Assembly (NCBI GenBank): GCA_010909165.1
Contig: VJWM01000044.1
Span: 682,001-746,000 of the forward strand
Direction of reading: 5' to 3'
Source: Anthoceros angustus
Lineage: Eukaryota > Plantae > Anthocerotophyta
Length of the DNA stretch: 64,000 nucleotides
Shown here piece by piece: positions 1-64,000 of the stretch; within the stretch, counting starts at the first letter, position 1; every line of letters begins with the position of its first letter. The translations under genes and the position numbers were made by a program. The notes beneath the pieces are model-generated. The model did no database searches. It saw only the letters and a program-made list of their open reading frames with translations, and was not told the origin of the DNA.

Positions 1-15
1 CTCGCAGAGAGCCAC

Positions 16-1435
16 CTAAGTGCGGGAGGGAAGCCATTCGTCGCCGTCAATGTAACCGAATCCAATGAAGGGCGCAGCCTGGGCTCTGGTGAGCCTTCTC
101 GCCCACGTGGGCCAACTGGCGGTGCCGGCGCCCGGGCCAAAGGTGGCGTATTCTCCGTAGAAGACAGTCCTGCAGGGGGAAGGCACCATCAGCCCGCATT
201 CTCGCTGTATGCAATTCATGCTGGTGAAGCCGATTAACTCTGGGGTTCGATTTCCCCAGGGCAGCGAGCGGACTAGACTCCAAGACATGAGGGATGCAAT
301 TCCATGCAAAAGCTTGCAATCTCGGAATCAAAGTCCGACTTACTTGTCGCGGCCAGGAGTGTTCCAGTCGTTCCAGCCGGTGGGAGTGATGATGTCGGCG
401 ATGAAGGTATAGATGTAGACAACGCGGGAGTAGGGGCCCCAGGCGCGGCCGAGGTAGAGGGACCCGGAACCCGTCACGACGCAGCCCACGAAGGAGAAGC
501 CGCCGGCATCGGTCGGGGTGAGACGTTTCTGGGCGGTGAGCGAGCCGAAGGTCTTGGCGACCGAGTGGAGGTGGCATTTACGATAGAGCGAGCGGCCGTC
601 GCCGAAGATGAAGTCGATCGATCCCTCGATGTAGCTGTTGTAGAAGTAGTGCCTGCCCTGGTGATCGTAAAGCGTGTCCTGCCCGCCACGACGCTCACAT
701 TGTAGAGCGCTGCTTTGTCCCCGCTCAGCCTGAGCGCCACCGCCTGCTGCCCCACGGCCCCGGCGCCTGCAGCGGCGCCGAGTTCCGGAAGCTGATCCCG
801 GCCGCCACGAAGTTGTCGGAATTCACCGCGAAGGTGGCGCTGCCGAAGGTGCTCAGCACCTTCCCGCCTCTCTTGCTGGAGGCGGTGTCGCCCCACACGA
901 TCTCCGTCGTCCTGGCGTCCTCGCCTCGCAGCGTGACGAAGGGCGTGCTGCTGGGGATGATCACCTTCTCCCTGGAACGGTGCAGCTCAGGTCAAGTGAC
1001 GGGACGCAAGAACGCGGAATCGGCATTGCGGTGCACTTACTTGTAGGATCCGGGCTTGACAAAGATGGTGACGCGCCGGGTGTTGCCCTTGGGGACGGCG
1101 TCCACTGCCGCCTGCACCGACCGGAAGTTGCCGGAGCCGTCCAGGGCCACGGTGATGAAGGTGCTGAGCGTGGGGGGAGGTTTGGGCTTGGCACCGCTGC
1201 CGGCGAGCGACCCGGTGTCGCCGTCCACGCTGTCCAGTCCAGGATTCTGGGAGAAATCGTAGACTTGCTTCTCTCCGCTTTGGATGGCCTTGAGCCAGGC
1301 CTGGTAGTCCGCATCCGGGTCGTTGGCCAGAGGAGCCCCCCGCACGCACACGGCCATGGAGATGGAGATGGCCAAGGCCGCCATCAGCAACGCGGTCGCC
1401 CGCATTCTCAACCCGACATTCGTCGATTTCTCCAT
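16..1435 (-). CDS. Pectin methylesterase (type II, no PMEI domain), copy 1; two apparent 1-bp frameshifts
   Basis: Signal-peptide-like N-terminus MEKSTNVGLRMRATALLMAAL; motifs VALDGSGNFRSVQAAVD, EKVIIP, QAVALRLSGDKAALYN, GSIDFIFG, YLGRAWGPY and FYGEYATFGPG. GT-AG introns at 1040-972 and about 343-172. Frame breaks in G-runs near 758-761 and 685-688. Confidence 0.93.
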
Positions 1436-2789
1436 CGATCGGAATCCTGGGAATGCTCAGCTCGACTGCGCCGGTGCCGCCTGCCTCTCCTCCGATGTGG
1501 ATTGCCGAGGAGGAAGCTGGAGAGGTGGATGAGGAGAAGCACTGCCCCAGCACTGCTTATAAGGCGCCCGGCAATCCAAGGCGCCGCAGATACTGCGCAT
1601 TACTTGTTAGCTGCTACAGGGTAGGCTGGGCTATTGCGTACGTCAACCACGCACCACGCTCTGGTCGATCATGTTCGACATTCGCTGCCCAGGTTGCTTG
1701 GACACGGTTTTGTCCGTTTGTTTAGTACTACGTTGCGAAACAGTGCACAGGTAGCACCGGCCCTGGTAGGTGAGTCTTCGGGCTCGCAAGAATCCCAGCC
1801 AGCTAGCATAAGCTCCATGCCCTTCACGTCCATGTTCCCAAGACTTACTGTCTGTCGTGGGCACTTCATTATTGAATCCTCGCCTGCTTGCTGCTGGGCA
1901 GCTGCCTGCTTCAAAATGTGCACGTGCACGTATGCCGTCCTGGAAGAAATATTTTGGCAGTTGTTACCGGTTAGCGTGGTAGATGCCACTTGCAACACCA
2001 GTGTCAGTTTACTGGTGTGCAAATATTGCATGATTCTTCCCTTCACGTCTCTCTTGGGTCCTTACAGAATGGAATTCCCTGCTGAGTCACTCCTGATGGA
2101 AGCCCGAGGTTGCACTGGAAATGATATCATGGTATACAATTGGCCCACACTCACACTCCTTCAAGGCTGGATTCTATATAGATAGATCTTTGAAAAAATC
2201 TGGCGACTGATCGGTCTCGGAACTTGTGAGGACATTCCTGCCAGGATCTCTTGTCCTCTTGTTTCCACAGTGGCAGGACTCGCCCAGGCCTGCCATCATC
2301 CTTCAGGGCAAATGGGGAAGTTCACACGAGAATCTTCTGGAACAGAGGGGAGAAAAAGTCCAAGCCTCAGAAATAAGGCTGGCAAGGGGAACTCAGCAAG
2401 AGCTCCGATCCGACTACGGTTCCAGAAGCTTGAGACATGAAAGATTGCGGAATGATTCTGTTATTTTGGAGTCCAACAGATGTGACATGATAAATGGTGA
2501 TCGGTGGTTATACATACAAGTTTTTTGTACTAGCAGGTTTTGCCTGCAAAAAAATTTCGGCATGGTCTACATGTTTACAATTTTCCCTGGAAGCAAGCTT
2601 GAGTGCTTGACGACAAAGCTATGCTTCTACAACATGACACAGCCGCGTGCAGAGAGAGGTGCGGCGGATCGGGAGGGGACGGAATAATTACGACTCAGCT
2701 GGCGCGCTTATTCAGGCACAAGCACGAATGAAGGAGGAATTGTTCCATCTTGGAGAGGCGCTTCGGTCTGAGATCAATGTAACAGTTGC

Positions 2790-4288
2790 TTAAGTCCGGG
2801 ACTGAAGCCACTCGGCGGCGTCGATGAACCCATAGCCGATGAAGGGGGCAGCCTGTGCTCGGGTGAGCTTCTTGGGCCACTTGGGCCACCCTGCAGTGCT
2901 GGATCCAGGCCCAAAGCACGCGTACTCGCCGTAATACACAGTCCTGCAACACAGAGACTCGGTCCGTCAGACTGGGTCCAATGAGACGTAGTGTAGACGC
3001 AAGGAATCGTGTGGAAGGTGACGAGAAGCAAAGGATGAGGATTGGTGTCTCACTTTTGGCGAGCGGGGAAGCCGAAGTCGTTCCAGCCCTCTGGCCGGAT
3101 GATGTCGGCGATGAAGGTGTAGATGAAGACGACCCGGGAGTAGGGGCCCCAGGCGCGGCCCAGGTAGAGGGAGCCGGACCCCGTTACGACGCAGCCCACG
3201 AAGGAGTAGCCGCCGGCGTCGGTCGGGTCGAGACGTTTCTGGGCGGTGAGCGAGCCGAAGGTTTTGGCGATGGAGTGCAGATGGCACTTGCGGTACAGCG
3301 AGCGGCCGTCGCCGAAGATGAAGTCGATTGATCCCTCGATGTAGCTGTTGTAGAAGTAGTGCCTGCCTTTGTGATCGTACAGCGTGTCCTGCGCGCCGTA
3401 GATGGCCACGTTGTACAGCGCCGCCTTGTCTCCGCTCAGCCTCAGAGCCACAGCCTGCTCCCCCACAGCCCCTGGCAGCGGCGCCGGCGCCGAGTTCTGC
3501 CGCACCTCTTGTTCAGATCATGCCGACTACAGCACGCGGGCATTCAAAGGAGAAGCAAGCTCATGATGGGCGGTGCAATTCATGCCTACCCGGAATGCGA
3601 TGGTCCTGGCGATGAAGCCCTCGGAATTGACAGCGACGCTGGCACTCCCGAACGTGCTCAGCACCTTGCCGTCGCTCTTGGTGGAGGCGGTGTCGTGCCA
3701 CACGATCTCGGTCACTGCCCGCCCCTCGCCGATGAGCGAGATGAAGGGCTTGCTGCTGGGGATGATCACCTTCTCACTGCACAGTGCACACACACCCACA
3801 CCCACATCCCAGTGCCATCAAAATCCGACCTCTTCTCTGCCCTGGGTTGTTGCAGATAATCCCCTTCCCTCCCCATCCCTTCCCTTCCCAGATCTACATC
3901 CACGAGCACTACAGCACCTGTAGACTCCCTTCCTGACGTGGATCTCGACCCGCTTGGTGTTGCCCTTGGGCACGGCGTCCACAGCGGCCTGCACGGATTT
4001 GAAGTCCCCGGACCCGTCCTTGGCCACCACGAGGATGCGTTTGGTGGCCTTGGGCTGGGCGGCGGTGAGAGACAAGGGGCCTGCATCGTCGGGCTGGGGT
4101 CCGTCCAGATCCGCGTTGTGGGAGTAGTCGTACGTCTGCTTGTGGCCGGCTTTGATGGCCGCCAGCCATTCCTCGAAGTCCAGGTCGGGATCCTCGTTCA
4201 GGGGAGCGGCCCGCACTGTGACCTGGCACACGGACCCGTTGAGCACCACCAGGGCGAGCAGCAGCGCCCACATCCTCGATCTCTCCAT
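2790..4288 (-). CDS. Pectin methylesterase (type II), copy 2; apparently intact, 4 exons
   Basis: Exons approx. 4288-3918, 3776-3590, 3496-3053 and 2943-2790. Motifs DGSGDFKSVQAAVD, EQAVALRLSGD, QDTLYD, GSIDFIFG and YLGRAWG; ends EWLQSRT*. Confidence 0.96.
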
Positions 4289-4775
4289 TCTGCCGATCCT
4301 GTACGATTAACAATGCGCGGAAATTGAGAGCGTGCGAAGATGGGCGATGGGCGCGAGCGCGGGCGAGGAAGGGAGTGTAGCACAGTGCAACCCGCCCCAG
4401 GCGAGCGAGATGGATCTGCCTCCCTCCGCCTCGCCTTTAAGGCGCATCCGGGCGCGGGGGAGCCTGACCCGGTCGCCTCGAAATAGTTTCATACGCTGGC
4501 GCTCACGTAACAGGGAGATGGCGTCGTGGCCAGCTAGCTGCCTTGCCGGATTAAGGACCTGGTTCCGGATGTGCAGCTTCCGGAACCTTCGTGTATCCTG
4601 GTATCTCAGTGGAGATGGATTGGGAAGGAAGTTGGCAAATGGCAACCACGTTTGACTAAATTTAGCAACCCAGGTGTTCCTGAAGCTCTTCACTGTACAT
4701 CGCCACTCCTGCTGCATCAAGGATTCGGACTCTGAAGTAAAAGTGCACACTTCCAGGGAGCTAGCTGGATTTTGA

Positions 4776-6896
4776 TCACAAGGTGGTTATGTTGGATGTT
4801 CGCTGGGGCCAAGGTATGTGGTAGCTGCCCTTCACCACGTTGTGCTTTCGCAAGCCCAGGTAGTCTTTGCTTGACAGCTCCTGCACCTCGTCCATCACAG
4901 CCTGATAGCACAACCTGTACTGCTCCTGTGTGGGTTGTATGCATACCACCGGCCGGCACAAGTCAGCAACTATACCAGCTCATATGTGGGAGTTGTGGTG
5001 GTCCAGGAGGAATCTACTTTACTTACCAGTGTTTCAACCAAGCCCATGCGTTGCCTTCTCAGCATGGCGATGGTTTTATGGATATCCAATGCTGAGAAAT
5101 CGCCATTCAGGATTCGGTACATGGTGTCCACGATAGTGATGAATGTACCAGTTCTTCCGATTCCAGCTCTGAGACCCAGCGTGGCAGAACATGAGCCGGT
5201 GGTGTCATCACACAAGATTTTGAAGGGTGAGAGAGAGCCGAGCGACTAACCTGCAGTGCACCAAAAAAGGGCCCACGTTTTTGGGGAAGGAGTATATCGC
5301 CTTCAAAAGTTCCCGAGTAACACTCGTGCTCGGCGGGACTCCGAAGTCTGGCCAGTCACGGTATTGATAATGCACAATATGCTGCTCATCGTCCCTGTTC
5401 TGAAAATCGTTCATCCACAAAAGAGAGTGGTATTAGGAAAAGTGCACTTTGCATCTGCAGAGGACGGCTGCACACCACGTGTGTGGATTGGATTCTAGAG
5501 GTTTCTTCGTATATAGGCAATCAGAGGGCATTGTATTGGATAGAGTTTTACCATGATATCTTGCACCAAAAAGAATCTCGCCACAATTGGACCTTGCCGC
5601 TGCTGTGAACCTAAGTTGGTGATACGTAGTCTGCCATGAACCATATGTTCATTGATGTTGGGTGGGTAATATGGCCTTCCCTGCAGTGCAGAGGCAACAA
5701 TGACCCTCTACATTTTTCTCTTTGGCAAGTTCAAGGTCATTTAGCGGCAGAGAACTAGAAAAAAGTGCGTACAGAAGGATCGTCGGGAGTTAACATGAAG
5801 ATTGCTGGGCAATTCTGTTGGAACGCCATCTCCCAGAAGTCCAACAAAGTGTGCTTCAGAGGTGCTTGGGTTGCTATAAACTTCGGTATCCCTTCAACTG
5901 CAGAGTCCTGAAGCACATGAATGATGTGACAAGGCAATGCATTCTATGTAAGCATAAACTTGTAAGAAGTGCAGACACAAATGCACCAGCTGGGATGAAA
6001 TTCAGTGAGCCTACCTCAATGTGGGAAGCGTTGATGTAGTCTGTCCGATCCTCGGATGACCCCTGCTGAACCTTCAATACAACCCTTGTGTCGTCATCTG
6101 CATTCCTTGTCAAGGTAGACCGACAAGCAAACCCTTAAAAATTACGTGCTTAAGTTCCTAATTGCAATCTTAGACTTGCTCTCAACCGACTGACCCTCAA
6201 GGATACAAGGATAAATCATCCGGAAACGGTTCTTCATAACATTGATGGGCTGCTGTGCCTCACCAAAGGTCTTGCTTACCAACCATTGCGTGTCTAACTG
6301 CGGTCAGATGAGCAGGAGGCTGAAACAAAACCTGCAAATGCAAACTCTGTCTCGCGCAATTATGTCCATCCAAATGGGAGAGCTTCCAGCACAGAAACTC
6401 ATTTCCAGCAAGCCACACTACGAGCTGACAACTCATGCCTCATATGCTCATAGATTCCTCGTTTTTCACAAAGCGAGATGCAAGCTTGCGCGTTCCAAGC
6501 TGCTGCAAATTGCTGTGCCCCCAGAAAAGCAAACAAAACGGCTATTCATAAGCCAGAACAGGGGCCATGCCAATAAGCAAATTGACGCACCTGAATTGCC
6601 TCAAAAGCCTCATCAATCTTCCTCTTCCCTAAGCTGCCCTGGGATTTTTCCCGCAACATCTTGAGAGCAATTTTGCAGTTCTCCTTCTGAACCTTTGTCA
6701 AAAATGGCTCCAGAACCCCCTTGTCACCAAACTGCGTGTGCAAATGCAACCCTTCCTTGCCTACCACGGCCTCAGAGGTGACATCCTCGCCTTCCTTCCT
6801 TGCGTCGGAGCCTCTGATATCCAGGGTTTCATGCATCAACGATGGCGCTGTTTGCTCCGACGCATCCTCAAACGTAACACGTCGCTGTGCCGCCAT
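4776..6896 (-). CDS. Classical-fold protein tyrosine phosphatase (PTP1-like) with divergent motifs
   Basis: Spliced motifs [50 protein letters not shown]|[10 protein letters not shown] and [11 protein letters not shown]|EQYRLCYQ. Start ATG at 6896 is inferred. Confidence 0.9.
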
Positions 6897-7652
6897 GGAA
6901 TTCGGTTTGCAGACAATTTCGTCCTCAATCTGCCGGAGATAAAATCCTGCCAGGCTTCTGCTGCAGCCTACCAAGAATGTAGCGTGGCATACATTCGCTT
7001 ACATCCAGAAGCATGACATCCCCTTCCTTAGAGGCATGACCACTCCCATGTCAGGCGTTTGGGTTACGTACTCGTATATTAACCCGAGAGGGACGAACGG
7101 ACTCAAATTGAGTCGTTCGTCCATCGGTTAGGGACCGTGAATTATTTTTTGGGAGGTTTCAAGCCAGGGCACAGTTCAGCAAACTATGCCGAGGGCCTTG
7201 TGGCCATGTGAACTTTTACATAATAAAAATCAGTGCCATGGATCGTGTGCCACACGCCGAAACATGGAAAGATAGCTTCAGGATCCGCCTCAACCACTCG
7301 GCCTGAGGCCTTGTGCCATGGCCGTGTTTCACCATTGCTTGACCATCCGCTTCTCAGGTGATGAGAACACACAGACAATGAGTATGGGTTTCAGAGGGAA
7401 CGAATCTGATTGAAGAACAATATGGTTGTTTATGGAGAGACTTTTTAGTCTCATCTCAACAACAAAAAATCAGGTGGCCGGAGGAGCCAATAATGCGATT
7501 TACACAGAATTCAGCTGCCCCAATGTGTGCAGCAAATCTGTACAGAACAATGACCTCAGAGGAACTGCAGCATAGTGATACAGAGCAGCATTCCTGCAAG
7601 AGATGCCTTGGCTGAGTTGAATCCGATATAAACATTCACGAAGTATCTCTCG

Positions 7653-8873
7653 TCACGAATGCTTAGAGGTGCCACTGCTGCTAGGACTCGCTCCTCTCAC
7701 AACACCAACATCAACTGCTCTGCTTGTCACATCCAAATCCCGCTTCCACCACTGGACAAGGCCGTGAGACTCCATGAAACTGTTGCCTGATGTGCAGACA
7801 TGCAAGTACGCCGAGGGCACCAGATGCTTAGGTTCTCCCTTGCTCGTCAGCAGCAACCCTGCTGCAGAAAAAGGGGCAGCCCGAGAAGATAGATATGCTC
7901 CCACCCCACTTTTCCCCAGCTCTGTGTCACTCAGAAAAAAGTCCACACAGCCAGACAAGAATCCTCCGACCTTAGTCTTAGCCAGGTCGGCGTGACTCTG
8001 AAAGTACTCCACATACCCGGAACAAACAGGGTCTCGCATGTTCACATACAGGTTAGGTCTCCATCCTTCCAGAAGCACGAACTCTTCATACGCTTTATTC
8101 CTACTTCCCTCGTCCTTCACGTAGAGGCTGAGCCCAACAGCAGCCACAGTTTTCACAAACTGGAACACCTTGTGTGCGTCCTCACTCCACACATCCCGCA
8201 ACGAGAGCGTTGCGAAGGGCGGGTTGAATAAGTGGGACTCTATCCGGGCCCCGGACAAGGCAAACGTCCTGGCCACCATGAGCCCCAGAGCTGCACCAAG
8301 CGAGTGCCCACAAATGCAAATCTTGCTGAAGCCGTACTTCTCCGCAGCGTTTGTCACCACTCGCAGCGTGTCACCAAACCGGGTGGTTTCATGAAGCAGG
8401 TGCTGCAAAGCCATGCCGTCGTGGTACAAGTCGCTCTTCAGTCTGTAGTCCGTCCCTCGCAGGGCAATCACAACCTTGGGTGCCTTAGACGGACGGAGCA
8501 ACCGCGACATGTGGTCCCACTCATACACTGCCAAATCAATGCGAGGCGCCTTCTCCTTCGACTCGTCTCCCTTTCCCATCAATTTCGCCAATTCCACCAC
8601 CTTGTAGTGGAATGACCTCCACCACGAGCTTGTCGTAGCCGACCCCTCCGACCCCTGCTTCTTCTGCTGCCGGTCCGCTTCCAACATGTACACGCCATTC
8701 ACAAGGCAGGCAAAAATCCTTCTCCGGTCGATCGCATCATCCCAGCTCAGAGTGGAAGCCAGAGCTGCCGGCCCTTCTGCCAGCTGAATTTCGAGGCCGG
8801 CTGCCATCGCAAAATCATCCACGCTTCCAGGCAGAATCGTCCCAACGAGGAGAAACACGAGGAGAACTTTCAT
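7653..8873 (-). CDS. Alpha/beta-hydrolase, class-3 lipase-like (At4g10955-like), single exon, 406 aa
   Basis: Open 406-aa ORF with VIALRGT, nucleophile elbow CGHSLGAALG, HLFNPPF and terminal HGLVQWW; hydrophobic N-terminus. Confidence 0.88.
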   Translation of the reverse strand: MKVLLVFLLVGTILPGSVDDFAMAAGLEIQLAEGPAALASTLSWDDAIDRRRIFACLVNGVYMLEADRQQKKQGSEGSATTSSWWRSFHYKVVELAKLMGKGDESKEKAPRIDLAVYEWDHMSRLLRPSKAPKVVIALRGTDYRLKSDLYHDGMALQHLLHETTRFGDTLRVVTNAAEKYGFSKICICGHSLGAALGLMVARTFALSGARIESHLFNPPFATLSLRDVWSEDAHKVFQFVKTVAAVGLSLYVKDEGSRNKAYEEFVLLEGWRPNLYVNMRDPVCSGYVEYFQSHADLAKTKVGGFLSGCVDFFLSDTELGKSGVGAYLSSRAAPFSAAGLLLTSKGEPKHLVPSAYLHVCTSGNSFMESHGLVQWWKRDLDVTSRAVDVGVVRGASPSSSGTSKHS

Positions 8874-9100
8874 ATGTATCGCTCAAATTCACACGGACGC
8901 GAAGATGCTAAGAAGAATGATGTACGCGGAGAGGAAGGCATTACATAAATAAATGAATTCTAAATTGTAATGGGTGTAATATCGACTAATGAGATCTTCT
9001 CGTTAAACGACTGGCGCTGTCTACTAGTACACAGTTTGACTACCTTTGCCCGAGATAATCAAGGAATGTTTGTACAACGGGGCAGGATTCCTGGCCGCAG

Positions 9101-12100
9101 CTACGACATGATTTGTAGAGCTTCCCTGGTTTTGCCGAGAACGTTGAGGGCAGTGGCAGCGATGTGTTGGGACGTTAGGCCAGCTTCAGCGTACTGGTCC
9201 TTGGGAGCCCCGTGGTCGATGTACCTGTCAGGGAGGACAAGAGGTCTCCACTGCACAGAAACAGAAACAGGTGAGGGATGGTTAGACACCCGGTTGCAAA
9301 TCGTTGTTGGTGGATGTTGAAATGGCAAGCTGAGATGAATGGACGACCTTGAGTTTCCCGTCAAGGAGCCCGTCGAGTGCCATGAACTGCACCACGTGGG
9401 AGCCGAACCCTCCTATGGAGCCTTCTTCCACGGTGATGAGGACTTCGTGTTCTCTTGCAAGTTCTCTGATGAGTTCACGGTCCAGTGGCTTGCAGAACCT
9501 CGCATCGGCAACAGTGACCGAGATGCCGCACGCCGCCAGCATTCCCTCTGCTGCAAGACAGTGTTGCACCATGGTTCCATATCCGAGAAGGGCAACTTGC
9601 GTTCCCTCTGTTAAGATTCTTCCCCTGCCCACCTGTGTGGAAAATCGAGCCGGATTGGATAAGTACGAGGGGTGGATGGATGGTGAGGTTTAGGGTTTGG
9701 AGAGGAGAGAAGAGGAGAGTTACCTCCAAGGGCACACCCTTGTTTCCTGGTGGGAGCTCCACGCCGACGCCATTACCTCGAGGGTATCGGAAACAGCTGG
9801 GACGGTCGTCGATGGCGGCAGCCGTGGCCACCATGTGGAACAGCTCCGCCTCGTTTGAGGGTGCCATGACCACCATGTTGGGGAGGCAGGCCATGTAAGT
9901 GACATCAAACGATCCAGCATGGGTAGGGCCATCTGCTCCCACAAGTCCTGCTCTGTCCATGGCAAACCTGACAGGAAGCTTCTGGAGGTCGACGTCATGG
10001 ATCACCTGGAAGCACGAGAATCGAGATGAGACGCGATTTCACATACAGATTATACACTACTACCAATGTATACAGGTTTTACATACCTGGTCATATGCTC
10101 GTTGCAGGAAGGAGGAGTAAATTGCACAGAAAGGTTTCAAGCCCTCACAGGCAAGTCCTGCGGCAAAAGTGACCCCATGCTGCTCGGCAATACCGACATC
10201 GAAACATCGTTCTGGGAATCTCTTGAGGAACATGTTGAGGCCCGTGCCACCACCCATGGCCGCGTGGATTGCCACAATATTCTTATCCACTTCGGCCTCG
10301 GCAATGAGAGCCTCGGCGAAGTAGGTGGTGTAGGCTTGAGTCAAGGTCTTCCCTTTGAACTGCCTCCCTGTTGCCGGGTCGAATTTGACCACTCCTGAGA
10401 TGGATTAAATGCAAATGCTGCTGCTGGTTAGGTCCTGCGTGGATAAGAGGAATAGTTCAGGGAAGATGATGGAATGACTTAGGGACGAGCTTACCATGAT
10501 ACTTGTCAGCAGCCCGTTCAGCATATGGGTAGCCTCTGCCCTTCTCCGTGACCAGATGAATCAACACAGGCCCTGCTGTATGTGTGGACTTCACTTCTCT
10601 AAGAATGGTGATCAGGTCTTGCATGTTGTGCCCATCCACTGGACCGATGTAGTACAGGCCTAGCTCCTCGAACAAAGTAGACCCGCTCCCGCTGATCATC
10701 CCACGGGCGTACTCGTCAACCTTGGCTGCAAGCTCATGCATGGGTCCTCCTAGCTGCTTGGTCACACCCTGCAAGCAACAACGGAGGAAACCTCAACCCA
10801 CTACATCCCTGAAGCTCCAGTTGTCCCATCCCTCTCACTCAGATGCCACCAAGTCCTCCTACCTTGGCAACTTCTCGCAGCTCCCGAAGCGGCCTGCTCG
10901 ACTGCAGCTTGCTGAGGGCGCTGCTGAGAGCCCCCACCGGCGGGGCAGGCCCGTCCAGGGTGGCTGTAGGAAGGGACACCTGCTTGTTGTCATTCAAGAT
11001 GACAATCATGTTGGAGTCCAAATACCCTGCGTTGTTCATTGCCTCGTACGCCTGGCCGGCAGTCATGGCCCCATCCCCGATAACCGCAATCACATTGTTC
11101 CTCCTCCCCTTCAGGTCTCGACCCACGGCCATGCCTGCAGCCCATGCTCACATCACTTAGCACCATCCCAACTCCACTGCAGCAACATCAAGAGGAGTGT
11201 AATCCATTCAATACCAAGGCCTGCGGATATGCTGGTAGAGCTGTGCCCTGCTCCAAAGGCATCATACTCGCTCTCCGCTCGCTTGGTGAACCCGGACAAG
11301 CCACCCGTCTGCCGCAAAGTGTGCATCCGGTGCCTCCTCCCGGTAAGGATCTTGTGGGGATAGGCCTGCCATCACCATTCCGCCCGTCAGAACCAAGTTG
11401 CAGCCTTGCTGGGACATGCAATGCGCCCCTCGTAATGACAAGCAATGCGCCCCACCTGGTGACCCACATCCCACAAAATCCTGTCCTCCGGAGTGTTGAA
11501 AACATGGTGCAGAGCCACGGTGAGCTCCACCACACCAAGGCTGGAGCCCAAATGGCCCCCGGTCCTGGACACGGTGAAGATGGTCTCCGACCGCAGCTCA
11601 TCCGCAAGCTGCCTCAGCTCCTGCCACACAATCCACCACTACTCAGCTCCAAACCCACAAAACTCCTCCCAAACCCACAAAACTCCTCCCGAACCCAGTT
11701 CCAACAACGCACTCTGAGGGACAGATTCTTCATGTGTATCGGAAAATTGATGGTATCCAGCAGCGGAGTGGGCGGCTTTTCAGAAACGTACTCCCCCCCG
11801 TCCGTGATAGCCGCAACAATCCTCCCGGCCCGCTGCACCCCAACACCACCCAGTCAGAACCCACAACCTTCCCCGCAATCCCCACCAAAAGATCCACCCC
11901 AACCAGGCACCCACCTGCGACGCCCGCCTGGGAGCCGCATCCCGCGCGCATTTCAGCTGGGCGAGGCCGTGCCCCAGCCCGGCGCTGTCCTTGCATGCGA
12001 GCGAAGACCCGAGCTGGAGCGAGCTGCCGGGCACCCGGGCCTGGGCCCCCTCAGGCTGCGCCAAGGACGCAGCGCGCGCTCCAGCTCCAGCAACAGTCGC

Positions 12101-12103
12101 CAT
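9101..12103 (-). CDS. DXS: 1-deoxy-D-xylulose-5-phosphate synthase (plastid MEP pathway)
   Basis: Exons encode [100 protein letters not shown] and DARFCKPLD; ends EALQIMS*. Start codon 12103 (transit-peptide-like) is inferred. Confidence 0.97.
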
Positions 12104-13049
12104 TTCTGCCTCACAACGCAGCGCGCAGCTCGGCCAAGGCCTTCATGCACCTGGGCCTGGGCAATGCGCTCGTGGCCGTGCGCGCACCGTGGCTGCCTGA
12201 CACCAGCCACGGATCACGCTCCGGCTGAGGATCAGCGGCGGATCGGACACCCAGGGACTGTTGTAGCGCAGGGGACGAGGGACGGGGGACGGGGGACTCG
12301 GGAGGCGCCCAGATCTTTTGGCGCGACCAGCGGTAGCCGGAAAGAATCGTCGGTCCTGGGGCGGGACAGGGGGTGCGGGGGCTTGGGCTTAATCGCAGTT
12401 CCTCCGGACCCATTGATCGTCCCGGTCCACCATTATCCTGGGGCCTGCGCCTGTGCTCCTCATTGGCTGCCCTGTCCTACGCGACCGCTTCCCATGGCGT
12501 ACCTGCCCACCTCCAGATTAAAATTGAAGACACGAGCGAGTGAAGCCGTGCAATTTCATGCACCGGCCCTCTTTCCCGTCCTCTTCGTTCGAGGCTTGGA
12601 CGTTCTTTTTCCCTTCATACCCACAAAAAGGAGGCACACTTGGGACGATCTCACCAGCACCACCTACATATCATGCAGGAACTAAAAGTCCAAAACGTAG
12701 GCGCGAAAACAAAGAGTAACTAAAATGTGGAAGAATATTTGTTTTTTTAAGAGAATTAAGTTTGGAGTAACCCTTTAGAGCACTAACAACTGGAGTTTGT
12801 AATCTAAAGGACCTGCATGTGTAGACCGAGGGCATGATTTATAGCTGGAGAATGGTTGGTACCCATCGAAGTCGAGTACTAATCCGTCCAAGGACGCTTG
12901 ACTGTGGAGTTCCAATGAACCCATGTATGATGTCACTCCTTGAAGGGAGGTTGTGAGTAACTTCATGGAAGAATTCTTGAAGTTATTTATAAAGATTATA
13001 TAATATGATACGTATAATAATAAGTATCATGTTTTAAGCTTTAGGGGCA

Positions 13050-13285
13050 AAGATAATATTTAGACTTTGAATATTGTACAAGTGTACTTGTCGCAAGAGT
13101 ACCGATACATAAATAAATGCGCAAGGATTTCTTGGTTCTAATAAAAACTACAAAATGACAAGCCTTGTGTAGTAAGCCTGGACGAACCTATACAAATGGA
13201 GACTTTGTACATTGCACTTGTCACAAGACTGCATAGGCAAAGATTTTCCTGTTCTAATAAAGATTACAATATGACAAGTACATAT
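13050..13285. repeat. Diverged direct repeat pair (about 130-bp units) in AT-rich intergenic DNA
   Basis: Two similar blocks of the form tgtac...cacttgtc(g/a)caaga...gcaa(g/a)gattt..gttctaataaa..tacaa.atgacaag. Confidence 0.55.
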
Positions 13286-13742
13286 TGGAGAAAGCTACAC
13301 CAATATGGGCGGCTGCAAAAGGCAGCGGCTTGCGGGTAACAAATCTCAGCCTGAGCCTATTCTCGTGAGAGATTAATCAGGATAGGTAACGGGAGTTTAG
13401 ACACTACAAGAATAGAGGTGCTTTTACTAACTTCAAAACCAAGGCCTAGCTTAAATTAGACCCAAACGAGTTTACAACGAGCTCATGGTTAAAAAAATCC
13501 AAATGACGTTTTACAAGGTGACTATACCTTGTAATAACAAGATTACAAGGGTGGCTAAATCATTTAAGAAGGTTCGATTTTTATTCTAATATATTATTCT
13601 GAAATTCCGTTGTACTTCCCGTGTTGTTGCATTTCGCTTCGGTGGGGTCTGATGTTACTTGATTTGCGCTTGGTTATCTTCCAAACATGACTTTTTTGTT
13701 AGTATGCATGCAAACTGTAGGGTATCAAGGCGCGGAAAGGGT

Positions 13743-13824
13743 GTTGTCAAGTCCTAATGCCGTGTTGTGGACTCTCTCGCGGGAAGGAGGTTGTCATGTC
13801 CTAATGCCGTGTTGTGGACTCTCT
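13743..13824. repeat. Direct repeat, 47-bp period, two copies
   Basis: gttgtca(a/t)gtcctaatgccgtgttgtggactctct at 13743 and 13790. Confidence 0.85.
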
Positions 13825-15404
13825 TCTATGATAGGAGAAGGACTCAACAAGAGCAAGGAGAAGGGGCTTGTTGACTTACGCCGGAATGTATGTAGGTGGA
13901 AGGTGTGATACCAGACGAACTTCGTTACATTTATATCTGTCCTGAAAACATGCAGTATCATTGCAGCCTTTGCAGCGCGTTCTCGTGCTCACAAAGTATT
14001 ATCATACTAGACGTTAGGGCATCCCGTTGTGTGTCAATCTGGTTGACACAAGAAGGGAATGGTGCGTGGGGAGTGTGATCAACGCTCACAGTTGTTTGAC
14101 TCTCCAGTTAAGTCTGACGCAGTCATGCACTGCGCTTCCTCTTGCCAAGGAGATGCAGACGAGGATGAAATGCATGATTACGACTCCTGTGGCAAATGGC
14201 ACATTTGTGGCAGTCTTTTCTGCAATGTAGTCATGCTACCTCGGGGGACAAGTATCCCAAGATCCCACGAGTATTAACAGAGATTACCGCATCAGTGTGA
14301 CTGTGGAGCATTAATGTATGTCTCACTAATAGTATTCGCCGCTCTGGACTCCTGACCAGGGCACAAGAGTTGGTTTCCAGAATGCCCATGCAGCAGCATT
14401 ACTTGCCTGATTGGCTATCCATGCTTTGAGCTTGCCTCAAATGTCGCAAAGCAGCACTGGGTACACTTGCATTCGCGTGTGCAGAGCCTCAAGAAGCCGC
14501 GGCATGAGTTCTGAAGGCTAACACATTTGCTAATGGAGGATGCAAACCCTGGCTTTGCAAAACCACAGCCAACGAAGGCACGGCTGGAACCTGGGCAGAG
14601 AGCTGAATCCACCATCAAGAGGAGGTCCATACTTCAGTGGCAGGCAGCTGAAATCATGGATCCATCAACAGAAATCACGAAGATGCTTCCCGTACACACA
14701 AGATAAAAAGTGAAACATACCGTTTTGACGAGAAGCTGCAACACCTGGAAAAAGGTGGACGAATTGTCCGGTACTTGAAGGCGTCTCTTGTTCGTCAATG
14801 GAGGTTGTGCTGGTACTGGTTTGGTAGGTAGTCAATTCCTTAGCAAAAACAATGACAAAGAAAGCATGTGAGCGTTGCGCAGGAGACTGTCGTTAACCCT
14901 ATAATCTGTATGGATTTTGTAGGCGCAAAGCCATCAACCTTGACCAACATGTACTGTCACAGGAGTAAACTGGATCCTTGGCGGCCAGTAAGAGCCGAGG
15001 AAAATCCGCATTGCAGCCAACCGATGTTGAAGAGGGGTTTTTTTAACGAGGGGAGGGATGCCGCCCATGTGACCCCCATTGACCCATCTTGGCAAATGGC
15101 AAAGGCGCACTCAGATTTTTTTCGCTGATGAGTAGCTACTTTACAAGTGTTGCTGCATCAGTCTTCCGTGGGCAACGTCTCGGTGGTCAGGCAGGAAGAG
15201 CGGAATTCCAGACCAGCGTGCGGTGAGGCAGGCATTGCATCTGCCATGGTTCATCCTTCCATGGATTGTTTGCTTCCTTGCTTGCAAATCTGCGGATGAA
15301 AAATGTGGGAATTTACAGGCTGGCTAGGCTTCGCTCCTTGCTTCCTTGCTTGGAAACCTGGGGATGACAGTGATGTGGTTTTACAGGCAGGCTAGGCTTG
15401 CGCA

Positions 15405-18400
15405 ATGCAGAGCCTGGCAGGAGCGGGCGTTTGGCCGTGCGCCGGGCATGCCACCGTCGGGGAGAAGCCCAGTGGCTGCAAGCTGCATCCGCAGCCGCAG
15501 CCGCAGGGGCGGATCCGCGGGTGCGGCTTCCGTCGGAGATGAAAGGCGCCAGCCTAACGCACAGCAAGGAGCAGGCTCTGGAGGAGAAGAAGACGCACAG
15601 GAGCCTTGTGCGCGTGCGAGCGGCCCAGACTGCCAGCAGAGGCGCCGACCTGGTGGGATCGTACTCGGAGCCGGTGCTGGAGTCGCCCCGGGCTGATGTG
15701 GTGGAGCTCAAGGCAGGTGGTGCTGTCCAGGAAGAACCACGGCATTCTCGTGGACATCCCGGCGCTGCTGTGGGACAACTACGCGGAGCTCTTCCAGGGC
15801 AGCGGATTGAGCTCCGGCTCGTCGGCGTGGATTTGGATCCAGGTGCGGAATTCCTGTCCTTAGCCCTCCTCAGCAGCAGGTGATGACAGTGTGCGGATTT
15901 GGGTCGGAATTGAGTTGGATCTTGCCAATTTCTTGCTTGTTGCAGACACGAACGGGCTGAAGCTAAGCCCTCCCACGACGGTGGAAGGCTGGGCTGTCCG
16001 AGAGCTCTTCCTGTCAGGGGACACCGAGTTCGATGTCACGTTCAAGGTGCCCGCGGATTTCGGCGACCCCGGGGCGTTTCTGGTGCGCAACAACCATCCC
16101 CGGGAGTTCCTCATGGTGTCACTGGCAATTGAGAAGCCCGACAGGAGCCTCATCAAGTTCCGTGCCAACTCATGGGTGTACAATACCTCCAAGTACACAT
16201 CCGACCGCGTCTTCTTCAGCAACAAGGTACTTCCTTCCCTTGGCCAGGCCATGATTCCAGCACTGCTGAATCAAAATCAAGCCGTGGGAAATTTTCAAGG
16301 TGCCTCACACTGTCTAACTCTTTCTTGCAGACATACCTGCCCAAGGACACTCCACCAGCCCTGCGAGCTCTCCGAGAGCAGGAGTTGCGGACGCTGCAGG
16401 GAGATGGCACGGGAGAGCGGAGACACTGGGAGCGCGTCTACGATTTCGACGTCTACAACGACCTGGGAAATCCGGGCTGGACCTTCAATGGGAAGAGGCC
16501 AACGCTGGGAGGCTGGAGCGGCCTTATCCTCGCCGAATGCGGACGGGAAGGCCTCCTTCTTTTTCGACCCACAGGCAGAGAGCGTGGTGAACATGTTCAC
16601 GGGAGATTTTCTAACCTTCAAGGTAGGCCCTGATCCGCTGGGAAACTTCTACATTCCCCGGGACGAAAGGTATGACAGGACCAAGTACACAGCCGTGCTG
16701 CTGGGGAGCGTCTTTGGCATGGTGCACGGGATTGTTCCAGTCGTGCGCAGCCTCTTCTCCGGCAAGCCCAACGAGTACCAGAGCCTGGCCGAGGTTCGCG
16801 CCATGTACGAGGACAAGTTTGAGGATGGAGGCAAGAGCTGGTTCAAGTATCCTCTGCCCCAAGTTGCTGCTGGTACGCATCAATCTTCCCTTCCCTCCCT
16901 TTCCCTTCCCTTCCCTTCCCTTCCCTCCCCTGTGTGTGCATCCTTGGAAGAATTCCCAATGCTCACCATACTTTCTTCCAATTGCAATTGCAATGTAGCT
17001 GCTCGCCTCGCCCTCTTCTCATCTCATTCACATCGCGATGTGTTGCAGCTGACGATCTGGCGTGCCTGGACGACGAGGAGTTTGCTCGGCAGGCTGTGGC
17101 GGGCTTCAGCCCCATGGTCGTGGAGAGAGTGACAGTACGTGGACGATTCTTGAAATCCCGTGCGGTGCTACTTGCTTGTCATGATTGCTGTTGTGATGAT
17201 TCGTGATGGTGGCACGGGAAGTGTGAGGCACAGAGAAGGAGTTGGAACGTGCTGACGAAATCGACCTGTCACAGGAGTACCCGCCGCGAGGCCGGACTGG
17301 GCTTACCAACGAGCACATCAGGCCCTACCTGGAGGGGCTGAGCGTGGAGCAAGCCATCGCGAGCAAGCGGCTGTTCAAGGTGGACTCTCACGACCTCTAC
17401 TACCCGTTCATCGAGCGGATCAACGCGCAGAAGAACCGCAGGTACGCTCCTCGCACCATCCTGTTTCTGAACGGCGAGGGCAAGCTGACGCCGGCGGCCA
17501 TCGAGCTGGACTCGGTGAAGGCGATCCAGGTGCTGACTCCGCCGAGGGCCAAGGACGGGAGGCGAAGGCGGCCAAGGACTGGCGCTGGGAGCTGGCCAAG
17601 CTCCACGCCAGCCAGATGGACTTCGCGTACCACGAGCTGGTGACGCACTGGATGCAGACGCACGCGTGCGTGGAGCCTTTCATCATCGCGTCGCACCGGC
17701 AGCTGAGCGCGCTGCACCCGATCAAGACCTTGCTGCAGCCGCATCTGATCAACACGCTTTCGGCCAACATGTCCGGGCGGCAGATCCTGGTGAGCGCGGG
17801 CGGCTACATCGAGCTCTTCTTCGTCACCGGGCCGGTGACGATGGAGGTGAGCCAGGCGGCGTACCCGGCCTGGCGCTTCGACCAGCAGGCGCTGCCGGAG
17901 GACCTGGTGGCGCGCGGCATGGCGGAGCGCACCCGGACGGCGGCGTCCGGCTGGTTCTGGAGGACTACCCTACGCCAAGGACGGGCTGGAGCACTGGGCG
18001 GCTCTGCAGGCCTGGGTGGAGCGGGTGGTCGGCTTGGCCTACTCCAGCGACGAGCAGGTGGTCGCCGACCAGGAGGTGCAGGCTTGGTATCGCGACATCC
18101 GGGAGCGCGGGCACGGCGACCACAAGGACCAGCCCTGGTGGCCGCGGGTGGACGGCCGCGAGGGCCTCATCCGTGTCCTCACCATCATCCTCTGGATCAC
18201 CAGCGGCCGCCACGCCGCCGTGCACTACGGCCAGTTTCCTTACGCAGGCTACGTCCTCAACCGCCCGGGCTTCCTGCGCCGCCTCATCCCGGAGCCCGGC
18301 ACGCCGGAGGACGCGGAGCTGCAGGCCGATCCGGAGAAGTTCGTGCTCTCCACTCTGGCGTCCAGGTTCAAGAACTTCGCGGTGGTGACGGGGCCGAGAC

Positions 18401-18656
18401 TCTTTCCATCCACCCGACCAATGAGGAGTACATTGGCACGCGGAACCAGGACAATTGGACGTCCGACCCCAAGCTACTGGAAGCCTTCCGCCTCTGGGGC
18501 GAGGATTTGCAACGCATAGAGCGCAACATCCAAGAGCGAAATGCCGACCTCTCTGCACCACAGGACTGGCCCCGCCGCATGCCCTACTCACTGCTTTACC
18601 CCTCGTCGGGCCCGGGCATCACCGGCAGAGGCGTGCCCTACAGTCTGTGCGCCTAG
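15405..18656 (+). CDS. LOX: Lipoxygenase copy 1 (PLAT plus catalytic domain); frameshifted as assembled
   Basis: PLAT-like VPADFGDPGAFLVRNNHPREF, FRANSWVY, YLPKDTP, ERVYDFDVYNDLG, YIPRDE, DDEEFARQ..AG.SP, HELVTHWMQTHA, LHPI..LL.PH, WRFDQQALPEDLVARG, HAAVHYGQ and GRGVPYSLCA*. Several 1-bp homopolymer indels. Confidence 0.93.
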
Positions 18657-19776
18657 CCCCGTTTTCAACCGAGCCTGGTCTTGTTTGAAAAGACGAATTA
18701 CTCTACGTTTGTGTGTTCCATGGGAGGGACATTGTATGTAGCCCTTGTCGATAAATGTTCTTCAGCACCACAGCTGGCGTTTTGATGATGCAAGTTTTGC
18801 AGGCTCTGGTCTGCGACTGTCCGTGTAGATGGTGTCATATACTTGTGATAGCTGGCCAGCTTTGGCTGTGTGCGATTCTCAGTTCACGGGAAACCAACAG
18901 GTTGGAGGCTTTGTTTTTTCTGTCATAAGTGCTAATTGATGAGCCTTGTGACGCTGCCTTGGTGTAGAGACGCCAATTTTGGTGGCCCTTCAAGAGGAGG
19001 TCCATACTTCAGTGGCAGGCAGCTGAAATCATGGATCCATCAACAGAAATCACGAAGATGCTTCCCGTACACACAAGATAAAAAGTGAAACATACCGTTT
19101 TGACGAGAAGCTGCAACACCTGGAAAAAGGTGGACGAATTGTCCGGTACTTGAAGGCGTCTCTTGTTCGTCAATGGAGGTTGTGCTGGTACTGGTTTGGT
19201 AGGTAGTCAATTCCTTAGCAAAAACAATGACAAAGAAAGCATGTGAGCGTTGCGCAGGAGACTGTCGTTAACCCTATAATCTGTATGGATTTTGTAGGCG
19301 CAAAGCCATCAACCTTGACCAACATGTACTGTCACAGGAGTAAACTGGATCCTTGGCGGCCAGTAAGAGCCGAGGAAAATCCGCATTGCAGCCAACCGAT
19401 GTTGAAGAGGGGTTTTTTTAACGAGGGGAAGGATGCCGCCCATGTGACCCCATTGACCCATCTTGGCAAATGGCAAAGGCGCACTCAGATTTTTTCGCTG
19501 ATGAGTAGCTACTTTACAAGTGTTGCTGCATCAGTCTTCCGTGGGCAACGTCTCGGTGGTCAGGCAGGAAGAGCGGAATTCCAGACCAGCGTGCGGTGAG
19601 GCAGGCATTGCATCTGCCATGGTTCATCCTTCCATGGATTGTTTGCTTCCTTGCTTGCAAATCTGCGGATGAAAATGTGGGAATTTACAGGCTGGCTAGG
19701 CTTCGCTCCTTGCTTCCTTGCTTGGAAACCTGGGGATGACAGTGATGTGGTTTTACAGGCAGGCTAGGCTTGCGCA

Positions 19777-22700
19777 ATGCAGAGCCTGGCAGGAGCGGGC
19801 GTTTGGCCGTGCGCCGGGCATGCCACCGTCGGGGAGAAGCCCAGTGGCTGCAAGCTGCATCCGCAGCCGCAGCCGCAGGGGCGGATCCGCGGGGTGCGGC
19901 TTCCGTCGGAGATGAAAGGCGCCAGCCTAACGCACAGCAAGGAGCAGGCTCTGGAGGAGAAGAAGACGCACAGGAGCCTTGTGCGCGTGCGAGCGGCCCA
20001 GACTGCCAGCAGAGGCGCCGACCTGGTGGGATCGTACTCGGAGCCGGTGCTGGAGTCGCCCCGGGCTGATGTGGTGGAGCTCAAGGGCAAGGTGGTGCTG
20101 TCCAGGAAGAACCACGGCATTCTCGTGGACATCCCGGCGCTGCTGTGGGACAACTACGCGGAGCTCTTCCAGGGGCAGCGGATTGAGCTCCGGCTCGTCG
20201 GCGTGGATTTGGATCCAGGTGCGGAATTCCTGTCCTTAGCCCTCCTCAGCAGCAGGTGATGACAGTGTGCGGATTTGGGTCGGAATTGAGTTGGATCTTG
20301 CCAATTTCTTGCTTGTTGCAGACACGAACGGGCTGAAGCTAAGCCCTCCACGACGGTGGAAGGCTGGGCTGTCCGAGAGCTCTTCCTGTCAGGGGACACC
20401 GAGTTCGATGTCACGTTCAAGGTGCCTGGATTTCGGCGACCCAGGGCGTTTCTGGTGCGCAACAACCATCCCGGAGTTCCTCATGGTGTCACTGGCAATT
20501 GAGAAGCCCGACAGGAGCCTCATCAAGTTCCGTGCCAACTCATGGGTGTACAATACCTCCAAGTACACATCCGACCGCGTCTTCTTCAGCAACAAGGTAC
20601 TTCCTTCCCTTGGCCAGGCCATGATTCCAGCACTGCTGAATCAAAATCAAGCCGTGGGAAATTTTCAAGGTGCCTCACACTGTCTAACTCTTTCTTGCAG
20701 ACATACCTGCCCAAGGACACTCCACCAGCCCTGCGAGCTCTCCGAGAGCAGGAGTTGCGGACGCTGCAGGGAGATGGCACGGGAGAGCGGAGACACTGGG
20801 AGCGCGTCTACGATTTCGACGTCTACAACGACCTGGGAAATCCGGGCTGGACCTTCAATGGGAAGAGGCCAACGCTGGGAGGGCCGGAGCGGCCTTATCC
20901 TCGCCGAATGCGGACGGGAAGGCCTCCTTCTTTTTTCGACCCACAGGCAGAGAGCGTGGTGAACATGTTCACGGGAGATTTTCTAACCTTCAAGGTAGGC
21001 CCTGATCCGCTGGGAAACTTCTACATTCCCCGGGACGAAAGGTATGACAGGACCAAGTACACAGCCGTGCTGCTGGGGAGCGTCTTTGGCATGGTGCACG
21101 GGATTGTTCCAGTCGTGCGCAGCCTCTTCTCCGGCAAGCCCAACGAGTACCAGAGCCTGGCCGAGGTTCGCGCCATGTACGAGGACAAGTTTGAGGATGG
21201 AGGCAAGAGCTGGTTCAAGTATCCTCTGCCCCAAGTTGCTGCTGGTACGCATCAATCTTCCTTCCCTCCCTTCCTTCCTTCCTTCCTTCCTCCTGTGTGT
21301 GCATCCTTGGAAGAATTCCCAATGCTCACCATACTTTCTTCAATTGCAATTGCAATTGCAATGTAGCTGCTCGCCTCGCCCTCTTCTCATCTCATTCACA
21401 TCGCGATGTGTTGCAGCTGACGATCTGGCGTGCCTGGACGACGAGGAGTTTGCTCGGCAGGCTGTGGCGGGCTTCAGCCCCATGGTCGTGGAGAGAGTGA
21501 CAGTACGTGGACGATTCTTGAAATCCCGTGCGGTGCTACTTGCTTGTCATGATTGCTGTTGTGATGATTCGTGATGGTGGCACGGGAAGTGTGAGGCACA
21601 GAGAAGGAGTTGGAACGTGCTGACGAAATCGACCTGTCACAGGAGTACCCGCCGCGAGGCCGGACTGGGCTTACCAACGAGCACATCGAGCCCTACCTGG
21701 AGGGGCTGAGCGTGGAGCAAGCCATCGCGAGCAAGCGGCTGTTCAAGGTGGACTCTCACGACCTCTACTACCCGTTCATCGAGCGGATCAACGCGCAGAA
21801 GAACCGCAAGGGGTACGCTCCTCGCACCATCCTGTTTCTGAACGGCGAGGGCAAGCTGACGCCGGCGGCCATCGAGCTGGACTCGGTGAAGGCGATCCAG
21901 GTGCTGACTCCGCCGAGGGCCAAGGACGGGGAGGCGAAGGCGGCCAAGGACTGGCGCTGGGAGCTGGCCAAGCTCCACGCCAGCCAGATGGACTTCGCGT
22001 ACCACGAGCTGGTGACGCACTGGATGCAGACGCACGCGTGCGTGGAGCCTTTCATCATCGCGTCGCACCGGCAGCTGAGCGCGCTGCACCCGATCAAGAC
22101 CTTGCTGCAGCCGCATCTGATCAACACGCTTTCGGCCAACATGTCCGGGCGGCAGATCCTGGTGAGCGCGGGCGGCTACATCGAGCTCTTCTTCGTCACC
22201 GGGCCGGTGACGATGGAGGTGAGCCAGGCGGCGTACCCGGCCTGGCGCTTCGACCAGCAGGCGCTGCCGGAGGACCTGGTGGCGCGCGGCATGGCGGAGC
22301 GCACCCGGACGGCGGCGTCCGGCTGGTTCTGGAGGACTACCCTACGCCAAGGACGGGCTGGAGCACTGGGCGGCTCTGCAGGCCTGGGTGGAGCGGGTGG
22401 TCGGCTTGGCCTACTCCAGCGACGAGCAGGTGGTCGCCGACCAGGAGGTGCAGGCTTGGTATCGCGACATCCGGGAGCGCGGGCACGGCGACCACAAGGA
22501 CCAGCCCTGGTGGCCGCGGGTGGACGGCCGCGAGGGCCTCATCCGTGTCCTCACCATCATCCTCTGGATCACCAGCGGCCGCCACGCCGCCGTGCACTAC
22601 GGCCAGTTTCCTTACGCAGGCTACGTCCTCAACCGCCCGGGCTTCCTGCGCCGCCTCATCCCGGAGCCCGGCACGCCGGAGGACGCGGAGCTGCAGGCCG

Positions 22701-23028
22701 ATCCGGAGAAGTTCGTGCTCTCCACTCTGGCGTCCAGGTTCAAGAACTTCGCGGTGGTGACGGGGCCGAGACTCTTTCCATCCACCCGACCAATGAGGAG
22801 TACATTGGCACGCGGAACCAGGACAATTGGACGTCCGACCCCAAGCTACTGGAAGCCTTCCGCCTCTGGGGCGAGGATTTGCAACGCATAGAGCGCAACA
22901 TCCAAGAGCGAAATGCCGACCTCTCTGCACCACAGGACTGGCCCCGCCGCATGCCCTACTCACTGCTTTACCCCTCGTCGGGCCCGGGCATCACCGGCAG
23001 AGGCGTGCCCTACAGTCTGTGCGCCTAG
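19777..23028 (+). CDS. LOX: Lipoxygenase copy 2; frameshifted as assembled
   Basis: Same motifs as copy 1, including RPYPRRMRTGRP in frame. Long ORFs 20542-21366 and 21610-23028 carry LOX motifs; shared homopolymer frameshifts lie in the last exon. Confidence 0.93.
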
Positions 23029-25503
23029 CCCCGTTTTCAACCGAGCCTGGTCTTGTTTGAAAAGACGAATTACTCTACGTTTGTGTGTTCCATGGGAGGG
23101 ACATTGTATGTAGCCCTTGTCGATAAATGTTCTTCAGCACCACAGCTGGCGTTTTGATGATGCAAGTTTTGCAGGCTCTGGTCTGCGACTGTCCGTGTAG
23201 ATGGTGTCATATACTTGTGATAGCTGGCCAGCTTTGGCTGTGTGCGATTCTCAGTTCACGGGAAACCAACAGGTTGGAGGCTTTGTTTTTTCTGTCATAA
23301 GTGCTAATTGATGAGCCTTGTGACGCTGCCTTGGTGTAGAGACGCCAATTTTGGTGGCCCTTCAAGGCTGCCAGGATTGATGCCATATTCGTGCCCAGGT
23401 TGAGAGCCAATCCAAACGACATGGAGCCAAACGGTAAACGACATGCACGATTCGGTGACATGGAGGCCATGGATCCGTGGACGCAGTATAAATGCGGGTG
23501 TTGCGGCGGAGAGTTTCGGAGCAGTGGAGTTGCAGAGGATGGCGATGGAGGAGGCTCGCGTCCTTGCTCTGGTCTTCATCGTAGCGGTGACTGTCCACCC
23601 GGCTCCAGGCTTTCAGAACTGCTGTTACATTGCTGCATGAATGAATGGCAGTAACGAGTAGGTTCACTGACAGTACTTGAGTTGTTGTTGTTGGCGTGTT
23701 CTGGTGCTGCAGGCGAGCTTTGTGCTGAGCGATGCTGCGCGCCTTCAGTTTCTGGAGAGCGGCCTGGCCAGCGCCGACATAGCCGCCAACTACTGGAAGC
23801 AGACTCTGGGGCAGGAGAGCGTGCCGGACGAGATTTCAAGGCTGCTGCCGTTGCTGTCGGCCGCGGACGCCTCCAGGATCGCCAGCAGCATTTCCAACGT
23901 CCGCTTGAGCGAGGAGGCCGCGGCAGGCTTGTGCAGCTCCCCGGAGGTGGCGTGCACGGACGACGCGCCCTTCGTGCGCCACATCGCGGTCTCAGGCTCC
24001 CTGGTGGCCGCGGGTGGACGGCCGCGAGGGCCTCATCCGTGTCCTCACCATCATCCTCTGGATCACCAGCGGCCGCCACGCCGCCGTGCACTACGGCCAG
24101 TTTCCTTACGCAGGCTACGTCCTCAACCGCCCGGGCTTCCTGCGCCGCCTCATCCCGGAGCCCGGCACGCCGGAGGACGCGGAGCTGCAGGCCGATCCGG
24201 AGAAGTTCGTGCTCTCCACTCTGGCGTCCAGGTTCAAGAACTTCGCGGTGGTGACGGGGCCGAGACTCTTTCCATCCACCCGACCAATGAGGAGTACATT
24301 GGCACGCGGAACCAGGACAATTGGACGTCCGACCCCAAGCTACTGGAAGCCTTCCGCCTCTGGGGCGAGGATTTGCAACGCATAGAGCGCAACATCCAAG
24401 AGCGAAATGCCGACCCCTCTCTGCACCACAGGACTGGCCCCGCCCGCATGCCCTACTCACTGCTTTACCCCTCGTCGGGCCCGGGCATCACCGGCAGAGG
24501 CGTGCCCTACAGTCTGTGCGCCTAGCCCCGTTTTCAACCGAGCCTGGTCTTGTTTGAAAAGACGAATTACTCTACGTTTGTGTGTTCCATGGGAGGGACA
24601 TTGTATGTAGCCCTTGTCGATAAATGTTCTTCAGCACCACAGCTGGCGTTTTTGATGATGCAAGTTTTGCAGGCTCTGGTCTGCGACTGTCCGTGTAGAT
24701 GGTGTCATATACTTGTGATAGCTGGCCAGCTTTGGCTGTGTGCGATTCTCAGTTCACGGGAAACCAACAGGTTGGAGGCTTTGTTTTTTCTGTCATAAGT
24801 GCTAATTGATGAGCCTTGTGACGCTGCCTTGGTGTGTAGAGACGCCAATTTTGGTGGCCCTTCAAAGGCTGCCAGGATTGATGCCATATTCGTGCCCAGG
24901 TTGAGAGCCAATCCAAACGACATGGAGCCAAACGGTAAACGACATGCACGATTCGGTGACATGGAGGCCATGGATCCGTGGACGCAGTATAAATGCGGGT
25001 GTTGCGGCGGAGAGTTTCGGAGCAGTGGAGTTGCAGAGGATGGCGATGGAGGCTCGCGTCCTTGCTCTGGTCTTCATCGTAGCGGTGACTGTCCACCCGG
25101 CTCCAGGCTTTCAGAACTGCTGTTACATTGCTGCATGAATGAATGGCAGTAACGAGTAGGTTCACTGACAGTACTTGAGTTGTTGTTGTTGGCGTGTTCT
25201 GGTGCTGCAGGCGAGCTTTGTGCTGAGCGATGCTGCGCGCCTTCAGTTTCTGGAGCGGCCTGGCCAGCGCCGACATAGCCGCCAACTACTGGAAGCAGAC
25301 TCTGGGGCAGGGGAGGCGTGCCGGACGAGATTTCAAGGCTGCTGCCGTTGCTGTCGGCCGCGGACGCCTCCAGGATCGCCAGCAGCATTTCCAACGTCCG
25401 CTTGAGCGAGGAGGCCGCGGCAGGCTTGTGCAGCTCCCCGGAGGTGGCGTGCACGGACGACGCGCCCTTCGTGCGCCACATCGCGGTCTCGGGCTCCCTG
25501 GTG
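22505..25503. repeat. Second tandem duplication, about 1494-bp unit x2 (22505-23998 and 23999-25495): LOX 3' end, spacer and BURP 5' end
   Basis: CCCTGGTG occurs at 22505-22512 (LOX), 23999-24006 (junction) and 25496-25503 (BURP). The sequence after 24006 repeats that after 22512. Confidence 0.97.
23539..24525 (+). pseudogene. Chimeric BURP-5'/LOX-3' fragment made by the 1.49-kb duplication
   Basis: BURP exon 1 (MAMEEARVLALVFIVA), an intron and exon 2 up to ...SGSLV are joined at CCCTGGTG to the LOX last-exon tail ending VPYSLCA*. Confidence 0.88.
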
Positions 25504-26328
25504 TGGTACTACGGCCCCGCGAACGAGGGCCCGCTGTTCGGGCGCACCTTGCACAAGCACGACCACAGCAACCACGTCTTCTTCCGCGAGCACCAGCTCA
25601 CGGAGGAGGGCTTCCTGGTGAAGGCGGCGGACGCCATCGCCAACTGGGCCTTGCGCCGGCCTTTCATCCCGCGCGAGGTGGAGGAGGCTCTGCGCCTCGC
25701 ATCCGGGGGCCCGGAGAACGCTTTGCGCATGGACGGCGGCTCCCGGGTCGGGACGAGCATGGACGTGACCCGCCACTTCTGCAACCAGCTGCAGGCGCCG
25801 CAGCTGGTGAAGGACAAGTGGTGGCAGGGGGAGGCGGCCTGCGTGTTCTCGGCGGAGGATCTGACGGACTTCGCGGCGTCCCAGCTGGTGGAGGATGTGC
25901 ACGGCCCCGTAGAGGCGCTGCCCGGCACGGACCTGGACGCCGTGAGCCGGCTGAGCCTGGAGAAGGAGGCCCCCGACGCCACCTTCCGCGTCGCCAAGGT
26001 GGAGCTCAGGAAGGACGTGGCGGGGAGCTTCGTGGCGTGCCACGTCCTGCCCTTCGCGTACCAGGCCATGCTGTGCCACAGCCAGCCCAGCAGCAAGCTG
26101 TACTGGGCGACGCTGGAGTCCACGGCGCACCCCGGCACCACCGTTACCGAGCTCGCTGTTTGTCACATGGACACCAGCAGCTGGAGCCCTGACCACCCGT
26201 CCTTCACCATGATGGGGTCCAAGCCTGGCCAGTCCGAGGCTTGTCACTGGGCCAATTTCGGCTTCCTTGCTCTCTTCCGCGCGAACGATGTCGCCGGCGT
26301 CATTGAGATGCCTTCTGCCGCCGCCTAA
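25040..26328 (+). CDS. BURP-domain protein (RD22/USP-like) with signal peptide; local indels near 25250-25320 as assembled
   Basis: Exon 1 MAMEARVLALVFIVA, intron to about 25210, then YWKQTL..VPDEI and HVFFREHQL. CH-X10-CH-X27-CH-X25-CH-W at 26038-26250; stop TAA at 26326-26328. Confidence 0.93.
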
Positions 26329-27695
26329 GGCGTCGAGGCGCTGCCTGCCAGTCGATCGCTTCACACCGCCCTTAGCTGCAACTATACACAATCCATCCTC
26401 CACTGTTTGGCTTACTCTTGCTTGTTGTATTTGTAGTAAGACTTTTACATATGTACTCCCATCGACCAGAGTATATCCCCACTGCAGGGGCAGTAGGAAG
26501 ATATCTCATGGTGCCCTTCACACTCTTGGTGTAGATGGGGTCACCCCATCTTGATTTAAGACGTAAAGACCCACCACCTTCTTTGTTTTAACCTAATAAG
26601 TTTGGTTACCATTTCTACACCACATTCAGCTACATATGGGCATGGAGAACTAACATGAAGTCAGTTCCTGTAAACCAAGACTCACAAGACATCGTTTCCA
26701 AGTTTCAAACAACTCGACACACACATTCCGGACTCGCTCCGACCATACCGAGAGATATTCTCCTCTTCGAACCTTCGTCCGTTGTCTTCGTCATAGTAGT
26801 CACAGCCTGCAGAAACAGACATGCTTCAGCTATGTCAAGTCAGATTCTGCACTCAGTGTGGGCTTCCAATCGCTCTTGATTTGGCGGTAAGGAGGGCAAC
26901 GGGGTTCTCTTACCTGAAGACGCAACGAGGTTGGGAAATAGTTCCCAGCCCGCCAGACTGCCGGGACAGGAGATTGGGATTTGGTAGTGATTCCGCAATA
27001 TGCACGAGGTCCAAGCCCTATTGTACAACAGGAGCCAAGGTCTCATAAATCCTCGGTTGCTGAGTGATTGACCCTAAGTAGTTGCATCCTATTTCGGTGA
27101 CCATCGTATGTAGATGGATGTTGAGGGAAACCGAGTCCACGGTGTGTAGGTGGAAGTGACGGAAACGACACTTGCCGGTCCGCGGCCAAGAGTGAAGACC
27201 GTTGGATGACGTCCTAGTTACAGTTATGTACAGTGTCCAGAGAAAGAAGCATGGCGAGGGTAAGCTCATGGGATGCTAAAATATTTGCCATGCTAACGCG
27301 GCATCGCCGTATTAATAACAGCGAAGGCATATCACAACTACAACTAGTCCGACTACACCTACTCTCTTCTACCTTAAACGGACCAAGCCCAAGTGATCTA
27401 GAGCAATGTGCTGAAAGCAGGCCGACAGTAATATGTAACAGAACAGAGCCAACAGGGTATGAAACAAGGCAGGCAGGCAAGTTTTCATTTGGTGGGACAG
27501 GAGTTCTGGCCACCAACCTCGATGAGTTTACTCACCGGAAGCTATGTTAAGCAGGCGTGGATAAACCAGGAGGAGGGTTGCGACCCAGTTTCCACGAGGC
27601 TTGCCATGACAAGACCGCAATTTGTCACATACACCCCAGATTTGCCTTTTTCCCCTTTCCACGGGACGAGCCCATCTTCCCCATTCAGTCATGCA

Positions 27696-30600
27696 TCACA
27701 GCTCTGACAGAATGGCAGGGATATAGTGAGACAACTCTGCAGTTAGTGACTGAAATCCATTCACCAATTGAGAGTGAAAGTCTTGATCTTCTTCCCCAAT
27801 CATCCTAGCATGGACGCGAATGGCACGTTTACATACACCCATGAACTCCAATAACGCCTGAATCAGCTGCTGCAGTTCTTGAGACCGTAATCTTAACGAT
27901 GGCTCATCAGACAGAAAAGCTGTACATACACCCAGCACCCCACTGTTCACCTGGAACACATTGGACACAGAGCATATTAGCCAGTCCACCACACTCAGGT
28001 ATACAATATCCTTTAATGCAGGACAAGGAGACAAGAAGATCCTTACTTGAACTGCGACACTTCCTTGCAAAATCCGCTGTAGGCTTTGTAACCGAGGCAG
28101 CTGATCACCTTCCGCAGTCCTGGGCTCGTCCAGTTCGCCCACCAGTGCAGCTGTCCTTGTTTCAATCATCCCAATGGCGTTCTCGATCGGTGAAAACTCT
28201 CGGGATTCAGATTTAGTAACAATTAGTCTATTAACAAGCGCAGGAAAGGACCCCTCTGTTTGCACGACGGTCCTCCTTTTCCACTGGTCTTCCAATCCAC
28301 CCTGCGTTCGCCCATTCTTCGTGAAGGGAGTGTCAAACAGAAAGCGGTCAAAAACACGAGCACTCACATGTCCTGTGATTTGCCCAGAAAGCCGCTCCCT
28401 GCGACTCTCCAGGTCCTCGTTTTCTGTCACTGGGTCCACCGAGGTAATCTGCAGGTAGCAGACCCCAGGCTGGAGCTCCTCGGCATTAACTTGTCGGGAG
28501 TCTGGAATAATGTGTAATGTCAAATCACTATCTAACCTAGATTCATAGATGTGGCCTAGCTTCTCCATTATATCCCCAAGTCGCACATCACGAGCCTCCC
28601 TATATACATACTCCTTGCGGTTCAGCTTACCAAATCGCTCTCCATAAAAGCCAACTCTATAGTAAGTGGCATCAATAAATGGGATGGGGCTCGACTCCTG
28701 GTCAAGGATTGACTCATAGATGCTGGTGAGAGAAGTATGGCATTTAGATAGCTGCCCATACGCATGCCGACTCTTGTGAACTGGAATGATCAGCTCCAAT
28801 ATGCCAGCGCAGAAGTGGAACAGCTCAGCTTGGACAAAGAGCTTGTTAGCTAATTGCAAGTACTTCACAGCAGAATCCACAGTCAGCTTTGAAGCACCAT
28901 ATCCTTCCACCTCTGCTGCAGCTGCCTCCGAAGTAATTTGATCACTAAGCATAGGACATATTCGCCGAAGAGCCTCCACATGCTCTTTCCCCCATACAGC
29001 ATCTTTACGCCCCACCAGGGCCTGGGAAAAAAACACATCACGACGTCAAAACCCTCATCACTAAAGGGAGACAGCAAGTTCTGAGTCAAGCCAGGATAAA
29101 ATTGAAAACAACCTGCATAATAACGCCTGCAACAGCCACAGCACATTGAGCTGCTTCAGCCCATGACTGCATTTCCTGATGTGCATCACAAAGGTGAAGG
29201 AGCCACATTATGTGAAGATCAGGAACATGAGCGTATGCCCATGCCAGACTGTGGTAGCTCTCAGCTGTAGCATACTTATCAATGGCCATCATCGGTCCCT
29301 GCAATTCCATGGCGTGTGATCAAGGTGCACAGTGCAAAATGTAATCAAAACAGGACTGGAAACAATTACGAGCATCTGCAACGGGGGAAGTATGCACCAG
29401 AAGGGCATGCTCCACAGCCGCCTCTAAAGCTTTTTTCAGAGTGTCAGATAGCTCGACAACTTCAGACCATCGCCACCTGTTGTCCAGAGCACCATCTGGC
29501 CCAGTCTCTAAGGTGTTCTCGCTCAGACCACATTCTTTCAAAACTTCTTGGCTGATGTCTTTCTGAGCCATTTCCTGCAAAGACTTTCGGAGTCGGCGAG
29601 CCTCACCACTTTCCTCCAGACTACCATCAGATCTCATTTGAGTTACTTGTACATCAGACATAAGCTCCGATAACGTGATACTCAGCATCACCCGCAACCT
29701 CACTGTATGCTTGAAAAAGTAAAAGGAATTCTGCATACAATGCAGTGCAAACCCTGTGAGAACATTAGCTCACTGGAAAATTACAGAGCTGCATGGAACC
29801 CTTTCAATGCAGAGATAAGCAATGTAAGACATATCCATATTTTACTTACCCTAACAAGAATCTGAAGCCCTACCACTGCCCTCCGGCGAATAGATTCATT
29901 TCGGAACACAGCCAATCGCAATAGGTGGAAAGCAATTTGTTTCAGAAAACGGTCATTTTCGTGACCCATAAGTATGGCTCCATGACGACTAAGGAGATTG
30001 TGAAACACTGGTATGAATGCCTTCCAGAAAACCAGGGGCTGACTACGACTCAGAAAGCCAGTGAAAAGAGCTGTGATACAGTCCAGCTTGTCAAAGTCTG
30101 TCGAGATGTTTTGAGCTGATGCCGCCTCAGTGAACTTCTCTGCTATCTCTAGAACTTGAAGGCTAACAGCTGCACTGAGATTCTCCTCCCAGAGTTCCTA
30201 CAGCAAAACATAGGCACTTTGCTCAAGGGTGCAAATGATATTCCTGCAGGATATCAAAAAGCTGTAGCTGTGGAGGCGAGAATATTTCAAAAAGCAAGCA
30301 AAGGAAACTGCTGATAGTTCATCTCATCAAGGGAAGTTCACCCAACAGTTCGCATGTCCAAGAGCATACCAGCTTCTGCCGATGAACTGGGTGTAGGCTC
30401 TCGCGAAGGGCCCTGTTGGCAGGACCACGTCTAGAAGATTGGGCTTGAGCTAGCGCTTCACGAAGGGAATATGGCTGGCTTGGAGAGGACATATGTGGGC
30501 TCATTTTCTTCCAAGCTAATCCACTTTCAGGAGTTGACTGAGGCTGCATCCACTGGTTAGTGATGTCAGTTAGCCACGTAGGAAGGGTTATGATTTGCGC

Positions 30601-33600
30601 GACCACCTACGCAGAGGACGAAACATGAAATACACACCCGGACTTCCAGACGTGCAGCCTCCGAAAAATATGCGTGTATTGCTGGAGATAGAATCTCAGA
30701 ATATCTTGGCGAGTTGCCTCCTTCACCCTCTTGATTTTGAGAAATAGGTCCAGTGACAGAGATGTCAATACCTGCTCTCCTATGCTGGAATCCAACCACC
30801 ACAGAAACAAATAAAAAATTGCCCCTTTCAAGTGTTCCATGTATACAGGAGAGGGGTAGTCCTGTCGAATCATCCAACAGTGCATACAAATCTTAAACCC
30901 GCAGATGAATGTTCCGAATGAAGCAAACACCACCTTACCTCAAAAAGTACAAGGCATTCTTCCATAAGCTTGAAGAATAGTCTTGTTCGTGCAACACTTT
31001 GCTGCCATGCTTTGGTCAATGATGTATCATCCAGATGCCGAATGATTTGCAGAACACAGAGTAGCACCTCCCGCTTCTCGGAAGCACTCAGATTGTAAAA
31101 GACAGGCATCTCATCCAAGATCTGCATCACAGTTAAATGAGTCTGGAGACAGGAGGAATCTTGATACCCTACAAAGCTATTGTACATGAACACTGACACA
31201 TCAAATTTCATCCATATAGCCTCGTATACGTACCAAGCCAATCAAGGGGAAGTAGAGCTGCGCAATGTAGAGCTTGTCTTCCAGCTTTTGGTACCTCACA
31301 TCATACTCATGCTTCGCCATAAGCACAACAAGAATGCGTGCAGCCTGTTTCATGAACAAGAGTGGGAACTTTGGCAGAAATCATCAAAGCACGTGGCCGT
31401 AATTGGGTTGAACACTAAGCACAAAGATCCCAGCTGACTATTTTTTAAGCCTAATATTCAAATTCTAAAGCCAGCACACCTAGAGGGAGTCAGCACGGCA
31501 CAGAAATTGTACCTTCGATCTTTGATTCAGGTCTTCATGATCCCAAGTCAAGAAAAGCTCCTGCATGAGCACAGACGCCAAGTAGTTCCTACAAAAGGGC
31601 TACTATCAGAACATGCGCCGCTGGCAACTGCACAGCATTGAAGCTTACATTGCAAAAAAGCCCACCTTTCTGAGGGGTCCCGGCCAGGCATCTCGACAAA
31701 CAAGTCATGGTCGCAAATGATACGCAAAAACAAAAGCTTGCATTCGTGGAGCACTGGTTGGCATATGCCAGTGAACTTGTCAAAGTACAATGCCACCTGC
31801 AATGTTTGCAGAATTCAGCAACAGCCTCGGAAGAGTTTAAACTGGATAGGGTGTTGCACTTGCTTCACAAAGACTAACTCACCAGCTCAAAAACCTGACG
31901 AGGATCAATGACGGAAAGCAAATCATAGCAGAAAAATGCCAGGCTACTATTTAGGCGCCTTGCAAGGTTGAGGCCCTTCTTGCAACGTTCATGAACTTCA
32001 GTCAGCAAGCAGTCATACAGCTGCCAGATGCACTTGAACACTTCGTCTTTGAGCTGCAGTGGGGGAATATCTTCTCCTGAATCATAGTTCACCAATAGGC
32101 AAGCATGTGAGATGATGAAGCCAGACAGGTGATAATCAGATGCAAATCCACACATGACCTGTTCACCCTACCAGACAACTGGTGGTCTGGGAAAGCTCGA
32201 GCTTGCTCAAGAGCCATGGACTTGACAATGATCTCCAAAAACACCCATGCCATTGATAAAACGTCATCATAAACAGGACCCACTCTGTAACCTTTGGCCT
32301 GATGAACCACACCACCAGCATGAGCAACAACTTTTAAAAGGTGATGCAAAGTGGGCTCAAATTGACTGCTGAATGTACCAACTGGAAATTAAGACTTCAG
32401 CTCAACAGTTCTCCTATACCTTGCTCCTTGCCAAGCTCCTCCAGACACTGCAAAGGCCAGGGTAGACAGGAGCTTGACTGCCATCAAAGTCATCAAAAGC
32501 GAAATCGATATATTGGACCAAATAGCGGTTGCGCTCAGCTCCATCGGTTGATTCCTGCTGTACTCTGCATATAACCACCGAAACAGCAATCTTTCTTCAC
32601 AAGAACGCTAAACGGGCAGAAGAGAGTCATGCATACTTCAACCTGAAAATTAGGAAAAAGTACCTGGTTAGAATGTTCACCATAGCACGGAAAGCGGCAA
32701 CCTGAAATCAAGGTGTAGTACGATCAACATGTCAGCAGTGCCCAATAACACGATATTCAAAATCCCACAAGTCAACCAACACATGGCTCAAAGAGGGGAT
32801 ACCTGGAGTGTCTCCCCACCATCTGCAATCATCCTTAGGAGCATGTTCATAGTTGGTTGGAGAAACTGCAGCATTGCAGTTGGGTCCACCCCCTTTAGAC
32901 TATTGATGGCCTGCATGCATGACCACAAATCCTGAGGTTAGATGGGATGTAATGCCGAAAAGTGGAATTTTGTTCCTGCTAATCTTAGCAGGAGGTACAA
33001 ACCTCAAGGAGCTCTGACCCCCACGGAGGACTTGTTCGGAGAACATGACGATCATACTCTGAAAAAAACTCCCGAATCTTTTCATTTACAGGATAGAGTG
33101 ACGAGCAAAGTCGAAGACGTAACTTGAAAACAGCCCGAGCATCTTCCAGATAGTCCATCTTCTCCTGCAAAAGAGCAGCAAACTGCCAATACTGAGAGAC
33201 TGAACTTAACGAATGCTTGGGGAATGGCATACAGTTGAACATCTTGGCTTACCTTCACAGATTCCTGCAAATAATGTGGAAGCAGATCCCTGCTGATAGC
33301 CAGACTACCATCGGCCCTGAGGACTCTGCAATGCAAAGACTTGTAGCAGTCAGTTATAACCCATAGAGAGCTCTTGGACCACAAACCGATTGCTTTCTTT
33401 ATAAATTACTGCATGGAAACAAACGTCACCAAAAACACAGACAACAGATAACAACAACTGGTAGAACTCACTGAGCACCCATGGAGAGAGGAAGAACTGA
33501 GTAGCCCACCACAACCTGCAAAGAGACCCAAAAAACAGTTTGCAGTCAACAGAAAATGAAACAAGAAGGCACCAAAATACCTTAGCAAAACTAGTAGAAT

Positions 33601-36600
33601 ACCCACGCACTCTGCATGCACAGTGTAGCAGGTACAAAACAAGGTGTTGCAGGTGACAGGCAGTACTGACCGGCTTTGGAGCCTCCAACTTCATTTGAAG
33701 ATCGACATGAAAGAAGGTGAACAAGAGATGATGATGAGGAGTAAGAATAGCAGGCAGCTGCACTTTAAACTCATCATGAAATTGTGCACTTCGAGTGTTC
33801 ACAGCAATCTGTGAATGGGCACTCCTCTGCATGGCTGCACCATTACTACTCCTTGAATAGAAGGCCTGCTTCATTACAATCCCAAACTTAGTAGAGAGCA
33901 ATCTAGAATGACAAACCAGGATAGCAGCCAGACGACACAGCTTAGGATCGTCTCCATCCATACATGAAGAGGAGGCTTCTTCAGATCAGCATCATCTTTT
34001 CTTAGCTCCACACGTATGAACAGATTGCGCTTCTTGCTCAAATGCACAGATAGGGGATAGACGAACAAACAATGCACAAGCTGAGTGAGTGGCTCATTCT
34101 TTGTGAGCACTCGAAATTCCAAAGCTGGAAACTGCAAAGACATTTAACAGCCATAAGCATGTGTTGCCATAAGTAAGAAAGCCACAATGATAGATCTGGG
34201 CACCACTAATGCATTTGCATCTGTAAAGCTAAACTTACATCAGCTCCTCCAGTATCATTATGCAGGAGTTGGGTGGTGTCAGGTTCCACCTGATCAGCTT
34301 CTATTTGCTGCCCCCCATTCTGACTTTTCCGTCCAGATCCATGCCTTACACGTCTTCCAGAGCCGATTTCTGACAACCGATCCTCCCCCTCAACAGACCC
34401 ATTGCTGGACAATGTATCCATATCAGGATCCTCAATTGGAAGGCGTTCCACTTCAATAGTAAGAGTACCCTTCACATGTTTGTGGACTTTGCGTTTTGGG
34501 TCCTTCAGAAATTACAAGAACAGTGTCAACCTTGTCAGAAAAAGAGTAAAGCTTGGGTCTGCATCACATCCATATTGCTAGACACTTGACACCACTCAAC
34601 AAGTTCACAAGGAAGTGCAGCATAACTTGCAGCTAAATCAAGTCGAAGAAACTTAAGGCTGTGAACTACCTGAAGTGACTCTTCAGTATAGCACTCCTTA
34701 ACCCGGTTCATCGCTGATACTTCCACTATGGCAGAGGAATAGAGAGAAGCATTCTTGCTGGCAGATAAAGACCTTGCATCAAGATCCAAAGCTGAGTCGA
34801 CCAGACCTGAAATTCCTCCTCCAGGAGATGGAAGTGGACTGCTTGGCGAGTTGAAACCACCAATGATAGTTGAACTAGGGTCAAATAGGGGGATAAATGT
34901 CCAAGCAAAAGGTTCTCGGTATGGCATGATTCTTGCCCATACTTGCAGTTTCTGCTTTTCTCGTTCCATCAGGTGAACCTGCAGAACATGAGTGATGATT
35001 ATTGCCCCGATTTGGGGAGCCTCCTCGTAAGAGACAAGGCACCAGACGAGCCTGAAGCTCCATACACATTTCAAATGCATGCAGTGAATCTACCAGACTT
35101 GGTAGACTTACAGGCTCCTTTCTAGAATATACTGAAGATGTCACTCCACCTTCCTCGGTGGCATGTTTCTCTAGCTGAATGAGAAAACATACTGATGCTG
35201 ATGGCAGATCAAGTGTAAAAACTGCACGTCTTTCAGGTGGTGGCCCTTCCTGCCCCGAAATTCAGGAGATAAGAATACCAATGAAGAACAAACAACGACC
35301 CAACATAAGGACAGAAGAACGACCAACACATTGAACCTTCTGCAACTGAACTAACCTCTTGAAACTCATGAGGCAAAAACTGGAAATAGAAGTCCTCTGA
35401 TAATTTTTCCCGTTTCTCACGATGGTACAAGCTTAAGGTTCCATAGATCGGTTCAGCTTTAGCACAAAACAGGAGCATGTCACTAAGAGTTGGTGAGTTG
35501 AAGCCATGCCTGAGACTCTTAGTGATTCTGAAAGAAGCAAAGGGAACACACCTAAGGGACCCGCCTGGAATTTTATACCCTTCAGTTTCACTGCCACTTT
35601 CAAAGCACTGGAAACAAACCAACCCGTCAACAACAAGTACCTACATAGAACAATATTGGACCTCCATTTCTGATGGAAAGCAGGAAAGTGGGAAAGTTAG
35701 GCCAGAACCTAGAGGATAAGGCTGAAGGCAGCTCGGGTATTCTCTGGCCAAACACTGTTGCTCTCTCAGACTCCCAGTTGTAGACAGGATCATAGGCTGG
35801 AAGTGGAGATATGCCGAGATGCTGCACACCCACAAAGGCAAATCCTTGAAGTTCAGAATTCCAGCTGATGATCTGCTGTCAATTGGTCAGATCGATCAAA
35901 AACCTGAAGGCACCTGCCCACAGACCTGACGACCATGATCCCACCATTCTTTCCCTGGACAAAACTTGCAAACTGAGGAGCACTTCATGCCTGAAGATTT
36001 GCCCAGCTGCACAGTCTTGGTGCATCGCGTAACAAGGAGAATGGGAGGCTCAAATGGGTGCACTGCAGGTCAGAAGCGTCCTTGGGTACAATTCTCAGCA
36101 GAAGTGCTTTCAGAGCTCATGAGAGGGGACAGGAGGTAGTCTAATTGTTTGAAACCCAGAGAGCCTTCAGAAAGGCTGGGAATGTTTTATCAGCTCAACT
36201 GTGATGTCCAGTCCAGATTTTGCCTCTTGTAGTGCACCGTGGATCAATCCCCAAGAACAAATAACATTTTGCAGCACTGTCCTCCATTTCTACGGTTTAC
36301 AGACAAGCTCAGATGCCAGTTTGATTAGGATGCCAACATCGAGAAGGTTAGGGTTGCAAACAGACACCAGAGGCTTTTGAGGGGTGCTTTCATGTATTCA
36401 GCAGGTTTGAAATGTAAGAACATAAACCTTTGGCATCGATTTTCTGCGCCGTTGGTCAGAATCCCCATCATAGGAGTGCCTTCCAGATGTACTCGGCTCC
36501 TCATCATCTGTGGTGTCTCCTGCCCTACCTAGCCTCAGATTTGCAAGTCGTTGCTCTGGACACGCCAACAGTGACACGCCAGAAAGCTCAATTCGCCGAA

Positions 36601-37077
36601 CAGCAACCCTGTCCCTCTGCTCCAATCTTCAACCGAAACTGCTAGACTCGAAGCACAGGATTCCGACAGCACAAAAGGAAGGAGGCGAAGGAATTCATCC
36701 AGAAGCTTACCCGTCTCAACGTCTGTATCAGGCCCCTCAAAAGTCTGATTCTCAAATATAGGAGGCGAGACACTTTCATAGTGACCATATTTAACTTCAT
36801 CTTTCAACCAATCAGCCTTGAAGCACTGGACCAACTCCCGCAGATGAGGCCATTGCTCCAGGTTCCCATTTAGCTTCACCCGAGGAAATGACAACGCCGT
36901 CAGCTAAGGGTCCCGACATTCCATGCTACAACACTGACCCAGTGATTAGAATGATAACGAAACACAATCCACAGTTTCAATGATGAGACTGACCAAGGGG
37001 TCAAGGCTAAGGCCAGGCGCGGAGAAAGGATGTGGAACGCGTCTAAATCGCTGCGTGCTCAACACTGCTTCCGCCAT
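27696..37077 (-). CDS. SPK1: DOCK-family Rho (ROP) guanine nucleotide exchange factor SPIKE1, multi-exon
   Basis: N-terminus MAEAVLSTQRFRRVPHP...LDPL|LNGNLEQWPHLRELVQC; PYREPFAW; VYPLSVHLSKKRNLFIRVELRKDD; QFHDEFKVQLP (DHR-1); YYRVGFYG, FLFDTPFTK, QWKRRT and LQRILQGSVAVQVNSG (DHR-2); ends YIPAILSEL*. Not every exon frame was checked. Confidence 0.96.
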
Positions 37078-40000
37078 ATCCTGCAGGAAAAGCAGAAAAA
37101 AAGATTCACGTCAATCCGCACGGTAGATTCACCTCTATTGCTGCAGCCATTTGTTGTCTCCACTCAAAATCTCATCCAGCTTACGAGGCATATCCAAGAG
37201 AGAAATGTTCCAAGCAACATTGTTGCTCAACCACACGGAGAAGGATGCACGCAACGTTGTAAAGCTACGCGGACCACCTACAACGGTCACTACGTCCGTA
37301 CCTCTGAAAGCCTATCGACAGTCTAAACGATTCCCCGATAGCTAGTACATACCATACGGTAAGGGATGTACGCTTGCGGCCTGGTATGAGCAAATTCGAG
37401 CATCGATGTGCGTCACCGCATCGAGGTTGAGCAAGGGGAGGCGCAAAGGGAGTGTGAGTACGTACTTCAAGAAACCGATACGGCTGAGTAGACTCGCTAC
37501 GACAACATTTGCAAATGTTCTGCCGCTGGCAGAAGAGCAAACAGCTCCACCTCCAACTCCAGCTCCTGCTCCTGCTCCTGAACGACGTCTGAAAGCTCTA
37601 CAGCCCGAACATGTTTCCAGCTTCAGCATATACTGGGACACCTCGCATTGCCAGCGAGGGGCCTTAATTTGCAGCTCCCTTGTATACCCAAGAAGACGCC
37701 AGCCATGGCCCAAAACCTCGACCTTGACCTCCAGAGAACCACTACATTTTCCTGGAGCAAGCTCCCACACGGCTCCAATCGCAGGGAGATGCACAGCAAT
37801 GCAACAGTGCTCAAACCCTAACACCCGCTGGTTGCGCTGGCTGGTCCTGGGACAAACAGGAGCTGGCCGAAATTCCCCGGCCTTCGTTCCCCTTGATATA
37901 ATGCCGCTCCTCCTTCACACGCGCCTGCAGCAAACCAGATCGCTCCTGAAGAAGCTACAGGGAAGGCAAGATCAGGAGAACGGAGTTCCCTGCCAGAACA
38001 ATTGACGAACAGGCAATGCCGGCTACCGAGCTCCGGCGGCCTCCACATTCAGGGTCGGGAGAGCATGAAGACAGCATTCAGCTTGGACACGGACGCAGCG
38101 CAGCGCAGGCAGCAAACAGATGCTGGGGCATCTGTCTGGACGTCCACACAATCCACCACCTCTCTCTTCCTGCTCTGACCAAGCTGCGGGAATCAGGATG
38201 ACAGCGTCTACGCAGGAGCCATCACAGAGAGCAAACAGGCTGATGAAACAGCACAGCACAGCAAGAACAGCACAGCAAAGAACAGCACGGCAAGGAGCAG
38301 AGCACGGAGGGCAGCGGAGCCCCTTTGTGTCAGGCATCAACCTGCTGCACACTTGCCATACTGCATTCAAAGCTGCTGTTGCGCGCAAAAGAAAGGGAAA
38401 AGACAACCGATAGCGGATATGGCAGCAGCAGCGGCAGCAGGAGCAGGCTGCAGAGGCAACCAGCAACCTGCAACCTGCGACCAGCTTCTTTCTTCTCTCT
38501 TTGTTGGTTTGAGCAGCTCTCACATGTGCCATTTCCCCTCTTTCAGGAGCAGGCCGCCTCCATCCTCGGCACCTAGTACAACCAGTGCCTCTGCCATGGA
38601 TCCACAGTTAAAAAGCTTCCAAGTTTCTACCCGCCTCCAGCGGGCAGTAAAATCCGGCTGGCACTAGAGGACACACCCGTGGCTCCGATGCCGTGCGCAC
38701 CTCCCCGCAGCTGGCGGATGGAGCAGCGAACTGCAGGCTGCCAGGTTCAAATCACAATCCAGCCCAGAAGAAAGATGCGACTCCTAACAAAATGCGTTGG
38801 GACTGATTGTGATCATGTGCCTCCTTCCCGAAATCGATGCCATGCAGCCCAGGAGCAAAAAATCGTTACTTAGAGTGTGTGTCGGCCTCAACAGATGTTT
38901 CTACATCACCATGACCAGGCATGTACATATGCATGCATATCTGTAGCAGTACGTTCATCACAGGAGAAACTGGGCTCTGATGAGCAGACAGAGCACGGCA
39001 GGGGCCGCAGGGGTGTCCTGAAGAGCAGCTGTTATGGGTGATGGCGAAGCACCCAGCCATCATCTCCAGGACGTCAGTGCCATCGTTGCTGGCGGACAGC
39101 ATCGTGTTGACACATCTATGAACATATGTATGTACATCTTGTTGTACTTATGCATCAATGCTGCTGTCCAGCGATGCACACATATCGCTCTCTCGACTTC
39201 ACCTGAGGCGGATTGCATGATGCATGGGAATGGAGAGTTGATATTTGAAGGACGGCGAGTTATCAAGACATGACGGCTTAGTCAAAGCTGTGAGAGGAGA
39301 GTTTAATGCCCCGCACTTCCTCATCACAGCCTGCACTCACTTCGAGGCAGCCTCGAATCTCGGTCTGATGAGACTGTGGCCTTCTTGCACGCTACCTTGG
39401 ACAATTCCCGGTCAATCTGCCTCACATCATTTTCCTCTATCCACTGTCCAGTTCTAGCTTTCTGCAAGCGCTAGACGTTCATTTTGTTGATCAGCCTTTC
39501 AGTTTCCGAATAACTGGGTTAAATAATAACCCATATCGTTCACAAAATGTTGCGTAACCACGCGGCGCGTCCAAATGTTCTCGCACTTCGAGAAGCCCTG
39601 AATCCGCGACCAGGAGGGCCGCCGGCGCCCACGCTACTCATTGCAGGGCAGGACACACAGGATGTGCCGTTGCCGTTTCCTCGAGGCGGCAAACGTTACT
39701 CACGCTTACAGGATGCAAAGTTGCAGGTTACCCGAATAATCTCGTTCAAACTTAGTCGGCAAAGGCACCTGCAAATATCAACACTGTTCACAAGCAGACT
39801 CAGTCCCATGTGAGGAGCTGGGCCTCCGAGCGGGTGACAGTGCGAGCCGATCCGCCGATATGTATGTCGGAAGAGAGTGACGTCAAGGCCCGATTTTTTC
39901 TGCATACAAACCGCAACGGTGCATTAAACTGGAGATAACCGGCTGTGGGCTGCTTACTTGCGTAATTACAACAAATAGCCGGACAGGTGCAAGTGTGTAA

Positions 40001-41699
40001 AGAGAAGGCGGAGGAAAGGACGGCCGGCCCTGGGCCCAATGAGAGGGTCAGCGGCTGCTGCGCTGACAGAAGGTAGGCAGAGACTGTCCCTAACCAGGCG
40101 TGTCCTTTTACAGCCCCCCTTCACATGTGTGCAACCGCTTCGCACCAAAGTCACATGCTATTTTATGGCTATAGAGGAGTCGCACATACATATACCGTAC
40201 CCCGAGGGGTGGTTCAACAGGATAATATCGAAATAATTATTTTTTGAAAAAATTAAGGTTTAATATAAGTTTTTATACACTGGATATTTTAAGTGTAGTA
40301 ATTTTAGATTTTTTACTTTTACTAATTTTAATTTATTAATGTTGAATCATCCTTTGAGGTAAGGTAATATACTTGAGGAGTGTATTGAAGTGGTCATACA
40401 TATGGATGCCTTTTAGAGGTACATATACAAAAGCCAACTACATTGTTGAAATTGTGGGACGGTGGACGATTGGCCCCCCTCGCACTCGTGCCTTTGGTCC
40501 GGTTAGTCTACGTCTATCTCATTCGTTTAGCTCATGGCCGTCATTTTGGTTTGCTGGGTACCATGCTTTGTTGTAGTCAAGATACATCTACTAGTAGCCA
40601 TTGGTCTAATCTAGAAGTAAGAGTGCGGAGACTTTATAGATATGCTAAGATGGGAAGTCTCATTTGCACTCAGGGAGTGGGGAAGAACCCACTACAGGAC
40701 CCTAGGCCAAGAGCGATTAGTACCCGCAATTGTTTATCTTGAAGCTATCTACAACTAGATGTAGATAGATTATCTAGCTGTAGATAGTTTCAAGATAATC
40801 TATTGATCACTATAGATCCAGACTAGGACATCTATGACATTCTCGTTGACGGTATCCCGAGCAAGGTCTGTTACAACCGAGATCATCTACAATAGAGATC
40901 TAGTATCTTCCCATCGAAAATAAATCAGCCCTAGAGAAATGCCATTGAGCAATGTATATGGCGCTCCTTAAAAAGAAAAATCCCCTCTCTTTGGCCATTA
41001 AGAACATATGGGACGACGTGGTGTGTTACGATACATTGTCCGCCAATGGGACAGCAAGCTAGGTGAGTTGTAGCGTCGTCCACGAGGGCACCCACCTCGT
41101 CTAAGGAGAAGGTTTTGCTTGCACAGTCTATCCCCAGACATCTCTGATGTCAAAGAAGGCTGCCAGGCTCAACAGCTGAAAGTGCCAGCACCACATCCAA
41201 TACAGGCATTTCAAGCTCAGGGGGCAATCCAGCCATGAACCACAGTTCACGAGGGACTGGCAGGACAAACTGTCTCCTGGAGCTCGAATGTAATCTCACA
41301 GTCTTCGACAAAAGCTGGCGATATGACTTACCATGGGAGAGTTTTTCTGCAACACTCGGCCTGTTCAAAGCTCTCCAAAGATGTATGCAGCCTCTTCCTG
41401 CTGTGAATACTCTGGTCCTGCTCCTTGCTGCTGCTATGGTGGGCAGAACGCCTTTAATCAAGACCAGTGGGCAGGGGACGAGTGCAATGGCAAGCACCAT
41501 TTTCCCAGCTAATAGATAGGGTTGAGTAGTCATATTCAGACTTCAGTAGTGCTAAACTTCAGCCGTCCGACAAGAGGAGGAATTTTCTGCAGCCCCCAAG
41601 AACTGCTGCCTACAATTGTATAGCTCGATTACTAACAGAAATGGCCCACCCCGCCTGAATGTTTTTGACCTTGCCACAACCTAGGCGACACAGCAACAG

Positions 41700-41965
41700 A
41701 AACAGGCGAGGATCGACCAGCTTCCCTGGTTGGCCACATTCCAATTCAATCACATTCTTTGTGTTCATGCAGCCTGTCAAAAACCTGGCATGGATCTCTC
41801 ATTTCACCACATTTTGCATACCCAGGTATCAGGGCTTTCCATGCCACCACATCTTTGTAGCCATGCTGTCAAAAACCTGGCGTGTATGTTTTGGTTCACC
41901 ACATTTTGCATACCCAGCTATCAAGGCATTCCATGTCACCACATAACGTGCTCTCGGTGCATGGC
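41700..41965 (-). pseudogene. PLS-class PPR fragment (two to three short motifs), frameshifted and truncated
   Basis: Reads VVTWNALIAGYAKCGEPKHTRQVFDSM, then VVAWKALIPGYAKCGEMRDPCQVFDRL after a frame break; about 93-bp nucleotide period. Confidence 0.85.
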
Positions 41966-41994
41966 AGGCAACCAAGGTACATTGAACTGCGTGA

Positions 41995-42555
41995 TGGTGT
42001 ATGGTCACACCTGAAGGAGACTGCAGATGGTATTTGAATGAAAAGAACACATTATGGTTTCGAAGTTTTCGTGAGGAGCTGATATGTTCAGTATGCTCAG
42101 AATGCTCATCTTCTCCGGATATCCTGATCGGGAGCGTTTGTCCACGGTGATATGTTCCAGCAGCTCGTTGTTTTGGTTTCAAGACACATTTCCTTGACCA
42201 TGCTGAACGAGCTTCTTCTGAGCCCTGGTATGACCCCACCACGTCCACCCCTCTTTCTCACTTCCACTTGTCCCCACGTCCACATGTCGCACGACGCACA
42301 TCACCAGTCTTCCGCGCTCTCATTGGACCCCTGCCCCGAGCGGTCGCTCACAGCGGTTTCACAGGGCAGGCATGTGCTCACGTGGCAGGAAGCCCAAGTC
42401 CTTTGTAAGTTTGTATGACCACACCTGAAGGAGAGTGCAGACGGGGTTTTAATGGCCACCTAGAAAACAGAACACGTCATGGTTTCGAATTTTTGGTCAG
42501 GAGCTGTAATGTTCAATATGCAGCAGCACTTCACTCAAGCGTTTGTCACATTCCG
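41995..42555. repeat. Diverged direct repeat pair (about 41995-42150 and 42415-42555) downstream of the SABATH gene
   Basis: cacacctgaaggaga(c/g)tgcaga..agaacac.t.atggtttcgaa.ttt..g..aggagctg..atgttca.tatgc..agcgtttgtc present twice. Confidence 0.75.
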
Positions 42556-42696
42556 ACCATCTGTCTACGTCACCTTGGCAGGTTGTGCATCATGCCCGAA
42601 ATCTCTCACCCAAGGACATAGAAAACCAAAATGATAATGCCAGGGGTGGAAGTTCCATGGAAGAATACGCCTGGTAGATTTTGTAGAACCCGTGCG

Positions 42697-43918
42697 CTAC
42701 CGGCGCACCAAGATGGCCATATTCATGCACAGTCTCAAGGAGCTATACTTGTCGTAGTCTTTGGTGAGAATCACCTCGTAGTGCTGGGTCACAATCTGAG
42801 AGAGCTCTGCACCGATGTGGTCATAATGAATCTTGAGAACAGGGCCCTCCCGCTGTGAACTACCCTCCTTCCTAATGCTTCCCTCGTTGGCCATATTCGC
42901 TTCTTTTCTTCCGCGGGGAAGTCTGGCGTCATAATCGTGTCCAGCAGATGACTGTCGAAATCCCCCGATTCCTTCACAGCGCTCCTCACTTCCCCCACAC
43001 TTCTAGAGTATACTGGAATGTTGAACAAATCCAGCTTCTCTTGATCCAACACGCCCTGATTGAGAACGACCACGTGACAGTTGGCTACCGGCTTTGAATT
43101 CCAGCTTTTCGCAGGCAGGAAACTAGAAATGCGTCAGGGTAATCAGCAGACTACCTCGGAAACGAGTTCCCGGAAGGCGTGTTGAAGCGGTACCCCTGTC
43201 TCATTCAGACCTTGGCATTCTTCCAATCCGTCATCCAGAAGGCCGCGCCCGCTCCTAACACGGTCTTTATCCAACCTGCAGCAGAACATGAGAACCAAGA
43301 CTCTGCCGGCAACAAGCTCTTGAGCTCGGATGTGCAGAAACTTCTTCAAGTCCGCAGCGGACTGCTGAGCTATTACACCACGCACTTTTCAACGTGTTCC
43401 ATCCTGTCAGATCCTGTTCTCGTTGAGAATCGGAGCCGCCGTGATACAGAGGCGGCAATTCTCGGAACAAAATGTTGAAATCGTTGGACGGCAAGTCGGT
43501 GGAGAACACCTCCACATCCGGCATTTCCACATTCTGAGCTGCGTATTTGGACTTCACCATATCCAAAATGCACTTCACCGCATTCAAAGTGTTGCTGCCC
43601 GTAGCGCATCCAAGATCCACCAGCCTGAAAGATGGAACACCAAACGCGGGAGCGGGCATTTCTGGCAACTCCCTGAACGCTTGTACAGCACGGCCTCACA
43701 ACAATTCCACATCACCGCCTGATTGACCGAGTTCTTGAAGTAGTTGGTGTCCCCGTTGCCCCAGACGTGCTGGATTTGGCAACATTGCTGGCCTCGCTCT
43801 TGAGAATATTCACCTGTTCCTGGATTGTCATGTTGAATGACAATGCATGGCCTCAGGAGCGCGATTCTATCCCTGCTGGATTATTTGCATCCATGGAACC
43901 TTGATGGACCTGCTGCAT
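42697..43918 (-). pseudogene. SABATH-family carboxyl methyltransferase pseudogene
   Basis: GNGDTNYFKNS..Q, FRLVDLGCATGSNTL, VFSTDLPSNDFNILFRELP, QQSAADLKKFLHIRAQELVAG, LDLFNIPVY and GP.LKIH. The conserved GSFY.RLFP..LHWLS segment is missing and there are several frame breaks. Confidence 0.85.
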
Positions 43919-44419
43919 GCACATGGTTTGCGGAGAGATATCATTGACTCGACCACCCTGAGATCACAAAAAATATATTTAACACACTCCGTGCAAGATC
44001 CCTTTCTTGCCCGAGCTGTGGTATGAAGCTAGGGAGCTTTGCGCCTGGAGCCCAAAGACCTTGGGCCTTGGGCTGTTTGTGCTTTGTGTGAGAACGAGAG
44101 CCTACAGTACCTTGAAAAAAACCACGTTATGATAATGGTCAGGCACTGCTTCCCGGAGGGGACGTCAGTCACCCTGGTGGTGTAGAAAGTTCCAGGAGAT
44201 GGTGTGGGAGTTCTAGTAGATGAGCATATCGTGCCTGTGGGGTGTAGCTTGTGACGGGAACCATGATAGGTATTCGGAATCATAAGTGTGGTTCCACAAA
44301 ATATCCGACAAATGTGTCGAGACAGCCCTGACCTTCTGCAACGAATTCACAAGTCTGTCAACAGGTCCACTAACATATTTGCCTGCCTAAAAGCCCGTGT
44401 ACAGGAAGCACAGAGAGCC

Positions 44420-47400
44420 TCAAACCCTGGATGCTGGTCTGGCAGAAGCTTCAGGTGCAAGCCTCAGCGCTTCTGATGCAACACTTGCCTCAGCTACCAA
44501 GGCTGCAGGAAGCCTCCCTTGTAGACACGGATTGATGTTCAGAGGAGCAAGCCAGGACCCGTTGAAAATCAAGTTCACTCCAGGGAGCGGTACATCCCCG
44601 CTGTCATCCTCCAGCCCATTGGCCTTGTGACCAGGAGTCGGCGGACTGTTATCCATGATTAGTCGTTGATTAGCTTCGTACACTGGGTACTGAGACTTTG
44701 ACGACCTGCATCCATAGAAACCACAGACGTTCTTGAATGTTCCAATGCACCAGAGAGCAACGCTAACGACGCTTCCCAACTGCATACTTGAAAGATGAGT
44801 TAGTGCAACAGACCTTGGAATATCTCCATCGAAACTCATGACCTCAAACCGTCGACGCTGCCGTTCTACGCGGCTAAGCTTAGACGACATAACAGGGGAG
44901 AGCGGTGTTGAGGGCTCCTCACTGGGTAAGAACCATCTTCCACTACCGTGACTTGTCAGCTCCGGTGCTCCTGTTGTGTGAAGTTTCTCACCACCATATG
45001 TGATTCTTGGAACCACACCAGTCGCTTGATGATCTGCAATAAATTCTTGCAGCTGCTTTCTCAAAAGTAGCATCTGCTCACGGTGTCTCAATACGGATAC
45101 AGGATGGAAGACACGATGCTGAACGGCTGCTTCACAAACACGCTGACATAGATCTGTGTCAAAAAGAGGGACACCAAACTCCACACCCTGTGGAACCCAC
45201 ACATAGTCACTGTCATCTGCCTCGTTTACTGGACCTTCATATCCTTGGGTAGATGTGCACATGCGCAAGAAGGTCATATATCCGACAGACTGCACATGAA
45301 GTTCGCTTGCTGCCTGAATGATAGAGGGATGTGGATAAAAGCTGTCTTTCGCATTATTGTCTCCCTCTGCTTGCTCATCCATTGGTAAAGCAACATCTTT
45401 TGTGACAATTCCCTCCTTGTCATCAAGGGAATCACGGTGAAAGGGTTGCACGAAAACAGCCGAATGCCTCAGAAGAGAATTCAAACAATGCAGCAAAATC
45501 TGACCAGCCACCACCGTCCCTTCGAACTTCCCTCCTATCCCGTTCACTACTGTGCCATCCCATGACCATACCAGAGCCTTGGTGCAACCAGACAACGGAG
45601 GAGGAAGCAACCGCAGCCGAAGCCCCCTTATTAAAGCAACTGAAACAGGTCCAGACCCAGCAACATGGTAGAGAAGAAGGCGCATCCATGGACTTACAGC
45701 AGCACGAGAGGGGGGGCCAAAGTGGACAGGACCTTCACCGTCTGCTGACACAAAAGGTGGTGGAGACGTTAAAGGGATCATTGAGACCACAACACTGTAA
45801 TCTCGGCGGAACACTCTTTGCAGTGTGGCAGGTGTGAGCCCAGCAAGGCTCTCACAACGGACCACATCTACACGATACTTCCTACCCTTCCGGGTCCGTG
45901 GCTTACTCTGAAGAGTACTGTCACTTACACTGGGGGAGCTTGCAACTTGAGCTCCGTCATCCATGTCCAGGATGCTGTCGGTCCTTGTCTTGGTACCATT
46001 TATATTGTGGACTCCATTCTGCCCGCTGATAGATCCAGCCTGATCTTGTTGTCCATTCACTGTATGAGATTCAGCACTATCCACAACTCTCGAAGACATC
46101 CCCAGTAAGCTGTCAGCAGTCATGAACAAGCCAGTGGGCACCACATCGCCTGATTTTCTACCCTGTGAAGAATTATCCAACAAAGACACTACGCTGAATT
46201 GCTCATCAGCTGAGGAAAGACTCCTATCAGCATCTGAGACATACTCCTTGGCTGCCAGCTCAGCAGAATCAACGATGTCCCCTTCGGAAGTAGGATCAAT
46301 CCCACCAGATCGAAGACATTCTAAAGCAAGACGCAGGCTAAACGCATGATCTGCAAATTGCTGTATCTCACCCTCAAATTTAGTGCCTTCTACTTTTCGT
46401 AGATCTTCACACATGTCAGCCACACTCGAATCTCCAAGCTTTCCAGCTTCATAAAGTGTAACAGCATGTGCCTTCAGCCCTGAGACAACAGGAAAACTGA
46501 ATGAAGAGGCAGAGATAGCACCAAAACCCTCTGAAAGCCGTAGGGGAGCAAATCATGCACAGAGGCCTGTGAACTTACCTGGTGATAAAGACCCCATCAT
46601 CAAATACGATGTGAGGCTGGCGTCCACCATAAAAGCCATTCTTGCTGATGATGGAGCTTTTGTAATTTCTCCAATGGAAGCGTCTTGAGGCTCAGGTCCA
46701 TCCCACAATGGACTTACTCCTCGGGGACTTCCTAAGCTGAGAAAATCATCTCCACTGCCATCACTGGTCGGAGAACCAGGCGAGCTCCGAAGTAGCTCCG
46801 TTGGGTCTAAAACCTTCTTGGCCCAGCCCAACCGGGCTGCCAATGATACAGCAGCCTCCAGCTGTGATTGATTTGCCTGTAAAGTCGCACCCAGCTCAGC
46901 AATGGTGACATGCTCGCTGGAAGCCACAAAAACAGCGTACAAGAGCCTGGGAAGCAGAGGATCCCAGCCATCAGGTTATCTGGCGGCATTGCAAGACTGA
47001 CACCCAACTACTAAGAGTAGCACTTCAGGTCTAACACCTTCTAATAGAACAGGTATGCGCCAACCATGACTCACTCTTCTGTTGGATCTTCATATGATTG
47101 CTCTCTATTTGAAACAAAACCTTCCAAGGTAGAGACTGCAACAGGCAAAGGAATTTATCAGACCGCTAAAAATCAGGTCAGGCTTAATACTGTCTTTAGG
47201 CAGCGTCTGCACTGTATGTGCCTGATTAGACCTGTCCTCAGATGTGTTTCCTATGCAATCAACAGATGTAGACATGTGTGATTCATTTCAAATAACCGGT
47301 GAGGAGCTTACCTTGAAAGTGATCATCTGGGAAAACAGGCACGTCAAGATATATCAAGCCCCTCCGATAAAGGACACGCAATACATTTATGTCAAATTCT

Positions 47401-48752
47401 CCGACCAGATTGACTTCTTCATTGCAGACCTTGTCAATTACAAGCATTTCGTCTTCTGACAGTTTCTACAGAGGAACACGTGTTATCCAATCGCATGCAG
47501 CATGCTGATCTGTTGATACAAATTTAACTAAGTTCACAGAAGCAATGAAAATGATAAAACTGAGTGAAATGAAATCCTCACCCGAAACTCCTCCAATGAG
47601 AGATTCACAACACAAACTGTCCACCATGGTTCAATAGGGAAGTCCACCGGTTGAGTGGGCAACATGTCCTTCACAATAGACTTGTTAAGCTTCCACATCA
47701 GCTTCTGCATAACACAACAAAGGGCAAGTTGTAGAGTCATTACGATACAAAAGAGACTAAAATCGCTGGCACTGATTTACATTAGGAGCCAACATGTAAC
47801 CCATATGCCCAAAGCTCTACGGTATACACATGGTTGAAGCTGGGAACTTTACCTTGGACCTGCACTTGTTCATAATGGCAATAAATTCATTTCGTCCTAT
47901 CCCCACAACTCGAAGAGCATCAGCAGCACTGAAATTAGGAATGGCATCATATGGGCGCTCTGAAGCAAAGCCACATACATGTTAGGATCCATTTGCAGGA
48001 TCTGCACATCACCGCGTCTCCTTCTATAGTAACTACTAATGGAACAACTTTGAGATCATAGTCTTTTGCAATGAAGAGATTCCTACCATTCTTCATCACC
48101 TCGTGGAGCATGTCACAGTAGTAGCGAAACGGAGATACCCGCAAAATGCGACATATGTTTTCTGAGAGATGGTAAGGAAAGAGCTGTCACAAGCCAAGGT
48201 TCCAACAACAACGTCCTGAGATAGAGAAACCTCTACAGTTCTACTGGCACAAAGTGTCCAGCACACCTTTCACACAAGTGCATCCAAGAAGCAAAACTCT
48301 TGTATCATTCTTGTAGTAAGTCAGCCTCCTGTTACAGCGCAAGCATTTGGAAACTTAGTGTCAAGCAGCTCCATTTACATGGTGCTGCCAGATGAATGAG
48401 ACACGTCATGCAGCACCTTGTGTTAGAAGGAAATACCGCTAGATTCTTCCGCAGGTAACGCATCATATCTTCATAATATTCATTTTCCTTACATGCATTC
48501 CTAGCATGGCACTCGTTCCATTTCAGCCGCTTCTTGATGCAGTACTCCTTTACTCTGTAAAGAGGAACCTTAGTAAACGACAGCAAGAGAACATAGCGAA
48601 GTAATTGACACAGCTGAAACCTACTTCTTGTTCCAATCTTCGCTTGTAGGGAGGAATAACTTGAGTCGCTTTGGCAGTCTCTCCCATGATAACTCTTCCT
48701 CAATTGCCTTCACGATCATCTGCTCCTCCACGTTCGTCGGTAGGCGCTGCAT
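44420..48752 (-). CDS. FAM91A1-family protein, multi-exon
   Basis: Starts [31 protein letters not shown]; [89 protein letters not shown] and HFGPP; ends at TGA 44420. Confidence 0.92.
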
Positions 48753-49502
48753 CTTGCCAACTTCCCTTCGCTGGGTGCTCCTGTATTCAACCAAGGGAAA
48801 GGAGAAGATTGAAGCTCCCCAGTAGACCGAACAGGCGAGGATTGCAGCAACTAATCACGGCGGTTCCACAATCCCAAATCACCCACCAAGCCAGAAATGT
48901 GACTCACAATGAATCGGCCAAGAGAACGTGCCGCTCTACTGCCCTGCCTTGCTGTCATCAAATGCAAATGAATTCGAATGCCCTGCCACGTCCAGAATGC
49001 CCTTCCAGGCGATGCGAATGCTCATCACCAAAAATCGCACAGAATTTGACACCTGTGGCGCGAGAGCTCAAGACCTCTTCTGACCAGCTCCGAGCTGCTC
49101 CGAACCCTACGCTCCTGCCCAGGACCATGAACCCAGCTGCTCAATCGTGCAATGAGGATCTGAACCGGGCAAATGGAGGGTTCGACCGTCCGGAGCCTGC
49201 ATCCACACCAATTTCAGTGCGTGAGTCGTGACGGCTGAAAACCAAGTTTGAGCCGTTAAGATTACCGTTTTCGTGTTTATTTTCGTGTAATTCGCATATG
49301 AAAATCAGTGTAGATTTGCGCATAATAGGGCGAGTCATTGTTGAGATACGACGCCTATTACATACGCCGTATTTGTGTGTGGGAGGGTTTTCAGTGTTAA
49401 ATACAATGCGCCGTATCAGACCAAGCCACATCAGCCTATTAACTTTCGTAACGATGAGTATGAGCAATCGTGCGCGGTGGCCGGTGACCCCGGCGGCTCA
49501 AT

Positions 49503-49580
49503 TGGTAGGAGCACGGCCTGGGCGAGCAAGGCGGTAGTGCATAGTGGTAGGAGCACGGCATGGGCGAGCGAAGGCGGTAG
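49503..49580. repeat. Direct repeat, 42-bp period, two copies
   Basis: tggtaggagcacggc(c/a)tgggcgagc(g)aaggcggtag at 49503 and 49545. Confidence 0.85.
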
Positions 49581-49769
49581 GGCACCCGGTGTAATTGATC
49601 GACCATCCATTGTCACCTTATCGGTAGGTTCAACTTCTAATTAGCCAGGTTTTTGGTCTCACTTTCTTTATCAATGCCAGCATGGAGAGCACTATAGCTT
49701 CTATATGTTCATCACAAGGCAAAAAAATTGTCAGGATAAAGGGGATGTCCTTGGTAGACTTTGATACTA

Positions 49770-50260
49770 TTGCGCTACAATGCGCTTGTCGACATCACAC
49801 ACAACCTGAAGGTTTAGTGAATACCTTTGTTTTCGATCAAAATATTGGTCACCAGCAATGCCAGGTTTTTGTGAAAGAGGCAACGGTGTTCCATCAATGA
49901 AGCCAACGCAGCCTTTTGCACTCATGAAGTCCTACACTAAGCTTGGATCTTCTAATTGAATTTGGCCACAATATCCACTCATGTCTTAGGTCCAGCAATG
50001 GCGTGATTACTCTTTTGGTCCACTGAACAACAGTGCCATGGCCTACATGAAAGAGCTGGCATGTCTTACCAATGCTTGCTCCATTGCTTGCAGCACCCAA
50101 CTTGCATAATGTCACTATTAGCTGTCAAGCAACTTGACTTTGGGAACAATTGGAGTTGTTGAAGAACACTTGGTTGTGACATAGAATATTCCAGAGTGAT
50201 GTGAATCCCCTGTGTGAAGTACGAAGTAGCTGCTTAAACTCATCTAGATGCATATTAGAT
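49770..50260 (-). mobile_element. PIF/Harbinger DDE transposase remnant (pseudogenised)
   Basis: Translates as FKQLLRTS..F..L..IL.HNQVFFNNSN.SQ.QVA*QLIVTLCKLG..SNGAS..F.VG.GTVVQWTKRV..WP, then after a frameshift GCVGFIDGTPLPLSQKPG..YFDRKQRYSLNLQVVCD. In-frame TGA at 50125-50127. Confidence 0.9.
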
Positions 50261-50911
50261 AAAGTGGACGACCAAAAGTATGTAGGTCAATGTCGCTTGG
50301 CCTTTGCATTCACAAACCTTGAAGCTTGAGCAAGCATCTACAATTCAGCAAGACCTTCTTCCTCTGAATCTTATGAGTCCTCTTCATCAGAGGTGTCGTT
50401 CAACATGCTTGCAAATGCCAATGTCTTTTCTAAATCTAGAAGAAATTGTTTCCTGTGAGAATGAAAAGGCATGGCAACTTAAAGTTCTTTGGAATTCTTG
50501 GCCACCAATCTTGGCTAGATCAAATCCGGAGGCTTCTGTCTCACGTACCTCCCGCGGGGTTTGAACCTCTGGCTTGCGAGTTGGCATCGCCGCCTAGTCG
50601 TTGCTTGAGAGGCAGACACTCTAGGTTGGGACCCGCAAGCTGCAACATCATGTATGTTTATCTTGAATTGTCTAGGGTTAGAAATTCTAGCTTCCTTCAC
50701 TTCTGACAACTGCTACAATATTCTTCTACCAGCCTTATCCTCGTTAGGCTCTACCTCCTATTTCCGGTGCGCAGCGCACCAAAATCTGCTAGCGCTATTG
50801 CTGCCGTTGGCGTGGCGGGGCACGAACAACGACATGCAAAACAAAGCCGTGGTGACCAAAGGAAAGGCGAAGAGCAAGCGATAAAGACGGACCGGGGGTC
50901 GCCTTGGTCAC

Positions 50912-51050
50912 ATGGTGGATGTGACCTTGTGTCGCCTTGGTGCTAACCAAAATGGAGCAAGTGTTAGAAAGATGCAAGCAATTTTTGGTGTGGGTGCAGG
51001 ATCATTTCCCTTATTGACATCACGTGTTATTTCTGCACGCCCCGGCCCGA
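50912..51050 (+). mobile_element. Second short PIF/Harbinger transposase fragment, opposite orientation
   Basis: VTLCRLGANQNGASVRKMQAIFGVGAGSFPLLTSRVISA matches the same motif as 50115-50010; homology stops abruptly. Confidence 0.75.
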
Positions 51051-52891
51051 GTTTGCGCGTCAAAAGCACCATCGCACGCGACAAGCCGCAGAGGGAGCAG
51101 AGCGAATGGGCGTGGGCGCCTAGAGAGCTGAATACGGGAGCGATCGCAGCGCCATTGCCCTTGCTCTTCCGAGAAATGATCGAGCGGGCTTTGACGGGAC
51201 AGTGTGATTACCTAGTACCGTACTTTCTACTTGTTATTCGGGACATGAAATACTGAGCATTTTGCATAATTGTCCTCTTTTGCCAACTTTTTTTCGACCC
51301 TTTTCCAATACCGTGTAGCATTGATATGCTCTTTGAAGTTATTTGAAATCAATTTTTCCTTGTACTCCTCAGTTTGTAGAGTCTGCATGCATATCATGGT
51401 AATGAGGTTAGCTGCTGCGAAAAGAGGAGTGTAGTTTGCATACCCCAAGTGAATTGTGCACAAATCAAAAAGAAAACTACTCACTTACAATATGTCGAAG
51501 TCTAATTGAATCTTTGTTATGCCTTCCATTGTGGAGCGCTTTGGGTATTCTCGCTCGGCTTTAGCAAATGAATTGCAACACAAACCTGAACAAAAGGCAA
51601 TTTGGATCACACTCAATTTCTTGGTCTTAATATACATGATCCATGTCTTCATGCTGCCTACGTTGAGTTCGCCCCAAATAACCTTCTCCAAAGCGGATAA
51701 CATAATCTTCTCCGCTGTGCCACCGGCATTGGCTACATTCTGCCGTGCTACCGGTGTTGGCCATATTCCACCGTGGCAGCCGAGGCCACGAGAGGCGTGG
51801 TGGCGACCGGAGGAGCGGTGACAATGTGTGCTTGTACGATTGTGATTGAGACAGGTAGGAGGCGGTGTGAGCGGCGATCTCATAGGGGATAAAATGTAAA
51901 AATGGGGGAGCAAGATGGGAGGCAATGAAGGCCGGAGGGGCAGGCGGTGATAGCCATAGCGAATGTAGAAACTAGGAGATGCATGGTATGCTGTGTGAGG
52001 GGTAGTCGCATGTACATACCTAACCATATAAAACGTGTTGCAACAAGTTTTTGAAAAAGCCTATATTGTATTGTATATGTTACAAGTTTTGATCTAAATG
52101 TGTTCAATACGTAGGAATCTGCCCTGCCAACCCAACCGCATTAGGATGAAAATTTTTCTAAAAATTTGTGCCCATACCTCTGGCAGATGGAATGGGTCCA
52201 CTTGCATATACCCGTGTTATCGAAAGATACGAATTTTTAAATAGCCCATAATAAATTGAAAAAAAAATGCGGAAAATTAGGCTCCGTGTCGTCCCGATTG
52301 CCGATATGTCCCAAATGGCATGCCATATTGGACTCGTATAACTCGAGATATATAAACTCTGACTGGTGGTCCCATATATAATAACAACTTTATTTATATC
52401 TATATGGGATGGAAAGACCATCATAGGACAGAGATAATATAGATGAAATATGGCATACACATACGTACGTCTGAACAACCTGCCCGACCCGGTTTATACA
52501 ACACTCGGAGCCCGCTGTGCCGATGGGCTCTTGGTATTTTGCCCGGGACAGGCCGGATTTCCGTTTCCGGACGCGTTGTGTTACCTTTTTTTGCTTATGG
52601 CAGTTTACGGCAGTGCGTTTCGGGATGCCACGGAAACTGCAAGGTAGATACCTACCCCTTGCTACTGCAGTGATTACTGAATTTTGTTACTAAATTTTGT
52701 TTTATTGGGGCTTCCGGCATTTCAGGATACTGCGCAGCTTACCGCCGTGTGCGGTACTACGCGCTTCGAACAGCTTTGAGACCTTTGAGAAAGGGCCTTC
52801 CCACCGTAAACGCTATCTGAATTAGGGTACAGCGCAACGGAGCGGATCGGGGCGTAGTGGCAGTCTTGAGACCAGAGCAGAGCTGAGGACG

Positions 52892-54916
<2,025 letters not shown>

Positions 54917-55577
54917 AAGGCGGGGTCATTTTTTTGTACATATCTACCACTGCAACTTGTTGGGACAGCGTTGTAACAGCAATTAGTGGATTGGGTAGCA
55001 TGGGCTGTGTCGTTATGAGAGTTGCACGCCTGGGTACTGTTCTCCGGTCACATCTTTGGTCTGAGGGACGCGGGGGCTTGGATTTTGAGGTTGTGGTGGT
55101 ACAGAGGCCGAGCTGTCATCTTGAGGCTGTTCTGGTGCTGGCAGCCCATAACACTCCTGGAGTATACTTAGGTTTGCATCCGGTTCACGGTGGCATATGC
55201 CAAGAAACGCCGAAAGATATCTCTACAACCTATGAGAGCTGGTTGCAGCATCCTCTGCTCGGTATGGTCCCAGCGATCTAGGACGTATACATTGTCAGAG
55301 CTGTCGTTCACTGTGCGGCGATTAGGAACAGAAATTTCCGTAGAGTCTTTCCAAGTAGATTGGAGACCGTACGATTATAGAATGGAACTTAACTTGGGCG
55401 TAGCCAAGTTCACAAATGAGTGGTTTTCGTACTCTAGAACTAGTTTTGAGGTGTAATCTGAAATTTCACTTTGCATAGAATCTCATTAGAGAATGTAGTC
55501 TTTCTAGGGTGAAACGGTTTTCTCAGGCCCAGGCTCATCTTTAGCAAAAATACTGGACCGAAATGGAGTTTTTCAGT

Positions 55578-57040
55578 TCAAAGAACCTTCTTCTTTCTTC
55601 TTGCGCGCAATGCAGCAGATCGCTTCAAACCCACATAGTTCAGCAATGCCCCGAACAAGGCCAAATTCTGCAAAGAGAGGCACGAGGAGTTAGAGCAAAT
55701 ACTACACGATGTTATAAGCCAAACACTTAAACCCACCCGGACCTTCAAGAAATGCGTGAACTCTTGACTGTATTCAAGACTGGCGATTTTGTAGTTATAA
55801 AAGTCATGCCAAATAGGTGTAACTACCACAAGGAATAACAGCTGCACAGAGAGCGCCAAGACAGATCTTAGTTCCCGTCAGCGCTCTCGTTCCACATGCT
55901 CAGCTACGACGGAAATCCACAGCCCAAATTCCATTTACGGGTGTACAAATATCGTTACAATTCATTCTCAGCTGTGAGTGTCGCAATCGGCTCACCAAGA
56001 GATACGCCCCAAAAATGCTGTCAAAAATAAAGAGGAATCCGCCCAAGCCTTCTAAAGCTATTGCACCCACCAAAAGGTGCTTGGCCTGCGCAGAGCAACT
56101 AATGAGTGCTTGTGTTTGCACCATTTTTCCAGACAACAGACTAGTAGAAGGTGCAAGATGCTTACGTCAATCTCTGGTAAGTGAAAACCGAATCTCTTAA
56201 CCACATGCTCCAGAAACAAAGCGAGTTTCTTATCGGCAAGTGCCCGGGCGCCGCTTGCTTCAAAGCCAACGCTGAACTCGTTGATCCTGAGACACACACA
56301 TGTACACTTAGGCAAAGAATTTCAACAGATAAACGAACCCTAAGCAAGTTGGAGGAGGCCCGAATGTCACAGAGTTAGGTCCGAAACAAGAGCAAAACTT
56401 TTGAGTTCGCCCAGTGTTTGCATTCCACCTTGGAGAAAGAAAATGGACACAACTCATTCCCCATCACCTCCATAACCTCACTGCTTACTTCGATTCTCAT
56501 CGGCACTGGCAGTTTCGGTATGCACAAGACCGCAACTGTCGAAGCAAAGGCACCTGCATGCTAAAATCACAGCGGGAGCAGGCTGAGATGCCACACGTTT
56601 TGCTTCGACCAGCAACAAATCCCACAGTCTCAGAGGCGGCAAACGCTGCCCAGGGCCCCGCTGAAAGACACCAGACATACAGCTGCCAGGAAGACAGCGC
56701 ATGACCCCACCAGATATGCAGCTGCCCGGCAGACAGTGCATGACCCCCGCGCGCGGTAACCTGTCTCACAAGACCGATCTGGCACGTTGTTCTTTGTGGG
56801 TCACAGAGATTGTAGGCATGGGGAGCAGAGCTGATACACTCCTTGGGAGACAGCAAGAAATCTGGGAAATTTACGACCTAAACATGCAGGATACCAAGAG
56901 CAGCACCAGAAGCAGCGGCAACACAGGCAAGTACCCGACAGTGGGCAAGCTGGGGAAAGAATATGGACATACTTTTCAATAGCTGCCAAGATGAAGATGG
57001 CGGCAAAGAACAGTCGACCCACGAAGGATATGAAGCCCAT
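55578..57040 (-). CDS. HR-like lesion-inducing family membrane protein (SURF4/DoxX-like)
   Basis: MGFISFVGRLFFAAIFILAAIEK, ..GARALADKKLALF, IALEGLGGFLFIFDS.FGAYLL, TPIWHDFYNY and LQNLALFGALL; basic tail RARRKKKVL*. Confidence 0.85.
56670..56748. repeat. Imperfect tandem repeat, about 39-bp unit x2, in intron 1 of the lesion-inducing gene
   Basis: accaga(c/t)at(a/g)cagctgcc(a/c)gg(a/c)agacag(c/t)gcatgacccc occurs twice. Confidence 0.8.
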
Positions 57041-57414
57041 GTTGGTGATAGTCCGCTAGCGCTCCCAATCCCACTCCCACTTCCCTTCAGCTCGAATTCT
57101 CACGTAACAAGAGGAAAAACCAAATGCAGGCACGGCCTGAGCCGACCACGAGACAAAAACTTCCTATGTCATGGGTTTAGGTACCTACTCTTCAAATTAG
57201 ATTATGTACGTTCTAGCAACGCTCATAACCACAGCTACACAAGCCATCAAATAAGATAACTATCTACATACATATAAGGTCCTCAACTAAGTATTAATAT
57301 GAAGTCTAAATGATGGCTTGTGACCAATATGTTCTCGAGGTTATATATTATTTATATTTTTAAATACATCAATTGAATATTGAGAGCAAATAGTTTCATA
57401 ATCAACAATCGCCG

Positions 57415-57575
57415 AGCTAGTGGACTCCCCTTGGACCGAGGTCCTCTAGAGAGTTCTTCCTCATGGCCCTGGTATAGATCAAACAGTTTTATAATATACA
57501 CTCACGAGGGCTAGTCCCCCTTGACCCAGGGCCCTCTAGAGAGTTATTTCCCACTGCCCTGGTGTAAATGAAACT
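57415..57575. repeat. Diverged direct repeat pair
   Basis: gctagt..ccccttg(g)acc.agg.ccctctagagagtt.tt..c...gccctggt.ta.at.aaa occurs twice. Confidence 0.65.
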
Positions 57576-57637
57576 CCCCACCTTTGCATATTTATAAAGT
57601 ATCCATTCCACTGAATCATTGATATTCGATCGTTCAA

Positions 57638-57796
57638 GTGGTCCTATATTAGTCTAATGGTCATTGGTGGGTGCTATTTGCTTTCACCAGCAAGGTTGTT
57701 TAGGCTGATTAGTTCATGTGGTCGTATATTAGTCTAGTGGTCATTGGTGGGTGCTATTTGCTTTCACCAGCAAGGTTGCTTAGGCTGATTAGTTCG
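57638..57796. repeat. Tandem repeat, 80-bp unit x2
   Basis: gtggtc(c/g)tatattagtcta(a/g)tggtcattggtgggtgctatttgctttcaccagcaaggttg(t/c)ttaggctgattagttc at 57638 and 57718. Confidence 0.92.
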
Positions 57797-59461
57797 TGCT
57801 GCTGTGGCCTATGTGACACTAAACTTTATATTTATTTATCGGATTAAGAAGAATTAACTGAATCATTGATATTAGATAAGATCAATTGGTCCTATAGTTT
57901 AGTAGTTAGGACATTGGACTTTGAATTTGGTAAGCCAAGATTAAATCTTAGTAGGACCTTAAGTGGATAATAGTTGATAATAAGATGTTCTTGTCCTAAA
58001 GAAAGACGAAGTATAAAATCTATTATTTGTAGAAATGAAAGAAAAACCAAATTCAAAAGGGTTTGGTTAGCCTATCCTAATTACTTGTAAAAAGTGAAGA
58101 CCAAATATAAAGTTTTTTGTTGCAAAAATAGAAAAGAAAACTAAATTTAAAATCTTTTGGTTGTAGAAATCCAAAATATGTTGATTAACCAAGTACACAA
58201 GTGCTTGGTTTAGAAAATATTAGATCTAGATCTATACACATTATGACCAAGTTTTAGAGTCTTTTTCAAATTCTTTCCTCCATATTACCAAGTGATCTGA
58301 GTCTTTACAATCCACGTTTTTAGCTTAATCTGCAGCAAGAGCAGCAACTTATTCAGCAAATGTCTTCGTATTTTTGACCCGACTTCCTCAGCGCCTTTTG
58401 CCTTCTTGTATAGTGGGTGTCGAAGGAACTTGTACAACAAATGTCTTGAACTAATTTTGGGATCCAGGGATGGATTTTACTGCCATCACTCCAGTTGCAT
58501 CTCTTTTCGCTTAAGGGTTGCATCCTTCCTCTCCTTTTCTTCTATTCCTGCAACTTCAACTATATTTGCTTTTCACTTTGTAGACATGCGCAAGACCTTC
58601 TTATTGAGCTTAATCTAGTTTCGATTTTCAGACGTTGATTTTTCTTCTACCATTGCAGCTCCAATTATATCTCTTTCTTGTTCAGCTGTCACTACCTTTT
58701 CATTAAGGTCAATGTCAGAGTGTTGTTCTTCGGGTCTTGATTTTGCTTCCACGATTGTAGCTCCGACTACTTTTCTTTTTTCCTCAGCTATCAGTACCTC
58801 TTCATTGGATTTTAAATCAATTCTTGAGTCTCCTCCTAATTGTGCTTTGTACATAGAATCATCAATGTCAAATCGAAGAATATCAACATGATTGGGTGCG
58901 TAAGTTTCAAATTCACTTGTACCTGGTTCAAGCACCCCAACTGGACTTGGATTCAAATTTGGACTTGGGTAGCATCTAACGTCCTTGTTATACTGCATTC
59001 ACAAACATTAAGAAAATTGTGACTGAAAACTTTCACATAGGAAAGACTTTGACTCCTTTTAGATCCAAGGCTTCTGTTATCAACAAGATATTTACTCCAG
59101 TATTTGGACAAATTAGTGACACATTCACGTATTAGTAAGGAAATCTCAATATTCAACCCAAATTCCATCATTTTAGGGGACGTGAAACACACATGAGCAT
59201 ACTCTCCTCCTCCTGCGTGGTAACTCCAATAGTCCATATCAAATGGGAAGAGATTGGGATCATGAAGTATATCTTTTGGTTGATCCTCTTTGGTCCTGTC
59301 TTCTCGATCTTGTTCGTCATGAGTATTCAACTTCTTACTTTCATCTTCCATTTCTGATCTACTATCGATGCTCTACCAATCTACGAGTTAAGTAGAAGTT
59401 TGATCGGGCCTATAGTTTTAATATTGTACAAATATTCAACTTCTTGGGGCTGTGAGGATTA

Positions 59462-59745
59462 CTCAACTTACTGCAAGACAAGCATATATAGCCACTACTT
59501 TGCCCTTGGACCATAAAGTTTCTCGGTAGGGATGATTTCTCATTAATCACTTAATTTGTTTCAAGAAAGTTATTGAATTTCTTCTACATACACATGCTTT
59601 ACTCCTCAACTTGCTGCAAGACAAGCATATATAGCCATTACTTTGCCCTTGGACCACAAAGTTTCTCGGTAGAGATGATTTCTCATCAATTAATTCATAT
59701 GCTTCGAGAAAGTTATTGAATTTCTTCTAAATACACATGCATCAC
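59462..59745. repeat. Tandem repeat, about 143-bp unit x2
   Basis: ctcaactt(a/g)ctgcaagacaagcatatatagcca..actttgcccttggacca.aaagtttctcggtag.gatgatttctcat...agaaagttattgaatttcttcta.atacacatgc at 59462 and 59605. Confidence 0.92.
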
Positions 59746-60680
59746 TAACATTGCTTTAAGTGCACCTGCTACAATCACAGAAATGATGGTGCAGCCACTT
59801 GCAGAAAGAATTGTCCAGCACACTGTCGCTTCCATTCCTTGAACACACAAATTTGCTTCAACAATACACAGCCACAATGGTCAAAGATGTTCATGACTGC
59901 TATAGATACGAGATGTAACCACACACACATAACAAACTTCGTCATGGTTTTGCGATGCAGGAGTGCTACTAGTCAAGACGCCAATGTGTATCGAGGTTTG
60001 AAGTACATCTAGCTAGTTGTCCATGAACTACACACTCCACAATTGTTGCGCTTTCTTGCTGTTCTTTAACATCGAACTTGCGTGGTACAGGGAACAAGTC
60101 CTCAGACTGCAGCAACCATCGAATTCATGGGGGCACAGGAGATTAGTCTGACTCGCAGCGTCGGCGTATATACTGCTTTCACTATTGATCATAATGGAAG
60201 ACAAGCCTCATAACTTATACGAGGGGCCAGCGTGCAAAGTATTGAGCTTTTGTAGTCCATGTTGGCTGGTCATCATGTGGCCTTTCCTCACATCAGCTCA
60301 TTCTCACTTCTTGCTCTTGCTTCGTTTTCATGTGCACCTATTTTGGGGGTGAAGTAATATTACACCACCTAATTATTTTTACTATAGATTAAGATCATCA
60401 ATTAATTTTATATAATAAATTATGAGTATTTATTTATCTAATCAATTTTAGTTGATAAATTATTGAATTGATTAAGTAATCAATTACTTGATGCTATTTT
60501 GTAACATAACACACTCGGTAGCAATGCATGACATAGGTCAGCTCTCACAAGACAACGTGGTTGCATGTAGTGCTAAATACATAATCTTCACGCAGCATAG
60601 AGCTTGGGCTAACTTGTCCTGCATTACTATTACAACTTCACATTCTGCATATAAATTGAAGACTCTACATTGAATTTCCC

Positions 60681-60914
60681 TTGGATGCATATGGGACACA
60701 TCTTACTTGTTGTCCCAATGGGGCTCAGCGCATTGCCAGCCATGACGTCATTCATGACGTTATGTTTGCAATGGCTCGTGAAAGTGGTTATATGGCTAGG
60801 AGGGAGCATTGGAATGCTTTACATACGGGTCAGACGGTCATGAGAGCCAACTTGTACCTCCCCCAGGATGACCAAGTCTCGGAGCCAAACGTAGTGGTTA
60901 TTGAGCCTACATAG
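60681..60914 (+). mobile_element. Non-LTR retrotransposon remnant of the restriction-like-endonuclease type (CRE-like): C-terminal zinc knuckle and endonuclease
   Basis: DAYGTHLTCC..G..RIASHDVIHDV....ARESGY.ARRE......G..MRANL......NVVVIEPT fits the D.G.H...C..G....RH..V.D....E....RPD....DV.V..P pattern, with decayed residues. Confidence 0.65.
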
Positions 60915-61307
60915 GAATCCACCTGTGAATAGGTTATCTTTAATTCGTCCAAGTTGGATGGCAGATAGTGTGACGGCTTCTAAGGTTACTAAGTATAGGG
61001 GAATGTAGGCATGCCACCTAGCTTCTTAATCCTCCTTGTCTCGGAAAGAAATGAGTCGTTGGCTAAGACTATGTGCTTTGGCACAAGACTTGATAAATTT
61101 ATCAACCATACAAGGAGATATGGAGCAGAGCTACATCTCTCCTATTTCAAAATGTTCTTTCGGCAGCAGGTGTCCATTGCCCTCTAAAGGGCACTTGCAG
61201 GGGCTATCTTACGGACAGTAACGACTGCTGGAGATGCATCCCTATGTAGGATGACTAATTTAATAATATGTAGGTCATTCAATCTCCCTAAAACTTTATG
61301 ACATTGT

Positions 61308-61329
61308 AGAAGAAGAAGAAGAAGAAGAA
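61308..61329. repeat. (GAA)n microsatellite
   Basis: agaagaagaagaagaagaagaa. Confidence 0.9.
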
Positions 61330-61851
61330 TTTTATTTAAGTCCAATAAGGACGGATTTTCGTCATGAGACTTGGTACTTAAAAACTTGTACCATGGTGTG
61401 CCTAAGCTACTTGCACCAAGGGCATCCACTCCCTTCAGGCACCCCATCTAAGTACCGATCTAAGCTCAGGATGCTTAATCAGGACGTTCTTATAAATGTG
61501 TGTCCATTTGGCGTGTAGGTGTTGTAGGTACAACTTTAGTGTAGGTACAACTTTAGACACAACGACCACCTTGCATGCACACCCATGAGGTATCGCACCA
61601 TCCATATTAACGATTTAAATAGGACTATGTAGATCAATTAAACATATAAATGAATAATTACATTGTATCAATCAAGAAAGAAAGAGTTAATTAATTAAAC
61701 ATGAAAAGACAAACTTAACTTAAAACCAAAAGATACGTCTATTCAACCTAGGGACACAACCCTAATGAAAAGGTATGACTATTGGTATTCTATCCTAAGT
61801 AGATATTATCCACTGTGCCGTAAATGGTCAACACTCATATTCACTTCAACA

Positions 61852-63320
61852 CTCCCACTTGTTGATCATTTCAGCAGGTGAGAGTGTGCTTCATTCCTTT
61901 CTTCGGCCAGCTGCAATGCTTACTGATTCTGACTGTGAGTGCGTCGCGCTCAGCTGCTCCACGTCCCATGGCGATACCTACCACTATTTAACAAGCCAGG
62001 CTAGCAGGAGACCATTATCGGTCAGGTGTGCTACGCTCCTGACCTTAGTCTTTCTGCTGTCTCTTTTAGTGAGGGAGGTCTTTGAGCGTAAGCTCACCTT
62101 CACTATGTCGTCTTCTTGAGCCGGCCAGCGCCCGGCCTGCAGGGACCACCTCGGTCATTTTGCGAGAAGAGCAGTGTCCCAGACTAAGACAACTGCCTCA
62201 CGTTCTGTGTTGGCAGCTGCGGCGGCTGCTGTTGAAAGCTCAGAGGCTCCTAGGAGATGCGGACGCCCTAGGGGAACGACCAACGCCGTCCTTAGGGCGA
62301 GGAGGGAGGCACAAACCGCCAACATGGACGGTCCTTCAAGACAGGCACCTGCTGCCGAGCAAGATGAGGGCGCAGCCAAAACTGCTGCTGGTGCTAGCAG
62401 AAGGTTCGTTACTCATGATTTCGCCTATTTTAATGAAGAGTCCTCGCCTCCAATCCCTTTCAAGTTCCCAGAGCCTACAAACGAGTATGAAGAAACACAG
62501 ATTGTGAGCTGTGGAATGGTGAGGCACCCGAGCACGCCTGTCTGGTACAGGTGCCATGACACTAGCAGGCTTCTGATGAAGCGCCACGCAGTTCACTGCT
62601 GCAGGACGTATAAGGGGCACGTCCTGAGCGTGTACAGTAAGGGTCTGCTTCCTTGATTTCTTTGAATATGTCTCAGCATATGCCCTGGTCTATCTTTTCT
62701 AAATTGCTCTCACTGGTCGTCCACAGGGTCCACCATTAGGCTAGAAGATGAGAGAATCTCCTATGAGGAGAGAAAGAAAAAGAATTCTCCTTGCTCGAAC
62801 GAAAGCTTTTCTTCACCAACTGAGCCTGATTCCGAGAATCCTGTAGAGGAGAGTAGCTCGGAGTCCATCTCCTGAAGGTCTGGAGACAAGAGGTCATATA
62901 GCTATCAGTCTGACTACTACAGCCACTCTAGCTACTAGCCAACTAGGGCTTCTTAGTGCGGCTGAGGAAGTCCTCTGACTTCCCCATGCCAAGACTTTGG
63001 GCATGTTTGTTATGCAGCTTCCTTGAAAGAGCTTTCGTCAACACATCTGCTGGGTTGTCTTGTGTTGCCACATATTCGAGAGCAATCGATCCTGCCTTCA
63101 CTAAATCTCTTATGTAGTGATACTCCACCTCCACATGCTTTGTGCGTGAGTGGAATACAGGGTTCTTGGCCAAGGCAATTGATCCTTGGTTATCTGTATG
63201 TATTGTTGTATAGGAAGGCAATGGTATCCCAAGCTCCTCAAATAGCAACTTACACCAGACGATCTCCTTTGCAGCAGCAGTGAGTACTCTGTACTCAGCT
63301 TCAGTACTGGAGGGACGCGC
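61852..63320 (-). mobile_element. Ty1/copia LTR retrotransposon 3' part: RNase H, about 1.1-kb 3' region and polypurine tract; 3' LTR starts TGTTG at 61851 and extends leftwards (end not defined)
   Basis: SSTEAEY..L..AAKEIVW...LFEELG..DNQGSIALAKNPVFHSRTKHVEVEYHYIRD..Q.NPADVLTKAL. The minus strand reads AAGTGGGAG (61860-61852) followed immediately by TGTTGAAG. Confidence 0.93.
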
Positions 63321-64000
63321 CAGGATCATGAGCTCCGGCCGACAACGAGGTATGCTCCCCGGACCCCGTAGTGGGTCAGGACGGCCTAGGTGAAGGTAGT
63401 CTAGTGAGGAGTGGGGAGCCGGAGCGAAGAGAGCTTAACAACATAAAAATAGCTAGTATTGGAGTGAGAATTTTTCGAGGAAGTGCGTTTGCATTTGAGT
63501 TTTGAGAATTGGGTATGTGGAAAGAAGGAATATTTGATGAAGAACAAGAATTAGCTGGAATATGAAGAAATGAAAAGGACACAAACACTTGACAGACACT
63601 TAGAAAAAGAAAAGCATAAGGAAGAAAAGAACGTGGTATACGCATACGATCAACAAAAATATATGTTCTTCACATGTTATTCAATGCAGTCTATTTGCCA
63701 CACAATAATCCATTGTCCTGTTGTCCACCAGGCAGTGATACTGCACCTTGGGGCCATGCTTGGCTGCATCCCACTTGGGGATCCTGCCTAACCGTGCATA
63801 CACATCCAACTTCCAATCCACGTCACACTTCAAACCCTTCGACCTCCGAGACAACAACTCATTTATGATGTAACGCACATGGTCCATGAAGGTAAATGTC
63901 TTCCTAGCATCTGCTATGGTGTTGTATGTGGTCCCTGGCTATGATCCTCATCTCTTCCTCAGTGAGTCCAGCGAGCACATATGCATCCATCCACTTGTAC

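Follow-up and report, generated by a model that had tools for sequence, protein, structure and literature searches.

The R-lipoxygenases of animals (coral 8R-LOX, Gersemia 11R-LOX and human 12R-LOX) carry Gly at the Coffa position, also called the Coffa-Brash position. A lipoxygenase (LOX) gene of the hornwort Anthoceros angustus encodes Gly at this position as well, where nearly every plant LOX has an Ala that governs the handedness of the product. The gene lies in the 64,000-nucleotide stretch of DNA analysed here (contig VJWM01000044.1, positions 682,001 to 746,000; hereafter the window), and the initial annotation of the window predicted from this residue a rare plant R-lipoxygenase. This raises the questions whether the gene is intact, whether the Gly is correctly placed and unusual among plant LOXs, and which products the enzyme would make. 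We know of no hornwort lipoxygenase that has been characterised. According to a 2026 review, the oxylipin/jasmonate pathway of hornworts is essentially unstudied (PMC13364333).

A transcribed lipoxygenase gene in a tandem repeat

The locus is a plant-type lipoxygenase gene of five exons and 914 codons, which is transcribed and intact in RNA (Table 1). Three pieces of it matched the Pfam Lipoxygenase profile PF00305, with E=4.5e-78 for the piece that includes the Gly and 1.6e-42 and 7.1e-38 for the other two. The PLAT profile PF01477 matched exon 2, read from copy A, with E=4e-9, and soybean LOX structures were matched at E about 1e-51. All three His iron ligands, the equivalents of His499, His504 and His690 of soybean LOX-1, are present in the alignment, and the equivalents of Leu546 and Ile553 are retained. 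Of the features of a plant-type LOX, the gene has the catalytic domain, the PLAT domain, the three His and an open expressed frame, the window sequence itself being frameshifted; Asn694 and the C-terminal Ile are replaced.

Table 1. Features of the lipoxygenase locus (positions in the window)
Feature	Position	Strand	Basis or remark
Tandem unit A, LOX copy A	14612-18994	+	Self-comparison
Coffa-Brash Gly codon GGG, tandem copy A	17775-17777	+	Copies identical from 17557 onward
Tandem unit B, LOX copy B	18987-23366	+	Self-comparison
LOX exon 1, copy B; ATG 19777; N-terminal extension of ~100 aa, then start of PLAT	19759-20215	+	X2, 0 differences; open in phase
LOX exon 2, PLAT domain	20319-20594	+	6 letters fewer than RNA and copy A (15943-16224)
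LOX exon 3	20699-21243	+	0 differences to RNA; Pfam Lipoxygenase profile positions 2-143
LOX exon 4, 29 codons	21416-21502	+	GT..AG joint 21502 to 21643 in transcript
LOX exon 5, catalytic core to stop codon; 3' UTR to at least 23360	21643-23028	+	Transcript
H-W-M-Q-T-H, iron ligands, His499 and His504 equivalents	22018-22035	+	LOX-1 numbering from ungapped alignment
Coffa-Brash Gly codon GGG, tandem copy B	22147-22149	+	Ungapped alignment (493+49), Ala542 of soybean LOX-1
Phe-Phe, positional (Sloane/Hornung) determinant, Thr556/Phe557 of LOX-1	22189-22194	+	Alignment; bulky, 13-LOX-like
Stretch with five assembly length-error sites; letters missing after 22303, 22339, 22761, 22919 (two) and 22946	22303-22946	+	X2, X3 and X11 have extra letters
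H-A-A-V-H, His690 equivalent kept, His replaces Asn694	22583-22597	+	Alignment
C-terminal Ala codon and stop (...G-V-P-Y-S-L-C-A*)	23023-23028	+	Same in all three copies and RNA
Third, partial LOX copy, C-terminal 175 codons	23999-24525	+	In 1.5-kb repeat, 22505-24006 = 23999-25503

In a comparison of public sequencing runs with unit B, transcription is documented by the RNA contig X2 (4642 nt, depth 408), which comes from the same sample as the best-matching DNA run. Four introns are absent from X2, three with joints listed as GT..AG, and the exon limits follow from these. Compared with exon 5 it has zero substitutions and differs by added letters only; in exon 2 letters are added after 20347, 20426, 20439 and 20472. 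With exactly the letters that X2 adds, each exon, checked on its own, reads through in the expected phase, and the coding sequence comes to 2745 nt, that is 914 codons and a stop. Corrected exon 2 equals the translation of copy A, and the corrected C-terminus equals that of the third copy. The added letters are shared by orthologous contigs of two related organisms, a DNA contig (X3) and a contig spliced like X2 (X11). DNA contigs of the same sample (X1) are without the letters that the RNA adds; 11 more letters are missing from them in 1.6 kb, with no substitutions, and we infer that they represent noisy long-read data. Since the transcript supplies the missing bases at every frameshift of the window, these frameshifts most likely reflect errors in homopolymers that arose in an assembly of long reads. 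The initial annotation had let its prediction depend on an intact expressed allele, and the spliced X2 with its 914-codon open reading frame provides one.

The two LOX copies form a 4.37-kb tandem repeat of 99% identity. Among the 28 blocks in which the units differ, 21 are pure length differences of 1-5 nt, which with few exceptions fall in homopolymers or short repeats; the last 1.4 kb of both units is free of any difference. The third LOX fragment and the N-terminus of the adjoining gene form one in-frame fusion (ORF 23677-24525). This adjoining gene carries a BURP domain, which is a plant family.

Placement and recurrence of Gly in the stereo-control column

Window positions 22129-22160 translate into L-S-A-N-M-S-G-R-Q-I, and both LOX copies encode N-M-S-G-R-Q-I-L-V. 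In a phmmer search of solved structures, window 22000-22302 aligned with residues 493-591 of soybean LOX-1 (1f8n, 3pzw) over 99 residues without a gap, which sets window residue 50 (Gly) opposite residue 542 (Ala). The Gly lands in the identical column in LOX-3, L-5, 9lby and 61 plant LOXs, and a conserved N..xR motif flanks it, so that its placement is not ambiguous. The column proposed by the initial annotation is therefore borne out, numbering included, by the LOX-1 alignment as well as by the comparison with other plant LOXs. The residues beside the Gly depart from the plant consensus (S-A-N-M-S-G vs I-N-A-L-A).

Because X2 has 0 substitutions over 21643-23360, the Gly codon included, the Gly is not a consensus error, and it was rightly regarded as a substitution rather than an indel artefact. 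The frameshift-free surroundings that had been ascribed to the codon apply to copy B, which is clean over 21643-22303, but not to copy A, where the codon is preceded by a frameshift at 17557 and followed downstream by the ones that both copies share. Nor do the two copies lend each other support, since tandem units of 99% identity amount to one observation.

The window LOX thus bears the sequence mark of R-LOXs, Gly at the Coffa-Brash position. Coral 8R-LOX (3fg1) aligns with query residues 1-67 without a gap, the Gly included. Unlike the window LOX, the animal R-LOXs lack a plant-type N-terminal region and are restricted to C20 substrates, and their matches are distant (E about 1e-10 to 1e-16).

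Among plants the residue is rare, as the initial annotation had proposed. The 150 best representatives of clusters formed at 50% identity comprise 123 with Ala, 11 with Gly, 2 with Ser, 2 with Thr, 1 with Cys, 1 with Pro and 2 with gaps; a further 118, mostly full-length plant LOX clusters include 111 with Ala, 4 with Gly and 2 with Ser. The Selaginella moellendorffii cluster D8SAV0 has seven members, five with Gly and two with Asp. Other carriers of Gly are Adiantum (A0A9D4V1J7), Hibiscus trionum, Medicago fragments, Daucus, Andrographis, Castilleja, Vaccinium and the alga Bryopsis.

Relationships were estimated with a quick maximum-likelihood tree of 62 rows, from which the Coffa column was removed; its alignment was made without exon 1, and the exon pieces of the window were aligned separately in one row. 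In this quick tree, in which the window LOX has a long branch and no other hornwort sequences are included, it is sister to a liverwort clade of MpLOX3, MpLOX12, MpLOX13 and Riccia LOXs (SH-aLRT 98). Its terminal branch measures 0.89 compared to a median of 0.23. This placement and the shortness of the introns agree with a bryophyte source. The liverwort LOXs are the nearest clade, with a best identity of 49%; in contrast to the window LOX, all of them have Ala at the Coffa site, and they have Asn694 and a C-terminal Ile. MpLOX3 acts on C20 acids as a 15S-LOX and on C18 acids as a 13-LOX, and its group consists mostly of plastid-targeted bryophyte enzymes (PMC13364333). A profile search, and a second search with region 12-232 of the uninterrupted window ORF at 21610-23025, both meant to reveal hornwort orthologues, gave no relatives above ~49% identity in the collections searched, where hornwort proteomes seem to be absent.

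When Gly is traced on the tree, 9 changes are needed, and well-supported branches make at least 8 of these unavoidable; the lineages concerned include Selaginella, Adiantum, Daucus, Vaccinium, Hibiscus and Lamiales. A shared origin with the Selaginella Gly clade is ruled out by the tree. Gly at this site is accordingly uncommon but recurrent, and by its position on the tree the Gly of the window LOX arose separately from the other Gly lineages. In public proteomes Gly turns up here and there among lycophytes, ferns and angiosperms of several orders. The Gly-bearing LOXs of Selaginella, Adiantum, Daucus, Vaccinium, Andrographis, Castilleja and Hibiscus resemble the window LOX in having Gly in the same column; they differ from it by their separate origins and by an iron site in which Asn694 is retained throughout and the C-terminal residue is Ile or Met. 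No product data were found for the Gly-LOXs of these seven genera.

Gly, the iron site and the predicted product

How well Gly predicts R-configured products can be judged from enzymes studied before. The Ala542Gly mutant of soybean LOX-1 is said (Coffa et al. 2005) to make a 9R product alongside 13S, and Ala-to-Gly mutants of the Arabidopsis and tomato 9-LOXs reportedly have altered products. The soybean mutant shares with the window LOX a tail-first, 13S-type backbone and Gly in exactly the same column, but it is engineered, ~45% identical, and has Thr556/Phe557, Asn694 and Ile839. A natural example is apple LOX1:Md:1a, which with its Gly567 yields 13(R)- and 9(S)-hydroperoxide as its main products and which becomes a 9(S)-LOX in the G567A mutant (Schiller et al. 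2015, PMC4595979). Both the apple enzyme and the window LOX have a natural land-plant Gly at the Coffa position. The apple enzyme is, however, angiosperm type-1 9-LOX-like, with Thr-Val at the positional determinant, the normal Asn and a C-terminal Ile, whereas these positions hold Phe-Phe, His and Ala in the window LOX, which groups with bryophyte enzymes. Because of these differences, the R product of the window LOX would be expected at C9/C11, in contrast to 13R in apple.

Two of the premises of the initial annotation are affected. An R-specific land-plant LOX was held to imply uncharacterised oxylipin chemistry; apple LOX1:Md:1a already gives 13R with Gly (PMC4595979), which removes this implication. 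The view that Gly marks R-LOXs is upheld by the apple enzyme and the shift caused by G567A. It is weakened by bony-fish LOXs, which with Gly make mainly 12S-HETE and a minor 8R share, and in which a Gly-to-Ala exchange lowers the R product (PMC10531496), and by apple LOX2:Md:2a, which makes 13(R) although it has Ala at the site (PMC4595979). The R-specificity of the window LOX is a prediction made from its sequence, not a reading of it. Beyond the apple paper, a literature search on plant R-lipoxygenases and the Coffa site yielded nothing.

Two further positions, both at the iron site, are altered. His at the 694 position and the C-terminal Ala are present in the transcript, and none of the 213 relatives aligned there has either; the usual C-terminus of plant LOXs is Ile (...S-I-S-I). 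In these alignments His694 and the C-terminal Ala are met with less often than the Gly among plant LOXs. Mammalian 12/15-LOXs normally use His at the 694 position as an iron ligand, and the C-terminal iron ligand of LOXs is the main-chain carboxylate. For these two reasons the altered iron site is expected to be compatible with catalysis, and with Ala at the C-terminus iron binding by the carboxylate may persist. The two altered positions together with the long branch of 0.89 could still mean a changed or weakened activity. A literature search on N694H found no relevant paper.

We favour, with a probability of about 0.55, the reading that a substantial share of the product would be R-configured, namely 9R with C18 and 11R with C20 acids. 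This is predicted from three observations: the Gly itself, the retained Phe-Phe and the S-type activity of the characterised member of the sister clade. The window LOX keeps the bulky Phe-Phe, and its nearest characterised relative, MpLOX3, is a tail-first 15S/13S enzyme. [quoted passage not shown] Loss of the methyl group of Ala would then give O2 access to the pentadienyl radical at its other, near end, and such access would place a substantial R share at that end of the pentadiene. The products would be the 9R-hydroperoxide from C18 acids and the 11R-hydroperoxide from C20 acids, probably alongside 13S and 15S.

It is possible, though on balance unlikely, that the enzyme is instead an ordinary S-specific 13S/15S LOX despite its Gly, in which other pocket residues steer O2 distally as in zebrafish LOX1 and the bony-fish ALOX15 orthologues. 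The sister clade has Ala throughout and its characterised member is S-specific, which suggests a fold set for S products, and the neighbours of the Gly differ from the plant consensus. Against this, soybean A542G and the Ala-to-Gly mutants of the Arabidopsis and tomato 9-LOXs reportedly shift their products. The residue matters in every plant enzyme tested, for example in apple G567A (PMC4595979). The fish Gly enzymes speak for both sides, as they make mainly 12S-HETE and yet some R product, which drops on exchange of Gly for Ala (PMC10531496).

Less probable again is a diverged homologue whose dioxygenation has been weakened, or replaced by a hydroperoxide isomerase, epoxyalcohol synthase or lyase-type activity, through the combined effect of Asn694His, Ile-to-Ala and the Coffa change. 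The absence of His694 and C-terminal Ala from all 213 aligned relatives and the branch length, 0.89 compared to a median of 0.23, are in line with it. It also has precedents: mammalian eLOX3 is a LOX homologue with a main activity other than dioxygenation, and moss PpLOX1 has a lyase side activity. On the other side, the equivalents of His499, His504, His690, Leu546 and Ile553 are kept, His694 is a normal ligand in mammalian 12/15-LOXs, transcript depth is high, and the reading frame has stayed open in related species. A decaying pseudogene array or an assembly artefact, in which the Gly would be functionally meaningless, was considered in view of the frameshifts in both window copies, the near-identical tandem repeat with a partial third copy fused to the adjoining gene, and the same-sample DNA contigs X1, which are without the corrected letters. 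This explanation was rejected after the RNA evidence and is now highly improbable. The spliced X2 (depth 408) has exactly the letters that open every exon, two related organisms carry those letters and one of them is spliced alike, and the differences among window, RNA and X1 are almost all homopolymer lengths, the signature of long-read consensus error.

Significance for hornwort oxylipins

The window LOX joins the natural Gly-bearing plant LOXs, one of which is characterised. By itself it opens no new chemistry, because R products are documented for the apple Gly-LOX and the substitution recurs across land plants. The enzyme offers a reasonable lead for biochemistry but does not represent a new type. 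A wider proposal, which we regard as speculative and rather unlikely, is that a hornwort-specific LOX type, its active site remodelled by Gly542, His694 and a C-terminal Ala, and a Val-type paralogue would make R-hydroperoxides (9R/11R, with 13R from the paralogue) and supply a branch of oxylipin metabolism that is not known to serve as a main route in any other lineage of land plants.

Since the gene is well expressed and departs from the plant consensus both in the stereo-control residue and in two residues of the iron site, its product is a sensible first hornwort candidate for expression and chiral product analysis. The altered iron-site positions are the main reason why the enzyme deserves a bench test. 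With its Gly, the window LOX would also allow the reach of the Ala/Gly rule in plants to be probed in a natural enzyme.

Residues at the iron site

The iron-ligand block of the lipoxygenase (LOX; window 22583-22597) is H-A-A-V-H, in which the final His stands opposite Asn694 of soybean LOX-1; of the 213 plant and algal relatives aligned, none carries His at this position. The Asn694-to-His change is also carried by the transcript contig, the spliced 4642-nt RNA contig that matches the second LOX unit. The C-terminus is likewise divergent and reads G-V-P-Y-S-L-C-A before the stop codon (23005-23028) as compared to the near-universal S-[IV]-S-I, whereby the terminal Ala occupies the position at which the Ile carboxylate binds iron. 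This ending is the same in all three copies (23005-23028, 18633-18656 and 24502-24525) and in the RNA.

Concerning the Coffa-Brash column (Ala542 of soybean LOX-1), a cluster of Selaginella moellendorffii LOXs (90% identity; cluster of P0001, with P0155 and P0156) carries Gly in five sequences and Asp in two. Asp is unusual for the active-site wall.

Repeats and probable length errors in the assembly

The LOX copies lie within two successive repeats, listed below together with the gene that follows them. From the shorter repeat arises an ORF (23677-24525) in which the signal-peptide exon of the BURP-domain gene is fused to the LOX C-terminus.

Repeats of the LOX array and the adjacent gene
Feature	Position in window	Strand	Description
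Tandem repeat	within 14612-25503		4.37 kb; comprises two LOX units that share 99% identity
Repeat after the tandem repeat	22505-24006 = 23999-25503		1.5 kb
BURP-domain gene	25318-26328	same as LOX array	PF03181, E=4.6e-31

Both repeats may be either real recent duplications or assembly stutter. The microsatellite of intron 3 reads (CCCTT)n in copy A (16888-16927) and (CCTT)n in copy B (21260-21292), so that the copies differ by one C in each unit; the number of AATTG units, at 16979 and 21342, differs between them as well. Differences of this kind are unexpected between copies that were genuinely and recently duplicated, and they resemble noise in the consensus. Measured against the transcript contig and related species, the assembly shows systematic deletions of 1-2 nt in C/G homopolymers (window 20347-20472 and 22303-22946). 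False frameshifts are likely in other genes of the same assembly as well.

The downstream BURP-domain gene

The BURP-domain gene is located directly 3' of the LOX array. Given that the LOX transcript contig reaches approximately 1.5 kb beyond 23360, it may continue towards this gene.
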